Of a DNA stretch of 64,000 nt, positions 1 through 64,000 are shown in pieces; within the stretch, counting starts at the first letter, position 1; each line of letters opens with the position of its first letter. Source of the DNA: Eledone cirrhosa (taxonomy: Eukaryota); the NCBI GenBank assembly GCA_964016885.1, contig OZ024746.1:20150001-20214000 (forward strand), written 5' to 3'. The translations under genes and the position numbers were made by a program. Below the pieces are notes generated by a model. The model did no database searches. It was not told the DNA's origin and was given only the letters and a program-made list of their open reading frames with translations.

Positions 1-138
1 TCTCTAATTCTCTATCCTTCTCTAGAAGAAATATGCAGTATTCAAACCTGGAGAGGGATGGGCTCCGCAAAGGCTTAAAATGCTCAAGAAACGCTGTATG
101 CTAATACGGTGCCTCTACGAATCCATTACGAGTTTAGG
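1..138 (+). mobile_element. 3' tail of long-tailed SINE subfamily (family A variant)
   Basis: Reverse-complement similarity to the tails at 13555-13700, 24520-24670 and 59815-59970 (motif ttcaAacctggagaggGatgg). Confidence 0.65.
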
Positions 139-199
139 AAATCAAATATAAACTGTTACATATAAGTTTTTTTTTATTTTATAATTTATGTATTTTTTT

Positions 200-266
200 A
201 CGATTTAATCGACTTCCCCCTCCCCTAAAATGGTTGGCCTTGTGCCAAAATCAGAATCCATTATTA
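200..266 (+). mobile_element. SINE family A 3' fragment
   Basis: cgatttaatcgacttccccc...tggccttgtgccaaaatcagaa matches the 3' end of other copies. Confidence 0.7.
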
Positions 267-485
267 ATTTTTGCCTAATATCAACTCAGCTTCTATAGAA
301 AGTCATGTGATAAAAGGGAGGTAAATAGTCAAATAAGAATAACAAGAAACAGTGACACCTCTGCTTAAGTACTGTTTATTTCTGTCATATTTAGCCATAA
401 TTAAAGTAGCGTTCTTTCCTGTTCTAAACAGCAATGACTGGATTCACTTAATAACAGAAACGGTTATTGCGATGCCTCCTGGGTA

Positions 486-1012
<527 letters not shown>

Positions 1013-1434
1013 CAGGAGTAAAGCAGAAAAAAAAAGATTCGTTCATCTTTCCTTCATTAATAAATGCCCACAGGCAGCAACAACAACAACAACAACAACA
1101 ACAGCAACAACAGCAACGTGTTAACCTTTAGAAATGAACTCATTTCACACTGAACTAGACCCTTCTTATTACAATGACTAATCAGAGAAGCATAGGTGGA
1201 ATTAATTTAGTAGTTTAATCTATTGCCATTGCCATTTATCGCAGAAAAGAAGGAGGTTATCGTAAATAGTGCTAGTGGTCATCAATAGACCAGTTCAGTA
1301 CACTGAGTAGCTTCCAGAACAACACACAGCCTTATAGTAGTTTCTTGTATAGCTCAAGCAGACATCTATAATGAGTTTCCGGAATTTAGGTATTTATGGA
1401 TAGATATATAATTGCTTTACTGTTCCATATGTAT

Positions 1435-1452
1435 CTGTGTAAGTGTAAGTGT

Positions 1453-1492
<40 letters not shown>

Positions 1493-1574
1493 CTGTGTGT
1501 GTGTGTGTGCGTCTGTGTGTGTGTGTAATTACGTAGACACATAAAAAACCCTTTCCACTCACGCAAACAAACGC

Positions 1575-1648
<74 letters not shown>

Positions 1649-1661
1649 GTGTGTGTGTGTG

Positions 1662-1708
<47 letters not shown>

Positions 1709-1770
1709 CTGTGTGTGTGTGTAATTACGTAGACACATAAAAACCCCTTTCCACTCACGCAAACAAACGC

Positions 1771-1801
<31 letters not shown>

Positions 1802-1870
1802 CGTGTGTGCGTGTGTGTGTGTAATTATGTAGACACATAAAAACCCCTTTCCACTCACGCAAACAAACGC

Positions 1871-1948
<78 letters not shown>

Positions 1949-2015
1949 CTGTGTGTGCGTCTGTGTGTGTAATTACGTAGACACATAAAAACCCCTTTCC
2001 ACTCACGCAAACAAA

Positions 2016-2086
<71 letters not shown>

Positions 2087-2100
2087 ATGTGTGTGTGTGT
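1435..2100. repeat. Compound minisatellite: 4 copies of a ~55-bp unique unit separated by variable (TG)n tracts
   Basis: aattacgtagacacataaaaaccccttttccactcacgcaaacaaacgcatat recurs near 1527, 1723, 1823 and 1971. Confidence 0.92.
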
Positions 2101-2199
2101 GTTCTACCACACTCTACTACCCCAAGTATCGAGTACTCTGGTTAGTAATGGTCTAACAGGTTTTTACTTTTACTGACTGCAGCCATTTTGATATATATG

Positions 2200-2243
<44 letters not shown>

Positions 2244-2494
2244 CGTATGCGTGTTTGTATGTGGTTGACAGCTGAGAGAAAGGAGTACTCAATAACGAAG
2301 TAGAGTTTTAATATTCATTTTATTATGGTTGAATAGTCAGTCTTGTTAGTCTGGAGATTCGCTTGTTTGATTATATTATATTAAATCATATATATTAAAG
2401 CAAAGTCAAATCCCGCCGAGGTTAACTTTGCATTTCATCCTGTAATGAACTGGGATAATTGCTGGCCAAAATTAGAAACAATTATATTATATTA

Positions 2495-3082
2495 CTAGCA
2501 GTGGTACCCGGCGTTGCACGAGATAAGGTATTTTGGAACGCGGGCCGCCAACAGACCTAATCGTGGAAAAACTGCATGCCTGGACAATATGTAAAGAAAA
2601 TAAACCGAATACTCTGATGACTGGATAATCTTTAAGATTTTCCTCGATGAAGCAGGAAAAATGCAGGTTTTCACCTAATGCGGGCCTTAGGGAATCAAGA
2701 AAATACATTTTTTTATCTGCATAATATGCCTTGAAATTTCGAGAAAATCGGCTAGAGGTAACGCCTCCAAAAAGCCCTAAAAAGCTGAAAAAAATGAAGT
2801 TTTTCGCCTAATGCGGGCCCTAGGCCATAAAAAGTTGGATTGTCTTTGCTCACGGTATGAAGATGAGACTGACTAATACATAGTTACAATTTCAAGGAAA
2901 TCGGTCTGACGTAACGCCTCAAAAAACCCATAAAAAGCTTTTAAAACGCAGTTTCTCACCTAATGCGGGCGCTAGGAGATCAAAAAGTTGAATTTTTTAT
3001 GTGCATAACACTCCCTGGAACATAAGTAATACACATGTAAAGTTTGAAAAAAATCGGTTGGGTACTACGAGTTTTAGGGATT

Positions 3083-3130
<48 letters not shown>

Positions 3131-3441
3131 TCCTCAGGGAAGTGACTTAATGCAGACAACCAGACATACAGACAGATATTATAAGGGTGCGACGTTATAT
3201 GTATGTATCTATCTAAAAAGAGAAAGACTAAGAATTATATAGAGAGATCGCTAAATCGCCTAATGCGGTCCCTAGGGCATTGAAAAATTGAAATTCTTTT
3301 TGCTCAGAATACTCCCTCAAACATAAGTATTACATGTGTAAAGTTTGAAAACGGTCGGTTGGGTACTTCTCTAGTTTTAGGGATTCAAACTCACACACAC
3401 ACACAGACACACACAGACATCCTCAGTTTTATATATATAGA
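2495..3441 (-). mobile_element. Non-autonomous Helitron
   Basis: Minus strand starts TCTATATATATAAAACTGAGG followed by gtctgt repeats; ends with a GC-rich subterminal segment and ...accactgCTAG. Confidence 0.75.
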
Positions 3442-4525
3442 CTAGCAGAAAACCACCCGGTGGGCGTATTTTCTGCTAGCAAATCTAGTGTATATACTGA
3501 TATTGTTGAGATTTGGATGAGAAATGTTTTCGGCACCACATGTTCACCGTCTTTCGGTGTGTCTTTTATGCATGTATAAATCTATATGTTATCTATACGG
3601 TGAAATCTTTGAAATAAATATATGTTAAAATGAAAAAGGAGAAAATAAATAACTGGCGGTTAGAAAAAAATATTCCTATGAAATTTTAATCATACCATTA
3701 GGTGTGAATAAGGAAATATTTTTTTATTGTCAAAACAAATGTTCAAAAGTTAAACTTCAATTTTTTGAATTATTTCCAATTTTTTCATGAAATTGAACAC
3801 TGGACATTGGCTGCTGGAAATGGAAATTAAATCGTATTTAATTGTATTTAAATTTCTAACTTTATTTTATTATTTATATTTTTTCAATAAGAAATAAAAA
3901 AACACAACAACAAAAATAAAAGGAAAAAATTGAACAAATCAAACGTAGGTTATGGAACTGCGCAATCTGATTAATAAATTACCTCATCAGCAGCAACCTT
4001 CTTCAAATGGTCCTTATTATCAGCAGCAACAACCACAAATTCAATGGCAACATACTTCAAACCACAAATTCAATGGCAACCTTCTTCAAATGGTCCTTAT
4101 TATCAGCAGCAACAACCACAAATTCAATGGCAACATACTTCAAACCACAAATTCAATGGCAACCTTCTTCAAATGGTCCTTATTATCAGCAGCAACAACC
4201 ACAAATTCAATGGCAGCCTTCTTCAAACCATAAATTCAATGGCAACCTTCTTCGCATGGTGTCAAGTCAGAACCGCCTCGAACTGGTTACTTCTGGCTTG
4301 TGCAACCAGCGATTCCCTCGGCCTCAGTGACCAAAGTCAGTGGAGAGGGGAAGGTAATATTTCTGTAGCACGTGTTTTAGCGTCTATTCACTCTCTCTCT
4401 CTCCCCCCCCCGCTATCCCCCTCTCGTAGTCTGTCTCTTTCTGTCACTCTCACTCTCTCTCTACGCACGTGTTTCCACTGTCGGACAGACAGACAGAGAA
4501 ATTGCTGGTTATATATATAAGTAGA
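3442..4525 (-). mobile_element. Non-autonomous Helitron, second unit of tandem array
   Basis: Minus strand starts TCTACTTATATATATAACC plus (ctgt)n; ends with hairpin and ttttctgCTAG joined directly to the TC of the next unit. Confidence 0.7.
3986..4252. repeat. 83-bp tandem repeat (~3 copies) inside the Helitron
   Basis: aaccttcttcaaatggtcc at 3995, 4078 and 4161. Confidence 0.9.
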
Positions 4526-5043
4526 CTAGCAGAAAATCACTCGGCGGGCGGTTTTCTGCTAGTCTATATATCTAAAACAGAGAATGTCTGTCTGTTTGTC
4601 AGCTCACTAAAACTTGAGAACCATCCAACCGATTGTTTTCAAACTTTAGACATGTAATACTTATGGTCCTGTGAGTGTTTTGAGCAAAAATTATTTCCAA
4701 TGTTCAATGCCCTAGGGACCGCATTAGGCGATTTAGCGTTCTCCCTATATAATTCTTAGTCTTTCTTTTTAGATAGATACATAGATATAACGTTGTGCCC
4801 TTATAATATCTGTCTGTATGTCTGGCTGTCTGCATTATGTCATTATGACGCGCTCAGTGTGTGTATATATATATGTATCGTAATGCAGACAGCAAGACAT
4901 AGCTTTCCTTCCCCTCTTCCAGCGTCTCTCTCTCTCCCTCCCGCTATCCCCCTCTTGTAGTCTGTCTCTTTCTTTCACTCTCACTCTCTCTCTCTCTACG
5001 CGTCGGACAGACAGACAGAGAAATTGCTGGTTATATATTATAA
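4526..5043 (-). mobile_element. Composite Helitron unit containing an inverted copy of the first unit's 5' region
   Basis: 4925-5040 repeats 4390-4520; 4700-4840 is the reverse complement of ~3150-3290; CTAG|TC junctions on both strands. Confidence 0.6.
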
Positions 5044-5074
5044 GGAGATATTATTTTATATTATATTATATTAT

Positions 5075-5230
5075 ATGCTTTGACGCATAGAGTTACGGCT
5101 CTTGCCATTCTGAGTTCAAATCCCGCCGAGGTTAACTTTGCCTTTCATCCTTACGGGGTCGATAAAATAAAGTACCAGTAATGCACTGGGATAATTGCTG
5201 GCCTTGTGCCAAAAGTAGCAATAATTATAT
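5075..5230 (+). mobile_element. tRNA-derived SINE family A
   Basis: B-box gagttcaaatccc followed by core gcctttcatccttacggggtcgataaaataaagtaccag. Confidence 0.85.
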
Positions 5231-5432
5231 TATATTATATCATATATTATAAGGTCATTAAGTATGTAATGTCCGATTGTTAATTGAAAGTTTAGTTTAA
5301 TTTCGAACATACTTACCGACCCAATATATATAGAGGGGTATGTAGCTTAATTGGCGGTATGAGCTCCAAATAACTTGGTGAGTACGGTTTGTTTGGCAGG
5401 AGACATTGGAGCAATAACGGTCTTATTTGCGC

Positions 5433-5477
<45 letters not shown>

Positions 5478-5624
5478 AAAGAATAGAGGTGTAACACACG
5501 AGTTATGATATATTGGTAAAAGGAAAAGAAAATGCTGACAAATTGTTCCCAGTGAAAAATAGTTTAATTAGGTATAAGTAAAAATTAGTAATAAGTATTG
5601 GTTAGTATTCAGTTTTGGTTTTAA

Positions 5625-5665
5625 GTTTTTACCGGTTGCGCATTTCTAATGCTTTTCAAAAATAA
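5625..5665 (-). ncRNA. Degenerate type I hammerhead motif (U3-A8 core; GAAA changed to GCAA)
   Basis: Minus: ttt TTGAAAA gcatt-aga-aatgc GCAA ccggT A aaa. Confidence 0.5.
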
Positions 5666-6516
5666 TTTTGAGATAGAGCGCCCGTGATGTTTGCTCTAAT
5701 ACAGATTAGTTTCTCGTATATCAGTATTTATTTTGGGGGATTCTGAATTAATATTTCGTATTGGTTTTCCATATATATTGTACGAGTATTTATGTAGATT
5801 GTATTAGAATTTATGTATTGTAGCGGTATTTATATATATTGTATTAGTCTTTTATATATATTGTACGAGTATTTATGTAGATTGTATTAGAATTTATGTA
5901 TTGTAGCAGTACTTATATATATTGTATTAGTATTCGCGTTTCGGGAGTCTGAATTAATATTTCGTATTAGCTTTTTTTTTTTATTTTTTTTAGTGTGTTG
6001 GCCCCCAACTTGTCGACCTGTCATTGTAAGATAGCATTGGCCGATTACTACTAACTATTGTAGTGGTGGTAGACCCCTGTCATGATGGCCTCATAAAATT
6101 CTTTCACTACAATCTCGTATTTAGTATTCCTTCCTACTTATTAAACTCTTCTATAGCTTAGCAGTACCAGTGAGAGACTTGGTGATTGTGGAAGAGGACT
6201 AGTAACCCGAAATTGTTTTTTGTATTTTTTATATTTTTTTTTATATTTTTTATATATTTACCCCCTTTCAGATTTACTTATTGTTTCAACCCCCTCCCCT
6301 TCTCTAGTATACCTTTTCGACCTTCTATACACTATCCTTAGAATCTGCTGTAGTTTTCACTTTCAACGCTTGACTGGGTTTCCTCCACTCTCTCTTTCTT
6401 CTACTGGCAAGTTCAGCTACCCCTACCTTCCACAAAATGCCATGACAGAATCATGTGTCTTGACAACAAACTGTTGACCAATCCTTGTGACAATCACTTT
6501 TACCATATATGGAATT

Positions 6517-6613
6517 ACCCCCTGAGAAGTTCGGCTATTCACTTACCAGGCTAAAAAAATTTCATTTAGTCCAGAATTAGCCGTCGAAACGGCTTGAGCT
6601 CAGCCGTCGGGGT
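6517..6613 (+). ncRNA. Type I hammerhead motif with C3/A8 core mismatch, at the end of a Penelope-like repeat (element runs to ~6707)
   Basis: Stem I acccc/ggggt; CTGAGAA; stem II cggcta/tagccg; GAAA; stem III acggct/agccgt; GTC triplet. Confidence 0.65.
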
Positions 6614-6856
6614 CCTACTTGTTCCTATTACCCACTCTACTACCCTAAGTATTGAGTACTTTGGTGCGTTATGGTCCATCTGGTTCCTTACCACATTTCC
6701 TTCGTTATATATATATACGTTATGTCCTTGAACAAGACACTTTATTTCACGTTGCTCCTTCTACCTGGAGTTGCCACCGATAGATAGTATTAGCAATTGG
6801 AAAGACCAATGGAAACATTATTTCCTCTGTCCGATTTGATGAAAGTCGATCGACTG

Positions 6857-7020
<164 letters not shown>

Positions 7021-7059
7021 TGTGTGTGTGTGTATGTGTGTATATATATATATATATCT

Positions 7060-7355
7060 AGGGCGGGTAAAATTTCCGAGATCCATGGACAAGTTCTCTC
7101 CAGCTGTCTCTGTCCCTCATTATCGCTGCCATGTTTTGCGTCTCCAACAGACCAGTGTCTGTCCTTAGGGTATCAACATATGTTAACTTCAGTCTTCCTC
7201 TTCCAGTGTCCATGCAGGGGCTCCCACAGGAGCACTGAGTGCAGTGTCAACTCTGGATGTCGGTGAGCATGTCCAGCTAATCTCAGTCTCCTGTGTGTCA
7301 GTTTTGACCTGACTTTTGGAAGGCTCTCGTACAACTCTGAGTTCTTCATCCTCAG
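7060..7355 (-). pseudogene. RTE-clade LINE 3' fragment
   Basis: LYESLPKVRSKLTHRRLRLAGHAHRHPE...LLWEPLHG matches the RTE ORF C-terminal motif; flanked by microsatellites. Confidence 0.8.
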
Positions 7356-7369
7356 TGTATATTGATATG

Positions 7370-7484
<115 letters not shown>

Positions 7485-7496
7485 ATGTATGTATGT

Positions 7497-7660
7497 ATTC
7501 AATCCAGGGCCTTTTCACTCTACCAGAGCAACTCCTCCCTAATTGACCTCCACCATTTTCAGTTTTGGTTTTGGTCATGATAGGGGTGGAGCGGTACTCC
7601 CCACGATTGGCCAATTGCAGGTTGGTGAAGCTATTTAACCAATAGCTGGTCTTTTTATAA
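7497..7660 (-). mobile_element. Fragment of the RTE 5'UTR-like repeat family
   Basis: Reverse complement resembles 25130-25275 and 57690-57838 (ggaggtcaa...gccctggattg). Confidence 0.55.
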
Positions 7661-7952
7661 AACGTTTTTTTTTTCATCATCTCTTTTCTAAAAAAATAAA
7701 TCATACACAAAACGCCAGCACCAACAGTTTTGCAAGAGATGTCAACATGAATGAACCTGTTTTTTTATCTAAAGACATTTTTTCCAATTCCAACCCGCCC
7801 GTCCCCTCAATCTATCTTATTTCTCATTCTTTCTTCTGCTGAAGGACTAGCGTTCGGAACGTTAAGACCTTCTTCCTGCTATATCAAGCGTTAACCTAAT
7901 ATATCCCTTCCATATACTGTACCGATTGTGTTGTTATTTCTGTTTACCTTTT

Positions 7953-9133
7953 ACATACATACATGGTAGCTGCCAACTCGTTTTCGAGTACAGCCACTAC
8001 TTTATATCCATGTAGGAGAACCCCTACAGATGCGCTGAACAAGTGTGACTTTTTAGTCCAGCCAGCTACTTGAAAACTCTGGTACAAACATTCCACTTGT
8101 GACAATTATTGACACATAGTGCTGGGCCCATGGTACCATGTGATGACAAGTGCAGAGAGATCTCCAGATATAAAGCAATGCCTGTGCCGTGAAGCTTTTA
8201 TAGTGAGCAAAGGCAGTGCACAAAGCCAGTCCCACTCTCTTAACCAAGATGATATTTACCAAAAAGAACAAGTCAACATCATTGGATACCATCAGGGTTG
8301 CAGGTGTTATATCAGAGTTTTCCTTCTCCTAGAATTCTGCCTTGATAAAGGCTAAGGGGTCATCTCTCCCGGTGATTTTGGATGGTCATTGACTCTTAAG
8401 AGCTCCTTTGCCCTTTGACAGGTTTTGTTTTTAGTCCTGCAGGATGTCCAAAGTCACCCTCCTCACCAGGAAACCTTGGTGGGGTTGCCAGTTTAGTCGC
8501 CAACGATCCGACCATGGGATAGGTTGTACTGGGATACATGGTGGCTGCCAACTCGTTTTCGAGTACGGCCACTACTTTATATCCATGTAGGAGAACTCCT
8601 ACCGATACGCTGAACGAATGTGACTTTAGTCCAGCCAGCGACTTGAAAACTCTGGTACAAACACTACACTTGTGACATTTATTGACACATAGTGCTAGGC
8701 CCATGGTACCATGTGACGACAAGTGCAGAGAGATCTCCAGATATAAAGCAATGCCTGTGCCGTGAAGCTTTTATAGTGAGCAAAGGCACTGCACAAAGCC
8801 AGTCCCACTCTCTTAACCAAGATGATATTTACCAAAAAGAAGAACAAGTCAACATCATTGGATACCATCAGGGTTGCAGGTGTTATATCAGAGTTTTCCT
8901 TCTCCTAGAATTCTGCCTTGACAAAGGCTAAGGGGTCATCTCTCCCGGTGATTTTGGATGGCCATTGACTCTTAAGAGCTCCTTTGCCCTTTGACAGGTT
9001 TTGTTTTTAGTCCTGCAGGATGTCCAAAGTCACCCTCCTCACCAAGAAACCTTAGTGGGGTTGCCAGTTTAGTCGCCAACGACCCGACCATGGGACAGGG
9101 ATACATACATACATACATACATACATACATACA

Positions 9134-9229
<96 letters not shown>

Positions 9230-9292
9230 GGTGGGGTTCCCAGTTTAGTCGCCAACGACCCGACCATGGAATAGGTTGTACTGGGATACATA
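7953..9292 (-). mobile_element. Tandem RTE-derived non-autonomous element: two ~575-bp units plus a head fragment
   Basis: 7961-8535 is near-identical to 8536-9101; another copy at 45895-46515; (ATGT)n tail; encodes remnant CSVCTRVFKSLAGLKSH. Confidence 0.8.
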
Positions 9293-9320
9293 TTACATAC
9301 ATACATACATATATACATGT

Positions 9321-9401
<81 letters not shown>

Positions 9402-9777
9402 CATACATACATATATACAACTCTATATATTTTCGCTGTCACCTGTGTTATCATGACAAGGAATGCCACCCTGATTTCAACATGAATGGGATTCAGTGTC
9501 AGTAGTTGAAGTACAGCTAGCTTAATTTTAGTTTACATTTGCTTATAAAATGCATTTCTTTACTGATACGTTGCTGTTCCGCTGTCGAGTCGCTACATTG
9601 GCTGAATGGAAAAACATCGAAACTCGGCAAGGTTCGTCCTCCATGACTATTTATTTGTTGATGCAGGAGGGTGTTTCTTGTGTACGGCACCTTCGTTTAT
9701 CAACGGCGTACTGTCCTCCTTTGTCGGACTAACATACTCGTTTGAACAATATGGTGTTTATAGCAACCTTTACATGG

Positions 9778-9849
<72 letters not shown>

Positions 9850-9923
9850 ACAACAGTATATATAGAAACAACAATATATATCTAGAAGCCTTTTCTATAT
9901 TAAATTCTCTATTAAATAAATAA

Positions 9924-9963
<40 letters not shown>

Positions 9964-10019
9964 CAGATTATATTAATGCCTCGAAAAGTCGTTCTTTCAC
10001 TTGAGTTAGCTTCATTAGC

Positions 10020-10054
<35 letters not shown>

Positions 10055-10769
10055 ATTATATAAATTATAACCGCTCGAAATCTTTGTGACTCTTTTTCTG
10101 TATGTAAAGATTTCATTCAACTAATCAAATCTGACTTTAGTAGACTCTGCTCTACTGATGTGGTTCAATAAACCCAAAACATCTACGTTGTTCTTCGTCT
10201 GACTGCAAACAAAGATTACATTTTCCCATAAACATGTAATTTAATTTTGTCAAATTATTTTTTTAATTTCTTGAAAGATCTCTTCTCCTTAGACTCGCTA
10301 ACAATTACGTCTTGGTTGTCGTTTTGGTCACGTACTCATATAACACGCTGTTGGTGTGAAGACATGTTCAACAAATACTTAATGTCATCGTGTTAAATAT
10401 ATACAACGTTTATTTCCATTAATATATCTAAGAGTTCATTGTTGTAGTTTGACTACTCGAAATATCTCTAATATATTAATGATGCTACTTATATAGATAT
10501 GTGTGTCTGTATAAAGTTAAAAGAAAGTGGCCTAGTATGACATGTTTATTATTTTTATGTATGAATCTGCATGTACAGTATATGTTTGTATGAATGTATA
10601 TACATGTGTGTGTATTGTGCGTGTATGTGTGTGTGTGTTTTTTGTATATGCACGTATTCAAAATAAATTATGTGTTGAAATATATGTGCGTTACAAACTA
10701 CCGATGAATCCTCAACGTGGTCGCTCGACCTGCTAGAAATAGTACTTAAGTCTAAAAGTCTAAAGTCTG

Positions 10770-11045
10770 TCTTGTACCCGGAGGTTCATAAGGCCGGTCA
10801 TTATCCTGGTTTCCGTGGCGTTAAGCAATTGAGAGTACAAGACTTCTCCCAAGACAGGACACCAATCCATCTCAGAATTAAATCCTCAGCTGTTTCTGGT
10901 ACTCATTTTCAGCTGAGTATACAGGAGCAACGTGAAATGAAGTGTTTTGCTCAAAAATACAACACACAACCCAGTCCAGGAATCGAACCTTTGCCATTAT
11001 GATCGTAAATTCAACACCCTTACCACTTAGTCACTCGCCTCCACC
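10770..11045 (-). mobile_element. tRNA-derived SINE family B
   Basis: Minus: A-box ggcgagtgactaagtgg, B-box ggttcgattcc, body ttgagcaaaacacttcatttcacgttgctcc; related copies at 19985, 22612 and 62895. Confidence 0.8.
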
Positions 11046-11219
11046 TTTAGCTAACTTCCCTGAAATCATGCAGTACCGTCTTTAAAGGGACACGTTTGAC
11101 AGTGTAGATAATGTAGTTCTATGCATACAAAAACACGACATAATCATGCCGGGACTGTCTTTTTAATGTTTGCTAAATCAGTCTGAATTTGGCCGAAATA
11201 ACGTAATATAGTCATCTGA

Positions 11220-12390
11220 TCGACGGCCACCCAACCCTCTTTCTGTTGAGGAACTGCTTCGCCAAGCCGCCGCTCCTCTATACCCTTCGCAGGGCTCCGT
11301 GCTACACTCACACATCTCTCCTCGCTGACCTCGATTCTTGTATCCGAGAAGCAACCGAGGTGATATGTAATGTCAAGTTTGACATCATTGGATGACAACA
11401 GGCCACTTTACCTGTCAGGTATGGCGGCCTTGGCCTCCGGTCCCCGATCTCACTGGCTTTGCCGGCGTATCTTTCGTCAACAGGGTTCTTCAAAACACAA
11501 TAGAACCCTCTGTGTTCAGAGAACATGAGGCCACCTGTGAGACGTGGGACCGGCTGGGACTCAGCCCAGTAGACGTCCCTCCTCCTTGTCCTCCAGTTGA
11601 CGTCAAGTCCCCCCAAAGCACTTGGGATGCCATCCAGTGCAGCCTGGCCTCAGACAGGCTCACGCACCAGCTTGACCAACACCGCCTTGCCTGTTTTCGT
11701 GCGGCCTCCAAACCCCACAGTGGTGCCTGGCTCCATGCCCTGCCCTCCTTCTCCACTGGCACGCAGCTAGACAACCATAGCCTGCGCATTGGCGCTTCTT
11801 TGGGGCTCGGCCTCCGGATCTGGGAGCCACACCAATGTCGCTGCGGATCCACCGTGGACCCTTTCGGCCTCCACCCGCTTTCCTGTCGCCTTCCACGCCA
11901 TACTGCCCTCAATGAGGTCATAAAGCATGGCTTGGACGCTGCAAGCTTCTCTTCCCAGCTTGAACCGGTGGGGCTGGACCGAGGGGACGTAAAAGACCAG
12001 ATGGCATGACCATCTTCCCGTTCCGCGGTAGTAAACCTCTCGTCTGGGATGCCACCTGCACGGACACTTTCTGCAGCCGCAACCTGGTGCAGTCTGCGAT
12101 TAACCCGGGTTCTGCTGCACGTCGAGCTGAGGGGGCCAAACTCCTCAAATACCGGTCGCTCTCCGACAGGTTTGCGGTTGTATCCCTGGCAGTGGAGACT
12201 TCTGGTGTCCTTGGCCCTAGGGCTACCTCCTTACTCACCACCATAGGCGCTGAGCTGGCCAGCCGCAGGTGTGAGCCCCGCGAGTTGGAGTGGCTTTTCC
12301 AGCGCGTCTCCCTTGCTGTCCTCCGGGGGAATGCCTTCTCCATTCTGACTGCCGGGGCTGTGGCGGAGCCCCATCGCGTATCATTCCATA
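11220..12390 (+). pseudogene. CRE-clade non-LTR retrotransposon 3' portion (RT thumb, zinc knuckle, restriction-like endonuclease), disrupted
   Basis: LLRNCF..LLYTLR, QATLPVRYGGLGLR, SGAWLHALP, CRC..H..C, RH..N, RPDG..LVWDATC, LAVETSG, QRVSLAVLRGNA; one stop and frameshifts; GC-rich island. Confidence 0.88.
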
Positions 12391-13554
12391 TTTAGTTGTG
12401 GTCGGTGTGTGTGTGTTTGTATATATTGCTTTTGTTTTCATTCAGCATCATGTCATTCTTCATTGCTTTTCTCTACTAATGAATTACAAATGATTTATGT
12501 TGCCACAGTCATTATGTATTTGTTAACAATGAATCAATTGGTCTTATAATGTGTTTCTATATCTAATTTTTGCATAATTTCTTGTGTGTGTGTGGAGGGG
12601 GGGGGGGGGGGGGTCATTGTTTTTGAATATATTTTGATCTACAATTAATTCCTTCTATAATACAACGAATCCAGAGTTAATACATAACAACACACATTTG
12701 TTTGTAGGCGCATGCGCGATATGTGTTTGGTTTGCGGCAATATTGACGGGAGTTTAGATTTCGGGTTAACTTGAAGTCCTTTAATCCTCACAACAGTATT
12801 GTTCTTATATTTGAATAAAACTTATAAAAATCGCGTGTTTTTGTTTTTTTACACTATTTTATAACTGGCTACTGTTTAACATATACCTAATGATGGGAGG
12901 AAACTGGTACTTCAGAAGATCTTGACGTTTATCATAAACCCCTATAATCTAAAATAGAAATGAAAAAGAAAAAAAAAATGAATAGAATACTGAAATCAGG
13001 TCAACAAGCCTTCAATGTCCTGGCTCGTTAAGAAATGCATTGTTTTAGTTGGTAATACTTGTTTTGGTTCATGTGAGCAACATGTGCGAAGGAAAGAAAA
13101 GAAAGTGTTTCGCTATATGAACAGGAATTCATAATATTGTATTTCTTCGAGTGTTCTACACACACAAGATGAAGGTCACAGTTATTCAAAATAACCTTCT
13201 GTCTTTTTTGTCTTTTTAACGAAGCGTCTAATAATGAGGAAGTAAGCAGATCTCTAAAGCCATCAAGACTAGACAATTATTTTGATAAAGGTCAAGAAGA
13301 TAACATTTGTACCGGAAGTTCCTTAAGGTCTTCATTATGTAGTTCATGTTATTATTGTTCTATATACAAAGAGGCTGGAGTAAAACTTAATACAGAGTAA
13401 ATCACTAAATAAAGCTTCAAACAGTGACAGGATGTTGTGAAATAACGAACTCCAACTATAGGCCAGAGCCAATGAGGTAAATCCAAGGCAAAGTTATTGC
13501 TAATTGAAATCTATATAGAACACCAACTGCATGTATAAGTATATAAATAATGGT

Positions 13555-14307
13555 GGAGTCAAAGGGTCGCCGCAGAAACGTACGGCATTTCTAGGGCATT
13601 TTGAAAAACCTGGTAGTACCCATCTCCTCTTCAGGTCTGAATACAGAAAATTTCTTCCAGAGAAGGATAGAACATGAGAGAAAGGAAGTGAGAAAGAGAT
13701 ATAAAGGAAGAATCGACCGCAGTAATTGACTAATACTTTTTTATCGACCTCAAATAGATGAAAGGCACAGTTGGCCTCGGTGGGATTTGAACTCAGGGAG
13801 CAGAGAGCCGGCATGAGTGCAGCAGAGCATTTTATCTGACGTTCTAACCACTCTACCATTTTATCTGACGTTCTAACCACTCTACCATTTTATCTGACGT
13901 TCTAACGACTCTACCATTTTATCTGACGTTCTAACCACTCTACCATTTTATCTAACGTTCTAACCACTCTACCATTTTATCTGACGTTCTAACCACTCTC
14001 CCATTTTATCTGACGTTCTAACCACTCTACCATTTTATCTGACGTTCTAACCACTCTACCATTTTATCTGACGTTCTAACCACTCTCCCATTTTATCTGA
14101 CGTTCTAACCACTCTCCCATTTTATCTGACGTTCTAACCACTCTACCATTTTATCTGACGTTCTAACCACTCTCCCATTTTATCTGACGTTCTAACCACT
14201 CTCCCATTTTATCTGACGTTCTAACCACTCTCCCATTTTATCTGACGTTCTAACCACTCTCCCATTTTATCTGACGTTCTAACGACTGTCTGACAATTCG
14301 CCGCCTA
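13555..14307 (-). mobile_element. Long-tailed SINE with an internally amplified head
   Basis: B-box at ~13783-13796, core gcctttcatctatttgaggtcgataaa, tail shared with 24520 and 59815. Confidence 0.8.
13829..14285. repeat. 29-bp minisatellite, ~16 copies
   Basis: Unit attttatctgacgttctaaccactct(a/c)cc. Confidence 0.95.
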
Positions 14308-14402
14308 GAACACCAAATTCATTTTTTTTTTTCTTTTTAATTAGGAAAATGTCAAGAAGAATCACTGGAATGACACTATATATATATATAGTGTCATTAT
14401 AT

Positions 14403-14535
14403 GAGAATTAGCCGTCGAAACGGCTTGAGCTCAGCTGTCGGGGTCTTACTGGTTCCTATTACCCACTCTACTACCTCAAGTATTGAGTACTTTGGTGAGT
14501 TATGGTCCACCTGGTTCCTTACCACATTTCCTTCG

Positions 14536-14538
<3 letters not shown>
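14403..14538 (+). mobile_element. 5'-truncated copy of the 6.5-kb hammerhead-bearing repeat (3' half of ribozyme only)
   Basis: gaattagccgtcgaaacggcttgagctcagctgtcggggtc...ccttcgtta then (TA)n; near-identical to 6574-6707. Confidence 0.85.
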
Positions 14539-14607
<69 letters not shown>

Positions 14608-15176
14608 TAGAGAGAGAGGGGGTAGATAGATAAGAAACAATTAAATTGCTTGAGGTAACACGTATCGAAAATACATCTGCATAACAATATAAAAAAGAAC
14701 AAAAAAAAAAGGAAATGAAAAAAAAATTAAGCAACAAAAGCGATGGAGAGGAGAATGGACAGACACTATACCCGAGTCTGAGCTGTGTTTCAGCTGCGCC
14801 CCATGGACAAAATGACAAAGGCATTACCGCAGAAAATGGCCAGGGACACCCTCTGCAACCACTGTCACTTTATTGACGCTATGTTGCAGCCAATTTCTTT
14901 ATTATTAGGAAAATACTTTCGGATGCCATAAAAATATTTTTTTTTGTTGATTTGATTTACCATTTATGTTGTTCTTGTTGAATTGTTTTTGTGCTGTTGT
15001 TGCTGAACTATTTTTCCTGTTGTTTCATTTTGTTTAATAATTGTATCAGATTGTATTTAGATTGATGTTGATGTTCTTGATGTTGTCGCCATCTTAAACA
15101 ATTCTTATACAATGAGAGAACATTTTCTAAACAGTTTTTGATACGATCACACCATCCTAAACAAGAATAAAAACTC

Positions 15177-15232
<56 letters not shown>

Positions 15233-15602
15233 TAAAAAAATTAATTCTTAATTCTACTCGAAATATCCCAGGGGACAAACAAGTCGTTTGCAGGACAACA
15301 GCTTAAAAAATTCTGTCGTCGCTTTCAACTTCAAACCTTCATATGAGAGAGAAAGAAAGAGACAGCAAGATAAAGAAGGAAGGAAAGACAGAGTCAAAGA
15401 CAAATGAAATTATAAACCAGATAAACTAAACTATTGCGCAACAACAGATTCCAGCATTAAGTTATGCAAGTGTTTCTATTTTTTTGTATCGTCGTCTTTT
15501 ACGTTGCTGAATTTTCTCGTCATTAAAATTTCTGAGTCAACTGGTTAGGAGTGTTTTAAGAACGGACGGGTGTGACATCAAACACACGCACATACAGATA
15601 CA

Positions 15603-15660
<58 letters not shown>

Positions 15661-16199
15661 CGTGTGTGTGTGTGTGTGTGTGTGTTTATATATATATATA
15701 ATATATAGAGTGTGTGCATGAAATTATATGGCCATCTGAAACGAATCTCTTTTATTTTAATGTGATCACTATCTATATATATGTGTAGTGTGTGTGTGTG
15801 TAGTGTAGTGTGTGTGTGTGTGTGTGTAGTGTGTGGGGGGGGGGGGGGGGCGTGTCTGTGTGTATGTGTGAAAACCCGAATGCCAGTGAAATAAAGAAAT
15901 AAGTGGCAGTGAAAAGCATACGTCCTTAAAAGAGAAGTACAGTCCATATTGAAGCAGACTATATTTCGTAGTAAGTAATAGTAAGTAGTTTCAGTGATTA
16001 CAGTATTTGACAAACAAGACTGGATAAATTGGATAAATGACAGCTGACTACCACCATTTTCGTTAGGTTTTCAAACCGATTTAAAATAGCAGTACAGAGA
16101 AACTTGTATATAACTAATAGATGCCTATTGACGGCGTTTGGTGCGGTTACTTGTGTTGATGGTTAACAACAAATTGACTAAAATAAACATCTATTATTA

Positions 16200-16960
16200 T
16201 CATGGCAGTATCGGTAGAGGGTCAGACGCCATGCTTTCCAGCATAGTTACGTCCCTTTATGATCTGAGTTCAAATTCCGCCGAGGTTAACTTTGCTTTTC
16301 ATCCTTACGGGGTCGATAAAATAAAGTACCAGTAATGTACTGGGTGATTGCTGGCCTTGTGCCAAAAAGTAGAAACAATTATTATCTTTCGCGGGATTTG
16401 TTCCGGACCTTTACGTTCTGAGTCCTCCCCACCCCCAAAAAACTATGGCCTTGTAACTAAATCAAAAACGTTATTCAATTACAGCCCTTTAGATTCTGAG
16501 TTCAAATTCCGCCGAGGTCAATGTTGCCTTTCATCCTTGCGGGGTCGATAAACTAAAACACCAGTAATTCACTGGGGTACTCCGGTCGACTTAATCACCT
16601 TTCTCCCCCCCCCCAGTTGTTATCCTTGCGCCTAATTCAGAAAGCATTATCAGCATATAGTTACGGCCCTTTAAGTTGAATTCAAATCCTATAGAGGTTA
16701 GCATTGCCTTTCATCCTTACGGGGTCAACAAAATAAATTACCAGTAATACACTGTGTTCGATGTTAATCAACTTTCCCCTCGCCCTAAAATTGTTGGCCT
16801 TGTGCCTAAATAAGAAACCATTATTCATAAGGGCAGTGGATTGGCAAAATCGGTAGAGCGTCAACACCATGTTTCGCAACATAGAGTTACGTCCCTTTGC
16901 GTTCCGAGTTCAAATCCCGCCGACGTTAGCTTTGCCTTTCATCTTTACCGGATCGATACA
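16200..16960 (+). mobile_element. Cluster of ~5 partial SINE family A copies
   Basis: Repeated gagttcaaat/gcctttcatcc cores at ~16266, 16498, 16678 and 16906. Confidence 0.85.
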
Positions 16961-17025
16961 ATCATACATATACACATACACATATATATATATATATACA
17001 TACATATATACATACATATACACGT

Positions 17026-17060
<35 letters not shown>

Positions 17061-17564
17061 TACATATATACATACATATACACATACATATATACATACA
17101 TATACACATACACATACACATACATATATACATACATATATACATACATATATACATACATATATACATACATATACACATACACATACACATATATATA
17201 TACATACATATATACATACATATACACATACACATACACATACATATATACATACACATACACATACATATATACATACACATACACATACGTATATACA
17301 TACATATTCACATACATATATACATACATATATACATACATATATACATACATATGCACACAAACATACATAAACACTTACAAAATGCATGCCCTTATCT
17401 GCATACATCTGTGCGTGCATAAAAGAGAACCACGTACCATATAGTCAAATTGTAATCATTATAAAGAATGTTTAATGATGGTTAAACTATACTAAAGCTT
17501 TCATGCAATTTTAATGTAAACATATACAGCAATGACGACAAATAAAGAGAAAAAGGACCCATAT

Positions 17565-17568
17565 ACAG

Positions 17569-17626
<58 letters not shown>

Positions 17627-17985
17627 CTAAATACATATAGTCACACATTCAACCACAAAGCCACAAACGTTTATATATATACATACGCCTGCATATGACC
17701 GTGTTAATGCATATATTATGTAAATATATTCACTTGACGTCGGGGTGTAAAATGTAAGTACGAGCCATAACATATAGTCAACGACAGTCACACACACACA
17801 CACACACACATCTAAATACATATAGTCACACATTCAACCACAAAGCCACAAACGTTTATATATACATAAGCCTGCATATGACCGTGTTAATGCATATATT
17901 ATGTAAATATATTCACTTGACGTCGGGGTGTAAAATGTAAGTACGAACCATAACATATAGTCAACGACAGTCACACACACACACA
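17565..17985. repeat. Tandem duplication of a ~185-bp unit carrying (CA)n
   Basis: tctaaatacatatagtcacacattcaacc at 17626 and 17811. Confidence 0.9.
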
Positions 17986-18031
17986 TACACACACACACAT
18001 ACAGATACACACATACAGATACACACTAACA

Positions 18032-18118
<87 letters not shown>

Positions 18119-18178
18119 TTGTACATATATATATATATATACACACATACATATATGAATAAATAAACAAACAAATAA

Positions 18179-18222
<44 letters not shown>

Positions 18223-18245
18223 TATATATATATATATATATATAC

Positions 18246-18289
<44 letters not shown>

Positions 18290-18385
18290 TGTTCATACTA
18301 ACATAAAATACATATATGTCAATGCGAATGTATATTTTTATGTAAATATGTATGCATAGAGACGCATAATTTAATATATGCATTA

Positions 18386-18464
<79 letters not shown>

Positions 18465-18706
18465 GAGAGAAGGGAGAGAGATAGTAAGGGTCTATTGTTT
18501 GTTTGTTCCAGTATCCTTTTGTCATATTTTGATGTAATGTAAATTCAAATTGGGGCGTTGTTTGTGTATATGTTGATTTTAATTTTTTCGTTTATTTTAT
18601 TATTACATCTTTTATTCGAAATACCATCCTGACAGACATTTATCAATACATTGCGAGCACGACCTGGTATAATACCATTGGCATCAGAGAAACCTTTATC
18701 TAAATC

Positions 18707-18739
<33 letters not shown>

Positions 18740-18743
<4 letters not shown>

Positions 18744-18967
18744 AACCAGTAAGACCCCGACAGCTGAGCTCAAGCCGTTTCGACGGCTAATTCTGGACGG
18801 GTCCAGAATTAGCCGTCCAGAATCTGGACCGGTCCAGAATTAGCCGTCGAAACGGCTTGAGCTCAGCTGTCGGGGTCTTACTGGTTCCTATTACCCACTT
18901 TACTACCCCAAGTATTGAGTACTTTGGTGCGTTATGGTCCACCTGGTTCCTTACCACATTTCCTTCG

Positions 18968-18970
<3 letters not shown>
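18740..18970 (+). mobile_element. Hammerhead-bearing repeat with inverted 5' duplication
   Basis: 18740-18797 is the reverse complement of 18832-18890; (TA)n on both sides. Confidence 0.85.
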
Positions 18971-19021
<51 letters not shown>

Positions 19022-19051
19022 AGATCAAAAGATGGTTAAATGAGTTCCATG

Positions 19052-19122
19052 TATTTTATTATGCGCATTTCAAAAACAAATATCATCATGCAATAACATT
19101 TGTGTTTTCATCAGATAAAATA
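19052..19122 (-). ncRNA. Type I hammerhead ribozyme, canonical core
   Basis: tattttat CTGATGA aaacacaaatgtta-ttgcatga-tgatatttgttttt GAAA tgcgcaT A ataaaata: 8-bp stem I, ~14-bp stem II, palindromic stem III. Confidence 0.85.
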
Positions 19123-19226
19123 GGAGGACATGATATGAAGGTTAAAAACACTTGTGGATAGTGCAGTTTTAAATCAACATATCTGCACTATCCACAAGTG
19201 TTTTTAACCTTCATATCATGTCCTCC

Positions 19227-19297
19227 TATTTTATCTGCTGAAAACACAAATGTTATTGCATGATGATATTTGTTTTTGAAATGCGCATAATAAAATA
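19227..19297 (+). ncRNA. Inverted copy of the same hammerhead with core change A6C (CTGCTGA)
   Basis: Reverse complement of 19052-19122 except for one core base. Confidence 0.7.
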
Positions 19298-19416
19298 CAT
19301 GGAATTTATGTAGTACAATAAAGCAATGCAGATATTGGATAAGTAGCACTCTACAGTTTGTAGGACTGGAGTATATATAATATATAAGATCAAAAGATGG
19401 TTAAAAGAGTTCCATG

Positions 19417-19487
19417 TATTTTATTATGCGTATTTCAAAAACAAATATCATCATGCAATAACATTTGCATTTTCGTCAGATAAAATA
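19417..19487 (-). ncRNA. Type I hammerhead ribozyme, tandem copy (CTGACGA)
   Basis: tattttat CTGACGA ...stem II... GAAA tacgcaT A ataaaata, offset 365 nt from the first copy. Confidence 0.8.
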
Positions 19488-19984
19488 GGGAGACATGATA
19501 TGAAGGTTAAAACACACTTGTGAATAGTGCAGTTTTAAATCAACATAAATCAACATATGTTGATTTAAAACTAGTAGTTGGAAATGTTGGGTGAACATGT
19601 CTGTAAGAATTCTAGCTACGTTTAGGATATGAAAGACTCTTGGAACACTCTTGGGGAGAAGGAATCGATCGAATTTATTACTCTTTATTTATTGGTTTTC
19701 AGTAAAACATGAGATGTGTCCTACTGGACGTTGACTTTGTAAATTATTTACTAGTTTTATATAAATTGCCGCTTGATTTACATTTAGATCTCATTTCTAT
19801 TTCAATTTGTTGAGTCTTCTTCTACGTGTGCAGGAATTTGTATGCAAACACGAGTGGCGTATTACGGTCACGGTAGAAAATATTGCTTACTCTCCCTTGT
19901 TACGTGACACATAGCTGAAAACGTTAACCGACTGAGAATACAAGAATCCACCCTAGATAGGTTAACCTCAGAAGGTTAAAGTCT

Positions 19985-20283
19985 GTCTCGAGCCCGGAAG
20001 TCCATCAGGCCGGGGCCCTATCCAGGTTTCGGTAGTGTTAAGCGACTGAGAGTACAAGACTTTCCCCTAGGCAGGACACCAGTACAATACAGGGTTAAAC
20101 ACCCATGTATTGCTGCTGCTGCTGCTGCTGCTGCTGCTACTCATTTTCAGCTGAGTGTATTGGAGCAACGTGAAATGAAGGGTTTTGCTCAAGAACACAA
20201 CACGCAACCCAGTCCAGGAATCGAACCCATGACATTATGATCATAAGTCCTACACACTTACTACTAGGCCACACGCCTTCACT
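19985..20283 (-). mobile_element. SINE family B
   Basis: Minus: ggcgtgtggcctagtag A-box and ggttcgattcc B-box; similar to 10770-11045. Confidence 0.8.
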
Positions 20284-20378
20284 AAACATCTTTCCTGTGC
20301 TGCAAATGTCGTCCATTGACGGCGCTTTTTCCGAATGAAAGTTCAAATATTTACTATTGAATTTCAATCAATTCTTTA

Positions 20379-20487
20379 TCATCTCCCCGGCAGGGCAGAG
20401 TGGCTGGCTCCCTGTCATCTTCCCGGCAGGGCAGAGTGGCTGGCTCCCTGTCATCTCCCCGGCAGGGCAGAGTGGCTGGCTCCCTGT
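20379..20487. repeat. 36-bp GC-rich tandem repeat, 3 copies
   Basis: tcatctccccggcagggcagagtggctggctccctg at 20379, 20415 and 20451. Confidence 0.95.
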
Positions 20488-20600
20488 CGAAAGTTAGGTT
20501 TGAGGAGCAAGACATAAATCTAAACCGTATATATTTTTTGAATATTTGTTTCAATTGTTGTATCACTCTGTATAACGAATTATTTGTGAACCTGCGCATG

Positions 20601-20777
<177 letters not shown>

Positions 20778-20974
20778 CGTGCGTGCGTAGGGGTGTACAT
20801 TTATAACTCGATCTATATATGTATTTGAATACACATTCCTGATCGTTCAGATATTTCATTGCGGTTTAACGTGACATTTATTATTATTCATTTCAACCTA
20901 ATTTGAATAAGACTATAGAACCTGAAATGAAGAGATGTCGTTGAAATTAAGATACTGCTACTACTAATAATAAT

Positions 20975-21118
20975 AATAATGGTTTCTTATTTAGGCACAA
21001 GACCAGCAATTTGGGGGGAAGGGAAAGTCGATTAAATAGACCCCAGTGCGTGACTGGTACTTTATTTTATCGACACCGTAAGGATGAAATGCAAAGCTAA
21101 CCTCGGCGGCATTTAAAC
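20975..21118 (-). mobile_element. SINE family A fragment
   Basis: ctggtactttattttatcgac..aaggatgaaa core. Confidence 0.8.
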
Positions 21119-21149
21119 TAACCAATAATAAGAATTGGTGTATCTTCTA

Positions 21150-21395
21150 ACTGATGCAAAAAATGTCTTCTAATTATTATTAGAAGACATTATATCTATC
21201 AATGAAATGGAGAAATTATCCAAATATAAAGATCTAGAGATAGAAATAACCTGAATATGGATGATGAAAATAGAAACCTTCCCTATAATAATAGGTACTG
21301 CGGGAATGATAGAAAAACACACAGACAGATACATAACCAAAACGCCAGGACTTACAAATACTTATAGTACAAAGACAATAGCACTACTAGACACT
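21150..21395 (+). pseudogene. R4/Dong-clade non-LTR endonuclease C-terminal remnant
   Basis: Manual translation EMEKLSKYKDLEIEIT*IWMMKIETFPIIIGTAGMI...TPG...IALL. Confidence 0.7.
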
Positions 21396-22611
21396 GGAAA
21401 TATAACGATTCTGGTATTGCTAAAAACTCACTTTTGAGTACTTATGCTGCTTCATGTGATTTATCACCAGGTTTTTTTTGTTGATTTTTTTTTTCAAAAC
21501 AAAATGGTAGGAGTTACCTTTTAATGGCAGATTTTCTACTTAAGAGCTGAAGACAGGGGAAAATCAATCGGTTCTCTAGGATTCCGGTCAGTTTAGCGAC
21601 AAAACTATATAAACTTACGGAGCGATATGTAACACGTTGTGTCGAGACACAAAATTACTAATAATAAAAATAATAATAATTTCTTTCATTTAACCACTAA
21701 GAGCAGTTGCATACTCTCTTCATTCATAAATACAAAGTATTTAATGCTGAAAGGGATTTTATGGATTATAGCAAACGAAGGCACATAAATAAAAAAACGA
21801 GAGGAGAGCAAAATACATTATACACCAGATGCAGAGTAAGTTTGAGAATTTATAGAAAACATAAATAATATATAGAATAATTAAAAGTATAATAAAAGTC
21901 ACAGTAAGTAAAACAAGGTTTAGTTCATAATAAGGATAAACCAGCTACTACAGATAAATGAAATACCTCCACCTACGTTGATCAAGGTAACCTACAGTTC
22001 TGATTACACAATGAATTTATTATAACTCAATCTTCTGTAAAAGAGATCATGGTTCAGAATGGTCAAGTAAGGACCCACATCTTACGATTTAGTGGCTTCT
22101 AATGTACAGTATGTACAGTAACCATAGTCGGAGCACTTTATCAATAACACATCTAACGATCAGTATCTCGTATGAAAAGTGTTAATGTATATTATAAGTA
22201 TTTGTATTGACACGTTGTTGGCTACTCGGTGGGCAGTGTTTTTTTCATTTTCGGAGAGAAAATGTGTTCCTCCTTATCAGCTATAGTTAACCTTCACGAG
22301 AAAAGAATTGCCCTTAATGGGCAATGTTACTGTTGTTGTTGTGGGCTACCCGATGGTATGCCTTACACTGGAAATTGGAGAAAAAATCGTCTTCGCTCAA
22401 AACTGAACTGCTATACGAAATCCCGTCACCATTTAGATTTATAAAAGAAAAGATTTATAAAAGAAAAGATTTCGTTTTTCTTAGATTCAAAAATCCAAAT
22501 GTTTCCCCTTTGTGGCGCAAACTGATGGTTGATCTATTGACATAACAAAGTACCGCAAATTATTAACAATGTTTTTTAATTAACAATATATGAGTTAAGA
22601 ATACAAAACTA

Positions 22612-22806
22612 CCCCTCCACCTGGACAGGATGCCAGTCCATCACAGGGTAAAACTCCCAGCTATTGTTGCTGGTACTTATTTTCAGCTGAGTATAACGGA
22701 GCAACGTGAAATGAAGTGTTTTACTCAAGAACACAAAACATAACCCAATCCAGGAATCGAACTCTCGACATTATGATCGTAAGTTCAAGACCTTTACCAT
22801 TAGGCT
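22612..22806 (-). mobile_element. SINE family B fragment
   Basis: tttcagctgagt..ggagcaacgtgaaatgaagtgttt..ccaggaatcgaac. Confidence 0.8.
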
Positions 22807-24149
22807 AATTCTATGTAGTACTTCCGTTGTGACGAATGGGCACCAGATTATTTTGAGCTGTCTTTTTGTACTTCTCTATAAGTCGTAAAAAAAAAAAGCG
22901 TGGAGAATAGGTAATAGCTCTAGTTCGGAATAGGAATGATTGAACAGGGTGTTTTTTTTTTTAATCCAATTACTCTTCATCAGAACTACAGTACTTGGTC
23001 GGAGATCGTGATGAAACAAAGTCGTCGTAACGAAAAGTTCGGCGTAGTTTGCTAATTTAAAAAAGCAAAGGCATTCGTAGGATCAATAGAAATAACTTGA
23101 AATTTCTGAGCTAATATTTGGAGCATATTTTTCAGTGATATTTTGTCAGTTAGTTAAATGGTTTCCATTTTTTTTTTTTTTTTTTTCTACCCCTGGTTTA
23201 ACGTGTTTGTGGGTTTAGAAGTTGACCTTGTTTCAACCAGAATGTCAAACTGCTTAAATATTTAATCAGAGGGACAAAAGAGAAAATTTATATATATATC
23301 TTAATGCACAGAGATATCCGTATATTTCATTGTTTTAACATATATCTTAATGCTTATAAATTATGGTTACAACTACACAAGTTGATATAGTGACCATAGG
23401 TTTAATCTTTCGTATCCTAGTAACTGTGTTGCGTTATCTCCATGATGAAGACAATTAAGATTATTATGTACTATAAGAAGCATAGTTCACCAACTATAAA
23501 ACAGAGGCGTTGATTAGTTGAAAAGTGCTAAGGTCAACGCGTCTCATGACGAAAGCCGCGACAAGCTGACATTTTCTAAGATCATTGCATGAACCCAACG
23601 AAGCAAATTAGATGAGAGGCCACACTTACCAAGTAAAGACAGATTTAAGATACAAGTCCCACCAACCACATCAATAATGTTTGCTGGCAAAATGTTTAAT
23701 GACTTTACGCCCAAATAAAATTTATTCATAAAGAACCTTTATTCGACATTTGCGAACTTTATTATATTTATGTGCGTTTTAGTTTACGAATAATTAACCG
23801 AAATTTTTGGAATTTCTCCATGGTGGGCTTTTGTTTTTTATTCTACTCGCTCATCTAATTTTTGGTGTCAGAATTAATTCTCAAATTGTTGTAATTACAC
23901 AACATATATATAACTATTCGCTACATACTTAGACGTATTAATATCCCCATTATATCTAACTATTCGCTACATACTTAGATGTATTAATATCCTCGTTATG
24001 AATTAAACTTATTGTTACAATTTGATAATCTCATTCCCATCTTGCATTTTTTATCTTTATTAAGCGTATCCAGTAGTTTCGTTAAAACAGATACTTATGA
24101 AACTAGAAACAAGAAGAATAAGCTAGCCTAAGAGAATAGCGATACTTAC

Positions 24150-24218
24150 GTCAAACGTTCGTTAATTTCGGATAAGTATGCAATCAATTCTCTTCCCGCA
24201 CTTCTCGAAGTGACAAAT
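24150..24218 (-). CDS. Candidate 69-nt internal exon of an unidentified host gene
   Basis: Acceptor ctttcctttctgttatcAG, donor GTAAGT, single open frame FVTSRSAGRELIAYLSEINERL; no homology recognised. Confidence 0.3.
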
Positions 24219-24519
24219 CTGATAACAGAAAGGAAAGTACATTTAAATTCCAAATTAGTAAATTTGTTAAAACCGAGCAACAAGTTTCTAAAATTATATC
24301 TGAAAATCAGAAATATTTCGAGCAAAGATTTTCTAACGCAGCCTAAACATAAAATATCTTGTTCGGAGATTACATTTTTATTCTTCAGAATAAACCTTTT
24401 ATTCTTCAGAATAAACCTTTTATTCTTCAGAATGAACCCAGTTTACTTAATATAGTAAAGAGTATCATTTAAAGAAGAGATAAACAAAGAATATTTTTAT
24501 AATGTAACTTCGCATGTAT

Positions 24520-24826
24520 GGTCCCGTAACTCCAGAGTGTGTCGTAGGGCGCCCTATTGACATACAGAATTTCTAGGGCATTTTTAAACATGCCAGAGCC
24601 CATCTCCTCTCCAGGTCTGAACACAGCAGATTTCTTCCAGAGAAGGATAAAAAGTGAGAGAATGAAAGTGAGAAAGATATATATAGGACGAATCGATCCC
24701 AGTAGTTGACTGTCACTTTTTTATCGATCTCAAATGGATGGAAAGCAAAGTTGACCTCAGCTGGATTTGAACTCAAACAACAGAGAGCCGAAACTAATAC
24801 GACAAAGCATTCTATCCGACGCCACG
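24520..24826 (-). mobile_element. Long-tailed SINE
   Basis: B-box ggatttgaactc on the + strand, shared core and tail. Confidence 0.8.
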
Positions 24827-24924
24827 TTCTTCCAGAGAACCTATCGCTAGTGACATACGGCCTGTATACAAATAACATTTCACAGATTGATATAGTCGTT
24901 CCAGTCCATTAAACCGCAATTTGT

Positions 24925-25275
24925 CAGATTAGGCTTCTACCTGTTAATGGCACCATGTAACACAGAACAGCCTGTTTCATGGTCGAGTGGTTGGCAACTA
25001 AACCGGTTCCCCCCACCAGACCCTGGTCTGCTGAGGAGGGTAAGTGGTAGCTCTGCAGCACAAAAAACAAGAGCTGTAAAAAAAAGGGTAGATGGACTCC
25101 AGAGTCAAGGGCCATCCACGCCAACTATGGGTTAAATAACCTCAGCAATTCGCAATTGGTCAAGTGTGGCGTGTACAGCTACACACCCGGCATGACCAAA
25201 ACCAACAGAAAGCGATGGAGGTCAACCAGGAAAGGGTCCCTCTAACACGAGTGAGAAGGCCTTGAGTTGGATTGG
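24925..25275 (+). mobile_element. RTE 5'UTR-like dispersed repeat
   Basis: Similar to 57515-57838 and to the head of the 45895 element (ccatgtaac..actaaaccgg..gaggaggg..aaaaacaaga). Confidence 0.6.
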
Positions 25276-26738
25276 AAATCACAATACATTTCACACATCA
25301 CAATTCAGGTATTTTATACAAAATAACTACAAAATAACTATAAATTATCCACAACATATTTCACGACTTTTGTCCCACAATTTGCTAACAAACTAATGAG
25401 AGATCATGTATATGATTGAACTGGATTGAACTGAATTGATCTGGATTGATCTGAAGGTAAGTAACTACAACAACGGTTTTCAATGCGGAAACTGAATAAT
25501 CTTTGCAATTTTTTTTTATTTTACAGTTGAAAAAATACTTAGTATACGTATGAGTGAAGGTAGGAATGTAAATATTTCTGTATACCAGAGTCTTTAACAA
25601 AACAGCTATTCGTGGAATTCATCTTTTTAACCGTTTGTTATTCAGTTACAAACGACAGCTGATCAAATTCAGTAAATCTTAACATTGCATGCCAGGGGCT
25701 TCAGAGTTTCAAATCTCTCTTTGCCTTCTTTTTCTGACAGTTACTTTTAGCCTGTGACACATATTTCTTTTTCATATACTTTATCACGGAATTGCTCTCA
25801 GAATACAGAAAAAGTAAGACGAGACGTGATCTAAGGTTCGCTTGAAATGTCATGTTCTTTTATTCTTAAAAAATTAATGAAGCAAGCGGCCGAGAATTTT
25901 TTTTTTTTTTTTTTTTTTCGAGTATCTTCTTGGTGATTTCCTACAAAAGGATTTTCTGAATGAATATTCAACTGTCACTGCTATCTCAGATTACTATGTC
26001 TAACCTTTGTATAATCCATTCTAAATACGTCATTAGTTGGCATTCACTATATAGTATTACGTTTCAATATGTTATTGTCCTTATTTGTATGTATATTACA
26101 GGTGCTTGAAGTGGCCAATGTTAAGTTGTCGCAACCACCAAGGTTACGGTTCTTTATTTAAACATTTGGAAAAGGCCTAAATATCACAAAGATTCTAAAC
26201 AGGAAAAGATTATAATAATAGAATATTTGTATGATAGTTACAGGTTATATATAAAATTGAATGACTTCGTTTTCAAGACAAATTCAGTTTGGCGGGTCCA
26301 GTGCCCATTCCTATTAATCTATGATTGTATTACAATTTTAAAGCCGCTTTTGAAATTTTTGAAACTTTTGTCTATACTTTCTCTATAGTAAATATCAACA
26401 CAAAGCTCAACTACATTCGGGTGACTTCTGTACTAAGAACTTGTGCAGTTGGCAGTGTGATAAGAACCACAGACCTTTCAGTTAATAACCTAATCTCATA
26501 AACTGTAACCTAATATTATAGGTTCTATACAGGTTATATGAGTATATAGAAAAGAATACAATACACAATGACGTGTTTATTGATAATAAATATAATTATT
26601 CTCTTTATATATAAAGTTTGTTGTTGTTCATTTCAATAAGAAAACTTGATTTTCCAGCCTGCGGAAAACTAGCTCTCTCTCGCTCTCTTTCTATGTCTCT
26701 CTTTCAATCTACTCTCTCACAACCACTATCTATTTCTG

Positions 26739-26811
<73 letters not shown>

Positions 26812-28289
26812 TTATGGAGGTACCCGGAAAAACCCCGTATCTCGGGAACCTGTGCTCCAACTTACGTGAAACTTGTTTTATTCCATTTGTAGTCCCATTT
26901 CAAGGGCAACTTCCTTTCAAAGTATTTTCCCACTATGCGCCCTTTTGGCTGTATTAAATTACAGACAAGCACACAATCAAAGAATTTTAGTAGTATATAC
27001 ATACAGTCGTTCTTTTGAATCTTTGTCTTATTTATTTATGTAATCAATTTAAACGTCCGTATAGAGATAGTAAGCCATGGCAGACTATGGGAAGTATCTA
27101 GTACTTCTTACAGCTGAGAAACAAAAAACAAAATATACAGAGATAAGTGAATATAAAAATAAAATGTTTAATATTTAAATAGTGAAGGGCAACTGGAGGC
27201 ATTAATTATATTATAACTATCCTCAGAAATATCTTGGTACAGCGTTCGTATAAATCAAATATAATTCAGATTTTAGTTTGGTTTTATGTTTCACAATAAT
27301 GTTTCGGTCGTTGCCTTGGTGAACAATTCGAAAGTTTATACACATTTTTCTCACAGTATTAAGTTACAAACAACTTGATCGTTGTTCACGGTGAGTATAT
27401 ATCATGTTATAATAAATATAACTATTAGTCAATAGGTTTATATTATGTTTCTAGGAGTAGATGAAATTGAAACATAGACAGTTGTAAACAGATTAAATTG
27501 CAGCCATACAGTAACTTTAAAAAATATTTAACTATAAAAGGGACAAGCCCCGTATCACCGTATCTACCAAGGATCGGTTCATTCTTCTCCTCACCACTTT
27601 GACTATTTCCAAACTTAATTAATTGGATTTCTGGTTTATCAACACACACATATGAACAGGAATCCCCTGCATTACGAAAACTCACGTTCATGGAAATGGT
27701 GAAGTATGACCTCGAATGTTTTGGAATGTAGTCTGTCACAGGGAGTGTGTTTTACTATATTTTTCTGGTAATATTAGAACATACCCCACCCCAAATATAA
27801 CAAAATTTGTCATTCTGTTGTGACAGAAACTCGAATAAATCTTAACAATTTGAAGAAACGTATATGTATGTGTGTGCGCATGCGAGAGAGTTTGTATGTT
27901 TGTGTGAGTGTGTCTCAGTATTTGTGTGCTTATGTGTGTGTGTTTGTGCATGTGCGCATGTCTGTGTGTGTTGGTGTGTGTGTGTATATGTGTAAGTGTA
28001 TGTGCTTGTGTGTATATGTGTGTATGTGTGTGCATATGCCTGTATATGTGCCTGTGTGAGTGTCTGTGTGTATATGTGTGTGTGTATTTATGGCTGTGTG
28101 CACATGTGTGTTTGAATGTATGTGTCTGTTTGTATGTGTGTTTGTGCGTGTGTGTATGCATGTGTGTTTGTGTGTCTGTGCTTGTATATGTGTCTGTGTG
28201 TATATGTGAGAGAGAGAGATCCTACTTCCTCCTCCGGCCTTTTTTTGTATACACTAATTCAACTGATCTTGCTTACGACAAATCTACTC

Positions 28290-28720
28290 CCGCAACCACC
28301 CGCCACACACCTCACACCACCACCCACCACCCACCATCTCGCACCTCACACCACCACCTCCCACCGCCCACCTTCTCGCACCTCACACCTCACCCACCGC
28401 CCACCTTCTCGCACCTCACACCTCACCCACCGCCCACCTTCTCGCACCTCACACCTCACCCACCGCCCACCTTCTCGCACCTCACACCTCACCCACCGCC
28501 CACCTTCTCGCACCTCACACAACCACCCACCCACCACACGCCTTCTCGCACCTCACACCACACACCTTCTCACACTTCCCACCACCACCCTCCACCCACC
28601 ATCTCGCACCTCACACCACCACCCACCACACACCTTCTCACACTTCCCACCACCTACCTCACACCACCACCTACCTCACACCTCACACCACCACCTTCCA
28701 CCCACCATCTCGCACCTCAC
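28290..28720. repeat. C-rich 33-bp minisatellite (~4-5 clean copies, degenerate flanks)
   Basis: Unit cccaccgcccaccttctcgcacctcacacctca. Confidence 0.9.
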
Positions 28721-28777
28721 TTCTTGTTTTTGTGAAATGCACCAATGCAACTCATCCGATCTTTCAGCTACTATCTC

Positions 28778-31700
28778 TAGTCGTAGTTGTGGCTGTAGTG
28801 GCGGTTGTAGTAGTTGTGGCTGTAGTGGCGGTTGTAGTAGTTGTGGCTGTAGTGGCGGTTGTAGTAGTTGTGGCTGTAGTGGCGGTTGTAGTAGTTGTGG
28901 CTGTAGTGGCGGTTGTAGTAGTTGTGGCTGTAGTGGCGGTTGTAGTAGTTGTGGCTGTAGTGGCCGTTGTAGTAGTTGTGGCTGTAGTGGCCGTTGTAGT
29001 AGTTGTGGCTGTAGTGGCGGTTGTAGTAGTTGTGGCTGTAGTGGCGGTTGTAGTAGTTGTGGCTGTAGTGGCCGTTGTAGTAGTTGTGGCTGTAGTGGCC
29101 GTTGTAGTAGTTGTGGCTGTAGTGGCGGTTGTAGTAGTTGTGGCAGTAGTGGCCGTTGTAGTAGTTGTGGCTGTAGTGGCGGTTGTAGTAGTTGTGGCTG
29201 TAGTGGCCGTTGTAGTAGTTGTGGCTGTAGTGGCCGTTGTAGTAGTTGTGGCTGTAGTGGCGGTTGTAGTAGTTGTGGCTGTAGTGGCGGTTGTAGTAGT
29301 TGTGGCTGTAGTGGCCGTTGTAGTAGTTGTGGCTGTAGTGGCGGTTGTAGTAGTTGTGGCTGTAGTGGCCGTTTTAGTAGTTGTGGCTGTAGTGGCCGTT
29401 GTAGTAGTTGTGGCTGTAGTGGCGGTTGTAGTAGTTGTGGCTGTAGTGGCCGTTGTAGTAGTTGTGGCAGTAGTGGCGGTTGTAGTAGTTGTGGCTGTAG
29501 TGGCCGTTGTAGTAGTTGTGGCTGTAGTAGCCGTTGTAGTAGTTGTGGCTGTAGTGGCGGTTGTAGTAGTTGTGGCTGTAGTGGCCGTTGTAGTAGTTGT
29601 GGCAGTAATGGCCGTTGTAGTAGTTGTGGCAGTAGTGACCGTTGTAGTAGTTGTGGCTGTAGTGGCGGTTGTAGTAGTTGTGGCTGTAGTGGCGGTTGTA
29701 GTAGTTGTGGCTGTAGTGGCCGTTGTAGTAGTTGTGGCAGTAATGGCCGTTGTAGTAGTTGTGGCTGTAGTGGCCGTTGTAGTAGTTGTGGCTCTAGTGG
29801 CGGTTGTAGTAGTTGTGGCTGTAGTGGCGGTTGTAGTAGTTGTGGCTGTAGTGGCCGTTGTAGTAGTTGTGGCTGTAGTGACCGTTGTAGTAGTTGTGGC
29901 TGTAGTGGCCGTTGTAGTAGTTGTGGCAGTAATGGCCGTTGTAGTAGTTGTGGCTGTAGTGGCCGTTGTAGTAGTTGTGGCTCCAGTGGCGGTTGTAGTA
30001 GTTGTGGCTGTAGTAGCCGTTGTAGTAGTTGTGGCAGTAGTGGCCGTTGTAGTAGTTGTGGCTGTAGTGGCCGTTGTAGTAGTTGTGGCTCCAGTGGCGG
30101 TTGTAGTAGTTGTGGCTGTAGTAGCCGTTGTAGTAGTTGTGGCAGTAGTGGCCGTTGTAGTAGTTGTGGCTGTAGTGGCGGTTGTAGTAGTTGTGGCTGT
30201 AGTGGCCGTTGTAGTAGTTGTGGCTCCAGTGGCGGTTGTAGTAGTTGTGGCTGTAGTAGCCGTTGTAGTAGTTGTGGCAGTAGTGGCCGTTGTAGTAGTT
30301 GTGGCTGTAGTGGCCGTTGTAGTAGTTGTGGCTCCAGTGGCGGTTGTAGTAGTTGTGGCTGTAGTAGCCGTTGTAGTAGTTGTGGCAGTAGTGGCCGTTG
30401 TAGTAGTTGTGGCTGTAGTGGCGGTTGTAGTAGTTGTGGCTGTAGTGGCCGTTGTAGTAGTTGTGGCAGTAGTGACCGTTGTAGTAGTTGTGGCTGTAGT
30501 GGCGGTTGTAGTAGTTGTGGCTGTAGTGGCCGTTGTAGTAGTTTTGGCTGTAGTGGCGGTTGTAGTAGCTGTGGCAGTAGTGGCCGTTGTAGTAGTTGTG
30601 GCTGTAGTGGCCGTTGTAGTAGTTGTGGCAGTAGTGGCCATTGTAGTAGTTGTGGCTGTAGTGGCCGTTGTAGTAGTTGTGGCAGTAGTGGCCGTTGTAG
30701 TAGTTGTGGCTGTAGTGGCCGTTGTAGTAGTTGTGGCAGTAGTGGCCGTTGTAGTAGTTGTGGCTGTAGTGGCGGTTGTAGTAGTTGTGGCTGTAGTGGC
30801 CGTTGTAGTAGTTGTGGCTGTAGTGGCCGTTGTAGTAGTTGTGGCTGTAGTGGCCGTTGTAGTAGTTGTGGCTGTAGTAGCGGTTGTAGTAGTTGTGGCT
30901 GTAGTGGCCGTTGTAGTAGTTGTGGCTGTAGTGGCGGTTGTAGTAGTTGTGGCTGTAGTGGCGGTTGTAGTAGTTGTGGCTGTAGTGGCGGTTGTAGTAG
31001 TTGTGGCTGTAGTGGCCGTTGTAGTAGTTGTGGCTGTAGTGGCTGTTGTAGTAGTTGTGGCTGTAGTGGCGGTTGTAGTAGTTGTGGCTGTAGTGGCCGT
31101 TGTAGTAGTTGTGGCAGTAGTGGCCGTTGTAGTAGTTGTGGCTGTAGTGGCCGTTGTAGTAGTTGTGGCTGTAGTGGCGGTTGTAGTAGTTGTGGCTGTA
31201 GTGGCGGTTGTAGTAGTTGTGGCTGTAGTGGCCGTTGTAGTATTGTGGCTGTAGTGGCGGTTGTAGTAGCTGTGGCTGTAGTGGCCGTTGTAGTAGTTGT
31301 GGCAGTAGTGGCGGTTGTAGTAGTTGTGGCTGTAGTGGTCGTTGTAGTAGTTGTGGCAGTAGTGGCGGTTGTAGTAGTTGTGGCTGTAGTGGCCGTTCTA
31401 GTAGTTGTGGCTGTAGTGGCCGTTGTAGTAGTTGTGGCTGTAGTAGCCGTTGTAGAAGTTGTGGCTGTAGTGGCCGTTGTAGTAGTTGTGGCTGTAGTGG
31501 CCGTTGTAGTAGTTGTGGCAGTAGTGGCCGTTGTAGTAGTTGTGGCTGTAGTGGCGGTTGTAGTAGTTGTGGCTGTAGTGGCCGTTGTAGTAGTTGTGGC
31601 AGTAGTGGCCGTTGTAGTAGTTGTGGCTGTAGTGGCCGTTGTAGTAGTTGTGGCTCTAGTGGCGGTTGTAGTAGTTGTGGCTGTAGTGGCGGTTGTAGTA

Positions 31701-34700
31701 GTTGTGGCTGTAGTGGCCGTTGTAGTAGTTGTGGCTGTAGTGACCGTTGTAGTAGTTGTGGCTGTAGTGGCCGTTGTAGTAGTTGTGGCAGTAATGGCCG
31801 TTGTAGTAGTTGTGGCTGTAGTGGCCGTTGTAGTAGTTGTGGCTCCAGTGGCGGTTGTAGTAGTTGTGGCTGTAGTAGCCGTTGTAGTAGTTGTGGCAGT
31901 AGTGGCCGTTGTAGTAGTTGTGGCTGTAGTGGCCGTTGTAGTAGTTGTGGCTCCAGTGGCGGTTGTAGTAGTTGTGGCTGTAGTAGCCGTTGTAGTAGTT
32001 GTGGCAGTAGTGGCCGTTGTAGTAGTTGTGGCTGTAGTGGCGGTTGTAGTAGTTGTGGCTGTAGTGGCCGTTGTAGTAGTTGTGGCTCCAGTGGCGGTTG
32101 TAGTAGTTGTGGCTGTAGTAGCCGTTGTAGTAGTTGTGGCAGTAGTGGCCGTTGTAGTAGTTGTGGCTGTAGTGGCCGTTGTAGTAGTTGTGGCTCCAGT
32201 GGCGGTTGTAGTAGTTGTGGCTGTAGTAGCCGTTGTAGTAGTTGTGGCAGTAGTGGCCGTTGTAGTAGTTGTGGCTGTAGTGGCGGTTGTAGTAGTTGTG
32301 GCTGTAGTGGCCGTTGTAGTAGTTGTGGCTCCAGTGGCGGTTGTAGTAGTTGTGGCTGTAGTAGCCGTTGTAGTAGTTGTGGCAGTAGTGGCCGTTGTAG
32401 TAGTTGTGGCTGTAGTGGCCGTTGTAGTAGTTGTGGCTCCAGTGGCGGTTGTAGTAGTTGTGGCTGTAGTAGCCGTTGTAGTAGTTGTGGCAGTAGTGGC
32501 CGTTGTAGTAGTTGTGGCTGTAGTGGCGGTTGTAGTAGTTGTGGCTGTAGTGGCCGTTGTAGTAGTTGTGGCAGTAGTGACCGTTGTAGTAGTTGTGGCT
32601 GTAGTGGCGGTTGTAGTAGTTGTGGCTGTAGTGGCCGTTGTAGTAGTTTTGGCTGTAGTGGCGGTTGTAGTAGCTGTGGCAGTAGTGGCCGTTGTAGTAG
32701 TTGTGGCTGTAGTGGCCGTTGTAGTAGTTGTGGCAGTAGTGGCCATTGTAGTAGTTGTGGCTGTAGTGGCCGTTGTAGTAGTTGTGGCAGTAGTGGCCGT
32801 TGTAGTAGTTGTGGCTGTAGTGGCCGTTGTAGTAGTTGTGGCAGTAGTGGCCGTTGTAGTAGTTGTGGCTGTAGTGGCGGTTGTAGTAGTTGTGGCTGTA
32901 GTGGCCGTTGTAGTAGTTGTGGCTGTAGTGGCCGTTGTAGTAGTTGTGGCTGTAGTGGCCGTTGTAGTAGTTGTGGCTGTAGTAGCGGTTGTAGTAGTTG
33001 TGGCTGTAGTGGCCGTTGTAGTAGTTGTGGCTGTAGTGGCGGTTGTAGTAGTTGTGGCTGTAGTGGCGGTTGTAGTAGTTGTGGCTGTAGTGGCGGTTGT
33101 AGTAGTTGTGGCTGTAGTGGCCGTTGTAGTAGTTGTGGCTGTAGTGGCTGTTGTAGTAGTTGTGGCTGTAGTGGCGGTTGTAGTAGTTGTGGCTGTAGTG
33201 GCCGTTGTAGTAGTTGTGGCAGTAGTGGCCGTTGTAGTAGTTGTGGCTGTAGTGGCCGTTGTAGTAGTTGTGGCTGTAGTGGCGGTTGTAGTAGTTGTGG
33301 CTGTAGTGGCGGTTGTAGTAGTTGTGGCTGTAGTGGCCGTTGTAGTATTGTGGCTGTAGTGGCGGTTGTAGTAGCTGTGGCTGTAGTGGCCGTTGTAGTA
33401 GTTGTGGCAGTAGTGGCGGTTGTAGTAGTTGTGGCTGTAGTGGTCGTTGTAGTAGTTGTGGCAGTAGTGGCGGTTGTAGTAGTTGTGGCTGTAGTGGCCG
33501 TTCTAGTAGTTGTGGCTGTAGTGGCCGTTGTAGTAGTTGTGGCTGTAGTAGCCGTTGTAGAAGTTGTGGCTGTAGTGGCCGTTGTAGTAGTTGTGGCTGT
33601 AGTGGCCGTTGTAGTAGTTGTGGCAGTAGTGGCCGTTGTAGTAGTTGTGGCTGTAGTGGCGGTTGTAGTAGTTGTGGCTGTAGTGGCCGTTGTAGTAGTT
33701 GTGGCAGTAGTGGCCGTTATAGTAGTTGTGGCTGTAGTGGCGGTTCTAGTAGTTGTGGCTGTAGTGGCCGTTGTAGTAGTTGTGGCTGTAGTGACCGTTG
33801 TAGTAGTTGTGGCTGTAGTGGCCGTTGTAGTAGTTGTGGCAGTAGTGGCCGTTGTAGTAGTTGTAGCTGTAGTGGCCGTTGTAGTAGTTGTGGCTGTAGT
33901 GGCGGTTGTAGTAGTTGTGGCTGTAGTGGTGGTTGTAGTAGTTGTGGCAGTAGTGGCCGTTCTAGTAGTTGTGGCTGTAGTGGCCGTTGTAGTAGTTGTG
34001 GCTGTAGTGGCCGTTGTAGTAGTTGCGGCTGTAGTGGCGGTTCTAGTAGTTGTGGCTGTAGTGGCCGTTGTAGTAGTTGTGGCTGTAGTGGCGGTTCTAG
34101 TAGTTGTGGCTGTAGTGGCGGTTGTAGTAGTTGTGGCTGTAGTGGCCGTTGTAGTAGTTGTGGCTGTAGTGGCGGTTGTAGTAGTTGTGGCTGTAGTGGC
34201 CGTTGTAGTAGTTGTGGCTGTAGTGGCCGTTGTAGTAGTTGTGGCTGTAGTGGCGGTTGTAGTAGTTGTGGCTGTAGTGGCCGTTGTAGTAGTTGTGGCT
34301 GTAGTGACTGTTGTAGTAGTTGTGGCTGTAGTGGCCGTTGTAGTAGTTGTGGCAGTAGTGGCCGTTGTAGTAGTTGTGGCTGTAGTGGCCGTTGTAGTAG
34401 CTGTGGCTGTAGTGGCGGTTGTTGTAGTTGTGGCTGTAGTGGCGGTTGTAGTAGTTGTGGCAGTAGTGGCCGTTCTAGTAGTTGTGGCTGTAGTGGCCGT
34501 TGTAGTAATTGTGTCTGTAGTGGCGGTTGTAGTAGTTGTGGATGTAGTGGCGGTTGTAGTAGTTGTGGATGTAGTGGCGGTTGTAGTAGTTGTGGCTGTA
34601 GTGGCCGTTGTAGTAGTTGTGGCTGTAGTGGCCGTTGTAGTAGTTGTGGCTGTAGTGGCCGTTGTAGTAGTTGTGGCTGTAGTGGCCGTTGTAGTAGTTG

Positions 34701-37700
34701 TGGCTGTAGTGGCGGTTGTAGTAGTTGTGGCTGTAGTGGCCGTTGTAGTAGTTGTGGCTATAGTGGCAGTTGTAGTAGCTGTGGCTGTAGTGGCGGTTGT
34801 AGTAGTTGTGGCTGTAGTGGCCGTTGTAGTAGTTGTGGCTGTAGTGGCCGTTGTAGTAGTTGTGGCTGTAGTGGCGGTTGTAGTAGTTGTGGCTGTAGTG
34901 GCCGTTGTAGTAGTTGTGGCTGTAGTGGCGGTTGTAGTAGCTGTGGCTGTAGTGGCGGTTGTAGTAGTTATGGCTGTATTGGCCGTTGTAGTAGTTGTGG
35001 CTGTAGTGGCCGTTGTAGTAGTTGTGGCAGTAGTGGCCGTTGTAGTAGTTGTGGCAGTAGTGGCCGTTGTAGTAGTTGTGGCTGTAGTGGCGGTTGTAGT
35101 AGTTGTGGCTGTAGTGGCGGTTGTAGTAGTTGTGGCAGTAGTGGCCGTTGTAGTAGTTGTGGCTGTAGTGGCCGTTGTAGTAGTTGTGGCAGTAATGGCC
35201 GTTGTAGTAGTTGTGGCTGTAGTGGCCGTTGTAGTAGTTGTGGCTGTAGTGGCCGTTGTAGTAATTGTGGCTGTAGTAGCCGTTGTAGTAGTTGTGGCTG
35301 TAGTAGCCGTTGTAGTAGTTGTGGCTGTAGTGGCCGTTGTAGTAGTTGTGGCTGTAGTGGCCGTTGTAGTAGTTGTGGCTGTAGTGGCCGTTGTAGTAGT
35401 TGTGGCTGTAGTGGCGGTTGTAGTAGTTGTGGCTGTAGTGGCCGTTGTAGTAGTTGTGGCTGTAGTGGCGGTTGTAGTAGTTGTGGCTGTAGTGGCCGTT
35501 TTAGTAGTTGTGGCTGTAGTGGCCGTTGTAGTAGTTGTGGCTGTAGTGGCGGTTGTAGTAGTTGTGGCTGTAGTGGCCGTTGTAGTAGTTGTGGCAGTAG
35601 TGGCGGTTGTAGTAGTTGTGGCTGTAGTAGCCGTTGTAGTAGTTGTGGCTGTAGTGGCGGTTGTAGTAGTTGTGGCTGTAGTGGCGGTTGTAGTAGTTGT
35701 GGCTGTAGTGGCCGTTGTAGTAGTTGTGGCAGTAATGGCCGTTGTAGTAGTTGTGGCAGTAGTGACCGTTGTAGTAGTTGTGGCTGTAGTGGCGGTTGTA
35801 GTAGTTGTGGCTGTAGTGGCGGTTGTAGTAGTTGTGGCTGTAGTGGCCGTTGTAGTAGTTGTGGCAGTAATGGCCGTTGTAGTAGTTGTGGCTGTAGTGG
35901 CCGTTGTAGTAGTTGTGGCTCTAGTGGCGGTTGTAGTGGTTGTGGCTGTAGTGGCGGTTGTAGTAGTTGTGGCTGTAGTGGCCGTTGTAGTAGTTGTGGC
36001 AGTAATGGCCGTTGTAGTAGTTGTGGCTGTAGTGGCCGTTGTAGTAGTTGTGGCTCCAGTGGCGGTTGTAGTAGTTGTGGCTGTAGTAGCCGTTGTAGTA
36101 GTTGTGGCAGTAGTGGCCGTTGTAGTAGTTGTGGCTGTAGTGGCGGTTGTAGTAGTTGTGGCTGTAGTGGCCGTTGTAGTAGTTGTGGCAGTAGTGACCG
36201 TTGTAGTAGTTGTGGCTGTAGTGGCGGTTGTAGTAGTTGTGGCTGTAGTGGCCGTTGTAGTAGTTTTGGCTGTAGTGGCGGTTGTAGTAGCTGTGGCAGT
36301 AGTGGCCGTTGTAGTAGTTGTGGCTGTAGTGGCCGTTGTAGTAGTTGTGGCAGTAGTGGCCGTTGTAGTAGTTGTGGCTGTAGTGGCCGTTGTAGTAGTT
36401 GTGGCTGTAGTGGCCGTTGTAGTAGTTGTGGCTGTAGTGGCCTTTGTAGTAGTTGTGGCCGTTGTAGTAGTTGTGGCTGTAGTAGCGGTTGTAGTAGTTG
36501 TGGCTGTAGTGGCCGTTGTAGTAGTTGTGGCTGTAGTGGCGGTTGTAGTAGTTGTGGCTGTAGTGGCGGTTGTAGTAGTTGTGGCTGTAGTAGCGGTTGT
36601 AGTAGTTGTGGCTGTAGTAGCGGTTGTAGTAGTTGTGGCTGTAGTGGCCGTTGTAGTAGTTGTGGCTGTAGTGGCGGTTGTAGTAGTTGTGGCTGTAGTG
36701 GCGGTTGTAGTAGTTGTGGCTGTAGTAGCGGTTGTAGTAGTTGTGGCTGTAGTGGCCGTTGTAGTAGTTGTGGCTGTAGTGGCCGTTGTAGTAGTTGTGG
36801 CTGTAGTGGCCGTTGTAGTAGTTGTGGCTGTAGTAGCGGTTGTAGTAGTTGTGGCTGTAGTGGCCGTTGTAGTAGTTGTGGCTGTAGTGGCCGTTGTAGT
36901 AGTTGTGGCTGTAGTGGCGGTTGTAGTAGTTGTGGCTGTAGTGGCGGTTGTAGTAGTTGTGGCTGTAGTGGCCGTTGTAGTAGTTGTGGCTGTAGTGGCT
37001 GTTGTAGTAGTTGTGGCTGTAGTGGCGGTTGTAGTAATTGTGGCTGTAGTGGCCGTTGTAGTAGTTGTGGCAGTAGTGGCCGTTGTAGTAGTTGTGGCTG
37101 TAGTTGCCGTTGTAGTAGTTGTGGCTGTAGTGACGGTTGTAGTAGTTGTGGCTGTAGTGGCGGTTGTAGTAGTTGTGGCTGTAGTGGCCGTTGTAGTATT
37201 GTGGCTGTAGTGGCGGTTGTAGTAGCTGTGGCTGTAGTGGCCGTTGTAGTAGTTGTGGCAGTAGTGGCGGTTGTAGTAGTTGTGGCTGTAGTGGCCGTTG
37301 TAGTAGTTGTGGCTGTAGTGGCCGTTGTAGTAGTTGTGGCTGTAGTGGCGGTTGTAGTAGTTGTGGCTGTAGTGGCGGTTGTAGTAGTTGTGGCTGTAGT
37401 GGCCGTTGTAGTAGTTGTGGCTGTAGTGGCCGTTGTAGTAATTGTGGCTGTAGTGACCGTTGTAGTAGTTGTGGCTGTAGTGGCCGTTGTAGTAGTTGTG
37501 GCTGTAGTGGCCGTTGTAGTAGTTGTGGCTGTAGTGGCGGTTCTAGTAGTTGTGGCTGTAGTGGCCGTTGTAGTAGTTGTGGCTGTAGTGGCCGTTGTAG
37601 TAGTTGTGGCTGTAGTGGCGGTTCTAGTAGTTGTGGCTGTAGTGGCGGTTGTAGTAGTTGTGGCTGTAGTGGCGGTTGTAGTAGTTGTGGCTGTAGTGGC

Positions 37701-39352
37701 GGTTCTAGTAGTTGTGGCTGTAGTGGCCGTTGTAGTAGTTGTGGCTGTAGTGGCGGTTCTAGTAGTTGTGGCTGTAGTGGCCGTTGTAGTAGTTGTGGCT
37801 GTAGTGGCGGTTGTAGTAGTTGTGGCTGTAGTGGCCGTTGTAGTAGTTGTGGCAGTAGTGGCCGTTGTAGTAGTTGTGGCTGTAGTGGCCGTTGTAGTAG
37901 TTGTGGCTGTAGTGGCGGTTGTAGTAGTTGTGGCAGTAGTTGCCGTTCTAGTAGTTGTGGCTGTAGTGGCCGTTGTAGTAGTTGTGGCTGTAGTGGCCGT
38001 TGTAGTAGTTGTGGCTGTAGTGGCGGTTGTAGTAGTTGTGGCTGTAGTGGCCGTTGTAGTAGTTGTGGCTATAGTGGCGGTTGTAGTAGTTGTGGCTGTA
38101 GTGGCGGTTGTAGTAGTTGTGGCTGTAGTGGCCGTTGTAGTAGTTGTGGCTGTAGTGGCGGTTGTAGTAGTTGTGGCTGTAGTGGCGGTTGTAGTAGTTG
38201 TGGCTGTAGTGGCCGTTGTAGTAGTTGTGGCTGTAGTGGCGGTTGTAGTAGCTGTGGCTGTAGTGGCGGTTGTAATAGTTGTGGCTGTAGTGGCGGTTGT
38301 AGTAGTTGTGGATGTAGTGGCGGTTGTAGTAGTTGTGGCTGTAGTGACGGTTGTAGTAGTTTTGGCTGTAGTGGCGGTTGTAGTAGTTGTGGCTGTAGTG
38401 GCCGTTGTAGTAGTTGTGGCTGTAGTGGCCGTTGTAGTAGTTGTGGCTGTAGTGGCGGTTGTAGTAGTTGTGGCTGTAGTGGCGGTTGTAGTAGTTGTGG
38501 CTGTAGTGACGGTTGTAGTAGTTGTGGCTGTAGTGGCGGTTGTAGTAGTTGTGGCTGTAGTGGCCGTTGTAGTAGTTGTGGCTGTAGTGGCCGTTGTAGT
38601 AGTTGTGGCTGTAGTGGCCGTTGTAGTAGTTGTGGCTGTAGTGGCGGTTGTAGTAGTTGTGGCTGTAGTGGCCGTTGTAGTAGTTGTGGCTGTAGTGGCC
38701 GTTGTAGTAGTTGTGGCAGTAGTGGCCGTTGTAGTAGTTGTGGCTGTAGTGGCGGTTGTAGTAGTTGTGGCTGTAGTGGCCGTTGTAGTAGTTGTGGCTG
38801 TAGTGGCCGTTGTAGTAGTTGTGGCAGTAGTGGCCGTTGTAGTAGTTGTGGCTGTAGTGGCGGTTGTAGTAGTTGTGGCAGTAGTGGCCGTTGTAGTAGT
38901 TGTGGCTGTAGTGGCCGTTGTAGTAGTTGTGGCTGTAGTGGCCGTTGTAGTAGTTGTGGCTGTAGTGGCCGTTGTAGTAGTTGTGGCTGTAGTGGCCGTT
39001 GTAGTAGTTGTGGCTGTAGTGGCGGTTGTAGTAGTTGTGGCAGTCGTGGCGGTTGTAGTAGTTGTGGCTGTAGTGGCCGTTGTAGTAGTTGTGGCTGTAG
39101 TGGCGGTTGTAGTAGTTGTGGCTGTAGTGGCCGTTGTAGTAGTTGTGGCTGTAGTGGCGGTTGTAGTAGTTGTGGCAGTCGTGGCGGTTGTAGTAGTTGT
39201 GGCTGTAGTGGCCGTTGTAGTAGTTGTGGCTGTAGTGGCCGTTGTAGTAGTTGTGGCTGTAGTGGCCGTTGTAGTAGTTGTGGCTGTAGTGGCCGTTGTA
39301 GTAGTTGTGGCTGTAGTGGCCGTTGTAGTAGTTGTGGCTGTAGTGGCCGTTG
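28778..39352. repeat. 27-bp satellite array, ~390 units
   Basis: Unit gttgtagtagttgtggc(t/a)gtagtggc(c/g), continuous for 10.6 kb. Confidence 0.99.
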
Positions 39353-39680
39353 CATTTCATCCTTACGGGGTCGATTAAATCGATCCCAGTTACGCACTGG
39401 GATCGATTTAATCGACTTTCTTCTCCTCTAAATTTGTTGGCCTTGTGCTTAAATCAGAAACCATTAAGGGCGGTGGATTGGCAATATCTATAGAGCGTCG
39501 GATAACATGCTTAGCGGCATAGAGTTACGGCCCTTTATATTCGGATTTCAAATGCCACCAAGATTAGCTTTGCCTTTCATTGTTAAAGGTACGATATAAT
39601 AAAGTACAAGTAACATACTGTAACTCGCCCTCCCAAAAGAATTTGTTGGCCTTGAGCCTAAATCAGAAAACACTAATTAT
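39353..39680 (+). mobile_element. Two SINE family A copies; the first is truncated by the satellite
   Basis: Array runs directly into catttcatccttacggggtcga; second head gggcggtggattggc at ~39468. Confidence 0.85.
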
Positions 39681-40109
39681 CAGTCAAATTATCCTTCATT
39701 GAGATTAAACCGGGAACTATTAAGTTCAGAAATAACAACTGGACAGTGTTATGCAAATAGCAATGCAATTCAATATATTTTTCTGTAGGTATTTGTTAAA
39801 TTGTCAGTATTAACCAACTTAAATATTTAATTAAAACAGTACTAGATAAGCAGTGATAAATATAGTGTTCATCTCATATATCTTGTTGTTGATTTATAAT
39901 TTCCATTAATTTTGTTTTTTCCTTCGCCTCAAGTCACCTCTGTTAACATTTGTTAACAGTCTGGGATTTTATCTGTTGGATTACGTTCTATGTTTATTGC
40001 TAATAATAACTATTTATATGCTTTCGAATCGTTCGTAACTGGATCTTTTGACTTTCTTAAGACAATTTACAATGTTGTTTTCACAACTAGTTTTCTATCA
40101 GAAAGAATT

Positions 40110-40330
40110 TCTTCTTCTTCTTCTTCTTCTTCTTCTTTCACTTATTTCTGGGAGGGTCATGGGGACAGAGTCCTCAAACACTCCTTCCAGCGGGTCCTGT
40201 GAAAAGCAACCGTTTCCAAATGATCCGGCTGGATCCCAAGCGAGACCCATCTTTCTCCAGGTCTACCCGTGAGTCTCCTGTCGACTGGTTTTGCTCCTAA
40301 AATCATATCACTGCAGCATTCTCGCAGTTA
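40110..40330 (-). pseudogene. Possible LINE (RTE-like) 3' end with (GAA)n tail
   Basis: Minus frame ..HLETVAFHRTRWKECLRTLSP* followed by (GAA)n. Confidence 0.4.
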
Positions 40331-40379
40331 ATATCAAACTTCCATTTCCTAATGTCGTTCTAAAGTATTATAAGTGACA

Positions 40380-40932
40380 TAAGGATTGGCAGAATCGGTA
40401 GAACGTCAGACAATATACTTTGTGGTATAGAGTTATTGTCCTTTACTGAGTTCAAATCCCGCCGAGGTTAGCTTTGTCTTTCTTCCTTACTGTGTCGTTA
40501 AAATAAAGTACCAGTAATGCGCTGGGGTCGATTTAATCAACTTTCCCTTCCCCCAAAATTGTTGGCCTTCGGCCTAAATCAGAAACTATTAGGACGATGG
40601 ATTGACAATATCAGTAGAGCGTCGGACACCATAGTTCCTTGCATAGAGTTCCGGTCCTTTATATACTGAGTTCAAATTAGGGTCGATAAAATAAAGTACC
40701 AGTAATGCACTGGGATCGATTTAATCAACTTGCCCTTCCCCCCCAAACTGTTGACTTTTATTAAATCGACACCAGTGCGTTACTGGTACTTTATTTTATA
40801 GAACTCGTAAGGATGAAAGGCAAAGCTAACCTTGGCGGGATTTGAAGTCAGAACGTAAAGAGACGTAACTCTATGCTGCGCGCGAAGGAGGCTGTCTGAC
40901 GCTCTACCGTTTACTTCCAATCCACCGTCCTA
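40380..40932. mobile_element. SINE family A cluster (two + copies, one - copy)
   Basis: Cores at 40448-40520, 40667-40740 and inverted 40760-40930. Confidence 0.85.
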
Positions 40933-41184
40933 TGAAATAATAAGTCTGTTACCCGGTGATAGGAAACTGGGAGGGATCTAGACGACAATGTATCGTGGAG
41001 AGACGAGTGTTTGAGTAGTGAAGCCTTTATTTTAAAGTGTTCTCTTTACTACGAAGGGATGTCAATACAGGCTTCCCTCCCCCTGCGACTTTATGACCAT
41101 TACTAAACACTACTTAAATAGTTGAATATAATAGCTACCTGAATATGGTTAAAGGAAATAGCTAGCTGTCTCCTTGTAGCTATA

Positions 41185-41378
41185 TAATTGTTTCTACTGT
41201 TGGCAGAAGGCCAGCAAATACCCAGTGTATTACTGGTACTTTATTTTATCGACCCTGTAAGGATGAAAGGTAAAGTTAACCTCGGCGGGATTTGAACTCA
41301 GAATGGCAAGGGCCGTAACTCTTTGCGTCAAAGCATGGCGTCCGACCCTCTACCGATTCTGCCAATCCACCACCGTCA
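41185..41378 (-). mobile_element. SINE family A
   Basis: Full head ccctctaccgattctgccaatccacc plus core. Confidence 0.88.
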
Positions 41379-41409
41379 GGCATTTAGTGATAACAATAAG
41401 ATTGTGTAT

Positions 41410-41624
41410 AGTTGTTATCGTTGCTACTGCTGCTGTTATTATTGTTGCTTCTGTTGTTGTTGTTGTTGTTGTTGAGCATTATCATCCTCATCAACGCCAT
41501 CATCATCACTGTCATCATCACCATCACCACCGCCATCGTCGTCATCATCAACACCGCCACCACCACCACCACCACCACCAACACCACCACCACCACCACC
41601 AACACCACCATCATCATCATCACC

Positions 41625-41655
<31 letters not shown>

Positions 41656-41712
41656 CCACCACCATCACCACCATCATCATCATCATCATCATCACCACTA
41701 TCATCATCACTG

Positions 41713-41750
<38 letters not shown>

Positions 41751-41809
41751 GTCGTCGTCGCCACCGCCGTCGTCGCCATCATCATCATCTTCCCCATCCT
41801 ACCCTCATC

Positions 41810-41847
<38 letters not shown>

Positions 41848-41848
41848 G
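41410..41848. repeat. (GTT)n/(CAT)n/(CAC)n trinucleotide tract
   Basis: Directly visible. Confidence 0.95.
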
Positions 41849-42204
41849 GTGTTGAATTTTCTATACTTAAGAAACAAATATTCTCTTTCTCTGCCCCCTC
41901 CCCCCTTACAACATCAACACAGTATGTAATTATCTACGAAAAAAAAAAAAATACATGAAATAACATATTTAAATACCATTTAAAAACTGGAAACAATTGC
42001 CAAGTCAGATGTTGTAATGGCGTCCATTAATCTAAAGAAATGAAAAACTAACAAACAAAAATAAAGTTATAATCTTTTGTCCAGAAATGTAAATATTACT
42101 GCTTAATTGTATGGCGTTTAGAAAAGTGTTCTCACTACAATATATGTGTGGTCGCACGAGTAGCTGACATTATGAAACTGCAGTTTTTAAAGAGATATTT
42201 AATA

Positions 42205-42978
42205 ACAAGAAATGTAAATCTGAGTTTTTCGATTAATAATTGTTTCTACTTTAGGCACAAGGCCAGCAATTACCCAGTGTATTACTGGTACTTTATTTTA
42301 TCGGCCCCGTATAGTTTTTCGATTAATAATGGTTTCGTATATAGGCACAAGGCCAGCAATTTTGTTGTAGGGGAAAGTCGATTAAAATCGACCCCAGGGC
42401 ATGACTGGTACTTTATTTTATCGACCCCGTAAGGATGAAAGGCAAAGTTAACCTCGGCGGGATTTGAACTCAAATCATAAAGCACCGTAATTCAATGCTG
42501 TAAAGCTTGGCGTCCAACCCTCTACCGATACTGTTAATCCACCGCTCTTTTTCCGAATATTAATAATTGTTTATACTTTTGGCACAAGGCCAGCAATTAT
42601 CCCAGTGTATTACTGGTACTTTATTTTATCGACCCCATAAGGATGAAAGGCAAAGTTAACCTCGGCGGGATTTGAACTCAGACCATAAAGGGCCGTAACT
42701 CTATGCTGCAAAGCATGGTGTCCAACCCTCTACCGATACTGCCAATCCACCGCCCTTTTTCGAGTATTAATAATAATATTCGATTCGTTTGCAATTATGC
42801 AAACAGCTTGTTAAGCCATGTGAGTAGAATGACCTCGTCATTCTTGCTCTTATGTCAACACAAGGGGAAGATTGACGAGGTTGTTCTACTCACATGGCTT
42901 AAGAGGGCGTTTGCATAATTGCAAATGAATCGAATATTATTATTATTAATATTCGAAACCCTCAGATTTACATTTCTT
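42205..42978. mobile_element. Palindromic MITE-like element with three SINE A copies (minus strand) inserted in its left arm
   Basis: Hairpin 42759-42958; outer arms caagaaatgtaaatctgag / ctcagatttacatttcttg; SINEs occupy ~42237-42755. Confidence 0.7.
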
Positions 42979-43231
42979 GTACTCAGCCATGTAGAACGAT
43001 AAAACTAGTTGTTAGTTATTTATAAACAAATTGAAGATTAATCATTTCATACAAGCATGGGCTCAGCCTGTCGGCTGGAACACGTAATAGAGTAATTGTG
43101 TAATAGTTTACATGGTATACGATATGCAGTTAGCTAGCTCTGAAGAGCAGAGATCCTGATCAACTCCATAATGTGAAGCAACAAGTTGATAGTGTTTATA
43201 TGAATAACCTGACACATAATTGGGAATAACA

Positions 43232-43290
43232 TACGAGGGTCGGCTGAAAAGGTCATAGGTTAACCAAAATACTCTCATGGAATGACCGGA
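43232..43290 (+). mobile_element. Possible mariner-type terminal fragment
   Basis: TA|cgagggtcggctgaaaaggtcatagg resembles mariner MITE termini; no partner TIR found. Confidence 0.35.
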
Positions 43291-43584
43291 GGACGGCGAG
43301 GGAGACGCACTGGAACAGCCACTCCGCCTCATAAAGCGGATACCGTTTAGATTGAACGAATAAAATGTCAGTTATTATCAGCCAAGAGATATTCTGATAG
43401 CCACTTTTCTGAAACAATTAAATTAGGTGGAGTTACACCAGGTCAGTCGTGTGTATTACATGTAACCTGTAACTCGGTTCAACTTGTTGTGTAACCAAAC
43501 TATACAACAACTTTTAAAAAAGTTATTTCTGCGCATTTCTATTAAACTAAATCGATTCATAACTTTTAAATGCTTTCTCAGAAG

Positions 43585-43816
43585 TTTAATAATTGTTTCT
43601 ACTTTTGGCACAAGGCCAGCAATTTAATAATTGTTTCTACTTTAGGCACAAGGCCAGCAATTACCCAGTGCATTACTGGTACTTTATTTTATCGACCCCG
43701 TAAGGATGAAAGGCAAAGTCAACCTCGGCGGGATTTGAACTCAGATCGTAAAGGGACGTAACTATGCTGGAAAGCATGGCGTCCGACCCTCTACTGATAC
43801 TGCCAATCCACCGCCA
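43585..43816 (-). mobile_element. SINE family A (young; duplicated tail)
   Basis: Near-identical to 62655-62801. Confidence 0.88.
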
Positions 43817-44004
43817 GCAATTTAATAATACTTGTTTGGTGACTGTGGCTAACTGAACACTGTCAGAAGGGTGGTTTTTGTCCTACTTCTTGATAGAATT
43901 GTGATTAGAAAATAAAAAGCTATTTTTTTCTTACTACTTCCTAACTGTTATCGTCCGTTTCAACGATGAGCGTTTATAAAATTAGCATATCTCTCACTTG
44001 GTAG

Positions 44005-44250
44005 TCATGTGACGTGTCCCAACCAGCTAAGTCGACGCTTGCACATGATGTTAGACACACGTTGGATATCTTTGTTGGAGATGAAGTCAACCCACCTGAT
44101 GCCAAGGGTTTTCCGTAGGCATTTGGTGTCGAAAGCATCTAATTAGTTCTTTTGCCTGGTCTTCACACTCCCCGTTTTGCACCCATACAGAAGCGTTGAA
44201 AATACATTACTGTTGTAAAGAATCATCTTGGTACCAAGCGAAAGTTTCAA
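44005..44250 (-). pseudogene. RTE-clade LINE fragment
   Basis: KLSLGTKMILYNSNVFSTLLYGC...LDAFDTKCLRKTLGIRW.D.ISN...RRLSWLGHV, with a stop. Confidence 0.8.
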
Positions 44251-44504
44251 TAGAAACCTGTGAATTAAATTAGGTAGACGGTGTTGAAGTCAATCGGACT
44301 GATTCTACCTGTAATTCAAATGCCAAGCCTTTCTTATATTATGACACACAGATTATTTTTTTTAAATTATGCTATGTGCACATATTTCCGTGGAATACTC
44401 AACCACTTACACTTTTATTTAACGGATAGAGCGTATTGAGTACCTTTTTTAACAGTGATCACCTGCTGATTTACATCGGGATCCTACATATTATGTATAA
44501 ATAC

Positions 44505-44541
<37 letters not shown>

Positions 44542-44906
44542 TATTTCTTTATTAGCCACAGGGGCACAAAAGAAGGGGACAAATACAAAGGGGGAAGTTT
44601 ACATACAATAAAAACGTGTAAAATGTTATCACAAATGGAATTTAAAAAGTTAGTCGATTTTCCCCAATAGAGGGAGACAGTTTATATGGGTAACACATAC
44701 CCCCGAAAAAAAATGTGCAGCTCTCATCTCCAGGAGTACGAAGAGCTTGTACTCCTTTCCTCACCTCCTCCTTTTCCTCAACCTACAGGCTGATATAGAG
44801 AGAAGGCCCATTCACTCGGGCCATTCTCGCCACTTTCACCCACCTTTCATAAAACTTGCTGGGGTACAGCACCTCTCTCTCCATCCTGATTCTTCTTCCA
44901 AAGTGG

Positions 44907-44966
<60 letters not shown>

Positions 44967-45593
44967 TTTCTTTTTATTTGCCACCAGGGCATCAAAAAGT
45001 GGGACAAGTACAATGGGGGGAGTTTACATAACAAGGCGTCCTCAATATGGAGGAGGCAATAACAAAATATAAAAATAAAATAAAATATCACAAAATAAAA
45101 TTTATAACAAAATCCTCAATAGGGAGGAGGCGCCTTGGGGGGTCGCACACACCCCCGAAAAAAAGTGTGCAACCTTTCTCCTCAGGAGCATAGAGAGGGG
45201 GTGCTCCTTTGGTCTTTCATCTTCCTCACCTATAGTCTGATGTAGAGTGAAGGCCCATTCACACGGGCCATTCTCGCCACTTTCACCTATCTTTCATAAA
45301 AACGGCTGATAGATAGATAGATAGATATATTTCTTTATTAGCCACAGGGGCACAAAAGAAGGGGACAAATACAAAGGGGGAAGTTTACATACAATAAAAA
45401 CGTGTAAAATGTTATCACAGATGGAATTTAAAAGTTAATATCACAGATGGAATTTAAAAGTTAGTCGATTTTCCCCAATAGAGGGAGACAGTTTATATGG
45501 GTAACACATACCCCCGAAAAAAATGTGCAACCCTCATCTCCAGGAGTACGAAGAGCTTGTACTCCTTTCCTCTCCTCCTCCTAGATAGATAGA
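44505..45593 (-). mobile_element. Three 5'-truncated LINE 3' ends (probable Tx1/L1 group) separated by (GATA)n
   Basis: HFGRRIRMEREVLYPSKFYERWVKVARM..* then UTR; 44541-44770 is near-identical to 45328-45580. Confidence 0.6.
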
Positions 45594-45894
45594 GAGTGGG
45601 GAAGAAGGAGAGAGTAGAGGGGGGTGGAAAGAGACTCTAGTTCATATATGCGGATAAATAAAGTTGATAACTTTGAGGTTACGTAAGTTTTAAAGATATT
45701 TTGATGGAAGACAACAACCATTAACACAAAACGCCATAGTACATTAAATTGTTGACGGAATTTAGGTGTGAGAAATTTCAGAACTGCTTTTATATATGCA
45801 TGAATCCTATGTATGTATGTATGTATGTATGTATGTATGTATGTATGTATGTATGTATGTATGTATGTATGTATGTATGTATGTATGTATGTAT

Positions 45895-46515
45895 GTCAGC
45901 TCACCAGTTGGTGCTACTGGTAACATGTATCCCAGTACAATCTGTCCCATGGTCGGGTCGTTGGCGACTAAACTGGCAACCCCACCAAGGTTTCCTGGTG
46001 AGGAGGGTGACTTTGGACATCCTGCAGGACTAAAAACAAGACCTGTCAAAGGGTAAAGGAGCTCTTAAGAGTCAATGGCCATCCAAAATCACCGGGAGAG
46101 ATGACCCCTTAGCCTTTCTCAAGGCAGAATTCTAGGAGAAGGAAAACTCTGATATAACACCTGCAACCCTGATGGTATCCAATGATGTTGACTTGTTCTT
46201 CTTTTTGGTAAATATCATCTTGGTTAAGAGAGTAGGACTGGCTTTGTGCAGTGCCTTTGCTCACTATAAAAGCTTCACGGCACAGGCATTGCTTTATATC
46301 TGGAGATCTCTCTGCACTTGTCGTCACATGGTACCATGAGCCCAGCACTATGTGTCAATAATTGTCACAAGTGTAGTGTTTGTACCAGAGTTTTCAAGTC
46401 GCTGGCTGGACTAAAAAGTCACACTCGTTCAGCGCATCGGTGGGGGTTCTCCTACATGGATATAAAGTAGTGGCCGTACTCGAAAACGAGTTGGCAGAGA
46501 CCATGTATGTATGTA
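45895..46515 (+). mobile_element. RTE-derived non-autonomous element, most complete copy
   Basis: Reverse complement of the 8-9 kb units; lies within (TATG)n. Confidence 0.85.
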
Positions 46516-46549
46516 TATATATATATATGTAAGTATGTATGTATGTGTA

Positions 46550-47150
46550 TGTCGGCCCACTCTTGAGTGCTGCTGGTAACATGTAACCCAGTACAACCTG
46601 TCGCATGGCCGGATCGTCTGCGATTAAACCGGCAACCCCACCAAGTTTACTTGGTGAGGAGGGGGATTTGGGACACCCTGCAGGACACAAAAAAAACCTA
46701 CCAAAGGGCGGAAGAACTCATAAGAGTCAATGACCAACAAAAATGTGTAAATATGTATATACACATGTAGATATGTATGTATATGTATGTGTGCATGTGT
46801 ATATATATGCGCGGGAACATAGAAATAATCGGGCTGGATACCCGATCGCGCGGTTAAACCACTGGGTGTGAAGGACCCCTAGCCTTTGTCAGGTCATTCT
46901 TCTAGGAGAAGGCAACTCAGGAAACTGGGATAACTCCGATATAAAACCTGCGGCTCAGTAGTTACCGATGATGTTGATCTTTTCTTCTTTTCGGGTTTTA
47001 GCTACTGTCGCTCAGAGAGTGGGATTGGCTCAGTGCACAGTCTTTCCTCACTTTTAAAAAAATCTTCACGCACAGGCATTGCACGATAGAATTAATTGAT
47101 AATGGTATATCGTGTAATGGCCATACTTGATTACGAGGGAGCAGCCATCA
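46550..47150 (+). mobile_element. Diverged relative of the RTE-derived element
   Basis: Shared head, ctaggagaagg..actc..ataaaacctgc and cacaggcattgc motifs; (ATGT)n tail. Confidence 0.65.
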
Positions 47151-47532
47151 TGTATGTATGTATGTATTATGCATGTATGTATTATGCATGTATGTATGTA
47201 TGTATGTATGTATGTATGTATGTATGTATGAATGTATGTATGTATGAATGTATGTATGTATGTATGTAGGTAGGTAGGTAGGTATTTGCGTATAAAAACA
47301 AGTTTGCGAAATGGTATGTCTTTGTTTTTGTTTTTTGTTATTTCTTTTTAATTTTTTTGGTTTTTTGTGGCCTGAATTAATAGAAAGCTCAATGCATTTA
47401 TATGCATGTAATACGTATGTAGTCGCGTTGAATTTTCTCGTACATAATCTACACTTCTCGTTGAAGTTATATCATTTCGTCGACTAACTCATATATATAT
47501 CTGTGTTTTCTTTACCGTTTCATGTTTATTAT

Positions 47533-47587
<55 letters not shown>

Positions 47588-47920
47588 ACTCGCACGCACG
47601 CACGTATTCTCAAACAAACAAACAAAAAAAACACGTACCGATACATATACACACACACAGACAAGCACACCAACACAGACACACATGCACACATATATCT
47701 CCCTCGAGTGACAATTTAACACACAGGACGTCTGTTGTTGTGGTTATCAATGAAAGAAAAGAGTATATGTTAGGACAAAACAAGAAGATATACATTCTGA
47801 AAACAAGCCGGCAATTCAAATCGTATTCTTAATAGGTTCCACAGGACAGGAAATTGAAACCTTTTTTCTTTCTTCCCTCTTATCTACGCGGTTATTATTT
47901 TTGCTTAACTTCTCTCTCTC

Positions 47921-47981
<61 letters not shown>

Positions 47982-48235
47982 TGAATGTGTTTTTTTGGCT
48001 CCCTAAATTATTTATCAATTAATTTCTCAGTTTATTTTACAATCTCGCTTATTTATTTAAGTATTCATTTATTCCTTGTTACTCTTATCCCCCTTCCGAC
48101 ATCTTGAAACAAGTTGTTTTCAGTTCTTACTAAATTCTGGACATTTAAGATTATCGTGTCTTTTTTTTTTTGTTGTTGTTATTGTTTGTTGTTGATTTTT
48201 GTTAATTTTCTTTCGCTTGTTTTATTGTATATATG

Positions 48236-48276
<41 letters not shown>

Positions 48277-48281
48277 GTATG

Positions 48282-48312
<31 letters not shown>

Positions 48313-48504
48313 ATGTATATGTATGTATGTATATATCCTACCCCCCACTCTCCTGAGCGTGAATTTAATAAACATTTATCGTACTGCCTCTCTGTTCTGT
48401 CCCTGTTCAATTTTTCATTATATATATATATATATATATATGTATATTTGCATACATATATAAATTTATATATACATATATAATATATACATTTATAAAT
48501 ATAA

Positions 48505-48702
48505 ATTATCGAGAATCGCATTTCGGTCCACGAAATAACGAAAAACAACCTCCGAGATGTGTGGCAAGTGCTCAATGATTCAGATGAACCAGAGCTATAA
48601 CAAACGTTAAAGGCCGAACACACTGAGACGATGGTTAAACAATCATTCGCATAGCCCCCCCAAAAAAACGATCAAGTAATTCGGGTCACACAAATAAAAA
48701 AT
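48505..48702 (+). mobile_element. Unclassified (TA)n-embedded repeat family X
   Basis: Similar to 50245-50730 and to the reverse complement of 61462-61735. Confidence 0.6.
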
Positions 48703-48709
48703 ATGTGTG

Positions 48710-48790
<81 letters not shown>

Positions 48791-48801
48791 GTATGTATGT
48801 G

Positions 48802-48832
<31 letters not shown>

Positions 48833-49054
48833 ATATATATGTATATATATATGTATGTATATATATATGTATGTATATATATATATGTATGTATATATAT
48901 ATGTATATGTATATATATGTATATATATGTATGTACATATATATATATATATATTTGCATATCTATATATTTATATTTACATATATAATATATACATTTA
49001 TATATATAAATGTATATATTATATATGTATATATAAATATGTATATATATGCAA

Positions 49055-49098
<44 letters not shown>

Positions 49099-49158
49099 GG
49101 GGGGGTAACAAGTTATCGTTATAGTTAATCCAGTTAGAGGTTGTGAGTACTCTGTGTC

Positions 49159-49192
<34 letters not shown>

Positions 49193-49279
49193 ATAATAAT
49201 AAATTTGAAGACTAAAATCTAAAGAGGGCTCGATAAGGATAAATATATATCAAATATATAAGAACCGTAGAGCAAATAT

Positions 49280-50730
<1,451 letters not shown>

Positions 50731-50747
50731 CATATATAGATATATAG

Positions 50748-50778
<31 letters not shown>

Positions 50779-50779
50779 A

Positions 50780-50861
<82 letters not shown>

Positions 50862-51245
50862 TATTGGTTGCGACTGATTCTGATGATGGTGGTTATCAGT
50901 ATCATCATCGTCATTATTAAGCCAGAAGCGTTAGATCATCGGATAAAATATTTTGTGCTATTTATTACGGTTCTTTACATTCTGAGGTGGATTTTGTCTT
51001 TCATCATACTGGCGTTGTGTCGTCTAAAGTATCAGTGGTGTCAATGATTTAATCGACTAAACCCCACCACCACTCTAATTGCTGGCCTTGTGCATAAATT
51101 AGAAACCATTTTAAGTAGTAGCAGTAACGGTCGTGGTGGTGGTGGTGGTGGTGTTTGAGGTGTGATATAACACACAGTGGCTACTTTCCGCTTCTTTAGC
51201 TCTTTTGAAATGGTTATGCATACTTTGACTATGGAGTGAAGCGCT

Positions 51246-51375
51246 AGAAGAAGAAGAAGAAGAAGAAGAAGAAGAAGAAGAAGAAGAAGAAGAAGAAGAA
51301 GAAGAAGAAGAAGAAGAAGAAGAAGAAGAAGAAGAAGAAGAAGAAGAAGAAGAAGAAGAAGAAGAAGAAGAAGAA
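51246..51375. repeat. (GAA)n
   Basis: Directly visible. Confidence 0.98.
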
Positions 51376-52282
51376 CATGTGTAATGAAGGAAAGGAGAAA
51401 GAAAAGAAAAGAAGAAGCTGGAGTGAAACTAAAGACAAGTGAAGGAAAAGTAAATAGGATGTTTGAATATAAAAGTAGATGTTAAAATATTTCGAGCGAA
51501 TCTGTGGGCGTTCTGTTGACGTTTGTTTCCGTATCTTAATTTACAAACGTATCAAGGCTAAAGTCTAGTTTTGTTTGTTGACTGTTGGAGAATTCCTGTG
51601 AAAAAACTCTGAGAATAAGAAATAACTAAATAACACTTGCTGTATAACACTATACTATATTCCTAAATTATATTGTTTACCTTCTTTTTTTTTAATGATT
51701 TTTATTTGTTTGTTCTTTTTGTTTGGTTTTTTAATAGACGAAATTATGCTTTTATAGTGTCTCTGTCGGTGTGTGTATGTGTGTGTATGTGTGCGTATGT
51801 GTGTGTGTATGTGTGTGTGTGTGTGTGTATGTTTGCGTGCGTTGGGTGGTTTAACTAATGGGTAGAATTTGTTATTCTCATTAGAAGATCATGAGGCAGT
51901 TAATAGAAGCACTCAACGTTGTGCGTAACATTCAGCATAGATTTGGTACTTTGTGGTTGGTGCAAGAATGAATTTAAATACTTCAACGAAACAAAGGAGG
52001 CCGGATTCCAATATATTCCTTTAATGGTTCGTAAAAACATAATACGTATTTCTATGGCCAGCGGCTTACATCAACATATCTTGACGCAAGGCATCCGGTG
52101 ACGTTGTCAGGAGTAAAAAAAATCAATAGAGATTTAGTCATCAACTTCTAGGTTACGGCAAAATATAAACAGAGAATTCATACGGAGATGGTCTGTTAAT
52201 CGATGCGACAGACTGCTTCCGTATTGGTTTTTACTAATAATTAAAGGAATATATTGGAATCCGGCTTCCTTTTTTCATTGAA

Positions 52283-53044
<762 letters not shown>

Positions 53045-53181
53045 AAATGTAGGGAAGTGACACACGAATTGATATATATAAACAAATAGTAAAAAGGAAA
53101 AATACAGTAGAACATGCTAGAGGGATCTTCTCAGTATAACATCAAAACATTTATTTATAAAGTAGGGATTTCCGCGTTTAA

Positions 53182-53222
53182 TCGTGTACCGGTTTCAGCA
53201 TTATATGCTTTTTCAACGACGG
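53182..53222 (-). ncRNA. Minimal type I hammerhead with U3-A8 core
   Basis: cgtcg TTGAAAA agcat-ata-atgct GAAA ccggT A cacg; stem I is short with one bulge. Confidence 0.65.
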
Positions 53223-54390
53223 AAGTGTATAGTTTCAGGGCATCCTTTTTTCCAAAGTGGATTAATTCAAATTTATCCTCATTCAACAGCATATCATTCA
53301 TTTCTGCCCATTGATCTGACTGAAGGCAAGTCCGGTCACCCACCTCATTGATGACCCTTTGGAGCTTGGAATCATCTGCGAAGGTTCTGATGTTGCTGTA
53401 CTTGATGATGTCAGTAATGTCATTAATGTAGATGATGAAAAGAAGTGGGACGCCACTGCTGACTTTGGCAGGGTTTGATTTTACTCCTTCGACTACAACA
53501 TGCTGGGTTCTGTCTGTCAGGAAACATTTGATCCACTGTAGTAACCTTCCAGAGACACCAATATTAGATAGTTTTTTCAGTAGAATCTTATGATCAACCC
53601 TATCGAAGGCCTTGTTCAAGTCAAGGTAGATGACATCAGTGTTGGAGCCCTCTCCCAAGGCTCTCAAAACATCGTCAAATTGATGCAGGAGCTGCGTTAG
53701 GCAGTCCCTTCCATTACGGAACCCATGTTGGTTGGAGTTCAGCAGGCCGTTGCGTTCAAGAAAGTGGGTTATTCGTGATCTCACCACCCTCTCAAATACC
53801 TTGATAATATGAGAGGTGAGTGAGATCGGACGGTAGTTCACTGCAAGGGACTTATTTCCCTTTTTGAAGACTGGGACAATGGACTGGGACAGAAAGTTTT
53901 CAGGAATATAGCCAGTGTCCAGTGAGTTCCTCCACAGATTAGCAAGAGGAGATGCAAGTTGGTGTCGACACACCTTCAGAACACAAGCAGGGAACCTGTC
54001 GGGGCCTACTGCTGAATTGTGTTTAATTTCGTTTATTGCCGCTAAGACATCAGGGGCGCCAAACATTATGTCTGATATAGTGTGTTGGGGATTAACATCA
54101 CTGATACAGCCTAGATCGGCCATATCAGGATTGCCGAAAACAGAGCAGTATTGTCTCTGCAGTATCTCGCCCATGGTTTTGGCATTGTCTTGGAGTGTGC
54201 CAGTTTCATCAACTAGGGGGCCAACAGTGGAGACGGTGACCTTGTGTTTTTTAGCAAATGAAAAGAACACTTTGGGGTTGAGTTTGATTTTCTCAATGGC
54301 CCACCTCTCTACAGCTATTCTCTGGTTATTGATGATGGTTTTCATGCATTGTTGGAGGTTATATTTTTTTGACTCAAGCAGGGTGATAGC
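53223..54390 (-). pseudogene. CR1/L2-group LINE reverse transcriptase fragment
   Basis: [32 protein letters not shown](QGSVLG deleted)LLF, FADDSKL; truncated at both ends. Confidence 0.92.
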
Positions 54391-54396
54391 TATATG

Positions 54397-54443
<47 letters not shown>

Positions 54444-54509
54444 GTTTATATATATATATGTATGTATATATATATACATATATATATACATATATATATA
54501 TATGCATAC

Positions 54510-54541
<32 letters not shown>

Positions 54542-55487
54542 GCATACACACACATATATATATATACATACACACACACACATATATATATATATCATAT
54601 ATATATATATATATATATGATATACATACATACATACATACATACATACATACATACATACATACATACATACATACATACATACATACATACATACATA
54701 CATACATACATACATACGGATGTATCTCGTTACTTATATCAAATATGAAATTGTCGTGAATTATTATTAATAATAATAAAAACTTACAAGATGGCTACTT
54801 AGAAAATATTCATAATTTTTGTGAATGAGTGATAAAGTTATTAACACATAAGAAGAGAAAAAGACCGGAAAAGATTGAATACTAAAAGAAATCGTGAAAC
54901 ACTAAGCTATTTCATAATAAATATTCATGGGAAATAAAGGAATCTTTCTTTTTATAAATTCAGAGATGAATTATATATGTCAAAAAACATTCTTGAAAAT
55001 TATACGTTGTCGTATATTTTTTCTTTCTTTTAGAATAACAAAATTAAGCGTTAATTATATTAGTACACATTTTCATACTAAGTTGAACCATAGAAACTGA
55101 GCGATTAATTCATGGGTCAAAATGAATTAAAGTTCACTTCCATCAAGTAAATTGATGACATTCAGAAATAAATCTAATGTAACAAAAGTGCCTTATATTA
55201 TAGTAGAAAAACATCGTTGTGTGAATTATATGTAGAATTATCAAGTTTAAAATATATGTACGTTTGTATACGGCAGGAAATAGGCAGCCATATCAATGTG
55301 TATATGGCGTATAAATAAAAAGCTGACAGAACAACCAGAAAATCGTTCTTAGCATTCGATTGAAAGCTCTAACACTCTTCTCCTACTATATCAAGCATTT
55401 ACACTAATATATTTTTTCACTGTACTGTATTGTTTGGCTTTTTGTTTCCGTTAACTTACACACATACACACATCTCTCCATCTCTCT

Positions 55488-55529
55488 TAACTTTCGAAAA
55501 TCATGATACTTGTGAAACCGGTAAAGTTA
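55488..55529 (+). ncRNA. Degenerate hammerhead motif (U3-A8, U4C)
   Basis: taactt TCGAAAA tcatgatacttgt GAAA ccggT A aagtta. Confidence 0.5.
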
Positions 55530-55630
55530 TAAGTTATTGTAAATAAACATTCTTAAAGACTCCAGTTGCGTTTTCAACTTCTTTTTCCCATAGTTTTACC
55601 TGTGTGGGATATAGTAAAAACCTTGCTTTC

Positions 55631-55688
<58 letters not shown>

Positions 55689-55949
55689 TGTTATACTTGG
55701 GGAGGGTCATATTGTTGTAATAATATTGCCAGAAGTAATAACAGAACACATTCACTGTTTGGTTGGTTTTCGTTTCTGTATCTTTTATATATCCATAGTT
55801 AATTCGGCAATCAATGTTTATCATTGATTTACCAACGGTCAAAAATACAGATATAAATACATATAGTCTAACAAAGTTCTTTCGTTGCACATTTGCAACA
55901 TCATCAGTGGTACTATTATGTTTCCTCCTGTTGTATTGTATGTCTACGT

Positions 55950-56024
<75 letters not shown>

Positions 56025-56154
56025 TTTTCCCGTCTCCGTGGTTTATATGCCCAACTTAGATTATTTTTCATAGTCAAACAACGTTGATGTTTCTAACTTT
56101 CAAGTTCAGTAAACCTATTGTTCAACAGTTCTAAAATCAGATTTCTTATATATA

Positions 56155-56643
56155 TCTATATATATAAAGTTGTATTCCTGTCTGTTTGTTTGTTCACAAA
56201 CTCCTCATATGGTTTTAGAGATAGACTCCCATAACCATATATATTCTGAAACTACATTGCCCAGGGTACTTGGATAAGTATATTTCATTTTAATCAAAGG
56301 GTTCCCGGGGGCACAAACCGGGTGCTGAAAACTGTTTCACTTCGATTTATATGAAACTTAAACCATAGGTAAATGACAAGATAGGATGCCTATTCACAAA
56401 ATTTTTGAATTGATATTTTGAAAAAAATTATTTACAAGAAACAAAATAAGAATAAGATTTAATAATGTCATTTTGATTTGATATATTACAAAAAAATTAT
56501 GTTTTCCAATGTTTCATGCATTACATTTTACATTGAGTAATATTGAAATGCAGAGTTTTTCTCCATAAATTATGTCACTGATTTAAAATCAATCATCATT
56601 TTCTTACAAAAGAAATGTGTGAAGCGCAGCAAGGCGCGGCTAG
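56155..56643 (+). mobile_element. Non-autonomous Helitron
   Basis: A|TCTATATATATAAAG...ctgtctgtttgtttg ... gcgc-agcaag-gcgc hairpin, ggCTAG|T. Confidence 0.75.
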
Positions 56644-56808
56644 TATATATATATATATATATATATATATTTGGAAACTCTGCTTCGTAGAATCGAGACG
56701 TATCTGAGGACCTTGCGATTTCAGAGTCAGGTTCGATCATTACAGAGAAACGATTGTAATATGTCTAATAAATTTTATTCGTCGCAACACTGATTCTCCG
56801 TTTCTTAT

Positions 56809-56888
<80 letters not shown>

Positions 56889-57514
56889 TATATGTGTGTG
56901 TGTGTGTGTGTCGGTGGGGTAGGGTGACTGTAAAGGTGTATAATTGTATTTATATTATAATGAATTGTAAGGAAGTCGACAAAGAAACAATCCATACGGA
57001 AAAAATGCGGACGAATAGTGAACGATATAGTTATTGAAAGAGAAATTCAGGTGTAAAAAAAAACAAGCTTTGAATTAAAGTTTATGTTAAAAGTGATGGC
57101 AATAACCTAGTGAGAGAGAAATACTTACACTCTATATCAGAAATACAAGAAACTCTTATCAATGGAGCAATGCTTTTGTCTTGGAACCATATTCCGATTT
57201 GAATGCAATCTTGCCCAAGACACAGCCCTCATGGACAAGTTCTCCCAAGACGCTTCATCATCATCATTATCATCATCATTGTCATCGCCTACCTCATACA
57301 TCATCTCCTCTTTGTTGTTGTTTTTTGTTATGCTAACACCGTAGAATGTTGTTTCGTCTCAGATCAACTCTGCTTGATCAGATAAACATGATAAAATGCT
57401 TGTTTGTTTTTTCACTATCATCCAACTTTTACCGATATAATAAGACTACGTTATTCAATGACTGTCGTTTTTAAGGTGGTAAGGATTAATTTTAAGGAGA
57501 TTTGTTAGTGTCAT

Positions 57515-57838
57515 GTCAGGCTACTGGTACCATGTAACCCACTACAACTGGCTTCATGTTTGAGTGGTCAGCGACTAAACCGGCTCCCCCTCCTGACCCT
57601 AATCTGGCGAGGAGGGTTAGTGGAACCCCAGCAGCACAAAAAACAAGAACTGTTAAAAAAGCAAATGAACTCCTCAGAATCAACGACCATCCATCCACCC
57701 TTATTAACCCGCAATTGGCCAAGCATGGTGAATACGGCTATACCCCTGAAGACATCACCCAAACCACGTAGAAAACGGTAGAAGTCAACCAGGGAGGGGT
57801 TCCTCCAACAGGAGTTTGAAAGCCCCTGGATTGGATTG
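57515..57838 (+). mobile_element. RTE 5'UTR-like dispersed repeat
   Basis: Collinear similarity with 24925-25275. Confidence 0.6.
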
Positions 57839-58784
57839 TTCGATATTTCTTATCATTTGAGAATTCCATAAGCTTGCAATATCTGTTCCTACTTCAGCTC
57901 TTTTATTTCACATAGCCAATAGGTGAAAGATGAAGAAGCTCTGACAAGCTGAAATTCTCTTCGATATACAAATCGTAGATGAACTCTTTAATGGTGATTC
58001 TCTGACCGTTGGAGTGTTTTGACCTTTTCAAATTAAATGTGGAAATTAAGTTATACTTGTCACCAATACAGACTAGACTTCCTGATGCGCGACATCAGGT
58101 TATCTAGGTGGATAGTTTGGAGGGTTTAAAATTGAGAGATAACGAGAGAATGTGGAACATAGCCTATTATGTAATGGGGCCGTAGTCGCTGCTGATAATA
58201 ACTTTATTAGCTTTATTATATAAAAAACTACGTAATATGACAACTGCAGATTGATAACGGGTCTTCCCCATTTGGTAGCTGTTGCGGTCCTATTTAGTTT
58301 GCCTAGACTGGGAAGGTGGGCGGTCCTCGTTCGATTTGCCGAGTTTGGAGGGCGGGCTGTGATTTAGTTTAGCAGGGGTCATGAGTGCAGGCTGGTGTTC
58401 GGTTTAAAGTGTTTGCTAAGTGTTTTGTGAACTGATTGGAGCAATAACAGTCTTATTTACGTATGTAAATCCTTTCCAAAAATTTGTTTATTTTTCTCAT
58501 CATAAAAGTGAAATTTATAAAGTAGAAAACTTAAGTCTTACTCAAAACGCACATGGTCGTACATGTATACATACAAACTTACATATTTATTAATTTTCAT
58601 CCCCCGTATGAAACACGGATAAACAATATATCAAACTAAATGTAGATATGGCAATCACAAAAAATACTTTTCATTTTGTGGATTAAATAGTTTTAGTTTC
58701 TTCATATGGCGCCAGATATCTATCTAACTTTTCATCGGGAATAAGACTTTGCTCTGATAAACACTGCCCCTTAATAATAATAAC

Positions 58785-58830
<46 letters not shown>

Positions 58831-59481
58831 TAAACACACCACAGTGTTGTTGTATTGTGTAGATGTGTATGTATATTGAAACTAGTATTGCATTCTTGAT
58901 AAAGCACAAACAAAATACAGTTACAGTTCTTAGATTTACTGTACGGTCACAATGAATTAGTTCATTTCAATCCTAACGCATGGTGACATACAGAAATGAA
59001 TTTTGGAAACCACATTATATCTCACAAATGGGATACTGTCTGTAGGTCGTGTGTGGCAAAAACAATATTTTTGGCATATTCATGTTTGTGGCTTGTGTGT
59101 GTAACGTCTCCCTCATGTGTGATTATGTAATTATAAGATTTTGTAATAAATTGCAAAGAATGCGTTAATTAGAAAAATATCTGTAAATGTTGACCTAACA
59201 TACCAACTAAAGTGGTTTTCAAACTGTGCAGATTACTTTATTATTTCCTTCAATATGAAATTATTTCTTTAAAAAATCGAGGAGTGGCAGAATTAGTAAC
59301 GAGCCGAACTAAAGGCGTTACAGGTTTATTATTCTCAACATTTTAGTTCAAAGCCTGCTGGGTGTGTATTTAGCTTTTCTTGGGTCGATAAAAATACTCA
59401 TTCGACTGAATCTCAACTTATATATTTATAGCATTACCTTAATGTCAGTAATTAATGTTTAAATGTGTATCTATATGTATG

Positions 59482-59568
<87 letters not shown>

Positions 59569-59613
59569 GAAAAAGAAGTTGAAAATGCAATTGAAGTGTT
59601 TAGGGTTTATTTA

Positions 59614-59646
59614 TAACTTAACCGGTTTCATGATTTTCAAAAGTTA
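59614..59646 (-). ncRNA. Hammerhead motif (U3-A8) with stem II collapsed
   Basis: taactt TTGAAAA tcat GAAA ccggT T aagtta; flanks homologous to 55470-55590. Confidence 0.5.
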
Positions 59647-59814
59647 AGAGCGATAGGGAGATGTGTGGGCTATGCTGACTTGTAACTTATATCTAAGTTT
59701 GTTAACCCAGTCCCTTAACGACTCCGACAATTCGCGGCCCATAAAGAAAATGTATTAAAAATTTTGATATTTATCCTGGCTCAGACGAGAGCTGTCTATG
59801 TGCATGGTATGGTA

Positions 59815-60153
59815 TAAGCCCGTAACTCCTGAGGGAGTCGTAGGGGCGCCATGTTGACATAGTCGTTTCTTAGAGCATTTTTAAACCGGACAGAACCCAT
59901 CTCCTCTCCAGGTCTGAATGCAGCAGATTTCTTCCAAGGGAGGATAGAGAGTGAGAGACTGGAAGTGAGAGATATATATATATATATATATATATAGAAG
60001 AAGAATCGACCCCAGTACTAGACTGATACTTTTTTTATCGACTTTGAATGGATGAAAGGCAAAGTTGACCTCGGTTGGATTTGAACTGAGAGATCTAAGA
60101 GCCGGAACGAATACCGCAAAGCACTCTATCCGACAATCTGACGACTCTGCCAA
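59815..60153 (-). mobile_element. Long-tailed SINE
   Basis: Head, core and tail shared with 24520-24826. Confidence 0.8.
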
Positions 60154-61010
60154 TATATGGAATTCAAGTTCCGCTTCCTTCTGCCATGAGTTGTGACCAA
60201 TAGATAACATCAGCAAAGGAAAGATCAATGGAAACATTGTTTCTTTGGTCCGATCTGACGATCGACTCCTTTCGTTTCCATATCAATTTAACTTGCATAC
60301 AAATAATACCCCTATAGTTAAACATAAATATATGTCCTATCATATTTGACTACTGATAATCAATTGTGTATATGTGATTAACCCTGATGAATATTGACTT
60401 GGAGAAAGTGTGGTTGTGTAATGTGTTCAGGATTTTGTCAAAGGTGTTTGGGCTCGGATAAAATAAAATTGTTATAAAAAAAAGAATTGAAAGTGTAAAA
60501 TTATTAGAATCAGTATAGTGATATATGTAATAAAAGACTGATAAGTATTTCAGAAAGCCGGTACAATGCGGTAGAAATATATAATGGGCGAAGGGTGCCA
60601 AATAAAACAAAACAAAATAATGTTTTACACAATATATTTAAACATATTTCAGAGCTATAACCCTCTTTTCAAATGTGAAGCAGAAATTGTTCAAAACAAA
60701 AACAAATGATCGATGTGTTTTTCCTTAATTGGCATACGTGTCTGAAATACGGATGCGTGAAATCATTATGGTATTTTGGCTTGATGAAGATAACAAGCGT
60801 TTGAAAACAAGATACTATATTTAGAGCTGTTTAAGTTGGGTGGATGGGGATATGAGACAGATTGACAGGGAATAAGCCCCACATTGTTGAATGATTTAGG
60901 TAAGAGTGGAGAGGAAGGTTTCTTTGCGATAAACAGATTTACAGATGTATATATTCAGACACATACACGTGTGTGTGTGTGTGTGTATCACTCTCTTTCT
61001 CTATCTCTCT

Positions 61011-61095
<85 letters not shown>

Positions 61096-61099
61096 ATAT

Positions 61100-61733
61100 A
61101 GGGGTTTTCTCACCTTAGAATCTCACATGTGCTTTCATAACCTGCGAGATTCTGGCGCAAGAAGAACAAAAACCTTTTGAGAAAGCGATGCCTTGTTCGA
61201 TCATTATACCAAAAGCTTATTTTTTATAAGCAGACAGTATTATTGATTTAGGTGTTTTGGGCGGTGAATTGGCAGTATCGGTAGAGGGTTGGATTATGCT
61301 TTCCAGCATAGTTACGTCCCTTTACGATCTGAGTTCAATTCCCACCGAGGTTAACTTTGCCTTTCATCCTTACGGGGTCGATAAAATAAAGTACCAGTAA
61401 AGTACTGGGATAATTGGTGGCCTTGTGCCAAAAAGTAGAAACAATTATTGATTTAGGTGTTGCAGAAACCCAATTTCGGAGTATTCCATCTTCCCCGAGG
61501 GTCCGGGTAACTATTCCAATCATATCTCATTTTATTTGACCCGTTTAGCTTGTTCGCTTTTTGGGCTATGGTGGTTAATGGCTTCTTACCCATCGTCTCA
61601 GCGTGTATGACCATTTTAACTTATGTTTATAGCTTTGGTATCTTCTTCATATGCATGGAGCGCTTGTCTGCACAATATGGAAGTTGCGTTTCGCTAATTT
61701 CTACTCGCCGAAATGCGATTCTCGCTAAATTTA

Positions 61734-61735
<2 letters not shown>
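61100..61735 (-). mobile_element. Repeat family X interrupted by a SINE
   Basis: Reverse complement shares gagaatcgcatttcgg and ctgagacgatgg with 48505-48702; (TA)n on both sides. Confidence 0.55.
61257..61443 (+). mobile_element. Full-length SINE family A with 18-bp target site duplication
   Basis: attattgatttaggtgtt at 61239-61256 and 61444-61461; A and B boxes present. Confidence 0.92.
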
Positions 61736-61802
<67 letters not shown>

Positions 61803-61899
61803 CATATACATATATATATGTATTTATAGATATATTATACATATATGTATATATATACATATATATGTGTATGTGTGTGTGTGTATACATGAATTATTT

Positions 61900-62130
61900 A
61901 TCCCTTAGGTCTGTCTTAGAGCAAGCACCCAGACATAACATTCTTGCATAACATTGGTGAGGATATGAATGTAAAATTAAAGCCTGATGATGTTAAATTC
62001 ACATTCAATGTCCACACAAACATAAATTGGGGAATTCTTTCAGATCTAATGGAGGAATACAACCTTTTCTCTGTCAATAATAACTTTATGAAACCAAAAA
62101 TAAATTGTGGATATTTGAATATCTTCTCAG
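61900..62130 (+). pseudogene. LINE AP-endonuclease remnant (RTE-like)
   Basis: LEQAPRHN..DMNVKL...TN.N..IL.DLMEEYNL..N..FMKPK..LW. Confidence 0.65.
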
Positions 62131-62257
62131 CTAGATTATCTCCTTTTTCGCGACAGAAGCAACAACAGCAAAAACAGCAACAACAAGAATTTCACAAATC
62201 ATCTGATAAAGCAGAAGACCGAACTATTCTACGTTCGCCTAGCATTGAATCCGAGAT

Positions 62258-62354
62258 TTGTTGTTGCTGTTTTTGCTGTTGTTGCTGCTGTTGTTGCTGC
62301 TGTTGTTGCTGCTGCTGCTTTAGTTGTTATCGCTATTGTTGTTGTTGCTGCTGC

Positions 62355-62442
<88 letters not shown>

Positions 62443-62481
62443 GATGATGATGATAATGTTGCTGTTGTTGCTGCTGCTGTT
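62258..62481. repeat. (GTT/GCT)n tract
   Basis: Directly visible. Confidence 0.95.
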
Positions 62482-62654
62482 TGGCCAATGATCAAATGCG
62501 TATATTTCAGTGGACACTCAGCGCCAGGACCGCTGCATCTCCACTGAATAATCATATTACCGGGAATAAATTATAATAGGGACTTAAATCGCTGCCATGC
62601 TAAATGCATAGAAGCCTTCCCAATTAGTTCGACTTTGTTGTACACAAAACTGTT

Positions 62655-62801
62655 TAATAATTGTTTCTACTTTAGGCACAAGGCCAACAATTACCCAGTG
62701 CATTACTGGTACTTTATTTTATCGACCCCGTAAGGATGAAAGGCAAAGTCAACCTCGGCGGGATTTGAACTCAGATCGTAAAGGGACGTAACTATGCTGG
62801 A
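62655..62801 (-). mobile_element. SINE family A
   Basis: Core and B-box. Confidence 0.88.
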
Positions 62802-63240
62802 ACAAGTTCGAAAAATACGTTTTAAGACAGATCAAAGAAATCTAAGAGGTTTGACAATTTAACAGAAAAAAAAGTTTAAAAAACAAAAACAACCTTCATT
62901 TCAGTGTTTTACTCAAGAAAACAACATACAACCTCGTCTACGAATCAAACCCATGGCATGAAGAGGTTAGACCAAACATCCTCAGCACTAGGCCATGTTC
63001 CTCCGCAGAAAACATTGTAACGCTCTAATTTAAATGCATGGCCGAAACAACAAAATGGCTGCAGTGGATTTGAACACATTGCATATGAACTGGTACACTA
63101 TCATAACCACGAGGTCATTTTTATTCTTCACTGTCTTGCATTGTTTTAAGAAATTCTTCTAAGAAATATCTAGTATTGAAAGAAATGATTATTAGATGGC
63201 GTCATCTGTTTCTACTTTATGGAAACCATTTTTTTAAATA

Positions 63241-63452
63241 CAAGGTGTTTCAAAAAAATTAGATATCATTTCTAATGTAGGTATAGTAGAAATCATTCAG
63301 GAAATCCAAATACCTTTGAATTTTTCATTCAGATTTTGAGGAATAAATCTTACGTTGCTCAAAATTAAACTTGCTTAGTCTCGTTGTCTTAAACTTTGTA
63401 GTTTCTGGGATATTTACATCTCAAATAATATTCATTTTTGTGAAACACCTTG
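63241..63452. mobile_element. Tc1/mariner-type MITE
   Basis: TA|caaggtgtttca ... tgaaacaccttg|TA terminal inverted repeats. Confidence 0.75.
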
Positions 63453-64000
63453 TATTTGAATAGTCGGTGATTTAAAACCGCATTTTAAAGAAAATGGTTA
63501 AGTTGTATGAGTAATAAACAAGCGGTTGGTGATCAAGTTGAGATAACTATTAATAGTCTGAATCAGTGAAACATTTGCGCTGCGCCAGGACTAAATAGCA
63601 AAAGCATTTGAATACGAGTAATGTTGCACCAAATAGAACAGAGCTTTTCTTAATGGTGTGTGGGTGTAGGTTGTACTGAAACGATAGATGTGTGCTTTAA
63701 TTCTTAAATGTCCAAATACCGGCCATTCTTGACTCTCTGATTACAACAATTACGTATCGTTGACAAAAATATTTTCCAGCTGCGAATCATTTGAGAAGTT
63801 CAGATATATATTCAATACTAAACCATTAAGCGGCAATGTCTAGTATTGATTTGTTTGTTGTTAAGGCTGTCTTTTTTGCTGTTTTTACTTGACAAAGTTA
63901 AAACATATTGCCATCTATTTTCTTTTCCCCTCTCTCTCTGTACACGTTATATACATACATAGGCACACGTATTTATAGGTGTATGTGTGTTTTTGTGTAC

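Follow-up and report, generated by a model that had tools for sequence, protein, structure and literature searches.

Several described systems come close to the locus analysed here, foremost among them the Penelope-like elements. Passages of Craig et al. 2021 (PMC8557442) give as typical of these elements 5′ truncation, an inverted truncated 5′ copy, an optional tail of 30-40 bp and a bias towards microsatellites. Head-to-head inverted pseudo-LTRs (pLTRs) with palindromes at the junction, for which self-priming is proposed, are described in parts of Arkhipova et al. 2013 (PMC3846280). For metazoan hammerhead ribozymes, excerpts of Cervera and De la Pena 2014 (PMC4209133) report pairs on opposite strands, separated by 100-700 bp and attributed to truncated elements, as well as a small palindromic helix III in Drosophila, rotifer and shrimp variants. 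The element PAc is described in passages of Frangieh et al. 2024 (PMC11167929) as having two internal start sites, nicking at AT-rich DNA and using uncleaved RNA, and cutting by a related ribozyme covered there depended on the protein of the element. For retrozymes, the relevant passages of Cervera and De la Pena 2020 (PMC7229834) and of Li et al. 2026 (10.64898/2026.07.22.740005) give a definition as tandem repeats, and the latter reports cleavage in only one of the nine dimers tested. Judged by their titles, the two papers listed for cephalopod hammerhead ribozymes do not deal with the family described below, and the main text of an Octopus vulgaris repeat paper contains neither 'hammerhead' nor 'ribozyme'.

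Here, we analyse a locus with three hammerhead motifs (A, B and C) in a 64-kb window, the whole stretch of DNA that was analysed. Most probably, three copies of the end piece that bears the hammerhead in a very abundant repeat have piled up at this locus; this end is likely the pLTR of an endonuclease-bearing (EN+) Penelope-like element, and a mirror copy is predicted to block ribozyme folding. Its features are as follows:

18741-18968, plus strand: neighbouring, unrelated repeat family of the same build, with an inverted head, the 3′ half of a hammerhead and a 78-nt optional tail
18969-19021, no strand: (TA)n microsatellite, a shared target, flanked by two 3′ ends, that of the neighbouring family to the left and that of copy A to the right
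19007-19182, minus strand: copy A, a 5′-truncated end piece of ~175 nt (pLTR-like), with the short 3′ end in the TA run
19052-19122, minus strand: hammerhead A, found by descriptor, with an 8-bp stem I, an intact core and a palindromic helix III
19167-19182, no strand: 16-nt loop where A and B meet head-to-head, the 5′ breakpoint of copy A (inverted-repeat analysis)
19183-19304, plus strand: copy B, inverted relative to A and matching it at 120 of 121 positions
19227-19297, plus strand: hammerhead B, with A6C at 19238 as its sole difference from A
19305-19371, minus strand: optional 3′ extension ('tail') attached to C and joined to B, with high depth in four of four runs
19372-19547, minus strand: copy C, a second 5′-truncated end piece (alignment against A)
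19417-19487, minus strand: hammerhead C, found by descriptor, with an intact core and a broken helix III palindrome
19548-19572, no strand: short fold-back at the 5′ end of C, sharing its breakpoint with the A/B turn and followed almost at once by unique flank

Searching both strands of the window with a strict type I descriptor gave exactly two matches, each with an 8-bp stem I: motif A (19122-19052) and motif C (19487-19417), both on the minus strand and 365 nt apart, just as a sequence-only reading of this DNA had described them. Among 100 dinucleotide shuffles, matches with a stem I of at least 5 bp averaged 0.04, and none of the 100 gave a match with at least 8 bp. Both motifs have the CUGAnGA/GAAA core, an NUH triplet and three helices with helix I open; the triplet of A is AUA, and the predicted cut sites are 19060/19059 for A and 19425/19424 for C. 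Motif B lies on the opposite strand and departs from the core at A6, and this mutated antisense copy, too, had been correctly noted. The description of these hammerheads as minimal type I motifs with a palindromic stem III needs amending: the palindrome is present in A and B, and it is broken in C by a change at 19431 (in the run mapping, a rare family allele among the variant rows listed). Nor are the helices minimal in length, with 8 bp in stem I and ~15 bp, one mismatch included, in stem II.

A match to a hammerhead model, which the sequence-only reading had proposed as a check, was not obtained: Rfam gave none at gathering score in the 64-kb window, and none appeared among the 32 weak matches in 18600-19800 or the six in 19040-19135. 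Weak matches to miRNA families in 18600-19800 were set aside, as they lie far under the cut-offs and reflect the long hairpin. Isolated A and C motifs of 71-96 nt fold no better than shuffles (z -0.65 to -1.26). Given this result and the Rfam blank, the identification rests on the descriptor and on variation within the family. As sequence motifs, the three hammerheads are real. A 29-nt tandem repeat at 13828-14287 (16 copies, 97%) has a unit that shares a short stretch with the stem I and core start of hammerhead C, and neither descriptor finds a full hammerhead in it.

Copies A and B form a hairpin with 130-nt arms (19037-19166 and 19183-19312) that are 97% complementary and enclose the 16-nt loop, which bears out the long fold-back reported earlier. 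Equally borne out are the adjoining (TA)n microsatellite and the absence of an ORF, the longest stop-free frame spanning ~33 codons on the minus strand of C and its tail. Over ~175 nt, C differs from A by nine substitutions and one indel, and at least four of the A/C differences (19041, 19103, 19110/19475 and 19126) are common family alleles among the variant rows listed. Since B matches A at 120 of 121 positions and C differs at nine positions plus the indel, B was likely made from A's template and C from another. A and C start at the same 5′ point, and each folds back there, A over 130 nt and C over ~16-25 nt. Because the two copies also span ~120 nt upstream of their predicted cut sites, the RNAs that served as templates had likely not been cleaved at that hammerhead. 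At its joint to B, the tail of C is missing the final portion of the family terminus. The spacing of 365 nt is the sum of tail, B and A; only ~175 of these 365 nt recur at the locus, and Tandem Repeats Finder (period up to 500) reports no array there.

The end piece belongs to a family that was mapped over 19016-19740 in four of the 15 listed sequencing runs (X1, X13, X4 and X6). Loose ends and variants are counted among those listed (for variants, 40 of 84 rows), and X13 counts are RAD reads rather than loci. The family is a very abundant dispersed repeat: in X1, 4,623 contigs map, and summed depth, which is no copy number, is ~3e4-1.6e6 on the unit, against 6.65 on the flank that begins at 19591. 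The assembly may itself derive from X1, which hence gives no independent support for the locus. Besides the X1 organism, the family is present in organism B (33 contigs) and organism C (38 contigs), that is, in at least three organisms. Within the 64-kb window, the strict descriptor finds no copy beyond the locus. X13 reads and an X4 contig also contain a subfamily with a different stem II (places 19079 and 19087; joint 19444-19100).

Family copies have two fixed 3′ ends ~80 nt apart, each beside TA-rich DNA. The short end, at 19372, leads into (TA)n in 83 contigs of X1, 274 reads of X13 and two contigs of X4 among the loose ends listed, and copy A stops at the equivalent site. The long end, at 19309, leads on to a conserved terminus of 18 letters and then to DNA rich in TA or A (17 contigs in X1, 2,677 reads in X13, two contigs in X4 and one contig in X6, again among the loose ends listed). 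The stretch 19313-19371 was considered as unique host DNA between insertions, and this was ruled out: 19316-19365 is as deep as the rest in four of four runs, which identifies it as the tail of the family. In X13, ~2,780 reads cover 19316-19340, the 2,677 reads that depart from the reference at 19309 are among them, and depth is ~12 at 19266-19290 within B, so almost no read passes from the tail into B. The 365-nt spacing thus appears peculiar to this locus. On the 5′ side, some copies run past 19182 into shared sequence (166 X13 reads, one X4 contig and part of 10 in X1). In both X1 and X13, joints between opposite strands are seen repeatedly at 19547-19549, and 281 X13 reads behind 19547, among the loose ends listed, enter an inverted copy of the family terminus.

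Variation among copies was set against the ribozyme fold. Nine distinct variants fall on paired positions in the 40 of 84 variant rows listed, and pairing survives in eight of them, compared with 28 of 50 cases for random transitions. The variant that breaks a pair is rare (1 of 490 and 1 of 142 reads, one contig). In the core, among the rows listed, the free position N7 alone varies commonly, and a G12 change is seen in few copies (6 of 542 reads and 5 of 212, plus one contig in X6). This pattern is supportive of helices and core being maintained across copies, which are related to one another, so that the variant count is no formal test. The sequence-only reading had named a loss of core and stems in other copies as a point that would count against it; among the variants listed, both look preserved.

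Although A and C are each predicted to form their stems in isolation, the fold predicted for the whole locus disfavours them. A alone shows pairing probabilities of 0.91 for stem I and 0.88 for stem II, and C with its tail shows 0.76 and 0.84. In the whole minus-strand transcript, stem I drops to 0.00 in A and 0.03 in C; the free fold has an energy of -250.7 kcal/mol versus -154.6 with both ribozymes imposed, a cost of ~96 kcal/mol. Imposing C alone costs 3.5 kcal/mol, and A alone 24. The fold of C is sensitive to context, with stem I at 0.76 alone and 0.01-0.33 with the 5′ fold-back; in growing transcripts, it stands at 0.33 just after synthesis and at most 0.10 thereafter. Helix III duplexes reach -10.5 (A:A), -5.5 (A:C) and -2.3 kcal/mol (C:C). 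On the plus-strand transcript, the stems of B are at 0.00, buried. All of these values are equilibrium predictions, which leave out kinetics and protein help.

In these models, B is predicted to sequester A, and the mirror copy to keep the ribozymes from folding. A read-through transcript is predicted to give a 120-bp double-stranded hairpin, which would more likely be a source of silencing small RNAs than of circles; a 365-nt circle from this locus is unlikely. The earlier suggestion that a minus-strand transcript could excise a 365-nt RNA from itself is thus disfavoured by the predicted folds, and the interval in question is not repeated in the family. Of the two roles proposed for the antisense copy, silencing of cleavage fits the folding result, and regulation does not carry over, as B looks like an insertion by-product rather than an evolved regulator. 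An X1 joint from 19419 to 19057 was rejected as a circle junction: it equals a small indel between direct repeats, and the run is not recorded as RNA.

The architecture agrees instead with the link to Penelope-like elements drawn in the sequence-only reading. Here, the hammerhead lies within a short terminal repeat; an inverted 5′-truncated copy stands at the 5′ end and turns at a palindrome, both in A/B and in the fold-back of C; there is an optional 3′ tail and hence two ends; and insertion is into AT-rich or microsatellite DNA. By analogy of build, membership in the Penelope-like class is likely. In such a scenario, the RT/GIY-YIG protein of the element would nick AT-rich DNA, and copying would begin at one of two internal start sites on RNA uncut at the hammerhead. 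It would halt near a short palindrome after ~175-250 nt, where a fold-back could then make the inverted copy. A and B would stem from one template in one event, and C from another template, through a separate insertion or a template jump; the hammerhead would be functional baggage of the parent element. A coding partner was not found among the 17 window ORFs scanned, which hold a single RT domain, of LINE type. This domain, at 53155-54591 on the minus strand (Pfam RVT_1), was rejected as the partner, as its best solved matches are LINE-1 ORF2 and R2; it is a fragment, and a TA-rich microsatellite interrupts the sequence upstream. Pattern scans of metagenome contigs (0 and 0) and viral contigs (0) gave no match.

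Two observations count against the Penelope reading: the tail measures ~80 nt where the published passages have 30-40 nt, and the shared 5′ stop of A and C would be expected of a defined non-autonomous RNA no less than of random truncation. The latter leads to a view that we regard as unlikely, in which the family is a dispersed non-autonomous mini-element of ~270 nt, a SINE-like Penelope passenger with a 5′ end of its own, piled up here by chance. The common breakpoint of A and C speaks for it, as do the other copies that turn back at 19547-19549, the 281 X13 reads that enter the inverted terminus behind 19547 (giving short terminal inverted repeats), the seemingly maintained helices and the missing coding partner in the window ORFs. 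However, other copies continue 5′ past the breakpoint (the 166 X13 reads, the X4 contig and part of the 10 in X1), the inversion length varies between ~130 nt and ~16-25 nt at this locus alone, and palindromes at pLTR 5′ ends are described in coding elements in parts of PMC3846280. The same inverted termini and TA flanks could suggest a DNA transposon derivative (a MITE with short terminal inverted repeats and a TA target) that carries its hammerhead by chance. This is scarcely credible, given the two alternative 3′ ends, the variable inversion length, the copies that reach further 5′ and a terminal inverted repeat that is absent from this locus.

The remaining alternative, raised by the sequence-only reading, is a tandem retrozyme whose A and C dimerise and release a circularising 365-nt RNA, with B as an antisense regulator. 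Two same-strand intact cores lie at a distance within the animal monomer range of 150-450 bp given in passages of PMC7229834, and hammerheads may be assisted by protein, as excerpts of PMC11167929 indicate, so that folding predictions could mislead. Against this, the interval contains a full antisense copy and does not recur in the family, the joint folding of both ribozymes carries the predicted cost of ~96 kcal/mol, and the helix III palindrome of C is broken. With no head-to-tail array, only ~175 of 365 nt recurring and family ends that adjoin TA-rich DNA, we hold a retrozyme to be very improbable, and the proposal is not sustained. Under the preferred Penelope-type pile, the locus is an ordinary case and likely not a source of a self-excising RNA circle.

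Further repeats in the window resemble this build. The neighbouring family (palindrome at 18741-18968, plus strand) has further copies at 6569-6705 and at 14404-14536 (both plus strand). Copies end at a fixed 3′ site in (TA)n; the inverted head stops short of the last 78 nt (the optional tail), and both ends lie in (TA)n. The 3′ half of a type I hammerhead, with GUC and a helix III of 6 bp, is present in each of the three, and there is G-C versus G-U variation from copy to copy. A whole hammerhead outline with a damaged core is found at 6517-6613, the only such copy. The family is listed also at 2105-2162 (plus strand), and two copies break inside stem II. A third candidate hammerhead, at 56696-56766 (plus strand), has an intact core, an 8-bp stem I, a near-palindromic helix III and a stem II that looks decayed. 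It sits in a 140-nt piece (56671-56812) between two (TA)n runs, which is single-copy in the window and possibly represents a third family. A relaxed descriptor gives five matches in the window versus a mean of 0.52 in 60 shuffles; either of the extra matches (6517-6613 or 56696-56766) could, taken alone, be chance.

The window is rich in other repeats. A dispersed repeat lies beside the locus at 19977-20120 and again at 10761-10882 and 22620-22672 (78% and 77% matches); it is followed, near 20140-20290, by a tRNA-like stretch that resembles a SINE. Short tandem arrays of high identity occupy 20379-20488 (36 nt), 3993-4260 (83), 5771-5931 (83) and 17604-18049 (183). At 28783-39352, a 27-nt unit is repeated 392 times over 10.6 kb (94% matches), with stop-free frames of up to 2,582 codons; this array may be either a minisatellite or a coding repeat of mucin-like type.

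Together, these results add a hammerhead-bearing family of Penelope type that is apparently uncatalogued in Rfam. They indicate that a retrozyme-like spacing of same-strand hammerheads can come from chance piling in (TA)n, and the comparison of A/B with C suggests that a mirror copy is likely made from the template of its partner. If the parent element were recovered, its 80-nt tail and recurrent fold-back point would test the models of internal initiation and self-priming. A bolder possibility, which we rate as doubtful, is that the family is an undescribed, very abundant, non-coding Penelope passenger of ~270 nt, spread over several related species, with a fixed 5′ fold-back point, an unusually long optional tail of 80 nt and a hammerhead under selection. 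A second and perhaps a third family in the window have the same build, and families of this sort would make the genome suited to mapping the origins of mirror copies and of the two start sites.

Compared with the known systems, as far as the passages cited cover them, the locus shows both likenesses and differences. With the non-LTR retrozymes of animals, it shares a type I hammerhead, non-coding sequence, low GC, a spacing in the monomer range and an origin common with pLTRs; unlike them, it is not arranged head-to-tail, holds an antisense copy inside, and belongs to a family that is dispersed with microsatellite flanks. The metazoan pLTR hammerheads of PMC4209133, to judge from the excerpts cited, are likewise type I with a long helix II, a short palindromic helix III and opposite-strand pairs, yet helix I is 8 bp and helix II ~15 bp here versus 4-5 and 7-8 bp there, and position 10.1-11.1 is A-U (G-U in a common variant) instead of the usual G-C. 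PAc, the Poseidon element of Anolis, resembles the family in its two 3′ ends, AC-rich terminus, AT-rich target and copies spanning an uncut hammerhead; in the passages cited, its ORF starts inside the hammerhead, whereas no open frame runs through the hammerhead here. Finally, EN+ Penelope insertions, as described in part of their literature, differ in that the tail here is ~80 nt, that no linked ORF accompanies the locus, and that two source copies are joined tail-to-tail via an inverted piece. What they share with this locus is an end piece of ~175 nt containing a hammerhead, an inverted copy set head-to-head with a palindrome where it turns, an optional 3′ extension and a (TA)n target.
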